Below are positions 1 to 64,000 of a stretch of 64,000 nt of DNA, one piece after another. Both the position numbers and the translations under genes were made by a program. Source of the stretch: Chloroflexota bacterium (lineage in GTDB: Bacteria; Chloroflexota; UBA11872; VXNJ01); contig OZ253449.1 of NCBI GenBank assembly GCA_965261345.1, positions 800,001 through 864,000 on the forward strand, read 5' to 3'. The number at the start of each line of letters is the position of its first letter. Position 1 is the first letter of the stretch. Under the pieces are notes generated by a model. It was not told the origin of the DNA, did not search any database, and saw only the letters and a list, made by a program, of their open reading frames with translations.

Positions 1-1460
1 GCCGTTGCGATTGCCGCGCCAATCGATACCCGTTCGCCCGGTGCGGCCAAAAATTCTTCCAGATGCGAGTAAATCGAATAGACGCCGAGTCCGTGATCTA
101 GCACCAGCGTATTGCCATGGATATCCAGCAAAAGATTTGCGGCCACGACCCCCGAGGCCGCCGCCGAAACCGGGTCACCGAAGTCGGCTAGCAGATCGGT
201 TCCAAAATGCAACAGCGGAGTCTCCCGCTCGTTAGAGCGGCGAACATCCCCGTAAAACCCGGTGGCCGATGCGTCACGCGGGCTCTGGAACTGGGCTTCC
301 CAGTACCGTTGCAGGGCGATAGGCGATGTAGCTTCCACCAGGAATTCTTCCTCGGCAAGCTCAAGCGACTCGTCGAAGAGGTAGGCGATGTCATCCGGAA
401 ATCCGTAAATCGGGTACTCGACGACTTCCAATTCCAGCACTTCGATCGAAACCGAACCGCGCACTGCCGGTCCCAGTCCGATCGCTTCCAGCGGGACGTT
501 TATGACACCGGGGGCGAGATCGTGGGCCAGCGGCAGCAGAAGCTGCTGATCAGGCCCACCGCAAAACGACTTGGCGTCGGAGCCGACCGGACTTACCTGC
601 GATCCGGTGCCGGCGATCGAAATTACGGCCACCGACCCGGCGCGGGTAGGGGTGGCGCTGGCATCGATATGCTCGCCGGCGCGGGTTGCCGCGGAGGAAA
701 GCCGGGTCGCCGATTCGGGAATCAACCCAAATTCTTTGGCGATATCGCCGGTGTTGGCCAATATCGCCTCGCCCACCGGTCCGCCGATACCGGGGACATC
801 CCATACCTGGATGATTTGCCGCTGGGTGCGCAGGACTTTAACCGGACCGAAATCCTCATAACTGACCGGCAATCCGTACAGATCCAGCCAGCGCGGCGAC
901 CCCAAGAAGAAATCCCGGATGGTTTCGTCGACCGCCAGCAGTTGCAAGTGGTTCTGCATGATGTGGGCAAAATCGCCCGGCTGCGCCGGATCTAGGCCGG
1001 CATCAGCGGCGAGCTCGAAATAGCGGGGGATCTGGCGGGTTGCACGCAGCTCACCGTCGCGACCCAACTCGGAGAGCAGATCAACCGTGTTCACGTAGCT
1101 GATAGTCCCGGATCCCGGGGCGGTTTGCAGGATCGCCTTTTGGAATGCCTGGTACCAAAATCCGGCCTGCAAATAGCGATTCGAAACCGGGTAACCCAGA
1201 ACCGTATTTCCGCCCGCTTCCCGGAACGCGGTCAGAAAGCTGGCCTCAGAGTCATTTACCAAGTAGTAGCCGAGGCCCGAATCGGAGCCTGTTTGCGAGA
1301 AAAAATAGCCATCGTCAAATGCGTAGCTGGGCTCGGGCAGGCAGCTGGTCGAGAGCGCTGCTGCTGGTGATGGGACGACCAGTGGGATTAGCAACAAAGC
1401 CAGCGCCAGGGCCACCAATCTCCCGCGGCGAGCGAGCCCTCGAAAACGTGCGGCCGACAC
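1..1460 (-). CDS. Secreted M23-family metallopeptidase with N-terminal Chloroflexota-type surface domain (3' end outside window)
   Basis: Missing from the ORF track because it runs off the edge. Manual translation from GTG 1460 gives a signal peptide (RRGRLVALALALLLIPLVVPSPAAA), LGYPVSNRY..QAFQKAILQ, then M23 motifs HFGTD and GNTLVLDHGLGVYSIYSHL. Confidence 0.8.
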   Translation of the reverse strand, partial: MSAARFRGLARRGRLVALALALLLIPLVVPSPAAALSTSCLPEPSYAFDDGYFFSQTGSDSGLGYYLVNDSEASFLTAFREAGGNTVLGYPVSNRYLQAGFWYQAFQKAILQTAPGSGTISYVNTVDLLSELGRDGELRATRQIPRYFELAADAGLDPAQPGDFAHIMQNHLQLLAVDETIRDFFLGSPRWLDLYGLPVSYEDFGPVKVLRTQRQIIQVWDVPGIGGPVGEAILANTGDIAKEFGLIPESATRLSSAATRAGEHIDASATPTRAGSVAVISIAGTGSQVSPVGSDAKSFCGGPDQQLLLPLAHDLAPGVINVPLEAIGLGPAVRGSVSIEVLELEVVEYPIYGFPDDIAYLFDESLELAEEEFLVEATSPIALQRYWEAQFQSPRDASATGFYGDVRRSNERETPLLHFGTDLLADFGDPVSAAASGVVAANLLLDIHGNTLVLDHGLGVYSIYSHLEEFLAAPGERVSIGAAIAT

Positions 1461-1467
1461 TTCCGCC

Positions 1468-2550
1468 CTACCCCTCGGCCCTATAGCCGACCACTACGGC
1501 GATGGTTGTGCCGGAGCGGACCGTATGCCCCGGTTGGGGCGATTGGACGCGTACTTCCACCGCCCGATCCGGTCGCGGCGGCGGATTGATGACGCGCCCG
1601 ATCACTAAGCCCGAGCGGGCTGCCAGGGCCCGCGCGGTGACCAATTCGAGGCCGAGTAGATCAGGGACGATGACCTGGGGAGGTTGGTTGATAAAAAGGG
1701 CGATCGGTTGGTCCGGCGCCAGCACCGTGCCCGCCACTGGCGCCTGAGAGACGACCGTACCAACCGCCATCGATGGGAGATATTCATCGCTTTCCGATCG
1801 GCTGGCGGAGAAGCCCGCGGCGGCGGCGCGGCGCTCAGCCACCGCGACCGGCAGACCGGCCAAATCCGGGACTGTCAGCAAGCGAATCCCGGCATTGTAG
1901 GTGAGGGTTATTTCGGAGCCCGCCGCAATCGGGGTTCCCGGATCGGGAAACTGGGCCGATACAACCCCGACCGGGAGATTCGACTGGTGCGTGGCAACCG
2001 TCTCCACCGCGAAACCTTGCCCTGTCAGCTGCGCCTGCGCCAATTCCACGCTCTGGCCCACGAATGATCCGATTCCGGTCTGCACTCCGCTTTCGGCCAC
2101 CTGGATCGCGATCCCCTGACCGGGCGAAAGCAATATCCCAGCGACCGGATTCTGGTCTATGACAAGCCCTGGTTCGGAATTCTCATCGACAACCTCCGCA
2201 ACGACGAGTTGGAGGCCGCGCCCCGCCGCCGTCGCGCGCGCTTCGGGCAGGAGGCGCCCCACCAGCAACGGCGCCGCTATCTGATCGTCGCTCGGTGAAT
2301 CGGTCAGCGGCCTAAACGCGTAGGACAGCTCATCGGATAGCTTGGCCAGCGGGCGGGAAACGTCTATATCGAAGCTGAGAATGAGTGCGAAAGCCGCTAC
2401 TGCGGCCGCCAGCGAGAGCGAATACATCCAGCCGTTGATGCGGTAGTTGGGTGCTTCGCGGCGGGGGCGCCCCGGCAGGCCAATGCGCTTTGAGGACATG
2501 AGCGAGAGGGCTCGCTGACGCTTTGCGCGGTGCCCGAAAGGACTCAACAT
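1468..2550 (-). CDS. Membrane-anchored PASTA-repeat protein with no kinase domain
   Basis: One TM helix, then about 4 repeats of VPDL.G..A / G.V..Q.P.PG. Confidence 0.85.
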   Translation of the reverse strand: MLSPFGHRAKRQRALSLMSSKRIGLPGRPRREAPNYRINGWMYSLSLAAAVAAFALILSFDIDVSRPLAKLSDELSYAFRPLTDSPSDDQIAAPLLVGRLLPEARATAAGRGLQLVVAEVVDENSEPGLVIDQNPVAGILLSPGQGIAIQVAESGVQTGIGSFVGQSVELAQAQLTGQGFAVETVATHQSNLPVGVVSAQFPDPGTPIAAGSEITLTYNAGIRLLTVPDLAGLPVAVAERRAAAAGFSASRSESDEYLPSMAVGTVVSQAPVAGTVLAPDQPIALFINQPPQVIVPDLLGLELVTARALAARSGLVIGRVINPPPRPDRAVEVRVQSPQPGHTVRSGTTIAVVVGYRAEG

Positions 2551-2788
2551 TCAATTTCGCCGGCGCCAAGTTTCGACCGTGAACAACCGCCTCGCCCCGG
2601 CCGATCAAGCCGCCTTCGGCTCATTGAAAATTCGCGAGCCCCTTGGTGATTGACTGGGTTGACCAGATCGATGTCGTCCATCGGGGATTGCCAATTGTTA
2701 TGGTCCAAAAATCGGGAATCGGCCAACTTGTGCGATCCTTGGGCAATTTATTTTTGGCGGGGAGCGCGCGCCGATTGCACTTGTTTGG

Positions 2789-3787
2789 CTATCGCGATGA
2801 TTTTCGCCCGCGCGACTCGCGTTCTAGCATTCGCAGCGCTCGGCCAGCGGCGGTCTGCTCGGCCCCGCGCATAGTCTTGCCCGTCGAGTGCGCCAGATCG
2901 CGGCCGTCCAGGCTCACCGCGACCGCAAAGGTGGGAGCATGGGCAGGACCGCGGGTATCGATCATCTCATAGCGCGGCTGCAGACGATATTTCGATTGGG
3001 TCAATTGCTGCAAGCGCGATTTGTTGTCGGGAGGGGATTGCCGATCACGATCGCTGTCGGCGTAATTTTGACCGTTTGAGGAGGGTTCGGGGTTGGATTG
3101 GCGCCCGCGGATGTGGTGATTGTCCAGCAACAATTTCTTAAAGAACGGATCGAGAAATCGTTTGACCTGGTCTAGACCGTAATCGGAATCCAGGTAAACT
3201 GCGCCGACGATGGCTTCGAAACTGCGCCCCGCCACGCCTTTTTGATTGCGCTTCTTAGACAGGTCCAGACCCGACCCAACAATTACGTAGCGGTACAGGC
3301 CGATGCTGTCGGCCATCGCCGCCAGGGCGGTAAGGCTGACTAAGTCCTTGCGGACGTTGGTCATCTCGCCCTCGTCCATTTGCGGAAATCGCAAGTACAA
3401 CTCTTCGGTGGCAGCCAAATTAAGGGCCGAATCTCCCAGGAATTCCATCCGTTCATAGGAATCCAGACTGCTCAGGTGTCGATCTTCGTTGATGGCCGAA
3501 CGGTGAGTTAGGGCCTGCTGCAACAGCGCGATGGCTTGGAACCGGTATCCGAGGCTCCGCTCCAGGCTATCGAGGTTCCGCCCAGACTCCGATTGGGCGG
3601 CCGGAGGCCGCGTCGGCCGACGCGCCGCCACCCGTTGCGGAGATTCCTTGCGGCGTCCACGCCGAATGGGTGAATCTCCGTTTAGGCGTCGCATAGCAAT
3701 TCGTTGGGGCCGGCGCCCGCGCCGGTCACGGGTGGTTGAGGAATCGGGCGGGGCGGTTGCTGCCGGCTGGGTTGGCGGCTTCGTCAA
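2789..3787 (-). CDS. rnc: Ribonuclease III (start uncertain; Arg-rich N-terminal extension)
   Basis: ALTHRS, ERMEFLGDS signature, FEAIVGAVYLD, C-terminal dsRBD (KSRLQQLTQ..GPAHAPTF..AEQTAA). Confidence 0.95.
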   Translation of the reverse strand: MTKPPTQPAATAPPDSSTTRDRRGRRPQRIAMRRLNGDSPIRRGRRKESPQRVAARRPTRPPAAQSESGRNLDSLERSLGYRFQAIALLQQALTHRSAINEDRHLSSLDSYERMEFLGDSALNLAATEELYLRFPQMDEGEMTNVRKDLVSLTALAAMADSIGLYRYVIVGSGLDLSKKRNQKGVAGRSFEAIVGAVYLDSDYGLDQVKRFLDPFFKKLLLDNHHIRGRQSNPEPSSNGQNYADSDRDRQSPPDNKSRLQQLTQSKYRLQPRYEMIDTRGPAHAPTFAVAVSLDGRDLAHSTGKTMRGAEQTAAGRALRMLERESRGRKSSR

Positions 3788-3810
3788 TCCGAGCGCGCGA
3801 ATTATGTTTT

Positions 3811-4770
3811 TCAGGGTTTTACTTCGACCTTTGTCGGGATCACCGGCGAGAGCCAGTGACGGTATCTAGGAGTATGGCCCTTAACAACGTCAAAGTAGAT
3901 CTGTTGCATGGCCTTGGTAAATTCGCCGACTCCGCCGTTGCCAATTACCCGCCGGTCCAGGTGGGAAACAGCAGAGATTTGGGCACCGGTTCCGCAGAGG
4001 AAAAGTTCGTCGCAGGAATACAACTCGGTGCGATCAACCGATCGTTCAATCGTTTCCAGTCCGAACTCAGAATGGGCCAGCTCGATGACCGTCGCCCTGG
4101 TAATGCCTTCAAGGATGTTGTCGGTAACCGGTGGCGTAATCAGGGAGCCGTCGCGCAGCATGAACAGATTTTCGCCGGTGCCCTCACTCACATGACCGTC
4201 GGCGGTGAGCATGATGGCCTCGTCGTAGTTATCGAGCTCGGCTTCGGTCTTGGCCAGCGACGAATTCACATAGAGCCCGGTCGCTTTGGAGCGGGCCGGG
4301 ATCATGTTGTCGTCGATGCGGACCCATGGCGAGACGCAACAGCGAATCGGAGCGTTCACATCAAGATAGTCGCCAAACGGGGCAGCATAAAGGCAGAAAT
4401 CGTCTTCAAGGTTGACCGACTGCCCATCGGCATCCCGGCGGACCATGCTCAGGCCAATCGTGGTTGAGGCTTTGTAGACGAGCGGGCGTACATAGACATC
4501 GGTCCGGAATCCGCAGCGTCGGACCAATTCCAGGGTTAATTCGCACAGTTCCTCGACCGAGTAGTCAAGCGTGAGCAAGAGCATTCGAGCCGAACGGTGC
4601 AGGCGCTGGAAGTGCTCGGCCAACCGGAACAGGTAAATCTGCTCCTCGTCCTCGCGCCAGTACCCGCGTATGCCCTCAAAACAGCCGGTACCGTAATTGA
4701 ACGCGTGCGTTGCAATGCTTACCCGCGCGTCTTCAATAGGTACGAACTGGCCCTGGAAAAATGCCCACAT
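3811..4770 (-). CDS. ilvE: Branched-chain amino acid aminotransferase
   Basis: HAFNYGTGCFEGIRGY, KATGLY, EGTGENLF, LEGITR, GTGAQI; start placed at ATG 4770. Confidence 0.93.
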   Translation of the reverse strand: MWAFFQGQFVPIEDARVSIATHAFNYGTGCFEGIRGYWREDEEQIYLFRLAEHFQRLHRSARMLLLTLDYSVEELCELTLELVRRCGFRTDVYVRPLVYKASTTIGLSMVRRDADGQSVNLEDDFCLYAAPFGDYLDVNAPIRCCVSPWVRIDDNMIPARSKATGLYVNSSLAKTEAELDNYDEAIMLTADGHVSEGTGENLFMLRDGSLITPPVTDNILEGITRATVIELAHSEFGLETIERSVDRTELYSCDELFLCGTGAQISAVSHLDRRVIGNGGVGEFTKAMQQIYFDVVKGHTPRYRHWLSPVIPTKVEVKP

Positions 4771-4853
4771 ATTTGCCAACAATTTAAAGATTGCCCGAAC
4801 CACTGGCCAAGGCCGCCCGATTCCGGTGGCAATCATTAGCGGCGATATTACGT

Positions 4854-5360
4854 TCAGACAGAAAATTCTATATCTGAATCGCCTAACAATTTTTCGGCCT
4901 CACAGCCGGTATGGGTGGGGCGCGTCAGCAGTATCAGGTCACCACGCAGGTCGCTAAGCTGCCCACAGGTGGCAAAGCCCCATTTCCGATAGAGCTTTAG
5001 AGCATAGCGGTTGGGTTTGTCCACCGCGATGATCAACTCATTTCGCCCCCGCCGGCGGGCCAGGGCAGAGGCGGCAACCACCAACGCCAGGCCCACCCCC
5101 TGGCGCCGCTCGGCGGGGGCGACAAACAGCGTGTGCAAGTAACACTGCGTCCTATCGTTGGAAATCTTGGGATCGCACCCTCTAAACCGTACCCAGACTT
5201 GGCCAATCGCTTGTTCGCGGCCGGTGCAGATCGCCAATTCCTGGACACCGCTCGCAATTTCGGAGAAATAGCGCTTGAGCAGGTAATCGATATCGATCTG
5301 AGCGGTAAGCGCCCATAGATCCGTTAGCCGGTCCGAATCGGCCACACTTCCGCGCCGCAC
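4854..5360 (-). CDS. GNAT-family acetyltransferase (start uncertain)
   Basis: LHTLFVAPAERRQGVG and NRYALKLYRKWGF acetyl-CoA motifs; the ORF-track N-terminus overlaps the upstream gene. Confidence 0.8.
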   Translation of the reverse strand: MRRGSVADSDRLTDLWALTAQIDIDYLLKRYFSEIASGVQELAICTGREQAIGQVWVRFRGCDPKISNDRTQCYLHTLFVAPAERRQGVGLALVVAASALARRRGRNELIIAVDKPNRYALKLYRKWGFATCGQLSDLRGDLILLTRPTHTGCEAEKLLGDSDIEFSV

Positions 5361-5392
5361 CTTGAGTGCAACGTCGCCGTTCCCGCTTACGG

Positions 5393-6223
5393 TCAGCTGC
5401 CCGGCGGCCGCCACGCCGAAAGGCCCTTTGCGCCACTGGCCACGGCGAGTACCCGGGTGAGGGCGACCCTTTCGAGGGGAGTAATCGACTCGTGAGTGAA
5501 GCGATAGTCGGCCTTGCGCACAACCTCGTCGAGCTGCGATCGCAGCTCGGCCCAACGCACGGTTTCGGCCGCCGCCACTAACCCAACCGCAGCCCGATCA
5601 GGGGCCGCCGCTATCACCAGCCGCGCGTGCGGAAGGCACAGTCCGTCGCCGTCGCGGTAACGCTCCACCAGCATCGCGTCTTCGGCATGATCGGCCAATG
5701 CCGCGGCATAGCGTAATTCGCCGTTCCATTGCTCGGCACACGCCGGGCAGGGTTCGGGTTCGGCAAAGACGGATGCCCGGTTCAGGCGTCCACTCCAGCG
5801 TCGCAACCAGCGGAATAACCAGCGCGGCATCAAGGAATGCCTCACCTGTGGATCGGCCTTGGCGAGCTGCCGCGCGAGATTGGTGATGATGTCACCATAG
5901 GTGATCGCCAAACCCAGCGCATCGCGTTGATCGGGCAGCTGCCAGGCGTGAGTATTGCAGAAACCGTTGGCGGTCCGCATCGTTGCGCGGATGTCAATAT
6001 CGGTAACGTTATCAGAGCAGTAGACAGCGATGTAGCGATCAGTGAGCCGCAGTGCCAGGCGGCAGATCGGGCACCCTTCCAGGAGCATTGCTTCGTAAAG
6101 CTCGGCAAAACTGAGCTCCCGGCTGCTAAACCGCGGATCGGACCAGTCGATTTCGGTTCGTTCGAGATGGCGGCGACCCGAGTAGTCGGAAAAATATCGG
6201 CGCGCTGCGATTTTGCTTTCCAA
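5393..6223 (-). CDS. DUF6062-like Cys/His-rich putative Zn-binding protein
   Basis: Duplicated CPxC...CxxH modules (GCPIC..FCNTH; CPAC..LCLPH). Confidence 0.7.
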   Translation of the reverse strand: MESKIAARRYFSDYSGRRHLERTEIDWSDPRFSSRELSFAELYEAMLLEGCPICRLALRLTDRYIAVYCSDNVTDIDIRATMRTANGFCNTHAWQLPDQRDALGLAITYGDIITNLARQLAKADPQVRHSLMPRWLFRWLRRWSGRLNRASVFAEPEPCPACAEQWNGELRYAAALADHAEDAMLVERYRDGDGLCLPHARLVIAAAPDRAAVGLVAAAETVRWAELRSQLDEVVRKADYRFTHESITPLERVALTRVLAVASGAKGLSAWRPPGS

Positions 6224-6345
6224 TCAGTCAAAGTTGTAGGGGCGCCAGTAAACGCCCCGGGAAAGTTGCGTAAACTGATTCTCAATTCTCCGGAGTTGGC
6301 TTGCCAACACCAAACCATCAACGCCACTAGATAGCAGTTGCCGAC

Positions 6346-7908
6346 ATGTCCGAAGCGCTGATCGAAAGGATCACCGCTAGCAACCTCACTCCGGAAGCCC
6401 GCGCACTTGCCAAAGAATTGGCAAGGGTGTTGGGTCAAGAGGATGCCGCGCCCGCCGAAATCCACCACGCGTCCGAAATACTGGACCGCCTGTTGGCCCT
6501 ACCCTGGGCCGACCCCGCTCCGCCGCCGCAAGCTGATCCGGAGGTCTTGGCCGAAGCAATCGACACCGGGCAGTATGCCCCGAGTTTTTTTCGTCGGATT
6601 CTTGCCGATTGGTTGCTGACCGCGCACCTTGACCGCCACTCGGCAAATTCGCTCCTCATCGCCGGGCCCGCGGGCAGCGGTCGGCGGACCCTAATTGAGG
6701 GCGCCGCCGCCGCACTGGAGCTGCCGAGTGTGACCATCGATCTGGTGGGCTCGAGGTCTGAGAGCGATCTCTTTGGTCAGGCCGCCGGGCAGGCCCGCGG
6801 TTCGATCGGTTCTTTGGCGCGGGCACTGGCGCAGACGGGAGAGCGGCGCTGCCTTGTAATTCTGGCCAACGTTAATTGGGCAATCGCAAATTGGCCCGAT
6901 CACGGTACCTCGCTGCTCGCGCTGCTAATCGACCGGCAGGCCCGCTCCGAATGGCGCGACAACTACCTGGACGTGGCCTTCGACTTGAGCGCAACCATGT
7001 TTGCGATCACCGCCGATGGCGGCGGGTCGCTGCCGCCCGAGGTTGTCGAGCGGCTTACGGTGATCGACTGCCCCGGGTACACCCGGGGCCGACGTGTCGA
7101 AATAACCAGGAACAAGCTCTGGAATCAGATCAGCGACGAATTCGGCTTGGGCACCACGGTGGAATTGGGCGAAGACGCCGCCGGAGCGCTGGTCAATGAA
7201 TTTGCCCCCGAAGCCGGTTTTTCGGCAACCGCGCTGGCGCTTCGGGAAATCGCCCGCCGGATGGCGGCGGCCCCAGACTCAGACCGTACACCCCACGTCG
7301 ACGCCCAGATCCTTACCCAGATGTTGGGCAAGCCGCGCGCCTATTACCGAGCCGAGACCGCCTACGCGCGGCCCGGAATGTGCCGCAGTCTGCTGCTGGG
7401 GCCGCAGGGCGCCAGCGTCCAGGTAATCGAGGCCGTGCCGGTTCCGGGCGGACGCTATTACCTGTCCCCCGAGGGGACCCCTACACCGGTCAACAAGATT
7501 TTCGATACCGCCTATTACTATGTCCGTTCACGCATGACCGAACTGGACATTTCGGCCCGCCAGCTCTACGAATACGGCTACAAAATCAATCACACGCTTG
7601 AAAATGCCGATCACGACGTGGAATCGCTCTCACTGGCCGTACTGGTGGCCCTGGTCTCTGTGCTCCGCGATCGCCCAGTTGACGCTGAAACGGCAGTGAT
7701 TGGCGAAATGAACCAGAACGGGATGCTAATGGGTGGAATCGGTCTGCCGCACCGCTTGCTGGCGGCCCAGCGGTCCGGGCTGCGCCGGGTGATCCTGCCG
7801 CGCGCCAACGCCTTCGATATCGAGGACCTTCCGCCCGGACTCGAAAACGATATGACGTTGGTGATGGTCGCCGATGCTGACCAAGCGATTCGCGTGGCGT
7901 TGTCATGA
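6346..7908 (+). CDS. Degenerate Lon-like protein (AAA+ and S16 domains), probably inactive
   Basis: LALPW, DNYLDVAFDLS, GYT, C-terminal GEMNQNG..LLAAQRSGLRRVILPRAN; Walker A/B and catalytic Lys altered. Confidence 0.8.
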   Translation: MSEALIERITASNLTPEARALAKELARVLGQEDAAPAEIHHASEILDRLLALPWADPAPPPQADPEVLAEAIDTGQYAPSFFRRILADWLLTAHLDRHSANSLLIAGPAGSGRRTLIEGAAAALELPSVTIDLVGSRSESDLFGQAAGQARGSIGSLARALAQTGERRCLVILANVNWAIANWPDHGTSLLALLIDRQARSEWRDNYLDVAFDLSATMFAITADGGGSLPPEVVERLTVIDCPGYTRGRRVEITRNKLWNQISDEFGLGTTVELGEDAAGALVNEFAPEAGFSATALALREIARRMAAAPDSDRTPHVDAQILTQMLGKPRAYYRAETAYARPGMCRSLLLGPQGASVQVIEAVPVPGGRYYLSPEGTPTPVNKIFDTAYYYVRSRMTELDISARQLYEYGYKINHTLENADHDVESLSLAVLVALVSVLRDRPVDAETAVIGEMNQNGMLMGGIGLPHRLLAAQRSGLRRVILPRANAFDIEDLPPGLENDMTLVMVADADQAIRVALS

Positions 7909-7938
7909 CCGTCACAATGCCGCGGGGTTAGACGAGGG

Positions 7939-9003
7939 ATGTTCGGCGTTGGCGTAACCGAATTCCTGTTCATCCTGGCAATCGCCATGATCATCCTCGG
8001 GCCCGACCGGTTGCCCGAGGCGATGGGGCGAGTGGGCAGAATGGTGCGCAAGTTGCGTGGCTGGGCCAGCGAATTTCGGGCCGAATTCGACGAAGAGATC
8101 CAAATGCTGCGCAGTGAAGTTGCGGTTCTCCAGCGCGAGGCTGAGCTGACGCGTCAGGAACTGGTTGAGATCCACGCCGAAGTTGCGGCCACGGTCGGCG
8201 AGGCTCAGGACGACCTGGACGCGGCGGCGGCCGACATTGCCGAGCAGGTGGGATCGGCAACCACGACCGCCGGTGGCCAACTTGAGGCTGCCGCGCAAAC
8301 CCTGACCAACCCCGCCCGGGTGGCGATGCCGACTCGTGCCACACCGCCCCAGGCCCCGTCGCCGAACATTGCAGCGAGCAGCTCCGAAGCTTCGGCCGGG
8401 GACGCGATGGCCGGGGCGATCGCCGAGGCGTTCGCCCCGGCCAATGGCGGCGGCGAACCGGCCGATGCCAGCGTCCCCGACGCACCGCGCTGGCAGGCCC
8501 AACCATCGCCCGGCGAACAGCTGGCAGGGGCAAGCAGGATGGTATCTCGTTTTTCCCCCGAAAGCGGCCAATATGCAACGATGCTGCGGACAGTTGCCGG
8601 GGCCGGGGCCGATTCACTGGCGGCGGGGCGGGCGGCGCTGCGGGCGCTGGGTCAATCCGATGCCGCCGAGTTGACTGCATATATCGACAAGGGGCCGATG
8701 GCCGCCGCCCTGCTGTGGGCCGGCAGCATGCAGGCTCATCTGGATGCCGGCGCAATTTCCATCGAGCGCCCGGTTGAAGCTTCGGACGCGGCGGTCCACA
8801 TTCGCCTGACCGCCGACCCATTCGGCTTAATACGTCCGATCGACGCGCCGGCGGCCCGCCTGGCAACCCACTACGAACAGGCGTTCTTTGCCGGACTGGG
8901 GGTGACTATGGAGAGTTGTTCGCTGTTGGCTGAAGGCGCCGAATACACCGAATTTACGTTGACCCGAATCCAGGCCGAAAACGATGCCCCCGAATCCGGC
9001 TGA
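7939..9003 (+). CDS. tatB: TatB-like translocase subunit with extra C-terminal domain
   Basis: MFGVGVTEFLFILAIAMIILGPDRLPE N-terminus, coiled coil, Ala/Pro linker, then about 150 aa of globular-looking sequence. Confidence 0.7.
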   Translation: MFGVGVTEFLFILAIAMIILGPDRLPEAMGRVGRMVRKLRGWASEFRAEFDEEIQMLRSEVAVLQREAELTRQELVEIHAEVAATVGEAQDDLDAAAADIAEQVGSATTTAGGQLEAAAQTLTNPARVAMPTRATPPQAPSPNIAASSSEASAGDAMAGAIAEAFAPANGGGEPADASVPDAPRWQAQPSPGEQLAGASRMVSRFSPESGQYATMLRTVAGAGADSLAAGRAALRALGQSDAAELTAYIDKGPMAAALLWAGSMQAHLDAGAISIERPVEASDAAVHIRLTADPFGLIRPIDAPAARLATHYEQAFFAGLGVTMESCSLLAEGAEYTEFTLTRIQAENDAPESG

Positions 9004-9028
9004 CGGAAGGACGGACGGCCCGGCGACG

Positions 9029-10036
9029 GTGCGAATTTTCAGCGCCGATTTAATCCAACTGGCGGCCGGGTTGCTCGGCGCGGCCGGCGTTGGTGCCGAC
9101 GCGGCGGAGTCCACTGCCCGGGCATTGGTTGATTCCGACCTGCGTGGGCACTACAGTCACGGCGTCTTTCTGGTGCTCACCTACCTGGAGGATCTGGCCA
9201 ACGGCGGCATCGAACCGGCCGGAGGGCCAACGCTTGAATACAAGCGCGGTGCGATTGCGCGCATCGACGGCGGCTGCGGGCTCGGGCAGCTGAGCGCCCG
9301 GCTGGGAATGGAAACCGCGATCGGGCTGGCCCAGGAGTGCGGCGTCGGGTGCGTCAGCGTCCATTCAACTGGACATTTCGGAGCCGGCGCCTACTGGGTC
9401 GAGATGGCCGCCGAGGCCGGTCTAATCGGGTTCGCCACGTCAAGCGAGCCGGCCGGCCTGGTAACGATTCCACAGGGCCTTCGGCCGGCGCTGGCAAACC
9501 TGCCGTTGGCCTGGGGATTCCCCGGCGACGACGGGCATCTGATCTTGGACATGGCCACCGGAGCCGCCGCCGACGGCAAGTTGAAACTGGCCCGCCTGGG
9601 CATTGGGAAACTGCAGCCGGGATGGGCGCTCGGCGGGGATGGTGTCCCGGAATTGAACCCCGACCGAGCGACCATGATCCAAACGCTGGCGGGACCCAAG
9701 GGCGTGGCGCTCACACTGGCCGGCGATGCCCTGGCGGCCATCCTGGCGGGAACGCCGGGCACCACCGTACGCGGCTTGCGCGGAGGCTTCCAACCCGGGA
9801 GCACCTGCCAGTTCTTTCAGGCCATCGATGTAGCCGCATTCACGGACCGGGATGAATTTGCGGTCAATTTGGGCCGGCAGTTGTCCGCAATCAGGAAGGT
9901 CCCGACCCGACCCGGCGCCGCTCCGGCGCGGGTGCCGGGTGAACGTGGGCAAGCCATGCGCAAACTCCAGGCCAGCGAGGGCATCTTGCTACCCGAACCG
10001 ATTTGGCGGGCCCTGCGGGCGGCCGCCCGCGAGTGA
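9029..10036 (+). CDS. Ldh_2 (ComC/AllD-type) NAD(P)-dependent oxidoreductase
   Basis: DLRGHYSHG, GHFGAG, LDMAT, GPKG, RVPGE motifs. Confidence 0.88.
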   Translation: MRIFSADLIQLAAGLLGAAGVGADAAESTARALVDSDLRGHYSHGVFLVLTYLEDLANGGIEPAGGPTLEYKRGAIARIDGGCGLGQLSARLGMETAIGLAQECGVGCVSVHSTGHFGAGAYWVEMAAEAGLIGFATSSEPAGLVTIPQGLRPALANLPLAWGFPGDDGHLILDMATGAAADGKLKLARLGIGKLQPGWALGGDGVPELNPDRATMIQTLAGPKGVALTLAGDALAAILAGTPGTTVRGLRGGFQPGSTCQFFQAIDVAAFTDRDEFAVNLGRQLSAIRKVPTRPGAAPARVPGERGQAMRKLQASEGILLPEPIWRALRAAARE

Positions 10037-10907
10037 GCGACCGGGTCGGTCGGTTGTGCCGGGACGCCGAGAAATTGATCCTGCGCCAGGATCGCCGCCG
10101 CGCGGCTGAGATCGCCGCTATGTTGCGGCCCGGCTACCTGGAGCGGGTGGCTGGCTGGCTGATTCGGCCCGGAACCCGCCTGCTGCTGGCCACCGGATTC
10201 TCAGTTGCCGGGGCGCCCGAGACCGATGGCCCGCCCGGTGCTCGGGCGATCGCCGATGCGGTCCGCATCGGCGGTGGAGAGGTCCTGGTGGTTTGTGACG
10301 ATCCCACCGTCGCGGTTGTAGGAGCGGCCCTGGGAGCGGAAACCCAGGTCGCGGTAATGCCGATCGGGGATGACGCCGATTCGCAAACCTGGGCCACGGC
10401 ATTAATCGATAAATTCCGGCCGACGGTGGTCGGATTCATTGAACGCTGCGGCGTGGCCGCGAAGGCCGCTACCGCTCGATGCGGGGCCTGGACCTGAGTC
10501 CGGTAACCGCTCAAACCGACTTTCTGATCGCTGAAGGTGTGCCCAGTTTTTCAATCGGTGACGGTGGGAATGAAGTTGGATTTGGCAGGCTTTCGGACGA
10601 ACTGGTGAAGCATTCGATTACGCCCTGGCCGTCGGTTTCGGTAGTTGATGAGCTGATAGTGGCCGCCGTATCCAATTGGGGCGGCTACGCGCTGGCGGCG
10701 GCCATCGCCTGGCAAACCGAGCTGGACATCGATGCAATCTTACCGAGCGCCGGCGTCCACGCCGACCGATTGGAACAGATCTTTCAACTCGGGGCGGTCG
10801 ACGGATATTCGGGGCTGCATCGGCCCATGGTTGATGGGCGGCCATTCGAGAGCGAAGTCGGGATCGTAAACGACCTCAAGAGAATCGGAAAATCAGCAAA
10901 TGATTAG
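10033..10907 (+). pseudogene. DUF4392 / D-glutamate cyclase-like gene split by a 1-nt deletion near 10460
   Basis: TGF..ETDGPPGA..IERCG in one frame, then GRYRSMRG..IGDGGNEVG..VSNWGGY in the next. Confidence 0.75.
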
Positions 10908-10946
10908 ACTCCTTGGCGTTCAATTCCGGGGCGATAAGATGGCAAA

Positions 10947-11966
10947 TTGCGCAAGGTAAGACTTGGCCGTACCGGCGCACTGGTCTCACAATTGGGCTGC
11001 GGCGCGATGTGGTTCCGCAGCATGAGTCAATCGGCAACCGATGCCGCGGTAAGCCACGCCCTTGACCGCGGGGTAAGCTATTTCGACTGTGCCCGATCGT
11101 ATGGGGACGCCGAGATCAAATTGGGCCGAGCGATCGGGAGCCGCCGTGAGAGCGCCTTTATCGCCACTAAAAGCGCGGCCCGCGAAAGCGCGGCGCTGAC
11201 CGCCAGCATCGACGAAAGCCGACAACGTCTAGGAGTCGACCGCCTAGATCTGCTCCAACTCCATTACGTAAATTTCCAGGACGATTTCGACAAGATAGTT
11301 GCCCCCGGGGGAGCGTTGGAGGCGGCGCGGGCGGCCCAGGCGGAGGGACTGGTCGGCAATGTAGGGATCACCGGACATCGGCCGGAAAAACTGGCACAGT
11401 GGTTGCAGATTGCCCAATTCGACACAGTGCTTTTTCATCTCTCCCTAGTCCAACCTTTCGCCGCCCATGATTTGATGCCCACCGCTCGTCGCTTGGACGT
11501 GGGGATGCTGGCCATGCGGCCGACCGGCTCGGGTGTTACCAGCCAGTACCGGAGTTTTTTGCGGTACGTGGCCAGTCAGCGGCCGGACGTAATCGTAAGC
11601 GGACTAACCAGCGCCCGGATCGTAGACGAAAACATGGCGATCCTGGACGATCTGCCCGACTCGGCCGAAACCGGTCGCTTGGAATATCTGGCCGACGAAT
11701 ACGGGGCCAACTTTTGCCGGCGCTGCAACTACTGCAACTGTCCGGTCGGGATCGAGATTCCCGATGCGATGTTGGCCGAACATGTCTGGCGCGCCGGCAA
11801 CCTTTCAGGCGACGGCCGCAAGACCTGGGATGAGGCGGTGGCGGCGGTGGCCGATTGCGCCGGGCATGCGCCCTGCCAGGTGGAACCCATCTGCGAGAGC
11901 AAGTGTCCGTACGATCTTCCGATCCGAAAAACGATGATCGGAATCGCCGAAGCCGACGGGCCATAG
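10947..11966 (+). CDS. Aldo/keto reductase with C-terminal Fe-S motif
   Basis: LGRTG, FDCARSYG, IATK, DLLQLH; CRRCNYCNCP...CESKCP. Confidence 0.88.
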   Translation: MRKVRLGRTGALVSQLGCGAMWFRSMSQSATDAAVSHALDRGVSYFDCARSYGDAEIKLGRAIGSRRESAFIATKSAARESAALTASIDESRQRLGVDRLDLLQLHYVNFQDDFDKIVAPGGALEAARAAQAEGLVGNVGITGHRPEKLAQWLQIAQFDTVLFHLSLVQPFAAHDLMPTARRLDVGMLAMRPTGSGVTSQYRSFLRYVASQRPDVIVSGLTSARIVDENMAILDDLPDSAETGRLEYLADEYGANFCRRCNYCNCPVGIEIPDAMLAEHVWRAGNLSGDGRKTWDEAVAAVADCAGHAPCQVEPICESKCPYDLPIRKTMIGIAEADGP

Positions 11967-11977
11967 CCGGCGGCGAG

Positions 11978-12523
11978 ATGACTGTCGCTCAATCCCTGCC
12001 GGTCCTCCTGATCAGGGCGGCATTCCTTTCGCCGTCGGCCTGGAATCTTCTCCTGGCTAGTCCGGCGCTCTGGCGGATCGGGCTATTTTTAGCCGGATTG
12101 TCCGGTGCGTGCGGGGTACTGGGATTGAGTATCGGGCGCAATCTTGCGGCGGGGACCTTAATAGTCAACCTGGCGATCGGGACGGGGCTGAGCCTGGCCG
12201 GCTGCTTTGTGGTCGCTCTGGCCGCCCACCTAGTCATCAATCGCCTCGGTTCGGGCCGCGGCAATTGGGATAGCATGCTGGGCGCGGTCGGATGCGCCCA
12301 CGCAGTCGGCATCCTCCTACTGGCAATGGCCCTGCCGGCCTGGACATTCGGCGTCTGGGCGGTTGTTGCCGTCTGGACCCTGATGCTGGCGGCCGGCGGC
12401 GTCGCCAACGCCGCCCGGGCATCACTTCCGATAAGCCTGCTGGCTGTTATCGCACCCTACGTCCTTTGGGCCGTGCTCCAACTTACGATTTGGGCGCTAC
12501 TGGCGATACCGGCCACCGCCTAG
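11978..12523 (+). CDS. Yip1-like multi-pass membrane protein
   Basis: About 5 hydrophobic helices; directly follows the AKR gene. Confidence 0.55.
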   Translation: MTVAQSLPVLLIRAAFLSPSAWNLLLASPALWRIGLFLAGLSGACGVLGLSIGRNLAAGTLIVNLAIGTGLSLAGCFVVALAAHLVINRLGSGRGNWDSMLGAVGCAHAVGILLLAMALPAWTFGVWAVVAVWTLMLAAGGVANAARASLPISLLAVIAPYVLWAVLQLTIWALLAIPATA

Positions 12524-12524
12524 A

Positions 12525-12917
12525 TCAGCGTCGGGTTATCCGGTCGGTCGAAATAAGGTCCGCCGCCCGGCCCCGGCGGGGGGCAAATCCCCGGTAGGCC
12601 ATCTCCAAGATCGGCTCTAATCTCAGCCGACGCACCAGCACCGCCATGGGCGCGAGGCAGCGAATCTCGGCGGCAATGGCAATCAACGCTCCCGCCCCGT
12701 CCAGCAAGCGATCTTTGGTCAACAGGCGAATCGAACCGCGCTGCCCGCGAGGACTATTGCCGGCCGGCAGATCGTCCCGGGACACCTCATTGGCCGGGAC
12801 AATCGCCAGGGTTGCATCGCGGTCCAACCGGGCAATCGTGGCGGCCGACCAGCGGCAAAATCCGCATTCTGCGTCGTAGATGACCAGTGGCCGCGCGTTT
12901 TGGGTGGAAATTTCCAT
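12525..12917 (-). CDS. DCC1-like (DUF393) thiol-disulfide oxidoreductase
   Basis: VIYDAECGFC (DxxCxxC) motif. Confidence 0.85.
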   Translation of the reverse strand: MEISTQNARPLVIYDAECGFCRWSAATIARLDRDATLAIVPANEVSRDDLPAGNSPRGQRGSIRLLTKDRLLDGAGALIAIAAEIRCLAPMAVLVRRLRLEPILEMAYRGFAPRRGRAADLISTDRITRR

Positions 12918-13099
12918 GGCCGTTTCGTCGTTCGTGGGTTAATTCAATTTGAAGGAAAATCTACCGCGGTCGGCAATTGGTTGCCAGCCGCTGCCAGATT
13001 CTGGCAATTTGCAACATTGGCGGGCGCAAAGGTGCGCTCCCCAGCCGGCAAGCATTTTGCGGTCGAAAAGGAGCAGGCCGCCCCAACAGTTTCTGTCAG

Positions 13100-13190
13100 G
13101 GAGAGGTGCCCGAGTGGTCATAAGGGGTCCGTCTCGAAAACGGATAGGCGTGGATTAAGCGCCACGTGGGTTCGAATCCCACCCTCTCCG
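13100..13190 (+). tRNA. tRNA-Ser(CGA)
   Basis: GGAGAGG/CCTCTCC acceptor stem, anticodon arm TCCGT-CTCGAAA-ACGGA, long variable arm, GTTCGAATCC. Confidence 0.95.
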
Positions 13191-13236
13191 CCGCCGGCGC
13201 AGCCTACTGCCAGGAGGTTTGGAACCCAAAAAATTG

Positions 13237-13323
13237 GGAGAGGTCGCATAGTGGACTAGTGCGCACGCCTGGAAAGTGTGTAGGGTAATACCCTCGTGGG
13301 TTCGAATCCCACCCTCTCCGCCA
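13237..13323 (+). tRNA. tRNA-Ser(GGA)
   Basis: Anticodon arm CACGC-CTGGAAA-GTGTG, variable arm, T-loop, encoded CCA. Confidence 0.95.
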
Positions 13324-13378
13324 TTTGCATTAGCCGAGGATTAAGACTTTGTCCACATATCGCTCACGCTGTCCCGGC

Positions 13379-13428
13379 CGCAAGACCAGTCTTGCGAATC
13401 TGGCCGGCCGGCCAGATTGCGAATTTTT
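13379..13428 (+). terminator. Tandem hairpins after the tRNA pair; probable terminator
   Basis: CGCAAGAC/GTCTTGCG hairpin, perfect palindrome AATCTGGCCGGCCGGCCAGATT (13397-13418), then a T-run. Confidence 0.5.
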
Positions 13429-13521
13429 GATCACCTGCGAAATGCCCGCATCCCCACCAAAGTGAGCTTTAGGCCCGCTGTAGGGCGGCGGCGGTTGCCC
13501 CTGTACCTTGTATGTTCCAAA

Positions 13522-14648
<1,127 letters not shown>

Positions 14649-14860
14649 ACGCCGGGCAGGTCCGATCGCTCTTGCGGGCAAGGTCCCTGGCGAAGCCATG
14701 CCCGGGATCGGGCTATTGCGGCGATTACGCATCCGGTTATCGCCTGTCGATCGGGCTGCGGTCACTATGAACCGCGGTCGGGGCGCTGGATCTATCCTCC
14801 CCTTTCTCCTGGACCCCTCTGACCCCACCTCTGCCGGAATTGACAATCAAGACAATTGCT
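14649..14860. repeat. Conserved ~210-nt non-coding right end, shared with IS110-C (21345-21569)
   Basis: Shared blocks GCAAGGTCCC, CGGGATCGGGCT, GCGGCGATT.CGCATCCGGTTA, CTATGAACCGCGGTCGGGGCGCTGGAT, GGACCCCTCT. Confidence 0.85.
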
Positions 14861-14865
14861 TTAGG

Positions 14866-15075
14866 TAGCTTCATCTGACTAAGCAATTGGGCATGCGCGA
14901 TGCTCTGCTCAGCCTGGATGAAGTCAAGGTCAGCGGCCGGGAGTAACCAATCGCCCCTTGTGTCTTTTGAGCACCGTGGGGGGGACCCGTGCCCCGGTGC
15001 AGCTGGCCGCGGCAGATGCCCCGTGGAGAGTTTGCGTCTTAGAACGCCGGTACAGGGATTGGCAGGTGTCGTGGC
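14866..15075 (+). ncRNA. Bridge RNA of IS110-B (ends approximate)
   Basis: 5' stem CTTCATC/GATGAAG; LTG CAATCGCCC 14948-56; RTG G7 14978-84 against flank C7 16383-89; LDG and RDG match the element ends. Confidence 0.75.
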
Positions 15076-15125
15076 GGACCTTCAATGCGATCAATACCAT
15101 CGCGCACCACACATGGGGAAGGACC

Positions 15126-16367
15126 GTGAAAGAACACACTTCCTGGTACGCCGGTATCGACTGGGCCATCGCCGAGCACCAGGTCTGCATCATCGACGCT
15201 GACGGCAACGAACATGGTCAGCGTAATTTCCCGCATCGTGGATCCGGATTGGCGGCCATGGCCGCCTGGATCCTGTCCCGCACCGGAACCGACCCCGAAG
15301 ATATCGCCATCGCCATTGAGGTGCCGCATGGACCGGTGGTCGAGAGCCTGCTCGATCGCGGGTTTAAAGTGCATGCCATCAACCCCAAGCAACTCGATCG
15401 CTTCCGTGATCGCTTCTTCCCAGCCGGCGCCAAGGACGACCGCCGCGATGCCAGGGTCCTGGCCGATGCCCTGCGCACCGATCCGCAGGTGCTGCGGCAG
15501 CTGGCATCGCCAGATCCCTTGACCGTGGAGCTAAGAGAGTTCTCACGTTTGGCTGAGGAGCTCACCAAGGAGCGCACCCGCCTTAGCAACCGGGTGCGAC
15601 AACAACTCTGGCGCTACTATCCGCAGGTCCTGGAGATCAGCAACAACGTCACCGAGCCATGGATCCTGGATCTGTGGCAGATGGCTCCCACACCGGAGAG
15701 GGGGCGGCGATTGAGTCGAGGCCGGGTAACCCGGTTGCTAAAACGCCATCGCATCCGTCGCATTGATGCGACAGGCGTGCTCTCGATGCTGCGCCAGGAA
15801 GCGATAAAGGTGTCTCCGGGCACAACCGAGGCTGCCGTCGCGACGATCACCCTGGTCGCCGAACGTCTAAAGCTCATCCAGCGTCAACTGCTCGAGGTCA
15901 ACACCCAGATCGACCGCTTAACCGATGCCATCGCCAACGATGCACTGGGTGAGAGCGGGCAGCGCGACGTGGCCATCCTCTCATCTCTTCCCGGAGTCGG
16001 AAGGACGGTCCTCGCCACACTGCTCACCGAGGCGCATGATCCTCTTATGCGGAGAGACTATCGCGCCCTGCGCTCATTATGCGGAGTTGCGCCGATAACC
16101 AAGCGATCGGGCAAGAGCATGATCGTTGTCCGACGCCATGCCGTCCATCGTCGACTCGCCAATGCCATGTACCACTGGGCCCGGGTGGCGGTTCAGCATG
16201 ATCCGGTCAGCCGACGCAAATACGACGCATTACGCCTTCGAGGCCATCGGCATGCAAGGGCGTTGCGATCGGTAGCTGACCGTTTGTTGGCGGTGGTCTG
16301 CGCTATGCTGCGTAACCAGACCCTTTATCAGCCAGAACTGCTCCGGAGTGATGCCGCAGCGGCTTGA
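15126..16367 (+). CDS. IS110-family bridge recombinase B (different subgroup), intact
   Basis: GIDWA, IEVPHG, KDDRRDA, LPGVG, KRSGK; GTG 15126 preceded by GGGGAAGG. Confidence 0.93.
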   Translation: MKEHTSWYAGIDWAIAEHQVCIIDADGNEHGQRNFPHRGSGLAAMAAWILSRTGTDPEDIAIAIEVPHGPVVESLLDRGFKVHAINPKQLDRFRDRFFPAGAKDDRRDARVLADALRTDPQVLRQLASPDPLTVELREFSRLAEELTKERTRLSNRVRQQLWRYYPQVLEISNNVTEPWILDLWQMAPTPERGRRLSRGRVTRLLKRHRIRRIDATGVLSMLRQEAIKVSPGTTEAAVATITLVAERLKLIQRQLLEVNTQIDRLTDAIANDALGESGQRDVAILSSLPGVGRTVLATLLTEAHDPLMRRDYRALRSLCGVAPITKRSGKSMIVVRRHAVHRRLANAMYHWARVAVQHDPVSRRKYDALRLRGHRHARALRSVADRLLAVVCAMLRNQTLYQPELLRSDAAAA

Positions 16368-18281
16368 CAAATGGTAGAGAGTCCCCCCCGGGGGGAACTG
16401 GAATTGGAATTCCACAACGGCCTCGGTGGATTCGCGGCCAACGGGAGCGAGTACGTTACCGTGCTCGGCCAAGGGCAGTGGACCCCGGCACCCTGGGTAA
16501 ACGTGGTTGCCAATCCGGAGTTTGGATTCCTGGCGCCCGAATCCGGATCGGGCTATACTTGGTCGGCAAACAGCCGTGAAAACAAGCTAACGCCCTGGAA
16601 CAACGACCCGGTTTCCGATACGCCGGGCGAGTCGTTTTACGTAAGAGACGAGGACGCCGGGACGGTCTGGGGACCGACCACCCTACCGATTCGCCAGGAA
16701 CGCTGGCCCGATGTCATTCGGCACGGTCAGGGGGTATAGCCGGTTCGAGCACACGTCCCACGGTATCGCCCTGGATCTGACCCAGTTCGTGCCGCTTAGG
16801 GATTCGGTAAAAATACCATGCCTCATTCTTTCCAATGAATCGAGCCGCACCCGGCGCCTTACCGTTACCGCCTACGCGGAGTGGGTGCTCGGAGTTACCC
16901 GGAACCGTTCCGCGCCTTTCGTGGTTACCGAAATTGACGCCACCACCGGGGCCATGTTTGCTCGCAATGCGTGGAACGGCGAATTTTCGGGCGGGTTGCT
17001 TTCGCCGCTATGGCCGGGAGTCAAACCTCCTGGACCGGTGACCGGCTTGAGTTCCTCGGCCGCAACGCGAGCCTCGATCACCCCGGGGCGTTAGCGCGCG
17101 GGGAGGCGCTGTCCGGCAGGACCGGAGCCGGCCTTGATCCATGCGCAGCGATTCAGACGAAGCTGGAACTCGAGCCTGGGCAGCGCGTCGAAGTGGTGTT
17201 CCTGCTCGGCGAGGATGCCAATTCCGAGGAGGCTCGCTCGCTGGTCGAACGCTACCGCGTCCTAGATTGCGAGTTGGCGCTCGGCGAGGTAGGCGCGCAC
17301 TGGGACCAGATCCTGGAAACAATTCAGGTAAAAACCCCGATCCGGCGATGAAGCTGCTGTTCAATCGCTGGCTCCTTTACCAAGTCCTTGCATGTCGAAT
17401 CTGGGCCCGTTCGGCGTTTTACTAGGCCGGTGGCGCCTACGGATTCCGCGATCAACTCCAAGGCTCCCTGGCGTTGGCGGTGTCCAATCCGCAGATCTTG
17501 CGCGAGCACGTATTGCGCGCCGCATCGCGCCAATTTAAAGGGGGACATCCAGCATTGGTGGCATCCTCCGACCGGCCGAGGGGTTCGGGCCCAGTTATCC
17601 GACGACCGCCTCTGGCTTCCGTATGCCGTAACCCACTATCTGCACGCCACTGCGGATCATCCCGTTCTAGACGAGGAGGTGGGGTGGATTGAGGGACTGG
17701 CGCTGACGCCTGAACAACAGGAACCCTACTTTGAACCAACTAGCTCAACGGAAGCGGCGAGTCTTTACGAACACTGCGCGCGGGCCTTGGACCGCAGCTT
17801 TGCGGTTGGCAGTCATGGGCTCCCGCTAATCGGCGCTGGCGACTGGAACGACGGGATGAACCGGATTGGCCACCATGGACGCAGGGAAAGCGTATGGCTG
17901 GGCTGGTTTCTTGAAACGAACCTGCGGAATTTTGCCCGGATCGCCGAATCCCGCGGCGAGAGCCGGTGCTCCGCCAGCTGGCGGAGCACGGCCGATTCGC
18001 TCGTAAATTCGCTGGAAGCGGAGGGGTGGGACGGCAAGTGGTATCGTCGCGCGTTTTTCGACGATGGGTCCCTGCTCGGCTCTGACGAAAACGAGGAGTG
18101 CCGGATCGACGCGATCGCCCAGTCTGGGGCGGTCATATCCGGTGCGGGCGACCCTGGGTGGGCGCGCCTGGCAATGCGATCTGTGGAGGAGCGGCTCATC
18201 CGGCGCGGCGACGGCCTGATGCTGCTCTTTGATCCGCCATTTGACAAGACGTCACCAGACCCCGGCTTGTATCTTGACTTC

Positions 18282-18460
18282 GGATAGTCCCGGGCGCGGC
18301 AGACCGAACCCCGCTAGGTTGTCGACAAACCGTGCCGTAGCGTGGTCGCCGCACCCGGATATCCCCTACCTGCGAGCCCGAACGATTGATTGGGCCGCCA
18401 CTTCTGCGGCAGAGCCCGCATTTTGCAAGCGTGGGCGACCAGTAGGGGATGCTAATGGAG
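18282..18460 (+). ncRNA. Bridge RNA of IS110-C (ends approximate)
   Basis: LTG AACCCCGCT 18307-15; RTG GCCGTAG 18334-40; LDG ACGATTGAT 18382-90; RDG GCAAG 18425-29; same scaffold as A. Confidence 0.82.
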
Positions 18461-19309
18461 TTTTGCACATGCACGACGCTGCGATATATGTGGGCATCGA
18501 CGTCAGCAAGGACGGCGTGGACGTGGCCGCCGGATCCGGGGGCGCGGTACGGAGGTTCGCCAACACCCCGGCCGGAGTCGGGAATCTGATAAGGCGCCTC
18601 AAGTCCTTGTTGGTGGCCCTGGTCGTACTTGAGGCCACCGGCGGCTACGAGGAGCGTTTGGCCGACGAATTGGACGACGCCGGTCATGCGGTGGCGGTGG
18701 TGAACCCGGGCCGGATCCGGAGTTTTGCCCGTTCGCTGGGGGTCCTGGCCAAGACCGACGCCATCGACGCCAGGATAATCGCGCGCTATGCCGAGGTGGT
18801 CAAACCCCCGGCAAGGGTCCAGCCGTCCAGGGCAGTCCGCACCCTGGCGGCACTGGTCGGCCGCCGCGACCAGCTGCTGGCCATGCAGGTCGCAGACCGC
18901 AACCGATTGGAGCTGGTCAGCGACCCGACCGTCCGAGGTGACATCCGCCGCGCGGTCGCCGGCTTCAAGCGGCGCATAACGACCCTGGACCGCAAGATCT
19001 CCGCCGCCATCGCCGCCGACCGCGAGCTCAAGGCCCGCGACGAGCTGCTGACATCGGTTCCGGGCGTGGGGCCGGCGTTGGCCTCGACCATGGCCGCCTA
19101 CCTACCCGAATTGGGCAGCCTCGACAACAAGGCCATTGCCGCGCTGGTGGGGGTGGCGCCCTTTAACCGCGACAGCGGACGCTCCAGCGGCAAGCGGTAC
19201 GTCTGGGGCGGCCGGAGCCAGATCCGGAAGGTGCTGTACATGGGAGCGCTGGTGGCCACGCGGCACAATCCGGCTATCAGGGCGTTCTACGAACGCCTGG
19301 TTGCGGACG

Positions 19310-21234
19310 TTCGCGGTAGGGACACCGATTGCTCGGTGCCCCCCGCACAAATCCGTACGTGCGCGTTAACGCATACGGCTTTTAGCTCGGGTATTTGACG
19401 GCAAAGCGGTATGCGGGCCACGGGTGGAGGATTCGGGCAGGGGGAAGATGTGCGGCGCTCAAGGCGCGCAGTCGCTCCCATGGGAAGCGGTCGTTTTGCG
19501 AGCGGCGGCGGATGCTGTGTAGCCACAGGCGCTCAAGCTCATGTTTGAAGCTTGAGAGGTGCCTGGAGCTGGTAGGAACGGCATAGTAGCCGAACCAGCC
19601 CTGCAACACCATGCCGAGCCATTGCCCGGTCTCCGCTGGATCGTCGTGCATCGCTGCACGCAATCGCTCCTTGATCGCCTTCAGGGTGCGTCGAACGCGC
19701 TTGGCGATGGGCTTGCGCCCCAGTCCGAACCGTCCGTTTCGTTTTATCCGGCAGTAGTGAGTGAAGCCGAGGAAGTCGAACGTTTCCGGTCGCCCCTCGC
19801 CGCGCTTGCGGCGGCTCGCTTGTGCGTATCTGCCGAACTCGATCAGGCGGGTCTTGTGGTCTGCAAGCTCTAGTCCGTACTCTTTCAGCCTGTCCTGCAA
19901 ATCCTTTGCAAATCTGGCCGCATCGCTGCGGTGTTGAAACGCCAGTACGAAGTCATCCGCGTAGCGGACTATATAGACCTCGCCGCTGGCCCGTTCGGGC
20001 CGCCATTCTTTGGCAAACCACGAGTCCAGGACTTTATGCAGGTACACGTTGGCAAGCAGCGGCGAAATCGGCGCCCCTTGCGGTGTTCCCTGCACGCTGT
20101 CGGATAGTTCTCCGGCTTCCATTACTCCGGTGCTCAGCCATTTGCGGATTAGGCGCAGGACGCGGTTGTCTCCGATTCGCTCTCCCAGGAACGAGATGAG
20201 TCGCTCGCGGTCGAGATGGTCGAAGAAGCCTTTTATGTCGGCGTCAAGAATCCAGTTGACTTTTCGGCGTTCGATGGCGTAGGCCAACGCGTCCAGCGCG
20301 TCGTGCGCCGACCTTTTGGCCTGAACCCGTATGAGAACCCGGCAAATTCCGACTCGTAGATCGGGTCGAGGATTTGTTGACACACCGCCCGCTGGAGGAT
20401 CTTATCCTCTATGGATGCGATTCCGAGCGCTCGCGTCCCCCCGTCCGGCTTGGGTATCTCTACCCTGCGGACGGGGGTCGCCCGGTAGCTCTGTCGGAGT
20501 ACTCGGTCTTTTAGGTCGAGAAGGTTCTCTTCCAGGTTCTCCTCGTACATCCTCCACGTGATCCCGTCGGCGCCGGGGGCGGCTTGGGGCTTTAGCCCGT
20601 AGAACGCATCCCTTAGCGCGTCAAGGTCTACGTGGCGGGGGAGCGCGGTGAGTTTCTCCTCTGGGTTCTCTTTGGCGTGTTGCCGTACGCGTTCGGCTCC
20701 GGGTGACACGGGAACCCACCCCTGGGTGTAGTCCGTGCCGGTGCCTGGCGCGTTCCTCTTGCTTGCGGCCCTTCTCTCCAGCGGCTCCGCCGAGGACTGC
20801 TCCTCCTTGTTCGCCGCCTTCGCAGGTACTATGGCCGCATCAGACTTCTGCACATCGTGCATCATCGGCTACGGATACCTCCTTCCCGATGCGACCCCGG
20901 ATCTGCGAGTGAACCGGGGTAATGCGCAGATCTCCCAGTTCCCGGCATTGGACGTACGAACGTGCCTGGGTTCTTCGACACCGCAGAGCCCGGCGCTGAC
21001 TGGCCCTTCGCGCCAACGCCGGTGTTGCCTTCGACCGCTTACAGGGTCTCGGCGCTCCGGAATTTATTCTTGTTTCGGTGCTCAATAGCCCTGCCCGCCC
21101 GCGCCGCTGTCAACGCTTCATGCCCGGCCTCGCGACCGGTCACGCATGACTCGCGGAGTGCTGCGGATTGGCTCCTTTCCTTTCAGCATGCGGGACTTTC
21201 ACCCGCTGTCCAATGCCAGTTAGACTGGCCGTTC
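19310..21234 (-). mobile_element. Group II intron (IIB-like, probably bacterial class E)
   Basis: DV AGCCGTATGCGTTAACGCGCACGTACGGATT, DVI ...CCCTACCGCGAA, DI stems, EBS1/2/3 pairing to flanking exons, RT ORF in DIV. Confidence 0.92.
19382..20865 (-). CDS. Intron-encoded RT/maturase without En domain; frameshift at T4 run 20314-17; true start possibly GTG 20709
   Basis: RRVEIPKPDGG, DKILQRA, SYGFRP|KRSAHDAL, DADIKGFFD, GTPQG, YADD, FDFLGF, X domain. Confidence 0.9.
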
Positions 21235-21943
21235 GCAAACCCAAGAAGCTGGCCCTGACAGCCTGCATGCGCAAGCTGCTGGTGATCTTGAACGCGATGG
21301 TGCGGCACGGCGAACTCTGGCGTGGGGAGCCCGTCTCGGACTAAACGCCTTGTAGGTCCCGACCGCTCTGCGAGCAAGGTCCCGGGCGAAGCCCTTGTCC
21401 GGGATCGGGCTCTCGCGGCGATTCCGCATCCGGTTACCGCTTCTCGATCGAGCCCGATCGGGGCTGCGTTCGCTATGAACCGCGGTCGGGGCGCTGGATA
21501 TCTCCTCCCCTATCTCCCCCGGACCCCTCTCATCCCACCTCTACGCATTTGACATTCAAGACGATTGCTACATCTAAGGGTTATGGACCAGGGATCAGGG
21601 AGAACGGTGGGCAATACACCCACGCCGCGTTCTGGTCGGTGGTGGCGTTCGCCATGCTCGGCGAGGGCGACAAGGCGAACTGTTCAACCTTTTAAACCCC
21701 ATCCGCCTTTCAAACCGGCGCGCGAGCGCCCACCGGTACAAGTTGGAGCCCTACTGGCAGGTCCCCGGTTTTGGTACCAGGTGGTTTGAGACATTGTCTT
21801 GTGGGAGGGTGCCGCCAGCTCTCCTGCAGGAGAGCTGGCGGCGAAGCTGATATTGCGGCCGCCCGTAGCACCCACGAAGACGGACGCCGGGCCGTCGATG
21901 AGGCCGGCCAGCAGCAGCCGGATTGCAACCGGAAGTTGATCCA

Positions 21944-22780
21944 TCACGCCGCCGCCTCGATCGCTTCCAGGGGCGCCAGGTAGCCGAGCGCCGAGTGCGG
22001 GCGCACGGTGTTGTAGTCGATCCGGAAGCGCTCCAGCATCACCCTGGCTTCTTCGAGGGTGAAGAATATCTCGCGGTCCAGGAGCTCGTCGCGGAGCTTG
22101 GATATGAACGATTCCGCATAGGCGTTCTCCCAGGGCGCTCCGGGCTTTATGTAGACGGTCTTGACGCTGTTGCCAGATAGCCATTGCCTTATCGCTTTGG
22201 CGGTAAATTCGGGGCCGTTGTCAGAGCGGATGTGCTCGGGGACCCCGTGGATGAGCATGAGGTCGGCGATTGTCTCGATCACGTCCCGGGCAGGGAAGGA
22301 TCGGGCCGCCCGGGCCGCTAAGGCCACGCGGGTGAACTCATCGACCACGGTAAGGATCCGCAGTGGTCTGCCGTCCTCGGTGCGCTCGTAGGTAAAGTCG
22401 TAGGCCCAGACGTGATTCGGGCGCTCGGCCATAAGCCGCGTAGAGCGTCCGTTCTCCAGCCAGAGGCGCGACTTCTTGACCTTTCGGATCGGGACCTTAA
22501 GGCCCTGCGCGCGCCAGATGCGCAATACCCGTTTGCGGTTCAGTTTCCAGCCCGAGTGTTTAAGCAGGGCGGTGATGCGCTTGTAGCCATAGCGGGGGTG
22601 CTTGAGGGAAAGCATCCTGATCTCGGCGGTGAGGTTGTCCTCTTCCGGATCGGGTTTTGGGATGTAGCGCTGGGTGCGGCGCGATTGGCCCAGCACCCGG
22701 CAGGCTCTTCGTTCAGACACCGGGAACTTGGCCCGGACGTGGTCGACGCACTTGCGCCGCCGCTCCGGGCTTAGAAGTTT
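21944..22780 (-). CDS. IS3 transposase OrfB (DDE), expressed by -1 frameshift
   Basis: HPRYGYKRI, WAYDF, VVDEFTR, RSDNGPEF, ENAYAESF, RPHSALGY. Confidence 0.92.
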   Translation of the reverse strand, partial: KLLSPERRRKCVDHVRAKFPVSERRACRVLGQSRRTQRYIPKPDPEEDNLTAEIRMLSLKHPRYGYKRITALLKHSGWKLNRKRVLRIWRAQGLKVPIRKVKKSRLWLENGRSTRLMAERPNHVWAYDFTYERTEDGRPLRILTVVDEFTRVALAARAARSFPARDVIETIADLMLIHGVPEHIRSDNGPEFTAKAIRQWLSGNSVKTVYIKPGAPWENAYAESFISKLRDELLDREIFFTLEEARVMLERFRIDYNTVRPHSALGYLAPLEAIEAAA

Positions 22781-23049
22781 CCCGAGGCCGTCTCTTTCAG
22801 GATCTGGTTGTCGAGCGTTAGATCGGCCACCGCGTGTTTTAAGCGCTTGTTCTCCTCGCGCAGGCGCTTGTTCTCCTTGGCCTCGGCGAGCGTCATCCCG
22901 CCGTAGCGGGAGCGCCAGCGGTAATAGGTCTGGACGTTGATCGCCGCCTTGCGGCAGCTCTGCTCGACGGTGTCGCCCTGGGCGACACCAAGCTCTATGG
23001 CCCGGAGCTTGTTGATGATCTGTTCGGGCGAGTACTTTCGCTTCGCCAT
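22771..23049 (-). CDS. IS3 transposase OrfA
   Basis: MAKRKYSPEQII HTH and leucine zipper; GGGAAAC -1 frameshift motif at the 3' end. Confidence 0.92.
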   Translation of the reverse strand: MAKRKYSPEQIINKLRAIELGVAQGDTVEQSCRKAAINVQTYYRWRSRYGGMTLAEAKENKRLREENKRLKHAVADLTLDNQILKETASGNF

Positions 23050-23890
23050 TGCAGTCCCCTTTCGTTGGAACCAGATTATTCACATTCCCTCTGGTACCAA
23101 TGAGGGGGAGCCGGCCACTACGTCATTGCCGCCGATGTGTTTGCGGCCTCCGCAGGTCGGTCGTGGCGGGTGGAGCTGGATGTATCGTGCGGCCATGGAG
23201 CAGATCATCGGATTTCGCAAGCAGGGGTCGGTCCCGCGAATCGATCCATGCATTCCCCGGGAATGGGAGCAATTCGAAATTACCTATCGACACGGCGCCG
23301 CCACCTACCAGAATGCCGTTGCGAACCCGAACGGGGTCTGCCGAGGCGTAGTGCAGGTCAGTCTGGATGGGACCGAGCTTGATCCCGACGGGCTGGTACC
23401 CCTGTCCGCGGATGGGTCCGAACATTCCGTCCGGGTGATCCTCGGCTAGCCGCGGCTGCGAACCCAAACGTCCTAGTCGGGGCGGGCATGGGCGCGGCCG
23501 ATTGACCTACCGCGGCCCATTGCGTCGGCCCGCGACAACTTCCACGTCCCGAAAAGTCGAAGCTGCCCCAATAGCTGGCAGCGATCGCGTCACGCCGAGG
23601 CAATGGTTTGGCGATGGTCAATCTCCTGCTGCTGACAGCGGCGATCCAACATCCGGAACGCGTTGGTGGTTCCCTTTTCGCCGATCGTCGAACCCCGGGT
23701 TCCCACCTTCGAACTGACAACCCCTGCGCAGATGGGTTTATAAGGCCGGACCGGCGGTTTTCCAAGAAATGACGATAGCGATCCTGGCCGGTCGCGTCCG
23801 CCGGTGGAATAACTTTCGCTGATCCGACTCGACGCATCACAAAATGAATGTGAAAACCCGCCAGCAATTTCCCTGAGCGACAAACCTGCG

Positions 23891-24739
23891 ATGGAACTAA
23901 TTGACAGCCACCACCACCTCTGGCTAATTGATGAAATGGAGCTCGAATGGCTCAGCGCCCAAGCCCGCGCCGAGCGGGGTCCACTGATCGCCGACTTCGG
24001 GTTGAGTCAAATGGCCGAAACCCTCGGACCGGTGGGGGTTACCGGGTCGGTGCTAATCGAGGCCTGGCATCGCGACCCGGACGTGATTCACTGGCTGCGG
24101 GAGGCCGAGAGATGCGCGAGCATTTGCGCGGTAATTGCCTGGGCGCCGTTGGACAGTCCCGACCTGGACCGGTGGCTGGATCGTTATGGCCAGTTCAGCA
24201 AATATCGTGGCCTACGTCTCAACAGCCAGGACGAGCAGGACCCGGACTTTCTACAACGAGCCGACATTGCGGCAGGAATTGAGAAATTAGCGGCGCGCAG
24301 CGGGTCAACGCTCGACCTCCTCATCAAGCTCGGTGACCTAAAAGATGTTCCCGGCCTCTGTTACCGCTTCGCCGAGCTGCCGATGGTGCTTGATCACCTG
24401 GCCAAACCGCAAACCTACCAGCCGGGTTACTTTGAGGTCTGGAGCAAGTTGATGCGCCCGTTGGTCGATATTCCAAATATCGTATTCAAACTCTCCGGAA
24501 TGCTCACCGAAGCCGGTCCCGACCCCGAGATCGGCCAGCTGGCCCGGCCAATCCGGTTCATGCTGGAAAACTTCGGTCCGGAAAGGCTAATGTGGGGCAG
24601 TGACTGGCCGGTCTGCCTCAATGCCAACAGCTATGCCAAGACGTACGAAATGATGGTCGGCGCCATCGGGCCGCTAACCGATTCCGAACGCCGAGCAATC
24701 TTCTCGCAGACCGCCCGCAGCCACTACCAGATTGGGTAA
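23891..24739 (+). CDS. Amidohydrolase_2 protein, L-fuconolactonase-like
   Basis: IDSHHHLW, VLDHLAKP, KLSG, WGSDWPV. Confidence 0.85.
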   Translation: MELIDSHHHLWLIDEMELEWLSAQARAERGPLIADFGLSQMAETLGPVGVTGSVLIEAWHRDPDVIHWLREAERCASICAVIAWAPLDSPDLDRWLDRYGQFSKYRGLRLNSQDEQDPDFLQRADIAAGIEKLAARSGSTLDLLIKLGDLKDVPGLCYRFAELPMVLDHLAKPQTYQPGYFEVWSKLMRPLVDIPNIVFKLSGMLTEAGPDPEIGQLARPIRFMLENFGPERLMWGSDWPVCLNANSYAKTYEMMVGAIGPLTDSERRAIFSQTARSHYQIG

Positions 24740-24850
24740 CCACTCGGTTTACCGGCGGTACCCAATAATTGGCCTTGCTAGGTTTATCGATGGGTTGACC
24801 AGGCGCCGGTCGCGAGATTGACCCGGCGCGGTTGAAGGGAGCAGATTTCG

Positions 24851-25978
24851 ATGGCGATTAGCAGTCCGCGTCAGGGTCGCACCAATCGGGCCAAATTGGC
24901 CACCCGGATCGTCGATTCCGACGTGCACCACGGCTTCGAAGACACGTCCGAGATGATGGCCTTCGTCCCTCCCGAGTACCGCGAGCGGACCAATTGGTAC
25001 GGCTTGGGGCCGCAGTTTAACCCGGTCCAGAACAACGGCGGGGTCAACGGCGGGCGCGGCGACCTGGCGTTCGACTACCCCGAAATCCCGGTCAGCACGC
25101 GCGAAGGATCGCTTAGGCGTTGCCGGGAAACCCTGCTCGATCGCTACGATATCGACTTGGCAATCCTTACCGGCGGACAAATGTACAGCCAGGCGGGCGG
25201 TATGGACTCCCAATACGGATCGATCCTCTGTCGCGCCTACAACGACTGGACGCGCCGGCACTGGCTCGATGAGGACGACCGGCTCCGCTACGCGATGGCA
25301 ATCGTGCCACTCGATCCGCAGGGCGCTGTGGCCGAGATCGAGCGTCTGGCGGACGATCCCCGAGTGGTGGCGGTGCAGGTCAACTGCGGATCGCTGCGAC
25401 CATGGGGAAACCCCATGTTCCACCCGGTCTGGGAAGCCTGCGCCAAGGCCGACTTGACGCTGCAGTTGCATTTGGGCGGCGAAGGAACCGGGATCAATGC
25501 CGACATGACCTCGGCCGGATTTCCAACCCACTATGTTGAACGCCGAATGGCCGAACCCGGTTTCTATTTGCCCCATCTGGCCAGCTTCATTTTTGAGGGG
25601 GTGTTTGCCAAATTCCCCAACCTGAAATTGGTGCTGGCTGAATCGGGTTTTACCTGCCTGCCGCACTACCTCTGGCGGATGGACGCTTCCTGGAAGGGGC
25701 TGCGCCACCAGGTTCCCTGGATAAACGAGCTGCCCAGCGAGATCTTCTTCCGGCACGTGTGGGTAACCACCCAACCGATGTACGAATACGACGAGGACCA
25801 AGGCAACCTGCGAAAGGTTATGGAGTGGATCCGCGGCGAGCAGACCTTGATCTACGCCAGCGACTATCCGCACTGGGACTGGGACGACCCCGCCGACGCG
25901 TACCGCACATTTCCGGCGGCGGCGCGCGAGCGGGTCTTCCACCAAAACGCGATCGAAGCCTATCCGCGATTAAGTTGA
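24851..25978 (+). CDS. Amidohydrolase-fold protein; candidate dinuclear oxygenase
   Basis: DSDVH, AYNDW, QLHLGG, LAESG, ASDYPHWD; adjacent to a Rieske gene. Confidence 0.8.
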   Translation: MAISSPRQGRTNRAKLATRIVDSDVHHGFEDTSEMMAFVPPEYRERTNWYGLGPQFNPVQNNGGVNGGRGDLAFDYPEIPVSTREGSLRRCRETLLDRYDIDLAILTGGQMYSQAGGMDSQYGSILCRAYNDWTRRHWLDEDDRLRYAMAIVPLDPQGAVAEIERLADDPRVVAVQVNCGSLRPWGNPMFHPVWEACAKADLTLQLHLGGEGTGINADMTSAGFPTHYVERRMAEPGFYLPHLASFIFEGVFAKFPNLKLVLAESGFTCLPHYLWRMDASWKGLRHQVPWINELPSEIFFRHVWVTTQPMYEYDEDQGNLRKVMEWIRGEQTLIYASDYPHWDWDDPADAYRTFPAAARERVFHQNAIEAYPRLS

Positions 25979-26400
25979 AAACTGCGGCAAAACGGGCTCA
26001 TGTCGTCTGTCGTGCCGATCAGTTGCCCGACGGGGAACGGGTCGTGGCCAAGTGCGGATCGATCGAGATTGGCGTCTTCAATCTGGGCGGAGAATACTTT
26101 GCCCTGTTAAATCGCTGTCCCCACAAGTCGGCGCCACTGTGCAAGGGATACCAGCGCGGTCATTTCACCGCGGATGCGCCGCGGCAGATCAGGATGTCGT
26201 CGGCAAAGGAAGTGATCATGTGCCCGTGGCACGGCTGGGAATTTGAAATCCGCACCGGGCGTTCCTACTTTAATCCGCACCGGGTGCGGGCGCGTTCCTA
26301 TGAGGCAGGCAAGGTCCCTGGCCAGGACCTGGCTGATGACCCCACAGTGCCGACATTCGCAGTCCGCCGCAAAGACGAGTACATCGTCGTTTATGTCTAG
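25975..26400 (+). CDS. Rieske [2Fe-2S] ferredoxin
   Basis: CPH...CPWHGWEF. Confidence 0.9.
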   Translation: MKTAAKRAHVVCRADQLPDGERVVAKCGSIEIGVFNLGGEYFALLNRCPHKSAPLCKGYQRGHFTADAPRQIRMSSAKEVIMCPWHGWEFEIRTGRSYFNPHRVRARSYEAGKVPGQDLADDPTVPTFAVRRKDEYIVVYV

Positions 26401-26459
26401 TTATCACGAACCCGATCGCACGGCGCGGTCCAAGATACGAACTTGTCGCATCGGGCCCG

Positions 26460-27317
26460 ATGCGTAACTTGCGAATCGGCATTGCCCAGCTGAACCCGAC
26501 CCTGGGCGACCTGGAGAAAAACCTGCAGATGCACCTGCGTGAAATCGCCCGCGCCCGCCGGCAGGGTTGCGATCTGCTGGTGTTTCCGGAGCTCTCGCTG
26601 ACCGGCTACGTACTTGAAGATCTGGCCTATTCGGTCGGTCTGACCCGACAGGATCCGATGATCGCCGAATTGGTGGCCCAGTCGATCGACATCTCGCTAA
26701 TCGTCGGCTTCGTAGAACACACGGTCGATCACCAGTACCGGATCGCCAGCGCCTACCTGGAAGACGGGAAGATCCTGCATGTCCACCACAAGGTCTATTT
26801 GGTAACGTACGGGCTATTCGACGAGGGTCGCTATCTGGCCGCAGGCGATCGAATCCGGGCCTTTGATACGAAATTCGGCCGCCAGGCAATCCTGATCTGC
26901 GAAGACCTTTGGCACCCGTCGGCGCTGGTGGTTGCGGCCGCCGACGGAGCCGACGTGATCCATGCTCCGGCCGCCAGCCCGGGGCGCGGAATCGCCGGCG
27001 GCGCCGACGTCCTGGGTTCGGCCCGAACTTGGCATGACCTGACCCGCGTCTACGCGCAGATGCTGGTCTGTTACCTCAGTTTTGCCAACCGTACCGGTTA
27101 CGAGGACGGCATCAACTTCTTCGGCGGTTCGCAGTTGCTAGGGCCCAGCGGCTCCGTTTTGGCCGCCGCCGACGGATCGGATCCTGATCTGATCTGGGCC
27201 GACGTCTCCGACGCCGCCCTGCGCCGGGCGCGAATCGCCTCGCCACTGCGACGCGACGAAAAATCCGGGTTGACCCTGGCCGAGCTTTCCCGGATTCGGC
27301 AACGGCAGCTGCAGTGA
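26460..27317 (+). CDS. Nitrilase-family C-N hydrolase; likely glutaminase partner of NadE
   Basis: FPELSLTGY, HHKVYL, ICEDLW (E-K-C triad); overlaps nadE start (GTGA). Confidence 0.85.
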   Translation: MRNLRIGIAQLNPTLGDLEKNLQMHLREIARARRQGCDLLVFPELSLTGYVLEDLAYSVGLTRQDPMIAELVAQSIDISLIVGFVEHTVDHQYRIASAYLEDGKILHVHHKVYLVTYGLFDEGRYLAAGDRIRAFDTKFGRQAILICEDLWHPSALVVAAADGADVIHAPAASPGRGIAGGADVLGSARTWHDLTRVYAQMLVCYLSFANRTGYEDGINFFGGSQLLGPSGSVLAAADGSDPDLIWADVSDAALRRARIASPLRRDEKSGLTLAELSRIRQRQLQ

Positions 27318-28180
27318 ACCCATTCGCCCGGGCCGGCCCCGGATTCGTGGCCGAACTGGATCGGACGCTCCAACTCGACGTTGACTTGGCCGAACAGATG
27401 CTGGTCGGATTCGTCCGCAACCAGGTTGGCAAGGTGGGATTTGAACGGGCGGTTATCGCCCTCTCGGGAGGGATCGATTCGGCGTTGTCGGCGATGCTGG
27501 CGGCCAGGGCACTGGGCCCAAAGAACGTGACCGCGGTGATGATGCCGTACCGGAAGAGCAACCCCGACAGCCGGGATCACGCCGAGTTGTTGGTCGCCCA
27601 GCTCGGGATCAAGGCCCAGCTGCGCGAGATCACGCCATTGGTGGATCCCTACTTTGCCGGCGAATCCGGGATAGGCAACCTGCGTCGCGGGAATGTGATG
27701 GCCAGGGCGCGGATGATGATCATCTACGACATGTCAGCGCGCTGCAACGGGTTGGTGATAGGCACCTCCAACAAGACTGAATTGTTGCTCGGCTACGGGA
27801 CCTTACACGGCGATATGGCCAGCGCGGTCAACCCGCTAGGCGACCTGTATAAGACCCAAGTCTTCGCGCTCGCAGAAGCCCTGGGGGCCCCGCCGCCGAT
27901 TCTGGCCAAGCCGCCCAGCGCCGACCTGTGGGAGGGACAGACCGACGAGGAAGAGCTGGGGCTTTCGTACCGCGACGTCGACCGCCTGTTGGTGCTGCTT
28001 ATTGATCGCCGGTTCAGCGCCCAGGAGGCGGTGTCGGAGGGGGTGGATGGCGACTTTGTTGCCCAGATCATGGACAAGATCCAAATCAATCAGTTCAAGC
28101 GCCGGCCACCGGTGATCGCCAAGCTTTCCGATCGCACGATTGAGCGCGAGTTTCGCTATCCGCGCGATTGGGGTGTCTAG
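27314..28180 (+). CDS. nadE: NAD+ synthetase
   Basis: LSGGIDS, GTSNKTE, YGTLHGD, PPSADL, QTDEEELG. Confidence 0.95.
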   Translation: MNPFARAGPGFVAELDRTLQLDVDLAEQMLVGFVRNQVGKVGFERAVIALSGGIDSALSAMLAARALGPKNVTAVMMPYRKSNPDSRDHAELLVAQLGIKAQLREITPLVDPYFAGESGIGNLRRGNVMARARMMIIYDMSARCNGLVIGTSNKTELLLGYGTLHGDMASAVNPLGDLYKTQVFALAEALGAPPPILAKPPSADLWEGQTDEEELGLSYRDVDRLLVLLIDRRFSAQEAVSEGVDGDFVAQIMDKIQINQFKRRPPVIAKLSDRTIEREFRYPRDWGV

Positions 28181-28266
28181 CTCGGGAATTGACTTTGCGA
28201 ATGGAGGCTGCGGGCAATTTCAGCGGATCCGATCGACCCGCAAGAAGCCATCCCGAACCCCGGGCC

Positions 28267-28343
28267 TGGTCGGGGCGGCCGGATTTGAACCGGCGACCTC
28301 CTGAACCCCATTCAGGTGCGCTTCCAGACTACGCCACGCCCCG
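28267..28343 (-). tRNA. tRNA-Pro(GGG)
   Basis: CGGGGCG acceptor, CCTGA-ATGGGGT-TCAGG anticodon arm, CCA end. Confidence 0.95.
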
Positions 28344-28385
28344 CTAACGGAAGATTATCCGCACTCGGCCCCGAGGACCGACGGC

Positions 28386-28736
28386 CTAATCCCCGAAAGC
28401 GCTGTTTGTGCCGGACGCGTAATCGGCGCGCGGCGGCGAAAAAATATCCAGGGCGATCGCGCTGCCGCCCACGGGGGCGGCCGAATGGCGGGCATTGGCG
28501 GGGATAAAGAAGAAATCGCCGGCTCCGAGCAGGTGCTCCTGCCCGTCGATTACGAAGCGGACTCGACCGGAGATCACCAGGCCCGCTTGTAAGTTGGGAT
28601 GCGAATGCTCAGGCACATCCGCCCCTTCGGCGAATTCCACGTAGGAGAGCATCAAGTCATTTTCGGTGGCGATCCGTGCCTCAACGCCGTCGATTAATCG
28701 CAGCGGCTTCAGGTCGGCTAGTTGATACGAGGGCAT
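28386..28736 (-). CDS. Cupin-domain protein
   Basis: PEHSHP, IPANARHS, DIFSPPR. Confidence 0.85.
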   Translation of the reverse strand: MPSYQLADLKPLRLIDGVEARIATENDLMLSYVEFAEGADVPEHSHPNLQAGLVISGRVRFVIDGQEHLLGAGDFFFIPANARHSAAPVGGSAIALDIFSPPRADYASGTNSAFGD

Positions 28737-28771
28737 TCTTACGGCCTGACTGACTGGTTCTTCCCGATCAT

Positions 28772-29500
28772 TTAAACAATTACGGTTCCGCCGCGCACCA
28801 CTTCGATGTCGTTACCCCAACGCTGCCCGGTCTCAGGATTGATGGCACGGGTAGGACTGAACTGGACGACGTAGGCGCGCCGGGGAGCGTTACTGGTGTT
28901 GGGCCCCGAGCGGTGCAGGCAGAGTGACGAGAAGACGGCAAACGCACCTTTTGGCAACTCGCAGGGAACCCCTTCGGCATCGCCCTGGTAACCAACCTTG
29001 TCGCCGCTTTGCTCATCGACTAGGTGTTTTTGCAGACCCCAGCGATGCGATCCCGGAATGACCCAGATGGTCCCGTTGGCAACGCTGGCATCCTCAAGCG
29101 GAATCCACAGGGTCAGGTATTCGAGCGGTTCGATCGGGACATATCCACTGTCCTGGTGCCAGGAAAACGATCCCCCGGTCTTCGGGGCCTTGGTTACCGC
29201 CTGGTTCCAATACAAACGCACGTCGGGCCCCAGCAGGCTGCCGGCCAGTTCAGCCAATCCACGTGAGAGCGCCAGACGCCGCCCGGCGTCGGATTGGGCG
29301 TGTATGTGGGCGATGAAGTTGCGACCCTGGTGGGATATTCCGACCCGCTCGCCGGTCGCCCCCAGATCCGCATCCTGCCTGGCCCGCAGGCGCTCGAAAT
29401 CCCGGGCCACCTCGTCTAGTAATTCATGATCGAGCACCGGCGGAGTGATGAAATATCCTTCGCTGCAAAATTTCTGCAGTTCTTGCTCGGTTGGAATCAA
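28772..29500 (-). CDS. Phytanoyl-CoA dioxygenase (PhyH) family protein (start uncertain)
   Basis: WHQD, WIPLEDA..NG..VIPGSH, HRSGPN..RRA. Confidence 0.88.
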   Translation of the reverse strand: MIPTEQELQKFCSEGYFITPPVLDHELLDEVARDFERLRARQDADLGATGERVGISHQGRNFIAHIHAQSDAGRRLALSRGLAELAGSLLGPDVRLYWNQAVTKAPKTGGSFSWHQDSGYVPIEPLEYLTLWIPLEDASVANGTIWVIPGSHRWGLQKHLVDEQSGDKVGYQGDAEGVPCELPKGAFAVFSSLCLHRSGPNTSNAPRRAYVVQFSPTRAINPETGQRWGNDIEVVRGGTVIV

Positions 29501-29672
29501 TTCGGTACCGCCAAACCTCGACCCGTCGGTTGTTTTGGTTTCCAATTTTGACACCAGACTTCCGGCGATCCCCTCTCGTTTTTGAAGAAATCGCCACCGG
29601 GACCGGTCGATATTGTGGCTAGACTGCGCGGAGCCGAACATGAAAATCCCAAGCGCACTGGAGTCAACCGCG

Positions 29673-30650
29673 ATGCCAAAGGCATTAATGGGCCGGCCAA
29701 TGGCCGAGTCATGGTTGCAAAAGACCCAACTCGACCGAATGCGGAGCGCCGGCTGGGAAATCGTAGTTTCGACCGCCGGTCCGCCGCTGAGCGAGGCCGA
29801 TTTAATCGCCGATATCGCCGGGGTAAATTACATATTCGCCAACGGCCGCGACGACCTTAACGCCAGGGTAATTGCCGCCGGCACCGATTTGCGTGGGATT
29901 TTCCGCACCGGCGTCGGGGTTGACATGGTCGACTTGGAGGCTGCCGCCAAGCGCGGGATTCCAGTCTGCAACACCCCGGGAGCCAACAGCGAAACGGTGG
30001 CTGACATGGCCCTGACAATGATGCTGATTCTGCAACGGCGGATTTTTGAGCTGGATGCGGCCATGCGCGAAGGGCGCTGGCATCAGATCCTTGCCCACAA
30101 CCTACACGACAAGTCCCTGGGAATCATCGGGCTGGGGCACATCGGGCAAGCGGTGGCCCGTCGGGCGCAGGCATTTCGCATGGACGTGTGCGGGTATGAC
30201 CCCTACATCCCGGACGTGGTTCTGGCCGATTTGAACATCGCCCGCGTGAGCGACGTTAACGGACTATTTGCCAATGTCGACGTGGTGTCCATTCACGCTC
30301 CGGCAACCGGCGGCACCCACCACATCGTCAATGCCCAGACACTCTCGCTCATGCGCAAGGACGCGATCTTAATCAACGCCTCACGCGGCGATCTCGTAAA
30401 CGAACCGGACCTGCTCGCCGCCCTCCAGGACGGCACGATCGCTGGAGCCGGTCTCGACGTATTCTGGAACGAACCGGCCTTTGACCCCCGCTTTGGGCAG
30501 CTCCGCAACGTGGTCTTGACCCCCCACGTGGCCGGCAATACGGTTGAAACAACCGCCGCAACCGCCCACGCCTGCGTCGACAACGCGCTGGCGGTGGAGG
30601 CCGGCAATTGGCCGCGCGCGGTGGTTGTCAACGGGATCTACTCCGACTGA
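29673..30650 (+). CDS. D-2-hydroxyacid / phosphoglycerate dehydrogenase-like protein
   Basis: GVGVD, NTPG, GLGHIG, INASRG, GLDVF, TPHVAG. Confidence 0.88.
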   Translation: MPKALMGRPMAESWLQKTQLDRMRSAGWEIVVSTAGPPLSEADLIADIAGVNYIFANGRDDLNARVIAAGTDLRGIFRTGVGVDMVDLEAAAKRGIPVCNTPGANSETVADMALTMMLILQRRIFELDAAMREGRWHQILAHNLHDKSLGIIGLGHIGQAVARRAQAFRMDVCGYDPYIPDVVLADLNIARVSDVNGLFANVDVVSIHAPATGGTHHIVNAQTLSLMRKDAILINASRGDLVNEPDLLAALQDGTIAGAGLDVFWNEPAFDPRFGQLRNVVLTPHVAGNTVETTAATAHACVDNALAVEAGNWPRAVVVNGIYSD

Positions 30651-30660
30651 ACCGCTAACC

Positions 30661-31509
30661 GTGGGGGCGCTCTTCGTGGTGGCCACCCCGATCGGCAACC
30701 TCGGTGACGCCGCGCCGCGAATGGCCGAACTGCTCGGCCAAGTTAGCTGCATCTTTGCCGAGGACACACGACGGACCCGACGGTTGCTCTCACACCTTGG
30801 GATCAGGACCCGCATGTTGAGCCTGCACGGCAATTCGCCCGAATCGGCATGGCGAGCCGCGCTCGACCGGCTCTCCGAAGGCGATGTCGCCTACGTGTCC
30901 GATGCCGGGACCCCGACGGTCTCCGATCCCGGCGCGCGACTGGTCGCCCTGGCCCACCAACATGGAATCGCGGTCCATTCAATCCCGGGACCCTCGGCGG
31001 TCACCGCGGCACTGTCGGTATCCGGAGTGGAGTCCGGCGGCCACGTGTTCTTAGGGTTTTTGCCCGAGCGCAAGACAAGACGCCTGGAACTGCTGGACGC
31101 GGCGGTTAGCACCCGGTTGCCGCTGGTGGTTTTCTGCGGGCCGCACGACGCGCCCGCAACCCTGGCCGAATTGGCCGAGGTCCTTGGTCCCGATACCGGA
31201 GTGACTATCTGCCACGAGCTGACCAAGTTCAACGAGAAGACGGTCCGCACCCGCCTGGGCAGGGCCCCGCACCTGGAGGTGATCAAGCTTGGCCGCGGCG
31301 AAAAAACGCTGGTCATCGACCCGATTTCGATTGGGCCCCAGGCCCCAGCGGAACCCTTGCTCCGCCAAGAGCTTGCTGGTCTGCGGACGGCGGGTTATTC
31401 ACTCAGTTCGGCGGCCCGCCAACTGGCGGCCCGGTATGGCCTGCCCAAGCAGGAGATATACCGGCTGGGACTTCCTGATCCGAACCCCGAGCGTGCTGAC
31501 CCCAAATAG
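30661..31509 (+). CDS. rsmI: 16S rRNA C1402 2'-O-methyltransferase
   Basis: VATPIGNL, AEDTR, SDAGTPTVSDPG, IPGPSA, ELTK. Confidence 0.92.
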   Translation: MGALFVVATPIGNLGDAAPRMAELLGQVSCIFAEDTRRTRRLLSHLGIRTRMLSLHGNSPESAWRAALDRLSEGDVAYVSDAGTPTVSDPGARLVALAHQHGIAVHSIPGPSAVTAALSVSGVESGGHVFLGFLPERKTRRLELLDAAVSTRLPLVVFCGPHDAPATLAELAEVLGPDTGVTICHELTKFNEKTVRTRLGRAPHLEVIKLGRGEKTLVIDPISIGPQAPAEPLLRQELAGLRTAGYSLSSAARQLAARYGLPKQEIYRLGLPDPNPERADPK

Positions 31510-32488
31510 CAGCGCCGAGCTGGCGGCGGCGGTCGCCGGCTGCCGGAATCCGCTGGGGGTAGTTGAGGGCTGGGGGACACCCTGGTCGCGAGCTAAACCC
31601 TCGGACCTGGAGCTGGAAATCAGTCTCGCGTCGATGGACCGTCTGCTCGTGCTATCTCCCAAAGACCTGACCTGCCGGGTAGAGATCGGCATCGCCCACT
31701 CGGCCCTGGCCGATGTTCTCGGCCACGCCGAATTGGAATGGCCGCTTGATCCGCTGCCCGGGCATTTGCTTCTGGCATCCACCTATTTGTCCGGGGCGGC
31801 GCGCGCCGGGAGCGGAATATTTTCCAATCCACGCGACTGGATCCTGGGATCAACTCTGGTCAGCGGCCGCGGTGAGCTGGTAACCAGCGGTGGGGCCACC
31901 CTGAAAAACTCGGCCGGCTACGACCTTGGCCGCAGTTTTTTCGGGAGCATGGGTTTGGCGGTTATCCCGGCGCAGTTGCAGCTGCGCCTCCGGCGCCGGC
32001 ACGAACGGCGCGCCAACCTTATCTCGCGCCCGTTGAACGGGTCAGCATACCGAAATCTGCTGGCGCGATTGCGCGGTCACCTGGCCGTCGTCGAACGCGT
32101 AGAGGTGTTCGCTGGCGACGGTCCCCCCGAAGCGTTAGTAACCCTCGGTGGGCCGGCCGGTCGAGTCGAACCGGCCGCCGCCGACCTGGCCGACCTGGCC
32201 ACCCCGGTCGACCGGCTGCCGCCCGACTCGACCGGCGTGCTGGGTGGGGGCTCCCGACTCAGGATCCCGATCCGGGAAGGAACGATGGTCAATCTGCTGG
32301 ACGGGAGGCCTCGCACGCGGTTCTGCGCTTTTCCGCTGCAGCGGATCGCCTATCTGAGCGCGGCCCGGAAATTGCCGGACCTGCCCGACGCCGACCAACT
32401 GCTTTTGCCGCTGGCCGATCCCGCCGAATTGCGTGGCCCCAATCGCCTGCTGTTTGACGGGTTAGATCCCGAACAGCGCTTGCGGTAG
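31493..32488 (+). CDS. FAD-binding oxidoreductase, GlcE-like
   Basis: DLTCRVE, GGATLKNSAGYDLGR..GSMG, C-terminal LDPEQRL. Confidence 0.75.
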   Translation: MLTPNSSAELAAAVAGCRNPLGVVEGWGTPWSRAKPSDLELEISLASMDRLLVLSPKDLTCRVEIGIAHSALADVLGHAELEWPLDPLPGHLLLASTYLSGAARAGSGIFSNPRDWILGSTLVSGRGELVTSGGATLKNSAGYDLGRSFFGSMGLAVIPAQLQLRLRRRHERRANLISRPLNGSAYRNLLARLRGHLAVVERVEVFAGDGPPEALVTLGGPAGRVEPAAADLADLATPVDRLPPDSTGVLGGGSRLRIPIREGTMVNLLDGRPRTRFCAFPLQRIAYLSAARKLPDLPDADQLLLPLADPAELRGPNRLLFDGLDPEQRLR

Positions 32489-32718
32489 CCACGGACGACT
32501 CGCTACCATTTCTCCAGCCGGCCTAGAGCGATGCGGCAGCATCTTTGGCCGGTCGGGCGCAATCGCGTCCCGGCTCCAATCCGCGCGGGTGGTAGCGACT
32601 AAGAGCTGCCAGGGCGGAGGCGCCCAAAATCCCGATCACGGTCGGATCGATCAGGTCGATACAAGTCGACGGCCACCTAGAACTGGATCGCAGCTGGGAC
32701 GCCAACGGGCAACTGCTA

Positions 32719-33770
32719 GGGCCTGTTGAAAAAGTCTCGGTCTGGACAAGCCCAATTTCCATTCCTACGATGTAGTTGACGGCGTCAATCAGCACTCGAG
32801 GTAAGGGGGCATGCTCGAAGCCCTTGACCGCCATAAGCGCGACTCGGCGCCGTTTCATTTCACCACCAGGCAGCTACGTGATTTCATCGACCCCAATCGC
32901 CGGCTGCTGAAAGATCGATGATTCTTTCGACATTGGCGAACTGCTGGATCACGTCCCCTGGAGTGGTGTAAGAACACCAGCTTGATCAACTAAGCCAACG
33001 CGATGACAAAGGGCCATCGTGTAAACCTCTACGGAGTCACTTCACTTACTTCGTCGAGGAACCATCGATGGCCCAACTTGATTATCAGACCTTGCTTGCC
33101 CTTATCGCCAAGCAAGGGTTTGACACCAGCGAATTCGTCCGCAGCGCCGTACGGCACGCCTACCAGGAACTTATTGACGCCGGCCTGGCCGAAAACATCG
33201 GTGCCCAACCGCAACACCAACAGCTATCAATTTGTGGCCCTGCAAAGGGACTGCCAAGCCTGCCCGATCAAGACTGGTTGCCTGCAAAAGAATCAACTAC
33301 GACGATCGGTTGGAGTAAGCCCCCATTACGAGGCCATTGCCAGGGCCCGGAAGCGCAACGCCACCCCTACCTACCTGGCCCACAAAAAAGCTCGCTCGCA
33401 TGTGGTCGAGGGGGTGTTCGCCCACCTGGACCAATTGGGATTTAGAAGGGCCCGGGTGCGCGGATTACACAAAGTGGACGGCGAAGCGTTCATCGCTTCC
33501 CTGGCCCCCAACCTTGGCAAGGCGATGCGTAAGCTGGCGCCCAATCCAGTCACAGGGCCAGTGATGGCGACTTGAAGTGGTGGAGGCGGTAAATAATTCC
33601 GGCCAATTACGGGCAAATTGCTCCATGACGACCGCAATTGGGCGATTTAGCCGCGTGGTGACGTATCTGACGCGGCAGGAACTGGTTGACCGAACCCAAT
33701 CGGGGCGCAGTATCAAAAAAATCAGCGGCGGCTGAAATTACCGCCGAATTGCCTGATTTTCAACAGGCCC
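32719..33770 (+). mobile_element. Internally deleted IS1182-like element carrying an IS256-like left-end remnant
   Basis: 14-bp IR GGGCCTGTTGAAAA at both ends, near-TSD CTGCTA/CTGTTA; C-terminal CQACPIK..VEGVF..GFRRARVRG; IS256-like N-terminus from 33068. Confidence 0.75.
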
Positions 33771-33801
33771 CTGTTAGCGACCGCCAGGCAGTAGCAACCG
33801 C

Positions 33802-35235
33802 TTAGTGCCCAGCGATGCTGGGGTTGGCTCTTTCGCGCCGCATCCGCCAGAAGGAGAGTCCCCCGGCCGCAATCATGATTACGGCCGCGAGCCGGAATCC
33901 GATCGCAAAATTGTCCGCCTGAAGCTGGAGCGGTGCGTCGATCGCCCGCGCCCCCGAAAACTCCAATAACACCAGAAATGCGAATAGGCCGCCCCAGAAT
34001 GATTGTCCGGCACCGAAACCAAAGGTCCGCGAGGCGGCGATGAAGGCACCGGCGGTCCCCAGCTGGGTGCGCGGCACCGAACCCATGATGATCGAATTGT
34101 TGGCCGTCTGGATCAATCCGGTTGCCAACCCCAGTAACAGCAATCCCACGATCGCCGGCAGCAGTGATTGATCCGGTCCAGTCAGGGCAAAAACCAGGTA
34201 GGCGGCAGCGGCGATCGGGAAGCCGATGGTTCGCGGCAGATCGTTACCGATGCGATCGGCCCACCAGCCGATCAGGGGCGCCGACAGGCCGCCGACCGCC
34301 GGGTAGATGGCCATAAGCATGCCCACCTGGAATGCCGAAATGCCCATGACCCGTTCCAGTACAAACGGTCCGTTGAGCATGATTGCGGCCATGCAGCCAA
34401 ACCCGGCCAGGCCCACAACCACGCCGGTTGAAAAGTCTGCCCGTTTGAACAACTTCAAATCCAGCAGCGGGTTCGGCGCGATCTCGGTGCGGACTGCAAA
34501 ACTCGCCCCGAACGCCCCGAACGCCGCCAACGCGATGCCCACCTCGGGGGTCAGGCCCTGGGCAAATCCGCGATTGATCGCAAAGATCAGCGGGGTCACC
34601 CAACCCAGGAGGAGGACCGCCGAGAGCACGTCGAAATTGCCCTCGCCGGTACCGGGCAGGTGCGGGACGGCGGCGATCGCCAGGACCAAGGTTGCGGCCG
34701 CGAGTGGAACCAGCGCAAAGAACATCCAGCGCCAGTCAGCCAACTCGATCACTGTCCCAGCCAGCAATGGCCCGATGGCCAGCCCGAGCGCGGCCAGGGT
34801 AAACCAGAGTCCGATTGCCCGGCTGCGCTGGGCGGGCGGAAAGACCGCAACCAGGATCGCGGTCCCGTTCGATTGCATCAGCGCGGCGCCGATCGCCGCC
34901 GCCACCCGGCCGGCGATCAACCAGCCGATATCCGGGGCCAGCCCACAGGCCAGCGAGGCCACCCCGAACACCGCCGCTCCGAGGACGAACGCGCCGCGCC
35001 GCCCATAGATGTCGCCATATCGGCCGGTGGTCAGATGCAGACTGGAGACGACGATGAAAAAGATCAACGCCACCCATTGAACGGTGGTTATGTCGGCGGT
35101 AAATTCATCGGCCAGCGTCGGCAAGGCGACATTTACCATCGACGTCGTAATCGTGGCCAGCATGGTCGAAACGCCAACCGCCACCAGCACCATATAGCGC
35201 CGTTCCCGCGAGAACGTTGGGGATCCCTCGGTCAA
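33802..35235 (-). CDS. DHA2-type 14-TM MFS transporter
   Basis: VNVALPTL, GRYGDIYGRR motif A, GPLLAG motif C. Confidence 0.9.
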   Translation of the reverse strand: MTEGSPTFSRERRYMVLVAVGVSTMLATITTSMVNVALPTLADEFTADITTVQWVALIFFIVVSSLHLTTGRYGDIYGRRGAFVLGAAVFGVASLACGLAPDIGWLIAGRVAAAIGAALMQSNGTAILVAVFPPAQRSRAIGLWFTLAALGLAIGPLLAGTVIELADWRWMFFALVPLAAATLVLAIAAVPHLPGTGEGNFDVLSAVLLLGWVTPLIFAINRGFAQGLTPEVGIALAAFGAFGASFAVRTEIAPNPLLDLKLFKRADFSTGVVVGLAGFGCMAAIMLNGPFVLERVMGISAFQVGMLMAIYPAVGGLSAPLIGWWADRIGNDLPRTIGFPIAAAAYLVFALTGPDQSLLPAIVGLLLLGLATGLIQTANNSIIMGSVPRTQLGTAGAFIAASRTFGFGAGQSFWGGLFAFLVLLEFSGARAIDAPLQLQADNFAIGFRLAAVIMIAAGGLSFWRMRRERANPSIAGH

Positions 35236-35290
35236 ATGGCCCCCGTAGCCTGGATGTCGCTGGGCAGATCGTCCAAAGCGTACGCGTGAC

Positions 35291-35367
35291 TGGTCGGGGC
35301 GGCCGGATTTGAACCGGCGACCTCATCGTCCCGAACGATGCGCGCTACCAAACTGCGCCACGCCCCG
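35291..35367 (-). tRNA. tRNA-Pro(CGG)
   Basis: CATCG-TTCGGGA-CGATG anticodon arm, CCA end. Confidence 0.95.
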
Positions 35368-35504
35368 CGTCAAGCGTTGCGACCGGGACTGGCACATGCG
35401 CCCGCAAAGGAGCTTTGAGTACCGGCCGGCCGACTGCCCATTATCTGAAACCGACCGCATCCGGCAAGGATCGCCAATATGACCGGAAATGTTTCGGTTC
35501 TAGA

Positions 35505-37139
35505 TCAGTTCATTTCGATCGGACGCGGCAGCTGGGCCGGAACGTGCACCAATGCCGGCCCTCCTTCAGAGATTGCCCGCTGCAGGGTATGGGTAATCTG
35601 CTCCGGTCGGCAACGGTAGGCATTGACGCCGAAGGCTCTGGCGTAGGCCACGTAATCTGGGTTTGCCAGGTCGACCTCAAACGCCTCGCCGTATAGGTGT
35701 TGCATGCCCTGTTTGATGACCCCGTAGGCCGAATCGTCGAATACAACCGCCACCACCGCCAGGTCGTGGCGCACCGCGGTGGCCAGTTCCTGCCCGGTAA
35801 AAAGGAAACCGCCGTCCCCGGCAAGTGCTACTACCGGCACATCGGGCATGGCCGCCTTGGCGCCAAGGGCGACCGGATAGGAGTAACCCAGCGCGCAACC
35901 GGTCATCCCGTAGATCCATTTGCGCGGTTGGTCGATCGGCAGAAAGGGCCGGCACCAGTAACCTGCCACATGCGGGTCGGCGGTGATGATCGCCTCGGCC
36001 GGAATTCCCGCGCGGATGTTGCGCACCAGCTCCATCTCGGTTGAGGCGTGATCGTTCATGAAGGCAAACACCCGCGCACGGGCGTTCTGCGCTTGTTTGA
36101 CCCAACCATCATGGTTGTCCTGACCGGGACCGAGCGCCGCCAGCAGCCCCTCGAGTGCCAGTGCGGCGTCGGCACAAATCCCGATTTCGGCCGGATAGTT
36201 CTTGCCCGGTTGATTCGGATCGATGTCAACGTGGATCAGTTTTTCGCCAACCGGCATTGACCACATCCGCGTCGGGTTGGCGCCGAAGGCGGTGCCGACC
36301 GCCAACATCACATCGGACTGTTCCAACAGACGCTGGACCGGCCCGAATCCGAAGAGTGAACCCACGTGCAGGCGATGGTCGTCGGGAATTACACCCTTGC
36401 CGGTATTGGAGGTGACCACCGGCGCATCGAGCCGTTCGGCCAGGGCCCGGAATTGATCCCAGGCGCCCCCGGTCATCACCCCGCCGCCGGCCCAGAGCAG
36501 GGGGCGTTTGGCCTGGGCGAGCAGACGCGCCGCCCGCTCGATGTCGGACGGGTCGCCCCTCGGGAGTCGGGCCGGGGCCGGCGGCACGACGTCCACCGGG
36601 CCCTCGGCCAGGTGGACGTCGTGGGGAACTTCAATGGCCACCGGGCGGGGGCGGAGCTCACGCATACGCCGAAACCCCTCGCGGATTGCCCCCGGAATGG
36701 CCGCCGGCGACTGGACCTGGGTATTCCATTGGGTCAGACCGGCAAAGAGCTGTTGCTGGTTTTTGATTTCGTGCAGGAAGCCCACGTCGCGATAGAGCAG
36801 ATTGCGCGCTTCCTCGGCCATGACGACCATGATCGGCGAGGAATCGGCATGCGCCTGGGCCAATGGCGTGGCCGCGTTCAAGGCCCCGGGTCCCGGCGTG
36901 GTCAGGGCGACCCCGGGTTCGCCGCTGGCGCGGGCGGCCCCGATCGCGGCGAACCCGGCGCCCTGCTCGTGTCGGACCAGGATGTGGCGAATGCTCCCGT
37001 CGCGCGGTAGCGACGCATACAGGTGCTGAGTGTGCACACCGGGAATCCCGAATACAAGCTTTACGCCCTGGGCCAAAAGCCCCTTAACGACGGCTTCCGA
37101 GCCATTCATTACGGTTGCCGGGGTTGTCTGGGCTACCAA
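35505..37139 (-). CDS. ThDP-binding enzyme (acetolactate synthase-like superfamily)
   Basis: FGIPG, RHEQGAGF, PGPG, GDGGF ThDP motif. Confidence 0.88.
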   Translation of the reverse strand: MVAQTTPATVMNGSEAVVKGLLAQGVKLVFGIPGVHTQHLYASLPRDGSIRHILVRHEQGAGFAAIGAARASGEPGVALTTPGPGALNAATPLAQAHADSSPIMVVMAEEARNLLYRDVGFLHEIKNQQQLFAGLTQWNTQVQSPAAIPGAIREGFRRMRELRPRPVAIEVPHDVHLAEGPVDVVPPAPARLPRGDPSDIERAARLLAQAKRPLLWAGGGVMTGGAWDQFRALAERLDAPVVTSNTGKGVIPDDHRLHVGSLFGFGPVQRLLEQSDVMLAVGTAFGANPTRMWSMPVGEKLIHVDIDPNQPGKNYPAEIGICADAALALEGLLAALGPGQDNHDGWVKQAQNARARVFAFMNDHASTEMELVRNIRAGIPAEAIITADPHVAGYWCRPFLPIDQPRKWIYGMTGCALGYSYPVALGAKAAMPDVPVVALAGDGGFLFTGQELATAVRHDLAVVAVVFDDSAYGVIKQGMQHLYGEAFEVDLANPDYVAYARAFGVNAYRCRPEQITHTLQRAISEGGPALVHVPAQLPRPIEMN

Positions 37140-37331
37140 CGATCGTGCTCCAAACTGGTTGAGTATTTTGCGGACTGCTTTGATTTAATGCTCGCCGGCA
37201 ATTCCAAGGCGCCCAAAAATGCGCACTGCGAAAGCCGGATAGAGCCGAATTGGAAGCCCCTGCAACTTCACTTTCCGGCCAGTTTGCTGTTATATTGCTT
37301 CAAATCGGAAATCCTCCGCAACGGAACCGCA

Positions 37332-38435
37332 ATGGCTATTGCACCAGAACTTAGGTCCGGCCGACCGCAGGCGAGTAAAGCCGCGGTCTCGTTAGTTGAC
37401 GTCGACGTACACAACTACGTGCCCACCGCGAGCGCACTCTACCCGTACATGACCGAACGCTGGTCCTACTACTGCCAGCACACCAACTTCGAACGACCAC
37501 CCGCCGACTTTTACCCGCGGTTCTATCGGAACGCGGCGCGGCGCGATGCCTTTCCGCCAGGGGGAATTCCGGGATCGGACTCGGCCTTTTCCGCCCAGCA
37601 GCTGCTCGATCGTTACGGGATCGACTACGGGATCCTTAACTGCCTTTATCCCAGTTACAAGATGTTCAACATCGATTTGGCCAACGCCCTCACCAAAGCG
37701 GTCAATGATTGGCAGATCGAACACTGGCTGGAAGCGGACCCCCGCTGGCGCGCCTCGATATTGATCAATCCGCATGACATTAATTTTTCGATCGAGGAAA
37801 TCAAGCGCTGCGCCCAGCACGGTGGCTATGTCCAGGTAATGATGCTGGCGCGGACCCATGCGCCGCTCGGCCGCCGCGAGTTCTGGCCGATCTATGCCAC
37901 CGCCCAGGAATTGGGCCTGCCGATCGGAATTCACTTCGGCGGCGGACTGACCAGCCCGATAACACCTTCGGGCTGGCCGTCCTACTACATCGAAGACCAC
38001 ACCGGCATGGCGCAGGCGTTCCAGTCGCAGGTACTCAGCCTGGTCTGTGAAGGGGTGTTCGTTGAATACTCGAAGCTCCGGGTTGTCCTAATCGAGGGCG
38101 GTTTCGCCTGGATGCCACCGCTGATGTGGCGCCTCGACAAGAACTGGAAAGGCCTACGCGGCGAGATCCCGTGGCTTACCAAACCGCCGAGCGATTACAT
38201 TCGCGAACACATCCGCTGCTCGACCCAGCCGATGGAGGAACCAGCCGATCCGAGGCACGTGGCGCAGATCATCGAAATGCTCGGCACCGATGATTTTCTG
38301 CTCTTTGCCACCGACTATCCGCACTGGGACTTTGATTCGCCCGAGCGCTCGCTGCCGGCAAATATCGGCAAGCGAATGCGCGAGCGGATCTTTAGCCAGA
38401 ACGCCCTCGCCATCTACGACTTTGAGCGAGGTTGA
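37332..38435 (+). CDS. Second amidohydrolase-fold candidate dinuclear oxygenase
   Basis: DVDVH, GIHFGG, IEGG, ATDYPHWDFD; adjacent to a Rieske gene. Confidence 0.8.
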   Translation: MAIAPELRSGRPQASKAAVSLVDVDVHNYVPTASALYPYMTERWSYYCQHTNFERPPADFYPRFYRNAARRDAFPPGGIPGSDSAFSAQQLLDRYGIDYGILNCLYPSYKMFNIDLANALTKAVNDWQIEHWLEADPRWRASILINPHDINFSIEEIKRCAQHGGYVQVMMLARTHAPLGRREFWPIYATAQELGLPIGIHFGGGLTSPITPSGWPSYYIEDHTGMAQAFQSQVLSLVCEGVFVEYSKLRVVLIEGGFAWMPPLMWRLDKNWKGLRGEIPWLTKPPSDYIREHIRCSTQPMEEPADPRHVAQIIEMLGTDDFLLFATDYPHWDFDSPERSLPANIGKRMRERIFSQNALAIYDFERG

Positions 38436-38778
38436 CGTAGGCGCGGTCGAGGACTTCCCGCTCGGAAAAATAACCGCGGCCAACCTGAGCGGCCGTGGGA
38501 TTCTGATCGTGCGCAACCGGGACGGCGTCTTCGCCTTGCGCGACATCTGTCCGCACCAGGGCGCGATGCTCTCGCGCGGAACCCTGACCGGCGAACTAAA
38601 TTACTGCGGGACTGGCCGGATCGAGCTTGCCAATTTCGGCAGCGTCCTAAAGTGCCCCTGGCACGGTTGGGACTATTCGCTGGCGAGCGGGCAAGCCGTG
38701 GGCGGCAACCGCAACGCCAGGGTGCGCTCCTATCGGGCCCGCGAAGCCGACGGCCGCATCATGGTCGACCCCGGTTAG
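38422..38778 (+). CDS. Rieske [2Fe-2S] ferredoxin
   Basis: CPHQGA...CPWHGW. Confidence 0.88.
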   Translation: MSEVDVGAVEDFPLGKITAANLSGRGILIVRNRDGVFALRDICPHQGAMLSRGTLTGELNYCGTGRIELANFGSVLKCPWHGWDYSLASGQAVGGNRNARVRSYRAREADGRIMVDPG

Positions 38779-38887
38779 GGCTCCCGCCGGGCCACCATTT
38801 GATTAATCTTTGATGGGGTCGGGTTGTGCGCAGCCCGGTACGCGCCCTAATCGGTCCGACAACGACAACTGAGAGGAATGAGCGCCC

Positions 38888-39526
38888 TTGGCCAGCAACC
38901 AGCCAGCCAATCCCAAAATCCAGGATCCGCTTTTGGTGCGACTGGGTGAGAAGAACGGCGCGCTCGACATCCTCACCACCACCGCCGACAAACTTTTTTC
39001 TTGGTGCATGGCCAATTCGCTGTGGCCGCTAACCTTTGGCCTGGCGTGCTGCGCGATCGAATACATGGCATCGGCCGCCCCAATGTACGACACCGACCGA
39101 TTCGGAGTCATTCTGCGCTCTTCACCACGGCAGAGCGACGTGATGGTGGTGGCCGGCACGGTGACTAACAAAATGGCCCCGGTGGTACGGCACCTCTATG
39201 AGCAGATGCCCGATCCCAAGTACGTTATCGCGATGGGGATCTGCACCATTGCGGGCGGTCCGTTCCGCACCTACAACACCTTGCAGGGTGTGGATCGAAT
39301 CGTTCCGGTGGACGTGCATGTGCCCGGTTGCCCGCCGCGGCCCGAAGCCCTAATCGATGCCATTCTGCTCCTCCAGCAAAAGATCAAGAAAGAGGGCGTC
39401 CTGCGCTGGAAGCCTCCAGAGTTGCCGCCGCGTCCATCGGGAATCGGCCACTCGCTCGAGGCCCCCTTGCCCGGCGAGAGCATCTCGCGGGTGCCCCGGG
39501 GAATGCTGCCGGCCCACCGCGGATAG
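38888..39526 (+). CDS. nuoB: NADH-quinone oxidoreductase subunit B, stand-alone
   Basis: [22 protein letters not shown]. Confidence 0.92.
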
Positions 39527-39542
39527 ACGGGCGATCCGGCCG

Positions 39543-41108
39543 CTAGGCCGACCGCCGCCGGGCATGGATCGCGTATTCGTACCCGTCAATTAGGGCCGAC
39601 CAAGAGGCCTCGACAATATTTGAAGAACTGCCGACCGTATTCCACACGCGCTCGCCATCCGTCATCGAGATCAGGACCCGGGTGTGGGCGTCGGTGCCCG
39701 AATCCGGATCGAGAATCCTCACCCTGTAGTCGGACAGATGCACACCGGAGAGCATCGGATAGGCGGGTAGGATCGCCTTACGCAGGGCTCCGTCAAGGGC
39801 CGAGACTGGACCGTTGCCGTCACCCGCGGTGTGTGAGCCGACCCCGTCAACCTGTAGCTTGACCACCGCTTCCGAGATCGCCGAATCGGCCCCCCGAGTT
39901 TGGGTAAAGGCCAGGAAATCAATCAATCGGAACGGCGCAGAATATCCCGGCTGGCGGCGCATCAGCAGCAACTCGAACGACGCCTCAGCGCCCTCGAACT
40001 GGTAGCCTTCGGCTTCGAGCAGTTTTACGGCCGCCAGCGTCTCGGCCGCCCCCTCCTTGGACTGCAGAATGCCCAGGCGCTCCGCGGCGGCGGAGATGTT
40101 CTTGGACCCGGAAAGTTCGGAAATGAGAATTCGTTGGCGGTTTCCAACCAGGGCCGGATCAATGTGCTGGTAGGCATGTTCAAACTTGCTTGAGGCCGAG
40201 GCGTGGTACCCGGCCTTGTGGGCAAACGCCGAGTGACCGACGAATGGTTGGTGCTGGTTGGGGGTGAGATTGGCCAACTCTGAAACCAGGTGTGAGAGTT
40301 CGGTCAGAGTGCCCAGGCTGTCGTCTGACATGCTGCTGCGGTCAAGTTTTAGGCGCACGGTCGGGATGATCGAGCACAGATTCGCGTTTCCGGTCCGTTC
40401 CCCGATCCCATTGATCGTTCCGTGGACTCCACGCGCCCCGGCGTTGATCGCCGCTACCGTCACCGCGACCCCCATGTCCAGGTCGTTATGGGCGTGAATT
40501 GCCACCGGAACCGAGAATTTCGAGACCACCCGTCGGGTTATATCCCGGACCTGATCAGGCAGAGTCCCGCCGTTGGTATCGCACAGTGCCAGCCAGCTGG
40601 CACCGGCATCGGCGGCAGCGCCCAGCGCCGCCAGCGCGAAATCGGGATCTTCCAGGAATCCATCGAAGAAATGCTCGGCGTCCAGGATCACTTCCTTGCC
40701 GCCGGCGACCAAATAGGCGACCGTGTCGGCGATCATTGCCAGACCTTCGCGTGCGTCCGTCTCGAGGATGTTTTGCACCTGGAAGAGCGAGCTCTTGGCG
40801 ACGATCGCACAGGCCGGCGCCGCTGAACCGGCTACCGCCTGCACCGCGGAGTCGTCTTCGCATATTGATCCCTTGTAGCGCGTCGCGCCGAAGGCGGTCA
40901 ATTTGGCAGATTGCCAGGTCATCTTCTCGGCGCGGCGAAAAAACTCTTCATCCTTGGGATTGGCGCCGGGAAAGCCGCCTTCGATGTAATCGATCCCGAA
41001 CCGGTCGAGCGCCCGGGCAATGTTGAGCTTGTCGGAAACCGAGAACGAGACGCCCTCGGTTTGCGCACCGTCGCGCAGGGTGGTATCGAGATAGAAGATT
41101 TGGGTCAT
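39543..41108 (-). CDS. cimA: Citramalate synthase
   Basis: DTTLRDGAQTEG, DAEHFFDG, LCDTNGG, GNGPV, NIVEASWSAL. Confidence 0.9.
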   Translation of the reverse strand: MTQIFYLDTTLRDGAQTEGVSFSVSDKLNIARALDRFGIDYIEGGFPGANPKDEEFFRRAEKMTWQSAKLTAFGATRYKGSICEDDSAVQAVAGSAAPACAIVAKSSLFQVQNILETDAREGLAMIADTVAYLVAGGKEVILDAEHFFDGFLEDPDFALAALGAAADAGASWLALCDTNGGTLPDQVRDITRRVVSKFSVPVAIHAHNDLDMGVAVTVAAINAGARGVHGTINGIGERTGNANLCSIIPTVRLKLDRSSMSDDSLGTLTELSHLVSELANLTPNQHQPFVGHSAFAHKAGYHASASSKFEHAYQHIDPALVGNRQRILISELSGSKNISAAAERLGILQSKEGAAETLAAVKLLEAEGYQFEGAEASFELLLMRRQPGYSAPFRLIDFLAFTQTRGADSAISEAVVKLQVDGVGSHTAGDGNGPVSALDGALRKAILPAYPMLSGVHLSDYRVRILDPDSGTDAHTRVLISMTDGERVWNTVGSSSNIVEASWSALIDGYEYAIHARRRSA

Positions 41109-41192
41109 GTGGTTACGGGCAATTTTCGAGAGGAAAGGGATGTTGGCGGGGAAAGTTGGGCGCTTCCGAGCGCCCGATCCGGATCGGTGGAC

Positions 41193-42281
41193 CTAGGCGG
41201 TCGCCGCTACGCCCAACCGCGCAATGATGGCTTCGCCCATGTCGGTGGTACCGACATGTGACGAACCCGCCTCCTTGATGTCCCGCGTGCGCAGGCCGTC
41301 ATCGAGCGCCATTGCCACCGCGTCCTCGACCGCCCGGGCCGCGTCCTCAAGCCCACAGGTGAGGCGCAGCAGCATTGCCGTCGAAAGGATCGCCCCGATC
41401 GGGTTGGCGATACCCTGGCCGGCGATGTCAGGGGCTGCGCCGTGGATCGGCTCATACAATCCGCGGGTCCCGTCGCCCAGGCTGGCCGAGGGCATCATCC
41501 CCAGCGAGGCCGAGAGCACCGCCATCTCATCGGTGATGATGTCACCGAACATGTTTGTCGTAACCACCACGTCAAAATCGCGCGGCGACAAAATCAGCCG
41601 CATCGCGAAGGCGTCAACCAGGATTTGGTCAAAACCTATTCCGGGGTATTGGGCCGCCACCGATGACATGACCTCGTGCCAGAAGGCCGATGATTCGAGC
41701 ACGTTTTGCTTGTCCACCGAGGTGACCTTGCCGGAGCGGGAAGCGGCCATCTGGAAGGCCCTATGGCCTATTCGTTCAACTTCCGATTTGCGGTACAGCA
41801 GGGTGTCGCGGGCGGCCGGTTCACCATCAACTGTCAGGCGGCCGCGGGGCGTTGCGTAGTAAATGCCGCCGGTCAGCTCCCGCAGGACCACCATGTCCAC
41901 GCCGCGTAAGATCTCGGGCTTTACCGGCGACGAATCGATGATCGGTTCAAAGATCCTCAGTGGACGAATGTTGGTCCACAGGCCGAGCTCGGTGCGCAGC
42001 GCCAGCACCGCGCGCTCTGGATGCCGACCGTTGACCGCCGCTCCGCCGGCCACGCCGCAGGCGCCCAGCAAGACCGAATCGGCAGCTTGGCACTGATCGA
42101 TCACCTCATCGGTGATCTCTACCCCTGAAGCGGCAATTGATGCAGCCCCGATGAGAACCTGGCTAAAACTAAACCGCGCGCCAAAATGCTGACCGACCGC
42201 CTCAAGGGTGCGGCGCGCTTGGGCGACGACTTCGGGTCCGATGCCGTCGCCGGCAGCCAGGACGATGTGATGTGAGGCCAT
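41193..42281 (-). CDS. leuB: 3-isopropylmalate dehydrogenase
   Basis: GDGIGPEV, RELTGGIY, NMFGDI, YEPIHGAAPDIAG. Confidence 0.95.
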   Translation of the reverse strand: MASHHIVLAAGDGIGPEVVAQARRTLEAVGQHFGARFSFSQVLIGAASIAASGVEITDEVIDQCQAADSVLLGACGVAGGAAVNGRHPERAVLALRTELGLWTNIRPLRIFEPIIDSSPVKPEILRGVDMVVLRELTGGIYYATPRGRLTVDGEPAARDTLLYRKSEVERIGHRAFQMAASRSGKVTSVDKQNVLESSAFWHEVMSSVAAQYPGIGFDQILVDAFAMRLILSPRDFDVVVTTNMFGDIITDEMAVLSASLGMMPSASLGDGTRGLYEPIHGAAPDIAGQGIANPIGAILSTAMLLRLTCGLEDAARAVEDAVAMALDDGLRTRDIKEAGSSHVGTTDMGEAIIARLGVAATA

Positions 42282-42291
42282 GCTGCAGCGA

Positions 42292-42900
42292 TTATCCCGA
42301 AAAGCCGGTGGCGTAGGGCAAACGTTCGTAAACGCGTCGGGCCGCCGGCGCTCCGGCGAGCAGTTCCGACAATGCATCCCAACGCCCCGAAAGGAGGGAA
42401 TCACGGGTAGCGGCGGGCAGCCCAACCGCTACTTGTTCCGATCCAAAGGTCAGGCTCAGGGCCTCGATATCAAGGTGCAGGCCGATTTGCGGCTGCCGCT
42501 CGATCAGGTCTTGCAATCGTGCGGCCAACGGGGCTGGGACGGTTACCAACGGCAGGCCCAGGGTGGTCGCATTGCCAAAGAAAATTTCGGCAAAACTCTC
42601 GCCCACGATCGCTTCGATCCCCCATCGGGCCAGGGCCTGCGGGGCGTGTTCACGCGAGGATCCGGACCCGAAATTGTCATTGACAACCAGGATCTTGGCT
42701 GCGGCGAAGTGTTCATCCTCGAACGGATGCGTGGCGCCGACAGCCTTGCGGACATCCTCAAATACGAATTGACCAAGGCCGTCGAAGGTGATCGCCCGTA
42801 GGTGCCGGGCTGGAATGATCTGGTCGGTGTCGACATTGTTGCCGCGGATCGCAATCGCGGAACCGGAGATTTGCCGGATTGGGGTGCCTGGAGTTCGCAT
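42292..42900 (-). CDS. leuD: 3-isopropylmalate dehydratase small subunit
   Basis: NVDTDQIIP, NFGSGSSREHA. Confidence 0.95.
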   Translation of the reverse strand: MRTPGTPIRQISGSAIAIRGNNVDTDQIIPARHLRAITFDGLGQFVFEDVRKAVGATHPFEDEHFAAAKILVVNDNFGSGSSREHAPQALARWGIEAIVGESFAEIFFGNATTLGLPLVTVPAPLAARLQDLIERQPQIGLHLDIEALSLTFGSEQVAVGLPAATRDSLLSGRWDALSELLAGAPAARRVYERLPYATGFSG

Positions 42901-44301
42901 CTAGATCGCCGCCCTTACATCGGTTACCGCGCCGGCCAGCGCCGCGGCCGCTACCATGGCTGGGCTCATCAGCAGGGTTCGCCCGGTCGGCGAGCCCTGG
43001 CGGCCGATGAAATTTCGGTTCGAGGAGGATGCCGACACCTGCCGGCCAATCAATTTGTCGGGGTTCATTCCCAAGCACATGGAACAGCCGGCCGCGCGCC
43101 ATTCGAACCCGGCTTCCTGGAAGATCTCGTGCAGGCCTTCGGCCTCGGCCTGGGCCAGCACCTGCTGGGAACCGGGAACCACTATGGCCTTGACCGATCG
43201 GGCTACCCGATTGCCGCGGGCGATCTTGGCTGCTTCGCGCAGATCGGTAATTCGGCTGTTGGTGCAGGATCCAATAAATGCCACGTCGATTGGAAATCCG
43301 CTGATCGGCTGATTTGGCGAAAGGCCCATGAAATCGAGCGTGGCGGCTACCGCGTTCGAGTCGGCGGGGTGGACCGAATCGGGATCTGGAACCGTTTGAC
43401 CGACCCCTACGACCTGTCCGGGGTTGGTGCCCCAGGTAACCATCGGTTCGATCTGGTCACCGGAAAATTCGACCACATCGTCGTAATTGGCGTCGTTGTC
43501 AGAGGCTTGGCCCAACCACCATTCGGCCGCCGTCGCAAAGTTCTGGCTCGGCGGGGCGAAACGGCGTCCCCGCAGGTAGTCGATGGTCTTTTGATCGGGG
43601 TTGACGTAGCCCACCCGGGCGCCGCCCTCGATCGACATGTTGCAGACCGTCATGCGGCCTTCCATCGACATTTGGTCAAAGACCGCTCCGCCGTATTCGT
43701 AAGCGTAGCCGGTGCCACCCTGCACCCCCAGGCTGCCGATGACGTTGAGGATCACGTCCTTCGGGTAGACCCCGCGGCCAAGGCCCCCAACCACTTCGAT
43801 TCGGCGCAGCTTGGGCTTGGAAACGGCCATCGTTTGGGTGGCCAGAACGTCGCGCACCTGCGAGGTTCCGATTCCGAAGGCGATTGCCCCGAGCGCTCCG
43901 TGGGTCGAGGTGTGGGAGTCGCCGCAGGCAATCGTCATGCCCGGCTGCGAAAGCCCCAGCTCAGGGCCGATCACATGCACGATTCCCTGATATCCGGAAG
44001 CCTCGTCAAAGAAGGCCACGCCGGTCCGGGCCATGTTTTTCTCGATCGCCGCGAACATCGCCTCGGCCATCGAATCAGAAAAGGGCCGGGCCGACCCATC
44101 GGTTGGGATGATGTGGTCGACGGTGGCGAAGGTGCGATCCAAGTAGGCCACGTTGAGGCCCAGTTCGGCGAGCATGTCGAACGCCTGCGGGCTGGTTACC
44201 TCATGGACCAGATGCAATCCGATGAACAGTTGCGATTGGCCCGAGGGCAGCTTTGCGACCTCGTGGTTCTCCCAGACCTTGTCGAGCAGTGAAGCGGGCA
44301 T
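42901..44301 (-). CDS. leuC: 3-isopropylmalate dehydratase large subunit
   Basis: [28 protein letters not shown]. Confidence 0.96.
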
Positions 44302-44332
44302 GGTTAACCGATCATTTCAATGAATTGGGTAG

Positions 44333-45883
44333 TTAGGCCGGCTGGGCGGCGGCGGACTTAGCATCGGCCGCGGAAAACTCCGCGGTCAGACGGTTGAGCC
44401 CATTGACGAACGCGTTGGCCGACGCCACCAGGATGTCGGTGTCGACCCCGTGACCGCTGGCCGTTCGATTTTCACTCTCAATCCGCACGATGACCTCACC
44501 GAGCGAGTCGGTAGATTCTGAAACCGCCGAAATCGAGAAATCGGTCAGATCGACCTCCATTCCGGTGGCCTCCATGATCGCCTTGTAGACCGCATCGACT
44601 GGCCCATCGCCCATCGCCGCAGTCTGAACCGGGTTGTCGTCAACTAGCACCCGCACCGTCGCCGTCGGGACACCAAATGTCCCGCACGAGACCTGGACCA
44701 TCTCCAGCTTGAATCGCTGTTGACGCTGCAGGCGCAGGCGTGCGCCGACGATCGCGTCCAGCTCCTGGTCGGTAATTTCCTTTTTGCGATCGGCAACCCG
44801 CTTGAACTCGTCGAAGACCTCCTGGAAGGAGTCTTCGTCGTCGATGCTGATTCCCATCTGCAGGAGATGGTTGCGGAAGGCATGGCGACCAGAGAATTTG
44901 CCCAGCACGATGCGCGAGGAATGGTGTCCCACATCGTCGGGTCGCATGATCTCGTAATTGATCGAATTCTTTAGCACCCCATCCTGATGCAGTCCGGAGG
45001 AGTGGGCGAAGGCGTTGGCGCCTACGATCGCCTTGTTTGGCGGAACCGGCATCCCCATCAGGTTGGAAACCAATCGGCTGGTTCGATAGAGTTCGCCGGT
45101 GTTGATCTGCGTATCGGCCCGATAGTAATCCGAGCGGGTTCGCAGGGCCATTACGATTTCCTCTAGCGAGGCGTTGCCGGCGCGTTCGCCGACACCGTTT
45201 ATCGTGCATTCGACCTGCGATACGCCCTTGGCCACGCCGGTGAGCGAATTGGCCACCGCGTGGCCTAGGTCGTCATGACAGTGCACCGAAACGATCACTC
45301 CGCCGATGCCAGGGACGTTTTGCATGCAATATTCGACCAGCGATCCAAATTCCCCCGGCATCGAATAGCCCACCGTGTCGGGTATGTTGACGATGGTGGC
45401 CCCGGCGGCGATAGCCGCCGCGAACACCTCGACCAGATATTGGGGGTCTGAACGAGTTGCGTCCATCGTCGAAAACTCGACCCGCGGACAGAGTCGGCGG
45501 GCCAATTCGACGGTCGATCGGGTCAGTTCGAGCACTTCCTGGCGGGTCATGTTCAGCTGATTTTGCAGGTGCACGTCAGACGTCGAAATTACGGTGTGCA
45601 GGAGTGGGCGCTCGGCCTCGCGCAGGGCCTCCCAGGTCCGCTCAATCTGGTAGTCGCGGAATCCCGAGAGGGCCGCGATCTCCACCTCGCGCAACTGGCG
45701 GCACATCCGGGTTACCGCCTCGAAATCGCCCGGCGAGGTCGATGGAAATCCAGCCTCGATTACGGTGACGCCCAGCTTTTCGAGCTGGGTGCCGATCTCC
45801 AGTTTTTCATCGAGCGCCAACGCCCCGCCGGCGGCCTGTTCGCCGTCGCGCAGCGTTGTGTCAAAGATGCGTATGTCGCGCAT
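44333..45883 (-). CDS. leuA: 2-isopropylmalate synthase
   Basis: DTTLRDGEQ, HCHDDLG, GERAGN, HQDG. Confidence 0.95.
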   Translation of the reverse strand: MRDIRIFDTTLRDGEQAAGGALALDEKLEIGTQLEKLGVTVIEAGFPSTSPGDFEAVTRMCRQLREVEIAALSGFRDYQIERTWEALREAERPLLHTVISTSDVHLQNQLNMTRQEVLELTRSTVELARRLCPRVEFSTMDATRSDPQYLVEVFAAAIAAGATIVNIPDTVGYSMPGEFGSLVEYCMQNVPGIGGVIVSVHCHDDLGHAVANSLTGVAKGVSQVECTINGVGERAGNASLEEIVMALRTRSDYYRADTQINTGELYRTSRLVSNLMGMPVPPNKAIVGANAFAHSSGLHQDGVLKNSINYEIMRPDDVGHHSSRIVLGKFSGRHAFRNHLLQMGISIDDEDSFQEVFDEFKRVADRKKEITDQELDAIVGARLRLQRQQRFKLEMVQVSCGTFGVPTATVRVLVDDNPVQTAAMGDGPVDAVYKAIMEATGMEVDLTDFSISAVSESTDSLGEVIVRIESENRTASGHGVDTDILVASANAFVNGLNRLTAEFSAADAKSAAAQPA

Positions 45884-45976
45884 CCAACTTCCCCTTAAGT
45901 TGCCGAAATATTTAAAAGTTTTGGGTGTCCGCCAGTGTTTTCTGGGAATACCTTAGCGGCGGTATCGGTTCTGGGC

Positions 45977-46072
45977 TCAGACCCCCCTGCCGTCGATCGC
46001 CGGCGAGGGGCCGCTAAGCGCGAGCAGTAGCCGGCATTGCAACCGCGGAGTGGGGAAGGGGGAAGACTTCAT
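45977..46072 (-). promoter_or_regulatory. Putative Leu-sensing leader peptide of leuA (MKSSPFPTPRLQCRLLLALSGPSPAIDGRGV)
   Basis: ATG 46072 to TGA 45977; Leu cluster CTA CTG CTC GCG CTT; complementary segments downstream. Confidence 0.65.
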
Positions 46073-46107
46073 GGGCAGATTCTAAGATGCCACCGCGCGC
46101 TTTCCGG

Positions 46108-47109
46108 TCAGGCGCGACGGCTCCGCAGATGTGGCATCATGGACCGCAGGCGCGACCCAACTTCTTCAAGCTGGCTTTCCTTATCCTTCTGGCGCAGCGC
46201 CGAGTAGGACGGTCTACCAGCCTGATTTTCCAGGATCCAGCGGGTGGCAAAGTTGCCGTTCTGAATGTCGGCGAGGATTTCCTGCATCGCCCGGCGCGAC
46301 TCCGGGCCGATCACTCGTGGACCGGAAACCAGGTCACCGAATTCGGCGGTATCGGAAACAGAATAGCGCATGTAATCGATTCCGCCCTGGTACATGAGAT
46401 CGACGATCAATTTGAGCTCGTGAAGGCATTCGAAATAGGCCAGCTCGGGGGCGTAACCGGCCCCGACCAGGGTCTCGAATCCGGCTTTGACCAGGGCCGT
46501 GGCGCCACCGCAGAGAACCGCCTGTTCGCCGAACAGATCGGTTTCAGTTTCATCGCGGAAGGTAGTTTCGATCAATCCGGCCTTGGTCGCGCCGATGGCC
46601 TTGGCGTAGGCCATGGTCAACTGGCGGGCGCGCCCCGAGGCATCCTGGTGCACCGCGAACAACGCCGGAACTCCGACTCCCTCTTCAAACATGTCACGGA
46701 CAATGTGCCCGGGGCCCTTGGGAGCGACCATAGCCACATCCACATCGGCGGGTGGGCGAACCTGGCCGTAGTGGATGTTGAAACCGTGCGCGAACATGAG
46801 CATGTCACCCGACCCAAGGTTCGGCGCGATGTCGTTTTCATAGGCATCCGGCGCGTTCTGGTCAGGGACCAGGACCATCGCGATATCCGAAGCCGCGACC
46901 GCCTCGGCGGTGGGCAGCACCAGCAGATCGGCACTTTCCGCGCGGGCCCAGGAAGGGGATCCCTCACGCAGGCCGATGACGACGTCTATCCCGGAGTCTT
47001 TGAGGTTTAGCGAGTGAGCATGACCCTGGCTGCCGTAGCCGATTACGGCAATTTTTTTGCCGCCCAGCTCGTCCATGTCGGCGTCAGAGTCGTAGTAAAC
47101 ATCAACCAT
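46108..47109 (-). CDS. ilvC: Ketol-acid reductoisomerase
   Basis: [23 protein letters not shown]. Confidence 0.96.
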
Positions 47110-47113
47110 CTAG

Positions 47114-47662
47114 TTATTTCCTTAGTCCGTTGCTGGAACCGGCCTTGGCCATGATTGGGCGAGCAGCGATTGAACCGCGGGCCATGGCAACTACGCCAGT
47201 GCGGGCCAGTTCGAGGATGCCAAAGTCCTTTGCAATCTGCAGAAAGCGGTCGATCGAATAGGGCGAAGCGGTCAGTTCGATCATGAGGTGATCGCGCCCG
47301 ACATCGTCAACCCGCCCACCGAAAACCTGGGCCAGGCTGATGATTTCGGCACGATTGGCACCGGTCGCGGCAATTCGGATCAGGGCCACTTCCTTCTGCA
47401 CGGTATCGATACCGGACAGATCGTTGACCTTGAGGACTTCGATGACCTTGTAGAGCTGCTTTTCTACCTGCTTAACCGCGGCCTCATCCCCTTCAACAAC
47501 GATTGTCATTCGAGAAATCCCCGGTGTTTCGGAGTGCCCGACCGCCAGCGAAGCGAGGTTGAAATTGCGGCGCCGCAGAACCATAGTGACCTTGGCCAAG
47601 ACCCCGGGGCGGTCCTGCACCAACGCCATGACGGTGTTGAGGCGCGATTGTGAAACGCTCAA
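47114..47662 (-). CDS. ilvN: Acetolactate synthase small subunit
   Basis: ACT domain DRPGVL..RRNFNL; ELARTG. Confidence 0.93.
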   Translation of the reverse strand: MSVSQSRLNTVMALVQDRPGVLAKVTMVLRRRNFNLASLAVGHSETPGISRMTIVVEGDEAAVKQVEKQLYKVIEVLKVNDLSGIDTVQKEVALIRIAATGANRAEIISLAQVFGGRVDDVGRDHLMIELTASPYSIDRFLQIAKDFGILELARTGVVAMARGSIAARPIMAKAGSSNGLRK

Positions 47663-47666
47663 TTGG

Positions 47667-49346
47667 CTAGCGCTCCACCGTCTCGCCGAGCGAGGCGCCG
47701 GGAATCACCATCGGCATGCAGTCCTCCAGCTCGTCGACTAGGAAGTCGATTACCACCGGCCCATCTATCTCACGGGCGGCCGCGATCGCCTCGTCGGCCT
47801 CGGCCTGAGTGGAGGCCCGAAACCCTGGGATCCCGTAGGCTTCGGCCACCTTGTCAAACGGTGGATTGGCCAGTCGTGCTCCCAGCAGGCGGCCACCATA
47901 GAAGCGACTCTGCCATTGCCGGATCATGCCGAGGTGGCCATTGTTCATGATGCCGACCTTGACCGGAATTTGAAATTCGGCCAGGGTGGCAAATTCCTGG
48001 ATGTTGATCTGCAGCCCGCCGTCGCCGGTCACGCACCAGACTTCGTCGTCGGGACAGGCAACCGAAACTCCCAGCGCGGCCGGCAGGGCATAGCCCATCG
48101 GCCCGGTGCCGCCAGCCGAGAAAAACTGCAGTGGGCGGTCGTAGAAATAGTTTTGCGAGGCCCACATCTGGTTCTGGCCGACATCGGCGATCACCTTGGC
48201 CCGCCCCCCAGAATGCTCGTAGATCTTGCGTACCATGTGCTGCGGCAAAAAGTTCTCGACCTGCGGCGGCTCGTGTGAAGGGTGATCGAGCTTTAGCTGT
48301 TCCAGGTAGGCAAGCCACTCCTGGTTCTGGGGCGGCGTTACGATCTGGTTGAGCAGCGCCAGCGTAGGTTTGGCGTCACCCACAATCGGCACCGCAGTCG
48401 GCACGATCTTGCCGATTTCGGCCGGATCGACGTCGATGTGGATGATCTTTGCACCGGGCGCGAAATCGGCCACCCGTCCGGTGACTCGATCGTCGAAGCG
48501 GCAGCCGATTCCGATCACCAGGTCGCTGTTGTGGACCGCCATGTTGGCGTAATACATGCCGTGCATACCCAGCATGCCCAGCGACAGTGGATGGCGTTCG
48601 GGGAAACAGCCGACGCCATGCAGAGTGGTTATTACCGGTAGCTTGTTCGCGGTAGCCAGGGCGAAGAGTTCGTCCCAGGCCCCCGAAATCGCCACGCCGT
48701 GACCGGCCATGATCACCGGCCGTTTGGAGGCGCTGATCAGGTCGGCCGCCCGCCGGATCATCAGCTTGTGGCCGGCCCCAACTGGGCGGTAGCCGGGAAC
48801 GCTCACCTCATCCGGGATCGGGGCGCTGGATTCGGCCAGAAAGACGTCTTTAGGAATGTCGACGTGCACCGGCCCCGGTCGTCCGGATCGTGCCAGGTAG
48901 AAGGCTTCCTTCATGATGTGCGGCAGCTCGTCGGGATCGGTGACCAGGTAGTTCTGCTTGGTCACCGGGATCGAACACCCGGTAGCGTCGGTCTCCTGGA
49001 ATGCGTCGGTGCCAATGAATTCACGGGCCACCTGCCCGGTTATGTATACGACCGGGACCGAATCCATTAGCGCCGAGGCCATCGAGGTCACAAAATTTGT
49101 GGCCCCGGGGCCCGAGGTCGAAGTTGCTACCCCGACCTGATTCTTGGCGCGCGCATATCCGTCGGCGGCAAACCCAGCGCCCTGTTCGTGGCGCGTGAGG
49201 AAATGGCGAATCTGCGGGTAGTGGTAAAGGGCATCATAAAGCGGTAGGCTGGCTCCGCCGGGCATGCCGAAAATGGCATCAACGCCTTCCTGTAGCATCA
49301 CCTCGCACACGATTTGTCCACCGGTGCGGGTACGGTCGGTGCTCAT
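47667..49346 (-). CDS. ilvB: Acetolactate synthase large subunit
   Basis: RHEQGA, TSGPGATN, GMLGMHG, RFDDRVTG, GDGG. Confidence 0.95.
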   Translation of the reverse strand: MSTDRTRTGGQIVCEVMLQEGVDAIFGMPGGASLPLYDALYHYPQIRHFLTRHEQGAGFAADGYARAKNQVGVATSTSGPGATNFVTSMASALMDSVPVVYITGQVAREFIGTDAFQETDATGCSIPVTKQNYLVTDPDELPHIMKEAFYLARSGRPGPVHVDIPKDVFLAESSAPIPDEVSVPGYRPVGAGHKLMIRRAADLISASKRPVIMAGHGVAISGAWDELFALATANKLPVITTLHGVGCFPERHPLSLGMLGMHGMYYANMAVHNSDLVIGIGCRFDDRVTGRVADFAPGAKIIHIDVDPAEIGKIVPTAVPIVGDAKPTLALLNQIVTPPQNQEWLAYLEQLKLDHPSHEPPQVENFLPQHMVRKIYEHSGGRAKVIADVGQNQMWASQNYFYDRPLQFFSAGGTGPMGYALPAALGVSVACPDDEVWCVTGDGGLQINIQEFATLAEFQIPVKVGIMNNGHLGMIRQWQSRFYGGRLLGARLANPPFDKVAEAYGIPGFRASTQAEADEAIAAAREIDGPVVIDFLVDELEDCMPMVIPGASLGETVER

Positions 49347-49432
49347 TGAAAAAGTCCTTGCCTGGGGTCTAGTGGATTGGGTAATTGAAGATTGGAGCGG
49401 GTTATCGGTTTGGTTTTCGAGAGCCGCCCTGC

Positions 49433-49492
49433 CTAGCTAGGCAAACAGCTCTCGCCGCCTACGGTAACCGGTACCAGCCTCTGGATCCCCAA
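49433..49492 (-). promoter_or_regulatory. Putative ilv leader peptide (MGIQRLVPVTVGGESCLPS) with hairpin over its stop codon
   Basis: TTG start; Ile/Leu/Val cluster; stem CGAGAGC..TGCCTAG/CTAGGCA..GCTCTCG. Confidence 0.5.
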
Positions 49493-49685
49493 TCGGCGAA
49501 CTGCGCTAAGGCCCAAAACGGGGCCGGGCCGGAAGGACGGAAACCGCCCGCGGCAGACAAAAAGCTCGAGATTGATAAGGAAGAACTTGCGACTATAAGG
49601 TAGCGCGCCCGATTTTATGTTGTCAGCCCAACCCCCGGGGGGAACACGGTCGGGTTCGATAGCCTCCGGCAGGCGGCAGCCCGGT

Positions 49686-50417
49686 TTAGCGGGTTCGGCC
49701 TGGCAATTCGACTGGCACCCCCGGCACAAGCTGCAGGATCTGGGGTTTGGCTGCCCCGCCCAACCCGGCGATAAGGCTCGAGGCGTCCTGGGCCAGCATC
49801 GGGAACGTCTGATAGTGGCAGGGGATAACGTACTCGCAGCCCAGCATCCGCGCGGCCCGGGCAGCATGGGTGCCATCCATCGTAAAGTGCCCTCCGATCG
49901 GCAGCACCGCCAGGTTCGGGCGGTAGAGTTCGCCGATAAGCGTCAGATCGCCAAAGAGTGCGGTGTCACCGGCAAAGTAGATTGACCGTCCGTCCGCCAA
50001 CGCCACCACGTAGCCTACCGGCACGCCGGCGTAGACGATGCCGTCGCCCACCTTCAGCGATGACGTGTGCTTGGCCTCGACCATGCTCACCGAGGAGCCT
50101 CCGATCTCAACCGTTCCGCCCAGGTTCATCGCCTGGGTGGAGGATTCGGAAAGTCCCTGGGGAAAAAGATGGATCGCCGCCTCAAGTACTGCCACCACGG
50201 TCGCCTGCGGATTCAGGTCAAGAGTCGTCAGCAGGCCGCCGACGTGGTCTTCGTGCCCGTGGGTGAGCAAGATGGCGTCGATTCCGCGCTGCTCGTGTTC
50301 GGCCGACGGGCAGGAGGGGTTGTCGGCCAGCCAGGGGTCGACCAGGATTGTTTCACCGGAGGGGGTCTCCAGCCTAAAGGTCGCATGTCCAAGCCAGGTA
50401 ATGGCTCCCGCTTCCAT
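49686..50417 (-). CDS. UPF0173 metal-dependent hydrolase (MBL fold)
   Basis: WLGHA, THGHEDH, AGDT, PIGGHFTM, PCHY. Confidence 0.88.
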   Translation of the reverse strand: MEAGAITWLGHATFRLETPSGETILVDPWLADNPSCPSAEHEQRGIDAILLTHGHEDHVGGLLTTLDLNPQATVVAVLEAAIHLFPQGLSESSTQAMNLGGTVEIGGSSVSMVEAKHTSSLKVGDGIVYAGVPVGYVVALADGRSIYFAGDTALFGDLTLIGELYRPNLAVLPIGGHFTMDGTHAARAARMLGCEYVIPCHYQTFPMLAQDASSLIAGLGGAAKPQILQLVPGVPVELPGRTR

Positions 50418-50448
50418 GGGCAAGTTCCAGTCGGGTGGTTTTGCGAAC

Positions 50449-51204
50449 ATGAATATAACACCGGCATTGGACGCCAAGGGAATGTGGACCGGGCGGAACA
50501 GAACTGTGCAGACCTGGCTTGAATCCTCCAACCGCCTTCACCTAATTGGCGGGGACTCCAATCGACGGACGCAATTACTCGTTGCCCTGGCGGTGCTGCT
50601 GCTGGTGATCATGCAGGCCGACGAGCTAAACATCTTTACCGCGACCCTGGTCGGTGGCTTCGGCGCATGGATCGTAGGACTGCTATTGCGCCGCAGCATC
50701 GAGGTCGTCATCGACCGCCAATTCCGGGTGGTCATCGTTCGGCGGCGCGACCTGTTTGGCGTCTTTTCGTTTGGCGACGAAGTGTTTGAGCTGTCGCAGC
50801 TGGAATCAATTCCGGTGGCCGCGCGCAAGCGCTACGTCGCATTCGGGCCGGAGTCATTCTGGTTGCTGGGGGTCAAGTTCACAGGCCAGGAAACCGTGAT
50901 CGTTGGAACCGTGCACGGCGAATCGCGCCGCGTAGAGGTGGTGCTAAACGAGATTTCGGAATTTCTTTCCGCCCCCTTGGCCGAAGATTCGTTTCGGGCC
51001 GGCGCCCGAATGAACATCGGGCCGCAGGGCCTGCTGGCCGAATTGCTAGATTCCGAAGCGACCGTGCGGATCGGACAGGTGCTCTGCCTGGTAATGGTCC
51101 TGCTGTCATTGTTTGCCGCCCCCGGTATGGCGATTTTCTACCTGATCGCGCTGTTCCTGGGCACCTGGTTTGACTGGTTAGCGCGGCGCGGCGACCGCTC
51201 TTAG
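50449..51204 (+). CDS. Hypothetical membrane protein
   Basis: Two pairs of TM helices; fills the gap between flanking genes. Confidence 0.6.
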   Translation: MNITPALDAKGMWTGRNRTVQTWLESSNRLHLIGGDSNRRTQLLVALAVLLLVIMQADELNIFTATLVGGFGAWIVGLLLRRSIEVVIDRQFRVVIVRRRDLFGVFSFGDEVFELSQLESIPVAARKRYVAFGPESFWLLGVKFTGQETVIVGTVHGESRRVEVVLNEISEFLSAPLAEDSFRAGARMNIGPQGLLAELLDSEATVRIGQVLCLVMVLLSLFAAPGMAIFYLIALFLGTWFDWLARRGDRS

Positions 51205-51252
51205 CAGTTGGCGACGGTCAGGCTGGCGTCCGGAGCCGGATTCCGTTGATAC

Positions 51253-51984
51253 CTAGCCGCTGCCCAGGTAGGCATTGGCAACTTCCGGGTCCGAGCGCAG
51301 TGTCGCGGCCGGCCCCTGTTTGACTACCTGCCCGTTCTGGAGAACGTACCCTCGGTCGGCCACCGCAAACGCGGCGTTGGCGTTCTGTTCAACCAGCAGG
51401 ATCGTGGTGCCGGCGGAATTGATTTCGCCAATCTTGGTAAATATTTCCTGTACCAGGATCGGCGCTATCCCCATCGACGGCTCGTCCAGCAATAGCAGAT
51501 CGGGCGCAGCCATGAGTCCGCGCCCGATGGCCAGCATCTGCTGTTCGCCGCCCGAGAGTGTGCCGCCGGCCTGGCCGGCGCGCTCGCGCAGCCGGGGAAA
51601 TAGCTCGAAAACCGAGCGCAGTGACTCCTCGCGCTCGCTCCGGCTGGTCCGTGTATATGCGCCGAGCCGCAGGTTTTCAGCCACGCTCAGACGGGAGAAG
51701 ATTCGGCGGCCCTCGGGCACGTGGACGATTCCCAGTTCGACCACCGCATGGGCAGGCACGGGGTTGATGGATTGCTCATCAAAGGTAATGTCACCAGCGT
51801 AGGCGACCAACTTCGAGATCGCCTTCAGGATGGTTGATTTGCCGGCTCCGTTGGCACCAATAAGGCAGACTATCTCGCCGCGGCCGACTGCAAAGCTCAC
51901 ATCGCGCAGGGCCTCGATTCCACCGTAGTGGACGCTTACCCGGTCAACTTTCAGGATCTGCCCCGGTGCCGATGACGCGGTCAA
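51253..51984 (-). CDS. livF: Liv-type ABC ATPase
   Basis: GANGAGKST, LSGGEQQM, LLDEPS. Confidence 0.92.
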   Translation of the reverse strand: MTASSAPGQILKVDRVSVHYGGIEALRDVSFAVGRGEIVCLIGANGAGKSTILKAISKLVAYAGDITFDEQSINPVPAHAVVELGIVHVPEGRRIFSRLSVAENLRLGAYTRTSRSEREESLRSVFELFPRLRERAGQAGGTLSGGEQQMLAIGRGLMAAPDLLLLDEPSMGIAPILVQEIFTKIGEINSAGTTILLVEQNANAAFAVADRGYVLQNGQVVKQGPAATLRSDPEVANAYLGSG

Positions 51985-52754
51985 AACCCGGTGCCCAGAT
52001 AGGCCTCGATTACCGCCGGGTGGGCCCGCACCATGGCCGGCGGGCCAGCGGCGATCCCTGATCCGAAATTGAGCACCGCCACTTGGTCGCTGATCGACAT
52101 GACGACGTTCATGTTGTGCTCAATTAGCAGCACCGTCAGGTCCAATTGCGACCGCAATCGCTCAATCAGGTTCGCCAGCTGCGCACTCTCGACCCCACTC
52201 ATGCCGGCCGAGGGTTCGTCCAGCAATAGCAGTTTTGGATCGGCGGCCAGGGCCCGCGCAATCTCGACTCGACGTTGCAGCCCATAGGGAAGCGCGCTCG
52301 CGCGCTCGTCGGCCGCGCCCGCCAGGCCGAGCAGGTCCAGCAGCTGCCAGGTTCGCAGCTCCGATGCTCGCTCCTGGGCGCGGGCCCGGGGCGAGGAGAG
52401 AAGGGCGCCAATAATCGAAGCATTCCCGATCCGGTGCTGACCGACCTGGACATTTTCATACACCGACATCGCGTCGAAAAGACGTATGTTCTGGAAGGTT
52501 CGGGCAATGCCCGAGCCCGCAACCGCCTCAGGTGCAAGTCCGCCGATTTGCCGCCCGCGGAATTCAATCCGCCCGCTGTCGGCCTTCTCAAACCCGGTGA
52601 TGACGTTGAAAAAAGTCGATTTTCCGGCCCCATTAGGTCCGATCAACCCCACGATCGTCCCACTGGCGATATCGATTGAAAAGCGGTCCAGCGCGACCAC
52701 CCCGCCGAAGCGCTTGGTCACCGCCCGGGCGGAAAAGAACTCCCTGTTCGCCAC
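51981..52754 (-). CDS. livG: Liv-type ABC ATPase
   Basis: GPNGAGKST, ARTFQNIRLF, LPYG, IEHNM. Confidence 0.92.
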   Translation of the reverse strand: MANREFFSARAVTKRFGGVVALDRFSIDIASGTIVGLIGPNGAGKSTFFNVITGFEKADSGRIEFRGRQIGGLAPEAVAGSGIARTFQNIRLFDAMSVYENVQVGQHRIGNASIIGALLSSPRARAQERASELRTWQLLDLLGLAGAADERASALPYGLQRRVEIARALAADPKLLLLDEPSAGMSGVESAQLANLIERLRSQLDLTVLLIEHNMNVVMSISDQVAVLNFGSGIAAGPPAMVRAHPAVIEAYLGTGF

Positions 52755-52756
52755 CG

Positions 52757-54181
52757 TCAGGAAAAACCGGCCGCGTCGGCCTTGGTTGCAATCCGGGCTG
52801 GGGCCGGCCTGGAACCGTGCGGCAGCATTCCCTGCGGGCGCAGTATCATCGCCACCACCAGCAGGGCACCGAACGCGACCAGGCGAAATTCGGATGCCTC
52901 GCGCAGGACCTCTGGCACGCCGACCAGGATCACCGACCCGATGATTACGCCCGGGACCGAGCCCATGCCGCCGATGATGACGAGGCAAAGCACGTTTATC
53001 GACACCAGGAGGGTGAAATCGCCGGGAAAGATCGCCGACTGGCGGGCGGCAAATATCGCGCCACCGATTCCGGCAAATAGCGCCCCCACCGCAAACGCCA
53101 ACAGCTTGTAGCGCACCGCCCTGATCCCCAGCGAACGGGCGACGTCCTCGTCCTCGCGCAGAGCAAACCAGGCCCTGCCGATCCGTGATCGCGCCAGCTG
53201 CAGCGAACTGATGGCAACAACCAGGGTGGCGACCGCGATCAGGTAGAGGAAATCTTTCGAATCCACCAGGGTCCGCCCGGCCACCACCGGTTGGGCAACC
53301 GCCTGCACGCCCTGTGGGCCATTGGTCAATTGCGTAAGGTTCTGCGAAAAAATGCGAATGATTTCGCCAAAACCGAGGGTAACGATCGCCAGGTAGTCGC
53401 CGCGCAGGGAGAGTACCGGGATCCCCAGCAGGACACCGGCCAGGGCCCCAATCGCGGCGGCGATTGGAAACGCCAACCAGAAATCCAATGCAATGCCGTG
53501 CAGGGGCGAGGTCAGGATGGCCATCGTATAGGCGCCAATGGCAAAGAATGCCACGTACCCCAAATCCAGCAATCCGGCATAGCCGACCACGATGTTGAGG
53601 CCAAGGCCCATCAGCAGATAGATGCCGATCGACCCGAGCACTTGGTTCCAGTAGAGCCCGGCAACCTGCGGGATCACAACCAGGGCCAGGGCGATCGCCC
53701 CCAGGTAGGCCAGTTGCGGAGGGGAGAAGCGGCGCACCGCGCCAATCGTTGGTAAGGGAATTCGCCGACGCATTGTTCCCAGAAGAAACCGGGCAACGGC
53801 GGCGCCGGCAAGGCCGAATCCGGCCCCCAGTGCAACCGCCAGCGCAGTCCTTGCCAAACCGCCTCCCAGTAGCAGGGTAGTGGCCACCGGTTGAGTGAAT
53901 TTGATCAATGACTCACCCAGATTGAACGCCAATCCAGCGGCGGCGGCGGCAAGGATGGTCACCGCCACAATGGAACCGGCCAGCGCGCCGGCCCAGGCGC
54001 GGCCGGTTCGCCGAGCGACCATGAACCCGGCCGGCGCCGCCAGCCCATGAGCTACCAGCGCACCGGGATTTATCTGCGGCCAGTAGCCATTGGCGACTCC
54101 CACCACTCCTAGCAGAGCCAGGAAAACTGCCAATCCACCAAAACCCAGCCCGGTTCGGACGGCGGCCTTAACGGGTGGCAC
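52757..54181 (-). CDS. livM: Liv-type ABC permease
   Basis: GLNIVVGYAGLLDLG, LRGDYLAIVTLGFGEI. Confidence 0.92.
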   Translation of the reverse strand: MPPVKAAVRTGLGFGGLAVFLALLGVVGVANGYWPQINPGALVAHGLAAPAGFMVARRTGRAWAGALAGSIVAVTILAAAAAGLAFNLGESLIKFTQPVATTLLLGGGLARTALAVALGAGFGLAGAAVARFLLGTMRRRIPLPTIGAVRRFSPPQLAYLGAIALALVVIPQVAGLYWNQVLGSIGIYLLMGLGLNIVVGYAGLLDLGYVAFFAIGAYTMAILTSPLHGIALDFWLAFPIAAAIGALAGVLLGIPVLSLRGDYLAIVTLGFGEIIRIFSQNLTQLTNGPQGVQAVAQPVVAGRTLVDSKDFLYLIAVATLVVAISSLQLARSRIGRAWFALREDEDVARSLGIRAVRYKLLAFAVGALFAGIGGAIFAARQSAIFPGDFTLLVSINVLCLVIIGGMGSVPGVIIGSVILVGVPEVLREASEFRLVAFGALLVVAMILRPQGMLPHGSRPAPARIATKADAAGFS

Positions 54182-54182
54182 T

Positions 54183-55286
54183 TTAGGCCCGTTCTCGCTC
54201 TAGCACTTCGCCAAAGATCCCGGTGGGCCGAAAGATCAATACGACCACCAGCAGACTGAACGCAATCACGTCTTTGTAGGCAACTGGAATTCCCAGCGCA
54301 AACGGCCCGATCGACTCAGCCAACCCGAGCAGGAAGCCTCCGGCCACCGCCCCGCCGACGTTGCCGATTCCGCCAACTACGGCCGCAGTAAACGCCTTGA
54401 GCCCGGGTAGGAACCCCGAATAGTGATTTACCTGGCGATTGTGAAATCCCAGCATCACGCCGCCGGACCCGGCCAGGATGGCTGCTAGGACAAAGGTGAG
54501 CATGATCACCCGGTCAACATCTATCCCCATCAAACGGGCGGTTGGAATATCTTCAGCCACGGCCCTTACCGCAACTCCGAACCGGGTCCGCCGGAGCACG
54601 TGCAGCACGATGAGTAGCATCAGGCCGGTCAGCACCACAATCATGATTCCGGTGTTGGTCACGAATGCCCCGGCGATCCGCTGCCCTCCGGCCAGGGCGG
54701 CGATATCGGTGGTGGGATAGACCTTGGCGTTTGCGCCGACGATCAACTGGGTGGCATTTTGCAGAAATATCGAGACGCCGATGGCCGAGATCAGCACTAT
54801 CAAGCGGGGTACTTCGCGCAGTGGACGATAGGCTACCCGTTCGGTGGCAACTCCCGCAAAGACCGACATCGCGATCCCGGCCGCAAACGTGAGGGTGACT
54901 GCCAGCAGCGCAAACGACTCCAGCCAGCCGGCGCTGGCCATTGCCTCGAGGGCAAAGTAGCCGGCCATGGCCCCGAGCATGAGTACTTCGCCGTGGGCGA
55001 AATTGATCATCTTCAGGATTCCGTAGACCAGCGTATACCCGATAGCCACCAAAGCATAAACGGAACCCAGCACCAGGCCATTGGCCAGCTGTTGTAGCCA
55101 GAGGGCCGGCGGATAGTCGGCACTGGTTACGGTCGCGGCCAACCGCCAGGTAACGAAACCGATGATCAGCAATCCAAGCGGCAATACGATCGCGCGGCTG
55201 CGCAACCGGGACACCAGGTCAAACGCCCGACCGAGACGCTGCTCGCTCAACGGTTCACCGCTCTCCAGGGGACCGCGTCGGGACAA
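54183..55286 (-). CDS. livH: Liv-type ABC permease
   Basis: GYTLVYGI..INFAHG, KAFTAAVVGGIG. Confidence 0.92.
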   Translation of the reverse strand: MSRRGPLESGEPLSEQRLGRAFDLVSRLRSRAIVLPLGLLIIGFVTWRLAATVTSADYPPALWLQQLANGLVLGSVYALVAIGYTLVYGILKMINFAHGEVLMLGAMAGYFALEAMASAGWLESFALLAVTLTFAAGIAMSVFAGVATERVAYRPLREVPRLIVLISAIGVSIFLQNATQLIVGANAKVYPTTDIAALAGGQRIAGAFVTNTGIMIVVLTGLMLLIVLHVLRRTRFGVAVRAVAEDIPTARLMGIDVDRVIMLTFVLAAILAGSGGVMLGFHNRQVNHYSGFLPGLKAFTAAVVGGIGNVGGAVAGGFLLGLAESIGPFALGIPVAYKDVIAFSLLVVVLIFRPTGIFGEVLERERA

Positions 55287-55361
55287 TCAGCACCCATCGC
55301 GGGCCGCGCCGCGCCGTGACCAAATCGCGCCGGTTTTGGGCCTAGCGCCTCAATCGAAGCG

Positions 55362-56708
55362 TTAGACCGGCGTCCATTCGCCGCCGGCAACAATCTGGAA
55401 GGCAACCGAGCCGCTCCCGCAATCGCCATTAGCATCGCATGAAATCGTGCCGGTGAGCCCTGCGTGCCCGACGGTTGCGCGGATGGAATCGTTGATGGCC
55501 TTGCGCCGAATCAATAGCGACCCGTCGGTATCCAATTGGGAAGCCGCCTCGATCGCTGTTAGCAACACCACCGCGGCGTCGTAGCCGTGGGCGCCAAAAG
55601 GACCCTGCAGCTGATCGACATTGAAGCGTTCGAGATAGCGGGCCTCGAACTCGGCCAGTTTTTGCGGATCAGATTCGGCCAGATCGGCACCGGACGCGTA
55701 AACCCCTTCGGCATCGGGACCGGCCAGCTCAATGAATTCGGGGGCAAAGATTCCGTCTGCGCCAAAGAGGATGGTTTCAGACAGGCCGACCTGTTTTCGC
55801 TGGATCGCCAACTGGGCCGCTTCAGGATGAAAGCCACCGAAGTAAATCAGGTCGGGTAGATTGGCCGAAAGAAGGGTGAGCAGCGAGCGGAAATCATCTT
55901 CGCCGACGGTGAGTCCCTCGGTCTGGGTTATTTCTCCGCCGGCGTTTATAAAAGCTGCCTCAAACACCCGCACCAGCCCCTCGCCATAGGGACTTTGGTC
56001 GTGGACCAGGGCAGCCTTGCCCGCACCGAGCGTATTGCGCGCGAATTCGGCGGCCACCTCGCCCTGAATGGCATCGTTCCAACACACCCGGTTGGCGACG
56101 TCTAGTCCCTGGGCCGTAAATTCCACCGCAGTGGAGGACGGCGAGATCATCGGGATCCCGGACCGCTGGTAAATGGCCGCTGCAGGGATCGAGGACGAGG
56201 AACAGGTATGCCCGACCACACCCAGGATGGTCTCGTCGGCGGCAAACTTATTGGCGACCGCGGTTCCACCCTCACCGCTGCAGAGACTGTCCTGGCTGTC
56301 CAGCTCAACCCGGAAGCCGCGGATTTGGCTCAGATCCTCAACCCCCAACTGGGCACCCCACAGCACGTCCTCGCCAATGGCTGCCAGGTCGCCCGAGAGA
56401 ACTCCGGCAAAGCCGATCCGAACCGGGTCGCCCGGTTCGATTCGCACGACCCCCCAGGGATCGTCAACGACCAATGGTTCGGCCGGTTCGGGTGCAGATA
56501 CCGGCGCGGCCGCCGCGGGGGTGGGTTGCGGCGCCGGCTGGACGGCCGCCGGAGCGGGTTGCTCGGCGGCATCGTCGCACGCCGCCAGCAGGGTCGCCGC
56601 TGCGGTAGCCGCTACCCCGATACGCAGCGCCTGGCGTCGGCTCAGCCGACGGCCTAGGGCCCGCTCAACACGTACCGGATCAATAATTTGCCTAACAGAA
56701 TCTTCCAC
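55362..56708 (-). CDS. livK: Liv-type substrate-binding protein with Tat/lipoprotein signal
   Basis: SRRQAL..LLAAC signal; GHTCS, ISPSST, YG.GL. Confidence 0.85.
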   Translation of the reverse strand: MEDSVRQIIDPVRVERALGRRLSRRQALRIGVAATAAATLLAACDDAAEQPAPAAVQPAPQPTPAAAAPVSAPEPAEPLVVDDPWGVVRIEPGDPVRIGFAGVLSGDLAAIGEDVLWGAQLGVEDLSQIRGFRVELDSQDSLCSGEGGTAVANKFAADETILGVVGHTCSSSSIPAAAIYQRSGIPMISPSSTAVEFTAQGLDVANRVCWNDAIQGEVAAEFARNTLGAGKAALVHDQSPYGEGLVRVFEAAFINAGGEITQTEGLTVGEDDFRSLLTLLSANLPDLIYFGGFHPEAAQLAIQRKQVGLSETILFGADGIFAPEFIELAGPDAEGVYASGADLAESDPQKLAEFEARYLERFNVDQLQGPFGAHGYDAAVVLLTAIEAASQLDTDGSLLIRRKAINDSIRATVGHAGLTGTISCDANGDCGSGSVAFQIVAGGEWTPV

Positions 56709-56796
56709 TTCTCACCTCGGTGCTTTTAAGGACCAGCGTTCGGCTTGATTTCGGTTGAGTCGTTGTGAATTGGCAACGCGGATTTGTGGGCATTAT

Positions 56797-59100
56797 CTAA
56801 TATGATCGCCGTTTCCGATCCAGCGCCGCTTGCAGCTTGGGTGGGGAAATCGGAAGGTCGCGCATCCAGACCCCGGTCGCATCTGCGACAGCGTCGGCCA
56901 ACGCCGCCGGGGCGGCCACGATCGAGGCCTCGCCGACGCCGCGAACTCCAAACGGATGCTCAGGGTTGGGAACCTCGACGATGATCGGGTCGATCCTGGG
57001 CAGGTCCAGCGCGGTTGGGGTGCGGTAGTCAAGCAGGGAGGCGTTGACCAGGATTCCCTTCTGGTCGTACCAGTATTCCTCGTTTAATGCCCAACCGGCG
57101 CCCTGGGCCACGCCGCCCTGCATCTGGCCCTCAACGTACGGCGGATAGATGGCGCACCCCGCATCCTGGGCTATCGTCCAGCGCAGGATGTCGACCTTGC
57201 CGGTTTCGACATCTATCGACACATCGCAAAGGTGCAGGGCAAAAGAAGGCGACTTGTAGGTGGGAGCCGCACTGGCGGTTGCCGAAGGTAACCGGCCGGC
57301 AACCTCGATCAGCGCCGCGGCGGCGGCAAAATCCAATTCCCCTTGAGGGCCGCTAAATCGCCCGTCGGCGAACTCAACGCCATCGGCTCCACATTCCCAG
57401 ATTACCGCCAGCTCGGCGGCCATGGCCGCGAGCAATCGTTTCCCCGCCAGGATGGCGGCCTGGCCAGTCACGTTGGTGGTCCGCGAGCCGCCGGTCGAAT
57501 GGGTGTAACCGACCGAGTCGGTGTCGACTACCACCGGCTGAATCGTGGCGACATCCACGCCCAGCACCTCGGCAAGCTGCAGGGCGATGGCGGTCCGCGA
57601 GCCTCCGATATCAACCGAACCTTCGGTCAGGGTGACCGTCCCGTCGCCATGCAGGCGCAAATCGAGCGAGGAGACAAACGTGTTGTTGCGCCACATTCCG
57701 CTGGCAAAGCCACGGCCGCAAACGCGATTCGAATCCTTAGACCGCGGCAATGGCGACCGAAAGTGCGGGCTCGCTTCGATCGCCGCGATGCATTCCAGGT
57801 TGCCGGCCACCGGCAGGGTCGTCCCGTCCGCCCGCCAGGCGCCGGCAACTGCCGCATTGCGGCGACGAAATTCCAGCGCGCCAATTCCCAGCCGATCACA
57901 GATTTCGTTCATGAGCGACTCGACCGCGAAACTGGTCAGCGGTGCGCCGGGAGCGCGATAAGCGTGCACGTGCGGCTTGTTTACCAGCACCTCCCACCCT
58001 TCGATCTCGACATTCTCGAGCCAATAGGGCCCGAAAGCCATCAGCATCGCCTGGGCCAGCGAGGAACCGGGATGCATGCCGGATTCGAGCACAACCTCGG
58101 CCCGCGCCGCGGTGATCTTCCCGGAGTTTGTTACCCCGACTTTCACCCGAGTCCGGCTCGCCGAAGTTGGCCCCGAAGCCCTAAGAACATCGGTGCGGCT
58201 CATCGTCATCTTGACCGGGCGCGCGCACTTGCGGGCCAGCAATGCCGCCGGCAATTCCAGATACGAGGTCAGTTTCCCGCCAAATCCACCACCGATTTCC
58301 ATCGGATGCACGCGGATCCTGGAGGGTGAGAGCGCCAGCAGCTGGGCCAGCTCGGCCCGGATCGCAAAAGCCCCCTGGGAAGAGCACCATACCTCCAGCT
58401 GGCCGTCTTCGAGCCAACGCGCGGTCGCGTTGTGGGGCTCGATGTACCCCTGGTGGACGGTGCTGGTCGAATATTCCCGCTCAATAACCAAATCAGCGGC
58501 GGCGAACCCGGCCGCTAGGTTGCCGTGGCCAACCAGGCTGTGCACCGCCACGTTTGAGGGCTGCGTATCGATCCGCCCGTCATGATCCGTGTACACGTCG
58601 GGAAGGATCAGCGGCGCGCCTTTGTCCATCGCTTCGCGAGCGGACATGATCGGCGGCAGCAGCTCGTAGTCAACCTGAATCAGTCGGGTGGCGGCTTCAG
58701 CGGTGTGGGGATTTAGGGCAGCAACTGCGGCGATTGCATGACCGTCGTAGAGGACCTTGTCACCGGCCAGCATGTTCATCGACTTGTAGGAGATGCGGGC
58801 GTCGATTCCCTCCCCCAACTCGGCGAGGCGATCGGCAATACTGGGCAGGTCAGCCGAAGTAACAATTGCCAAGACTCCGGGTAGGGCGGTCGCCTGTGAG
58901 GTGTCGATTGCGCGGATGCGGGCGTGGGCGTGCGGGGAACGCAGCATCGCGCCGTAGGCCAATCGGCCGGGAAAGACGTCGGCGCCGTAGCGGGCCCGAC
59001 CGGTCACCTTATCAACGCCGTCATGGCGAACCGGCCGGGTCCCGATTTGCTTGTACTGCGGCTTGGCGGGGGCCTGCGCCAACTCGGTTAGGATCGCCAT
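56797..59100 (-). CDS. Xanthine dehydrogenase-family Mo-binding large subunit
   Basis: KVTGRARY, GGGFGGK, AYRAPG, EGQMQGG, RGVGE. Confidence 0.9.
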   Translation of the reverse strand: MAILTELAQAPAKPQYKQIGTRPVRHDGVDKVTGRARYGADVFPGRLAYGAMLRSPHAHARIRAIDTSQATALPGVLAIVTSADLPSIADRLAELGEGIDARISYKSMNMLAGDKVLYDGHAIAAVAALNPHTAEAATRLIQVDYELLPPIMSAREAMDKGAPLILPDVYTDHDGRIDTQPSNVAVHSLVGHGNLAAGFAAADLVIEREYSTSTVHQGYIEPHNATARWLEDGQLEVWCSSQGAFAIRAELAQLLALSPSRIRVHPMEIGGGFGGKLTSYLELPAALLARKCARPVKMTMSRTDVLRASGPTSASRTRVKVGVTNSGKITAARAEVVLESGMHPGSSLAQAMLMAFGPYWLENVEIEGWEVLVNKPHVHAYRAPGAPLTSFAVESLMNEICDRLGIGALEFRRRNAAVAGAWRADGTTLPVAGNLECIAAIEASPHFRSPLPRSKDSNRVCGRGFASGMWRNNTFVSSLDLRLHGDGTVTLTEGSVDIGGSRTAIALQLAEVLGVDVATIQPVVVDTDSVGYTHSTGGSRTTNVTGQAAILAGKRLLAAMAAELAVIWECGADGVEFADGRFSGPQGELDFAAAAALIEVAGRLPSATASAAPTYKSPSFALHLCDVSIDVETGKVDILRWTIAQDAGCAIYPPYVEGQMQGGVAQGAGWALNEEYWYDQKGILVNASLLDYRTPTALDLPRIDPIIVEVPNPEHPFGVRGVGEASIVAAPAALADAVADATGVWMRDLPISPPKLQAALDRKRRSY

Positions 59101-59167
59101 CGCGGCGGTGCCTTTACGTTCGACCAATCATTTTCCATTTATATAGCCAGACGGTTGTCGGAAGGGC

Positions 59168-61453
59168 TTAGCCGCGCGCTGGTTCCGGATCGCCCAGATC
59201 CAGGTAAAACGGACTGGTCCAGGCCATGTTGCAGTCGGCCTGGATGATCCGCAGATGGTAGCCGGCGCTGCGCAGGCCGTCTCCGGGCAACTCCCAATCA
59301 AACTCGATCAGGCGGTCGCCGCCCGGACTTACCCGTTCGGCCTGGACCTGGCAGTCAATTCCGGCGCCGGCCTGCGTGTACACCGAATCGCCAAGCCGGT
59401 CAAGGTCCAGCTCGAAGCTGGCCGGCCCGGAGACAAATTCGAGCCAGCCGCCCAGCTCCCGCAGTTCGATTTCGATACCGTCGTAATCACCCTCGGTTGC
59501 GGATCGCCAGGCAAGCAAATCCGGAGCCTGGTCGATCAGGCCTTCGCCCGGGTGGTCAAACCCGACTCCGTGCGCGGCCAATATCGAATTGCCGTGAACC
59601 GTTAGCCGACCACTCCAGTTGAGCGAGCGGCGGCGCCCGTAACTGGCCGCTCCCTTCCAGGTGATGCGCAGATGGCGTGAATTGGCGCTGCTGCGCGGCC
59701 GCAGCACCGATACCGGCTCCCAGTCGCAGAGCAGGTCGATCTGCTGGATCGGGGCAGTCCCGTCAACAAAACCGTTCACTCGCAGCGGCTGGCCCGCGGC
59801 CAGCGCGAGGTTGGAGCCAATTGGTTCCCCGTTGCCCAACGCGTCAACGAGCATCCTCACGCCGGTGGTCCCGTAGCAGCGCCTCGCCCGCAATGCCGCA
59901 AAAATCGACCGCCGATCGAGCCTTGGCGTGAGCACCGCCGCCAGCCCGCCGGTGACCCCCAGACCGTCCTCACCGGCCTTTACCGCCGGTCGCGCCGCCC
60001 CCGGCCGACCAACGTGCACGTCGGAGCCGCAAAAGTAGCCGACTTTCAGGCCGCGCGCGCGCGCCTGCCGGCCCAGCCATTCGAACGTCCCGTGGGCCGA
60101 GTGAATCTCGATTACCGGTTCAAGTTCGCAGTCGTGGAAGTCGAGGTTGGCATAGCGGCCGCCCACGTGCGGGACCAGGAGCACGTCATCGCGCCCGGCC
60201 AATCGATCGTAGAGCTCGGAAACCGGGCAGGCGTCGCTGGCGGCATCCGAAACATCTCGCAGCAGGGCATGCGAGGAGCGGTGCAAGGGGCCATCGTCGC
60301 CGAGGAAGTGAACGTTGCGATCCCCGCCGGTCGTGGTGTTGCCGGACCACTCCCAGCCAAAGAAGGGGATGAAGCGGCCCGGCCGGTGCAGCTCCCTGGT
60401 CAGACTTCCCAGGGTCGCCAGGAACTCGTTCGTTATCTGAAAGTCGTTGGCTTGGTGACCGACGAATTCGACGAAGGCATCGTCACGGGCAAATCGAAAA
60501 TAGTCGGCCGCCTCCAGGGTGCCAACCGATTCACGGCTTTGACCGTGCAGGTCGCCCCAGCGGATGCGCCGGTTGTCGGCGCTTCCGGGACCAATATGAA
60601 CCGGGTTGGAGGCCCCCTCGGCCAGGCCCGGTGCCCGCGCCGTAAATCGCATCCGGCCAGGCTGGCCGGCGGTTAGGCCCGAAATCACCCGGACCCCACG
60701 ATCGCCGGGCTGCAACTTGATCTGATCTGGCAGACCGGCAATCGGCAGCGAAACCGACAGCTCGACCGCGTTGCCGGCAAATTCGTCGCTGTTGCCCCAG
60801 CGGTCGACCACCCGCAGGTGCAGCTCGAACGGTTCGCCGACGGCAAATTGCGATCCGCAGCGAAGTTCGATGGCACTGCCTGCGTCCCCCAGCACGCACA
60901 GGGCGGGGTGGTCCTCAACCGGGAAGTATCGCTGCGCCCCGAACGGATCAACGTGAACTTGAAATTCCGAACACGGCTCGCGGAAGGTCTGGGCCCGGCG
61001 GCCCGGTCCGCCGCCGGATGTATCGCCGAGGGTTATCTCGACCCGCTCGCCGGGCCGCAGTGATCCATTGGCCACGGTCGCCAGCAGGGTTCGCCGGAAT
61101 GGGCGCTCGTGCAGGGATTCAAACCAGGCCAATTCGATGTCGGCCTGGCCGTCGGTTGCCGCGGTGGTGTATGCGGCAGCGCCCGGATCGCTAAATTGCG
61201 GCCTCTCCCAGTCGGCAACCTGGCGCTCGCAGATCCGGATGTGACCACCATCGTCTACGCCGACCACCCCGCAGACAAATACGATCTTCCAGGTGCCATA
61301 GGTACCGGCCAGGACCAGGCCATCCGGTTCAATCCAGGCCCGTCCCAGCAAATCTGCGTCAAACGGTGGCGTGATTCCGGAAAAGGGCCGTGGCGGATCG
61401 GCGCCTTCCCGATCGGGGGGCGGTTGGCGAGAACTAGAATTTGCATTCATCAA
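59168..61453 (-). CDS. DUF3604 / PHP-like metallohydrolase
   Basis: WGDLHGQS, HQANDFQ, EWSGNT..GGDRNV, EIHSAHG, GSDVHVGRPG, RRCYGTTG. Confidence 0.8.
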   Translation of the reverse strand: MMNANSSSRQPPPDREGADPPRPFSGITPPFDADLLGRAWIEPDGLVLAGTYGTWKIVFVCGVVGVDDGGHIRICERQVADWERPQFSDPGAAAYTTAATDGQADIELAWFESLHERPFRRTLLATVANGSLRPGERVEITLGDTSGGGPGRRAQTFREPCSEFQVHVDPFGAQRYFPVEDHPALCVLGDAGSAIELRCGSQFAVGEPFELHLRVVDRWGNSDEFAGNAVELSVSLPIAGLPDQIKLQPGDRGVRVISGLTAGQPGRMRFTARAPGLAEGASNPVHIGPGSADNRRIRWGDLHGQSRESVGTLEAADYFRFARDDAFVEFVGHQANDFQITNEFLATLGSLTRELHRPGRFIPFFGWEWSGNTTTGGDRNVHFLGDDGPLHRSSHALLRDVSDAASDACPVSELYDRLAGRDDVLLVPHVGGRYANLDFHDCELEPVIEIHSAHGTFEWLGRQARARGLKVGYFCGSDVHVGRPGAARPAVKAGEDGLGVTGGLAAVLTPRLDRRSIFAALRARRCYGTTGVRMLVDALGNGEPIGSNLALAAGQPLRVNGFVDGTAPIQQIDLLCDWEPVSVLRPRSSANSRHLRITWKGAASYGRRRSLNWSGRLTVHGNSILAAHGVGFDHPGEGLIDQAPDLLAWRSATEGDYDGIEIELRELGGWLEFVSGPASFELDLDRLGDSVYTQAGAGIDCQVQAERVSPGGDRLIEFDWELPGDGLRSAGYHLRIIQADCNMAWTSPFYLDLGDPEPARG

Positions 61454-61480
61454 CAGAATTTATTGGGTGGGTGAGCGCCA

Positions 61481-61789
61481 ATGATCCAAGAAGTAGATCT
61501 CCAACGCGCCAAGGAACTGATCGGCGACGGGGTTGCAATCATCGACGTGCGCGAACAGCGTGAATATGACGCTGCTCACGTACCCGGTGCCAAGCACCTT
61601 CCGCTCAACACTATCTTGATGGACACTTCGACCCTGCCTGAAGGCGACATTTTATTTGTCTGCAACGTTGGCGTCACGTCGCGGGTGGCATCGGAAATGG
61701 CTCTGGCGGCGGGGCGCGGTAACGTTTACAACCTCTCTGCCGGAACCAAGGGTTGGGTGGCGGCAGGCAACTCAGTGGAAACCGCCTGA
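61481..61789 (+). CDS. Rhodanese-like protein
   Basis: IDVRE..HVPGA, active-site CNVGVTS. Confidence 0.88.
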   Translation: MIQEVDLQRAKELIGDGVAIIDVREQREYDAAHVPGAKHLPLNTILMDTSTLPEGDILFVCNVGVTSRVASEMALAAGRGNVYNLSAGTKGWVAAGNSVETA

Positions 61790-61879
61790 CCTGCGGCGGC
61801 CTCAACCAACTGGCCGATAACCGCCACTCATCATTAACGCGCATCCAAACGCAGTAACTAAATCGAAGGAATAAAGAAG

Positions 61880-62719
61880 ATGTTTACGCCCGAGCAAGTG
61901 CGCCGCTACAGTCGCCATATGCTCCTGCCCGAGGTTGGCCCGATGGGGCAGCAGCGACTGCTCTCGGCCTCGGTCGTGCTCATTGGCGCGGGTGGCCTGG
62001 GTTCTCCGGCCGCCTACTATTTGGCCGCCGCCGGGGTAGGCAAGATTGGGCTGGTCGACCACGACGTGGTTGAGGACTCCAACCTGCAGCGCCAAATCCT
62101 CCACGACACCGCCCGGGTGGGCGTGCCCAAAGTTGAGTCGGCGCGGCAAACCCTGCAAGGGTTAAACCCTGATGTCGAGATCGTCACCTACGACGAGGTG
62201 ATCGATTCGCAGAATGCGATGCGCATCATCGCCGACTATGACTACGTCGTAAACGGGTGTGACAATTTCCCGACCCGCTACCTGGTCAACGACGCCTGCG
62301 TTCTGCTGGGCAAGACCATGATCGACGGCTCGGTGCTCAAATTCGAGGGCATGGTATCGGTATTTGCGCCCGGCCATGGCTGCTATCGCTGCATGTACCC
62401 GGCACCGCCTCCACCGGAGCTGGCGCCCTCCTGCGCCGAAGCCGGGGTGCTTGGCGTTGTCCCCGGGGTAATTGGCTGCCTGCAAGCATCCGAGACCATC
62501 AAGCTAATTCTGGGACTTGGCGAATCGCTGAGCGGTCGGTTACTTACCTGGGACGCGTTGGAGATGGAATTTATCACCTTCCGGACCAAGCGGCGGACCG
62601 AGTGCCCGGTCTGCGGCGACAACCCCAGCATTACCGAACTGATCGACTACGAGGAATTCTGCGGGTTGCCGGCCCCGCGCCAATCGCGCGAAGAAGAACT
62701 GGTAGCCGGGGCCGTATAA
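61880..62719 (+). CDS. moeB: MoeB/ThiF adenylyltransferase
   Basis: RYSRH, GAGGLG, SNLQRQ, CYRC, CPVC. Confidence 0.9.
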   Translation: MFTPEQVRRYSRHMLLPEVGPMGQQRLLSASVVLIGAGGLGSPAAYYLAAAGVGKIGLVDHDVVEDSNLQRQILHDTARVGVPKVESARQTLQGLNPDVEIVTYDEVIDSQNAMRIIADYDYVVNGCDNFPTRYLVNDACVLLGKTMIDGSVLKFEGMVSVFAPGHGCYRCMYPAPPPPELAPSCAEAGVLGVVPGVIGCLQASETIKLILGLGESLSGRLLTWDALEMEFITFRTKRRTECPVCGDNPSITELIDYEEFCGLPAPRQSREEELVAGAV

Positions 62720-62724
62720 CGGCG

Positions 62725-63471
62725 ATGGTAAATATCGAGGGCGCGGCGGCCCTGATAACCGGCGGCGGCACCGGCAGCGGGCGGGCCTGCGCCGAGGCCC
62801 TGGCGGCCCTTGGCGTTTCCGTTTGCCTCAACTATTCACGATCGGCGGCAGAAGCGCAGGCGGCCGCCACGGCTATCGATGATGCCGGCGGGACGGCCAT
62901 AACGTACAAGGCCTCGGTCGGCGACGAAGCCCAGGTCAAGGCAATGGTTGACCATGTTGCCGAGCATTTCGGCCGCCTCGACATCATCGTCAACAGCGCC
63001 GGAACCACCCATTTCATCCCTCATACTCAGTTGGACGATATGACCGACGAGAAGTGGGACGAAATTCTCCAGGTCAACTTGAAGGGGTCGTTTTACACGG
63101 TGCGCTGTGCGATCGAGCACCTCAAAGCCTCGCCCTGCGCCAGCGTTGTATCAATCTCATCGGTGGCCGGATTGAGTGGTGGTGGCAGTTCGATCGCCTA
63201 TGCGGTTTCCAAGGCCGGCCAGATCAGCATCACAAAATCGTTGGCGCGCGCCTTTGCGCCAATCCGCTTTAACGCAATCGCCCCGGGGGTCATCCTCACC
63301 CGTTGGGTCGAGGGCAAGGACGATTTCATCGCCAGCTACATCGATAGGACCCTGCTGGGCCTGGCCTGCACGCCGGCCGACATCGGCCAGGCCTGCGCTT
63401 TCCTAACCCAGGCGGGCACGATTACCGGGCAGACCCTGGTGCTCGACGCCGGCATCGGGTTGGGGAAGTAG
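62725..63471 (+). CDS. Short-chain dehydrogenase/reductase
   Basis: TGGGTGSG, VNSAG, YAVSK. Confidence 0.9.
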   Translation: MVNIEGAAALITGGGTGSGRACAEALAALGVSVCLNYSRSAAEAQAAATAIDDAGGTAITYKASVGDEAQVKAMVDHVAEHFGRLDIIVNSAGTTHFIPHTQLDDMTDEKWDEILQVNLKGSFYTVRCAIEHLKASPCASVVSISSVAGLSGGGSSIAYAVSKAGQISITKSLARAFAPIRFNAIAPGVILTRWVEGKDDFIASYIDRTLLGLACTPADIGQACAFLTQAGTITGQTLVLDAGIGLGK

Positions 63472-63531
63472 GATTCGAACTCAAGGTGGGGTCACAATCG
63501 GCCCGCAGCAATAAAGGGTTGGACGGACCAG

Positions 63532-64000
63532 TTGGCAATAGCTAGTCAAAACTCCACCGAATGCGATGATCTGGCCTTTGCCGATTCGCGCCGCAGCGTT
63601 GGCAATCGACCTGGGCGGACTGCCTGGCGGCGGCGGCGGCGCACCTGGTCATCTGATATTCAGGTCGTCTTTGACAAGGACCCGGCCGCGCGCAACATCG
63701 GCGAGGTGATGCTCTATCAGGGCCTGCACGCCGTCCTGTTGCACCGGCTGGCGCATATTCTCTACACCCGACGGATACCAATCATCCCGCGCTTGATCTC
63801 GCAATTTGCCAGGGTCGTTACCGGCGGAATCGAGATTCACCCGGGCGCCAAGATCGGGCGCCGGTTTTTTATCGATCACGGATCCGGGGTGGTCATCGGG
63901 GCAACCGCCGAAATCGGTGACGACGTGATGCTCTACCACCAGGTAACCCTCGGGGCGACCGGTTGGTGGCGCGATGTCGGACGCCCTGGTGGGCGCCGCC
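63532..64000 (+). CDS. cysE: Serine O-acetyltransferase (partial, start uncertain)
   Basis: Manual translation: [39 protein letters not shown]. Confidence 0.88.

Follow-up and report, generated by a model that had tools for sequence, protein, structure and literature searches.

In the 64,000-nucleotide stretch of Chloroflexota DNA analyzed here (the window), a group II intron of 1,925 nt occupies the minus strand at positions 19310-21234, antisense to the recombinase gene of an IS110-family element on the plus strand (IS110-C, 18262-21570 including the intron). We consider retrohoming of the intron into the strand opposite the recombinase gene to be the best overall explanation of this arrangement, with a probability of roughly 85%. 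Two further genomic copies of this IS that lack the intron (1301410-1302796 and 146112-147496) set the intron boundaries, together with Rfam matches. These copies place the insertion between GAC G and GC AAA CCC AAG AAG, i.e., directly after the first base of the GKPKK motif's Gly codon, in agreement with the target named in an initial annotation (the reverse strand of GAC G/GC AAA CCC AAG AA). On the intron strand, the exon junction after splicing would read ...CUUCUUGGGUUUGC / CGUCCGC... A second, independent empty site in an IS3 orfA (window 23016/23017) also yields exact boundaries for the intron family. Contigs from four public sequencing runs contain the empty form in all four cases, as expected given that other IS copies lack the intron. 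Junction-spanning contigs were present only in one run (X4), where the contig across the 5′ junction (20917-21269) shows 0 differences and a second contig, across the 3′ junction (19277-19853), shows 2 differing letters.

The D1-D4 core of the ribozyme (20969-21199, minus strand) aligns with the full model (1-225) of RF02005 (group II D1-D4-6) at 163.4 bits, compared to a gathering score of 49. Domains V and VI (19310-19383, minus strand) were tentatively assigned by a match to RF00029 (D5/D6; 19309-19383 minus, 36.6 bits, E 1.2e-4) that falls slightly below the gathering score of 40; AGC is found in D5 and CCUACC in D6, with the bulged A located within CCUACCGC. The intron runs from 5′ GAACGG to CCUACCGCGAA 3′ and thus does not carry the canonical termini GUGYG...AY. 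A GAACRG start is shared by all full copies in this genome (9/9) and by five aligned relatives, and a GYGAA 3′ end by 12/12 family copies in which this end is visible; a relative from the same order has GUGCG at the position homologous to the GAACRG start. The noncanonical GAACRG...GAA termini appear to be functional. We classify the element as a compact, IIB-like member of the mobile bacterial group II introns, encoding an RT/maturase that lacks an endonuclease.

Target recognition by base pairing is evident both in the window copy and across the family, with all four pairing elements located where the initial annotation had put them. EBS1 (GUAAGC; 21037-21042, minus strand), situated in the D1d terminal loop, pairs with IBS1 (GUUUGC; 21235-21240, minus strand, exon positions -6 to -1) through four Watson-Crick and two G.U pairs, and EBS2 (CAAGAA; 21067-21072, minus strand) pairs perfectly with IBS2 (UUCUUG; 21242-21247, minus strand, exon positions -13 to -8). 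When EBS1 was compared in a fixed register with its own exon in 14 family copies, 11 showed 6/6 pairs and one 5/6, while two recombinant copies showed 2-3/6. Since 158 combinations with non-own exons gave a mean of only 2.5 pairs, the EBS1/IBS1 pairing clearly exceeds chance. EBS2 likewise varies together with the exon across family copies; in the window copy it begins with C (21072), in a 96%-identical copy with U. Similarly, EBS1 position 2 is U in the window copy and C in the sister genome G006, whose exon carries G. The annotation had further proposed that an EBS3-position G pairs with a C at exon position +1, and here we found no confirmation, as no column of a 13-copy D1 alignment, searched column by column, covaries with the +1 base. 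This base is a pyrimidine in all six target types, and a constant G facing C or U would fit all of them.

Homing is supported by the other members of the same intron branch, defined by EBS1 G(U/C)AAGC and EBS2 (C/U)AAGAA. Three members reside in this genome (the window copy, a copy termed c271 whose host protein is 70% identical, and a fragment at genome position 1299453), and two reside in G006. All five lie antisense at the same GKPKK codon, and each occupies a different IS110 element. EBS1 pairing is perfect at three of these sites (c271 and both G006 copies), and the fragment has the same IBS1 as c271 although its own EBS1 is not preserved. This recurrence makes it extremely improbable that the insertion was a one-off ectopic event at a chance look-alike target, with IS110 not being the home site. 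Such an event would accommodate the two G.U wobbles in the IBS1 pairing of the window copy and the unrelated, intergenic positions of proteobacterial plasmid relatives (RT 52-55% identical), but not the same codon in 5/5 branch members or the three perfect EBS1 pairings.

A search for introns with the same EBS sequences in unrelated targets, based on tabulated exons of the homologs, yielded none: no such intron lies outside the GKPKK site among 10 copies or fragments in this genome or among seven matches in genomes of relatives (two of which, L025 and L026, were covered at the 5′ end only). In metagenomes, a D1d pattern gave at least 121 matching stretches, of which 80 loci were examined, and neither the IS110 exon pattern nor the same EBS1 occurred at any of these 80 among the matches listed. 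The 5′-end expression fitted 29 of the 80 loci, with 28 starting GUGCG and one GCGCG; a single GAAC-like string was discarded as a chance match on the wrong strand. The junction pattern itself was detected in 2 of 401 Chloroflexota genomes, namely this one and G006, both of the same genus, using a pattern that left out the canonical GUGCG start, so that other intron classes may be present at this site. Sister sub-lineages with other EBS sequences are located in an IS3 orfA, at the 3′ terminus of a different IS110-type element, within the RT gene of another intron and in intergenic DNA. Homing to the antisense GKPKK codons, as initially annotated, is therefore supported by the branch, whereas the suggested retroelement specialized on bridge recombinases is not: because other branches have other targets, this "specialization" amounts to the ordinary homing-site specificity of one branch, comparable to that of RmInt1 for ISRm2011-2. 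The intron is a real parasite of IS110, but of an already known kind, and does not represent a new kind of element. In the literature on group II introns and IS110 that we covered, which is incomplete, no intron is described at this site; passages of four articles (PMC11376236, PMC6542083, PMC7285500 and 10.64898/2026.10.21.760802) deal with unrelated content.

The introns of the branch are far more similar to each other (96-100% identity) than are the proteins of their hosts (55-70%). The two G006 introns are identical over 1,930/1,930 nt, while their host proteins are 57% and 54.5% identical to that of IS110-C and the hosts give no blastn match to each other. Identical copies at different sites point to recent mobility. 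One could imagine that the introns were instead distributed passively, by transposition of intron-carrying IS elements or by recombination between IS copies, without retrohoming. Patches have indeed been exchanged among copies: the window copy is 99-100% like c271 except in two tracts (intron positions 301-600 and 1001-1200), which match IS3-type copies up to 97-100%, and two copies are flanked by different targets on either side. Nevertheless, we regard passive spread as very improbable in view of the divergence of the hosts, the 100% identical G006 introns within flanks lacking a blastn match, the covariation of EBS and IBS, and the base-exact junctions.

Retrohoming may also be reflected in replication-strand polarity, which we derived from the position of dnaA (1.31 Mb) in G006 and, in this genome, from dnaA together with the GC-skew minimum (1.18-1.19 Mb). 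All five IS110-branch members have the lagging-template polarity, but only 7 of all 10 copies and fragments in this genome do, with the three exceptions located 56-135 kb from the predicted terminus. The five branch members are a small and mutually related sample. EBS2 and EBS1 pair with 6 + 6 exon bases that form the reverse complement of the codons for G-K-P-K-K. Integration would most likely proceed as for RmInt1, by reverse splicing into the lagging-strand template at the replication fork; cDNA synthesis would then be primed by a nascent strand. Since the protein constrains the motif, the target should drift only at wobble bases, which would allow one intron branch to move among many IS110 species.

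Without the intron, IS110-C comprises about 1,384 nt, and its empty copies are 99.7-99.8% identical; its ends were placed where three genomic copies stop aligning. Recombinase codons 1-280 and the first base of Gly281 lie at 18469-19309 (plus strand; tblastn identity 100% over residues 1-280), after which the interrupted frame (ORF 18229-19398) continues through 29 codons of antisense intron sequence into a stop. The severed 3′ part, consisting of the last 36 codons and the stop, follows at 21235-21344 (plus strand; tblastn residues 282-316). The intact IS110-C copy matches Pfam PF01548 (DEDD/RuvC-like) and PF02371 (Tnp) as well as NCBIfam NF033542 (210 bits), and its residues 6-306 align to PDB 8wt6 and 9t56 (E 1e-42 to 1e-44), with the part beyond GKPKK also covered. 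The 36 lost C-terminal residues thus align with the solved IS621 and ISCro4 structures, and the annotated loss of recombinase function is soundly predicted from this truncation. As the intron is antisense, splicing cannot remove it from the mRNA of the recombinase. The remainder of the occupied element, including both ends, matches the intact copies, so that the ends of IS110-C are intact, as had been claimed; the occupied copy may be mobile only in trans, via the two intact copies. The 207-nt 5′ non-coding end (18262-18468, plus strand) is a candidate location for a bridge RNA, which would be expected at this place. It is retained in all three copies, folds with z = -2.26 and shows, across the three copies, one private change (in an empty copy) and a difference at 18264, at the element edge. 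Its opposite strand gives a weak match to Rfam sX15 (39.5 bits vs. a gathering score of 55).

The intron's own RT/maturase gene (19382-20865, minus strand) is split into two frames (ORFs 20233-20865 and 19382-20383) by the loss of one A from an A5 run, leaving A4 at 20314-20317, as revealed by alignment to an intact copy. This sister copy (genome 269286-271216, 96% identical) encodes a 494-aa RT/maturase that scores 358.7 bits against TIGR04416 (cut-off 300) and matches Pfam RVT_1; it was the only domain reported by Pfam, and no D/En domain was found in the protein. As assembled, the window copy would need RT/maturase from this intact copy. It would also depend on outside transcription, and a co-oriented IS3 transposase gene adjoins it upstream on the intron strand. 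A scan for promoter-like sites upstream on this strand gave 0 hits to a sigma-70 consensus that may not suit this phylum. It is possible, at somewhat less than even odds, that the window copy is dead, with its RT broken and no transcription, and merely records a past event. The frameshift and the promoter scan would fit such a fossil, as would its location among piled-up IS elements, which have destroyed a host gene. On the other hand, the ribozyme is nearly unchanged, with 2 differences from the intact copy within the first 311 positions, and RT/maturase might be supplied in trans. Moreover, the frameshift falls in a homopolymer of what appears, from its single contig alone, to be a long-read assembly, and could be an error; public-run contigs end at the A-run, which is compatible with either a true frameshift or an assembly error.

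We further asked why other IS110 copies lack the intron. According to the annotation, the copy at 13713-14642 of the window (IS110-A) encodes this Gly with GGG and lacks an intron, both of which we found to be correct. A GGG wobble places a C opposite the EBS1 U at exon position -2, which suggests that IS copies might escape the intron through this base and that guide and target co-vary. GGG is present at 8 of 9 intact empty sites in this genome (2 C-type and 6 B-type; a degenerate, out-of-register match at 876271 was left out), while the three occupied sites all have GGC or GGT. The only two element-internal changes private to the occupied IS110-C, at 21236 and 21239, are both synonymous and fall within IBS1, for which a hand calculation gives a chance of about (6/1381)^2. 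EBS1 position 2 also differs accordingly (U here, C in G006 with exon G). Despite this, we consider escape doubtful. The eight GGG sites derive from two IS types only, and the change at -5 in the occupied copy worsens the pairing. A good GGC target at genome position 2360219 is empty, as are perfect G006 sites with GGC AAG CCC AAG AAG (L179, L183 and L187), and in both empty C-type copies the target falls on the template of the leading strand, which makes orientation a confounder. With perfect or good targets empty in G006 and at 2360219, occupancy is not predicted by pairing, and the perfect-match empty sites weaken the annotated GGG mismatch as the reason for empty copies. Co-conversion from a c271-type donor was rejected as the origin of the two IBS1 changes, as the donor exon reads GCUUAC. 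Orientation as the cause of the empty G006 targets was rejected as well: the effect is not significant, with the 2 occupied sites, the 3 listed paired empty sites and two more sites whose sequence is not known all in favorable orientation.

In its most far-reaching and rather unlikely form, a single joint reading would have the branch exploit the protein-constrained antisense GKPKK target, with IS110 able to escape only via wobble bases, a resulting chase between guide and wobble, a permanently killed recombinase, an intron that rides the intact IS ends in trans, and a ribozyme with GAAC...A termini as a natural example. If true, EBS1 position 2 (U/C) would face Gly GGT/GGC/GGG and EBS2 position 1 (C/U) the Pro wobble, and the intron-IS contest would have left its mark in the two synonymous IBS1 changes.

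Group II introns inside insertion sequences are textbook retroelement behavior. To this, retrohoming opposite IS110 adds a clean multi-copy example from an uncultured Chloroflexota genus, in which the target is the antisense strand of a codon block conserved in the RNA-guided IS110 recombinases. Guided in a manner resembling a guide RNA, the retroelement would hop among transposons of one family despite their divergence and silence them, with repair by splicing excluded. Targets that pair perfectly, by wobble or with mismatches, the two replication orientations and the noncanonical termini together provide a natural series for studying endonuclease-less targeting rules. IS621 and ISCro4 (PDB 8wt6 and 9t56), which are bridge recombinases, can be aligned with the recombinase of IS110-C; the host copy here is cut at residue 281, and the bridge-RNA region of IS110-C is a candidate predicted from sequence. 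Plasmid relatives from Skermanella, Burkholderia, Cupriavidus and Acidithiobacillus share an RT/maturase 52-55% identical over its full length and a D6 that is the same until its end (CCUACCGCGA-). The two that were inspected lie between ordinary genes and not in IS110; their D6 reads CCUACCGCGAC and CCUACCGCGAU, which predicts a canonical AY end.

The closest parallels in behavior are RmInt1, found in ISRm2011-2 (IS630 family), and RmInt2, found in the inverted repeats of ISRm17, both from Sinorhizobium meliloti (PMC5894124). RmInt1 shares with the intron here an endonuclease-less RT/maturase, EBS/IBS recognition, a natural target in an IS and its close relatives, and related introns that differ in their targets, and its lagging-strand template bias and its block on IS spread may apply here as well; this likeness concerns targeting behavior and domain content rather than IEP class D phylogeny. 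The host differs (IS630 vs. IS110), as do the termini, which are GAACRG...GAA here. In addition, low splicing of RmInt1 is reported to block its IS (PMC5894124), implying insertion in sense, whereas splicing of the antisense intron here would never restore the transposase. With respect to the ribozyme, PMC3753933 describes compact IIB-like introns belonging to classes E and F (Cl.be.I2, Pe.th.I2 and Ge.ur.I1; 450-700 nt without the IEP), which resemble our intron in their small ribozyme and in having both EBS1 and EBS2 in D1d adjoining the exon sites. Classes E and F use GUGYG...AY (PMC3753933), which the intron here does not. Of its ~1,925 nt, the RT gene takes up 1.48 kb; a relative of 694 nt without the ORF falls within the range of these E/F-type introns.

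Within the 2.39-Mb single-contig genome (window 800001-864000), which among public genomes is closest to Chloroflexota MAG chromosomes, the minus strand of the IS110-family element IS110-C (18262..21570, plus strand) carries a complete group II intron D1-D4 core (20969-21199; Rfam RF02005, 163.4 bits, gathering 49) and a D5/D6 (19309-19383; RF00029, 36.6 bits, E 1.2e-4, slightly below gathering 40), separated by two overlapping minus-strand ORFs that jointly encode a reverse transcriptase (RT). The plus-strand IS110-type ORF starts at 18469, enters the intron and ends 29 codons on; its cut-off 3' part picks up again at 21235. Because two uninterrupted IS110-C copies in the genome (1301410-1302796 and 146112-147496; 99.7-99.8% identical) show the intron-free site, the limits can be set at 19310-21234 (1,925 nt; 5' end GAACGG, 3' end CCUACCGCGAA). 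In IS sense, the empty copies read GAC GGG AAG CCC AAG AAG and the window copy GAC G [intron] GC AAA CCC AAG AAG, which makes the antisense position within the GKPKK codons, proposed in the initial annotation, exact to the base.

The branch to which this intron belongs, defined by EBS1 G(U/C)AAGC and EBS2 (C/U)AAGAA, comprises the window copy, a copy in another IS110 host of the same genome (c271, 269286-271216, with an intact 494-aa RT), a 5' fragment at 1299453, and two copies in a sister genome (G006). All of them (5/5) lie antisense in an IS110 gene, between bases 1 and 2 of the GKPKK glycine codon, in hosts sharing 70% (c271) or 57% and 54.5% (G006) protein identity with IS110-C. Passive carriage by one IS can be ruled out, since the G006 pair of introns shows no difference over 1,930/1,930 positions but sits in host flanks between which blastn found no match. 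Among 401 Chloroflexota genomes searched, the junction pattern matched only in the window genome and G006; the 80 metagenome loci examined, of the same structural class, held no further branch member, and in the genomes and loci searched the same EBS sequences were not found in unrelated targets. The claimed homing to IS110 thus holds for this branch, for which the sequence comparisons identify IS110 as the predicted home site.

In the window copy, EBS2 CAAGAA (21072-21067, minus strand) forms six Watson-Crick pairs and EBS1 GUAAGC (21042-21037, minus strand) four Watson-Crick and two G.U pairs with the 5' exon, which reads ...UUCUUG G GUUUGC| on the intron strand. IBS1 GCUUAC meets EBS1 GUAAGC in c271, and GCUUGC meets GCAAGC in both G006 copies. 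Elsewhere in the family, the pairs are AGAUCA/UGAUCU with IBS2 CCCGA and EBS2 UCGGG (IS3-type copies), GCCUAA/UUAGGC (a twintron copy), and AUUCUA/UAGAAU with IBS2 GGUGAA and EBS2 UUCACC (a 694-nt ORF-less copy). At fixed register, pairing with the own exon reaches 6/6 in 11 of 14 copies and 5/6 in one; c137 and c1585, with 2-3 pairs, resemble recombinants in that their EBS1 is that of a different branch. For non-own EBS1/exon combinations the average is 2.5 pairs (n = 158). Family-wide covariation with the exons secures the predicted EBS1/EBS2 assignment at the positions initially proposed. The first exon base past the intron (+1) is C or U in 6/6 target types, and a D1 alignment of 13 copies yielded no column covarying with it, so that the EBS3 G proposed in the initial annotation is a candidate.

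Canonical group II introns have the ends GUGYG...AY; the termini of this family are non-canonical, GAACRG...GYGAA. The same termini follow from a second, independent empty site in an IS3-family orfA, whose first 11 codons form the 5' exon of four related intron copies, two of which also keep the downstream orfA sequence. The GAACRG start is found in 9/9 full copies in the genome (window 19310-21234 and genome 44535, 110171, 113729, 123673, 135869, 269286, 873300 and 1585797) and in 5 aligned relatives, the GYGAA end in 12/12 copies with the 3' end seen. Since identical or near-identical copies occupy different sites, these termini must work. At the homologous 5' place, GUGCG is found in a relative of the same order but a different genus, and GAUCGG in one from the same genus, while D6 of proteobacterial relatives (52-55% RT identity) is CCUACCGCGAC or CCUACCGCGAU, with CGAC or CGAU at the position expected for a canonical 3' end.

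The only in-element differences of the window copy from both empty IS110-C copies are 21236 and 21239, both synonymous and both in IBS1 (-2 and -5), so its ends, as initially stated, and its 5' non-coding region are intact. As both changes falling in IBS1 is improbable (~(6/1381)^2 by our own arithmetic), we link them to the intron. The initial annotation also noted that the intron-free IS110-A uses GGG for this glycine and mismatches EBS1; GGG sets C opposite the EBS1 U at -2. An escape by wobble change is possible: in the window genome all eight empty B-type (6) and C-type (2) copies use GGG, and occupied sites GGC or GGT. However, the -5 change weakens pairing in the occupied copy, no intron occupies the well-matched GGC site at 2360219 or those G006 copies whose target is perfect (GGC AAG CCC AAG AAG), and in both empty C-type copies the target falls on the leading-strand template.

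The interrupted recombinase lacks its last 36 residues, a part that aligns with the solved ISCro4 and IS621 proteins, and is probably inactivated by this loss. As initially noted, splicing cannot restore it because the intron lies on the opposite strand. The 5' non-coding end of IS110-C has a fold z of -2.26; on the opposite strand, a match to the Xanthomonadaceae sRNA sX15 (18285-18451, minus; Rfam, 39.5 bits, below gathering 55, E 3.8e-4) overlies this expected bridge RNA place. A second IS110-type element of a different subfamily (469-codon ORF; window 14900-16500 and genome 271578-273067) stands in both copies directly downstream of a GKPKK-type IS110. In the window this neighbour is a B-type copy, at the other locus the c271 host; the second element may thus have its target at or beside the end of such elements. 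One large host gene lies in pieces (16371-18260 and 23050-23449, with frames on either side of the insertions) separated by IS110-plus-intron and an IS3 element; the accumulated mobile elements have destroyed it.

The window intron differs from c271 in 72 of 1,931 columns and is 99-100% identical to it outside two tracts (intron 301-600 and 1001-1200), where windows reach 97-100% identity to IS3-type copies, indicating gene conversion between intron copies. D1 differs from c271 at only two bases, one being the first of EBS2 (C in the window, U in c271), where C completes pairing with the window IS. As assembled, the RT gene is split by an apparent loss of one A from an A5 run (A4 at 20314-20317); public contigs break at this run.

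The RT/maturase is without an endonuclease domain (Pfam: RVT_1 only; TIGR04416 358.7 bits). With the origin placed by the minimum of the cumulative GC skew (1.18 Mb) and by dnaA (1,188,163), 7/10 copies and fragments in the genome have lagging-template polarity, the three exceptions lying 56-135 kb from the predicted terminus. The IS110-branch members here (3/3) all have lagging-template polarity, as do both G006 copies (dnaA at 1.31 Mb). This polarity, in few copies that are related to each other, agrees with what fork-dependent priming would produce.

The suggestion of a retroelement specialised on bridge recombinases goes beyond the evidence, as other branches reside in IS3 orfA (sense), between convergent genes and in an intron RT gene; the IS110-targeting group is one branch of an intron family, no special kind. 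In the window, an intact orfA (22771-23049, minus) retains an empty IS3-type site at 23016/23017 (...GAACAGATCA|TCAACAAGC at 23017/23016). This homing site, …GAACAGAUCA|UCAACAAG, matches IS3-type EBS1 UGAUCU perfectly and has lagging-template polarity, still unoccupied. Two near-identical introns (L008, genome 44535-46456; L009, 110171-112092) lie in sense 16 nt past the stop of a transposase gene from a different IS110-type subfamily; IS110-type elements thus also house a second branch, in the non-coding stretch at the 3' end. A twintron in a sister genome (L031, G003:C1:804936-808259, positions 1501 and 2970) has one member inside another's RT gene, after ...FDFLGL, its IBS1 matching its EBS1; the ORF-less member (L029, 1501-2194) is from the same genome. 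Many metagenome introns that share the structural class but have canonical ends have a common 5' exon end, ...GA(C/T)GAGGTGATCGAAT(A/G)(A/G) (L042, L064, L077, L083, L093-L095, L098, L100, L101, L103, L104, L116), which seems to be where a recurrent gene ends and would be a common homing site of another branch.

Of specialist interest are the antisense, motif-coding target common to diverged IS110 elements, the working GAACRG...GAA termini and the two synonymous changes specific to IBS1. For RmInt1 and its relatives, PMC5894124 describes a blocked host IS, a lagging-strand bias and guide sequences that diverge among related introns in mobile DNA; the guide divergence between branches of the present family is of this described type.
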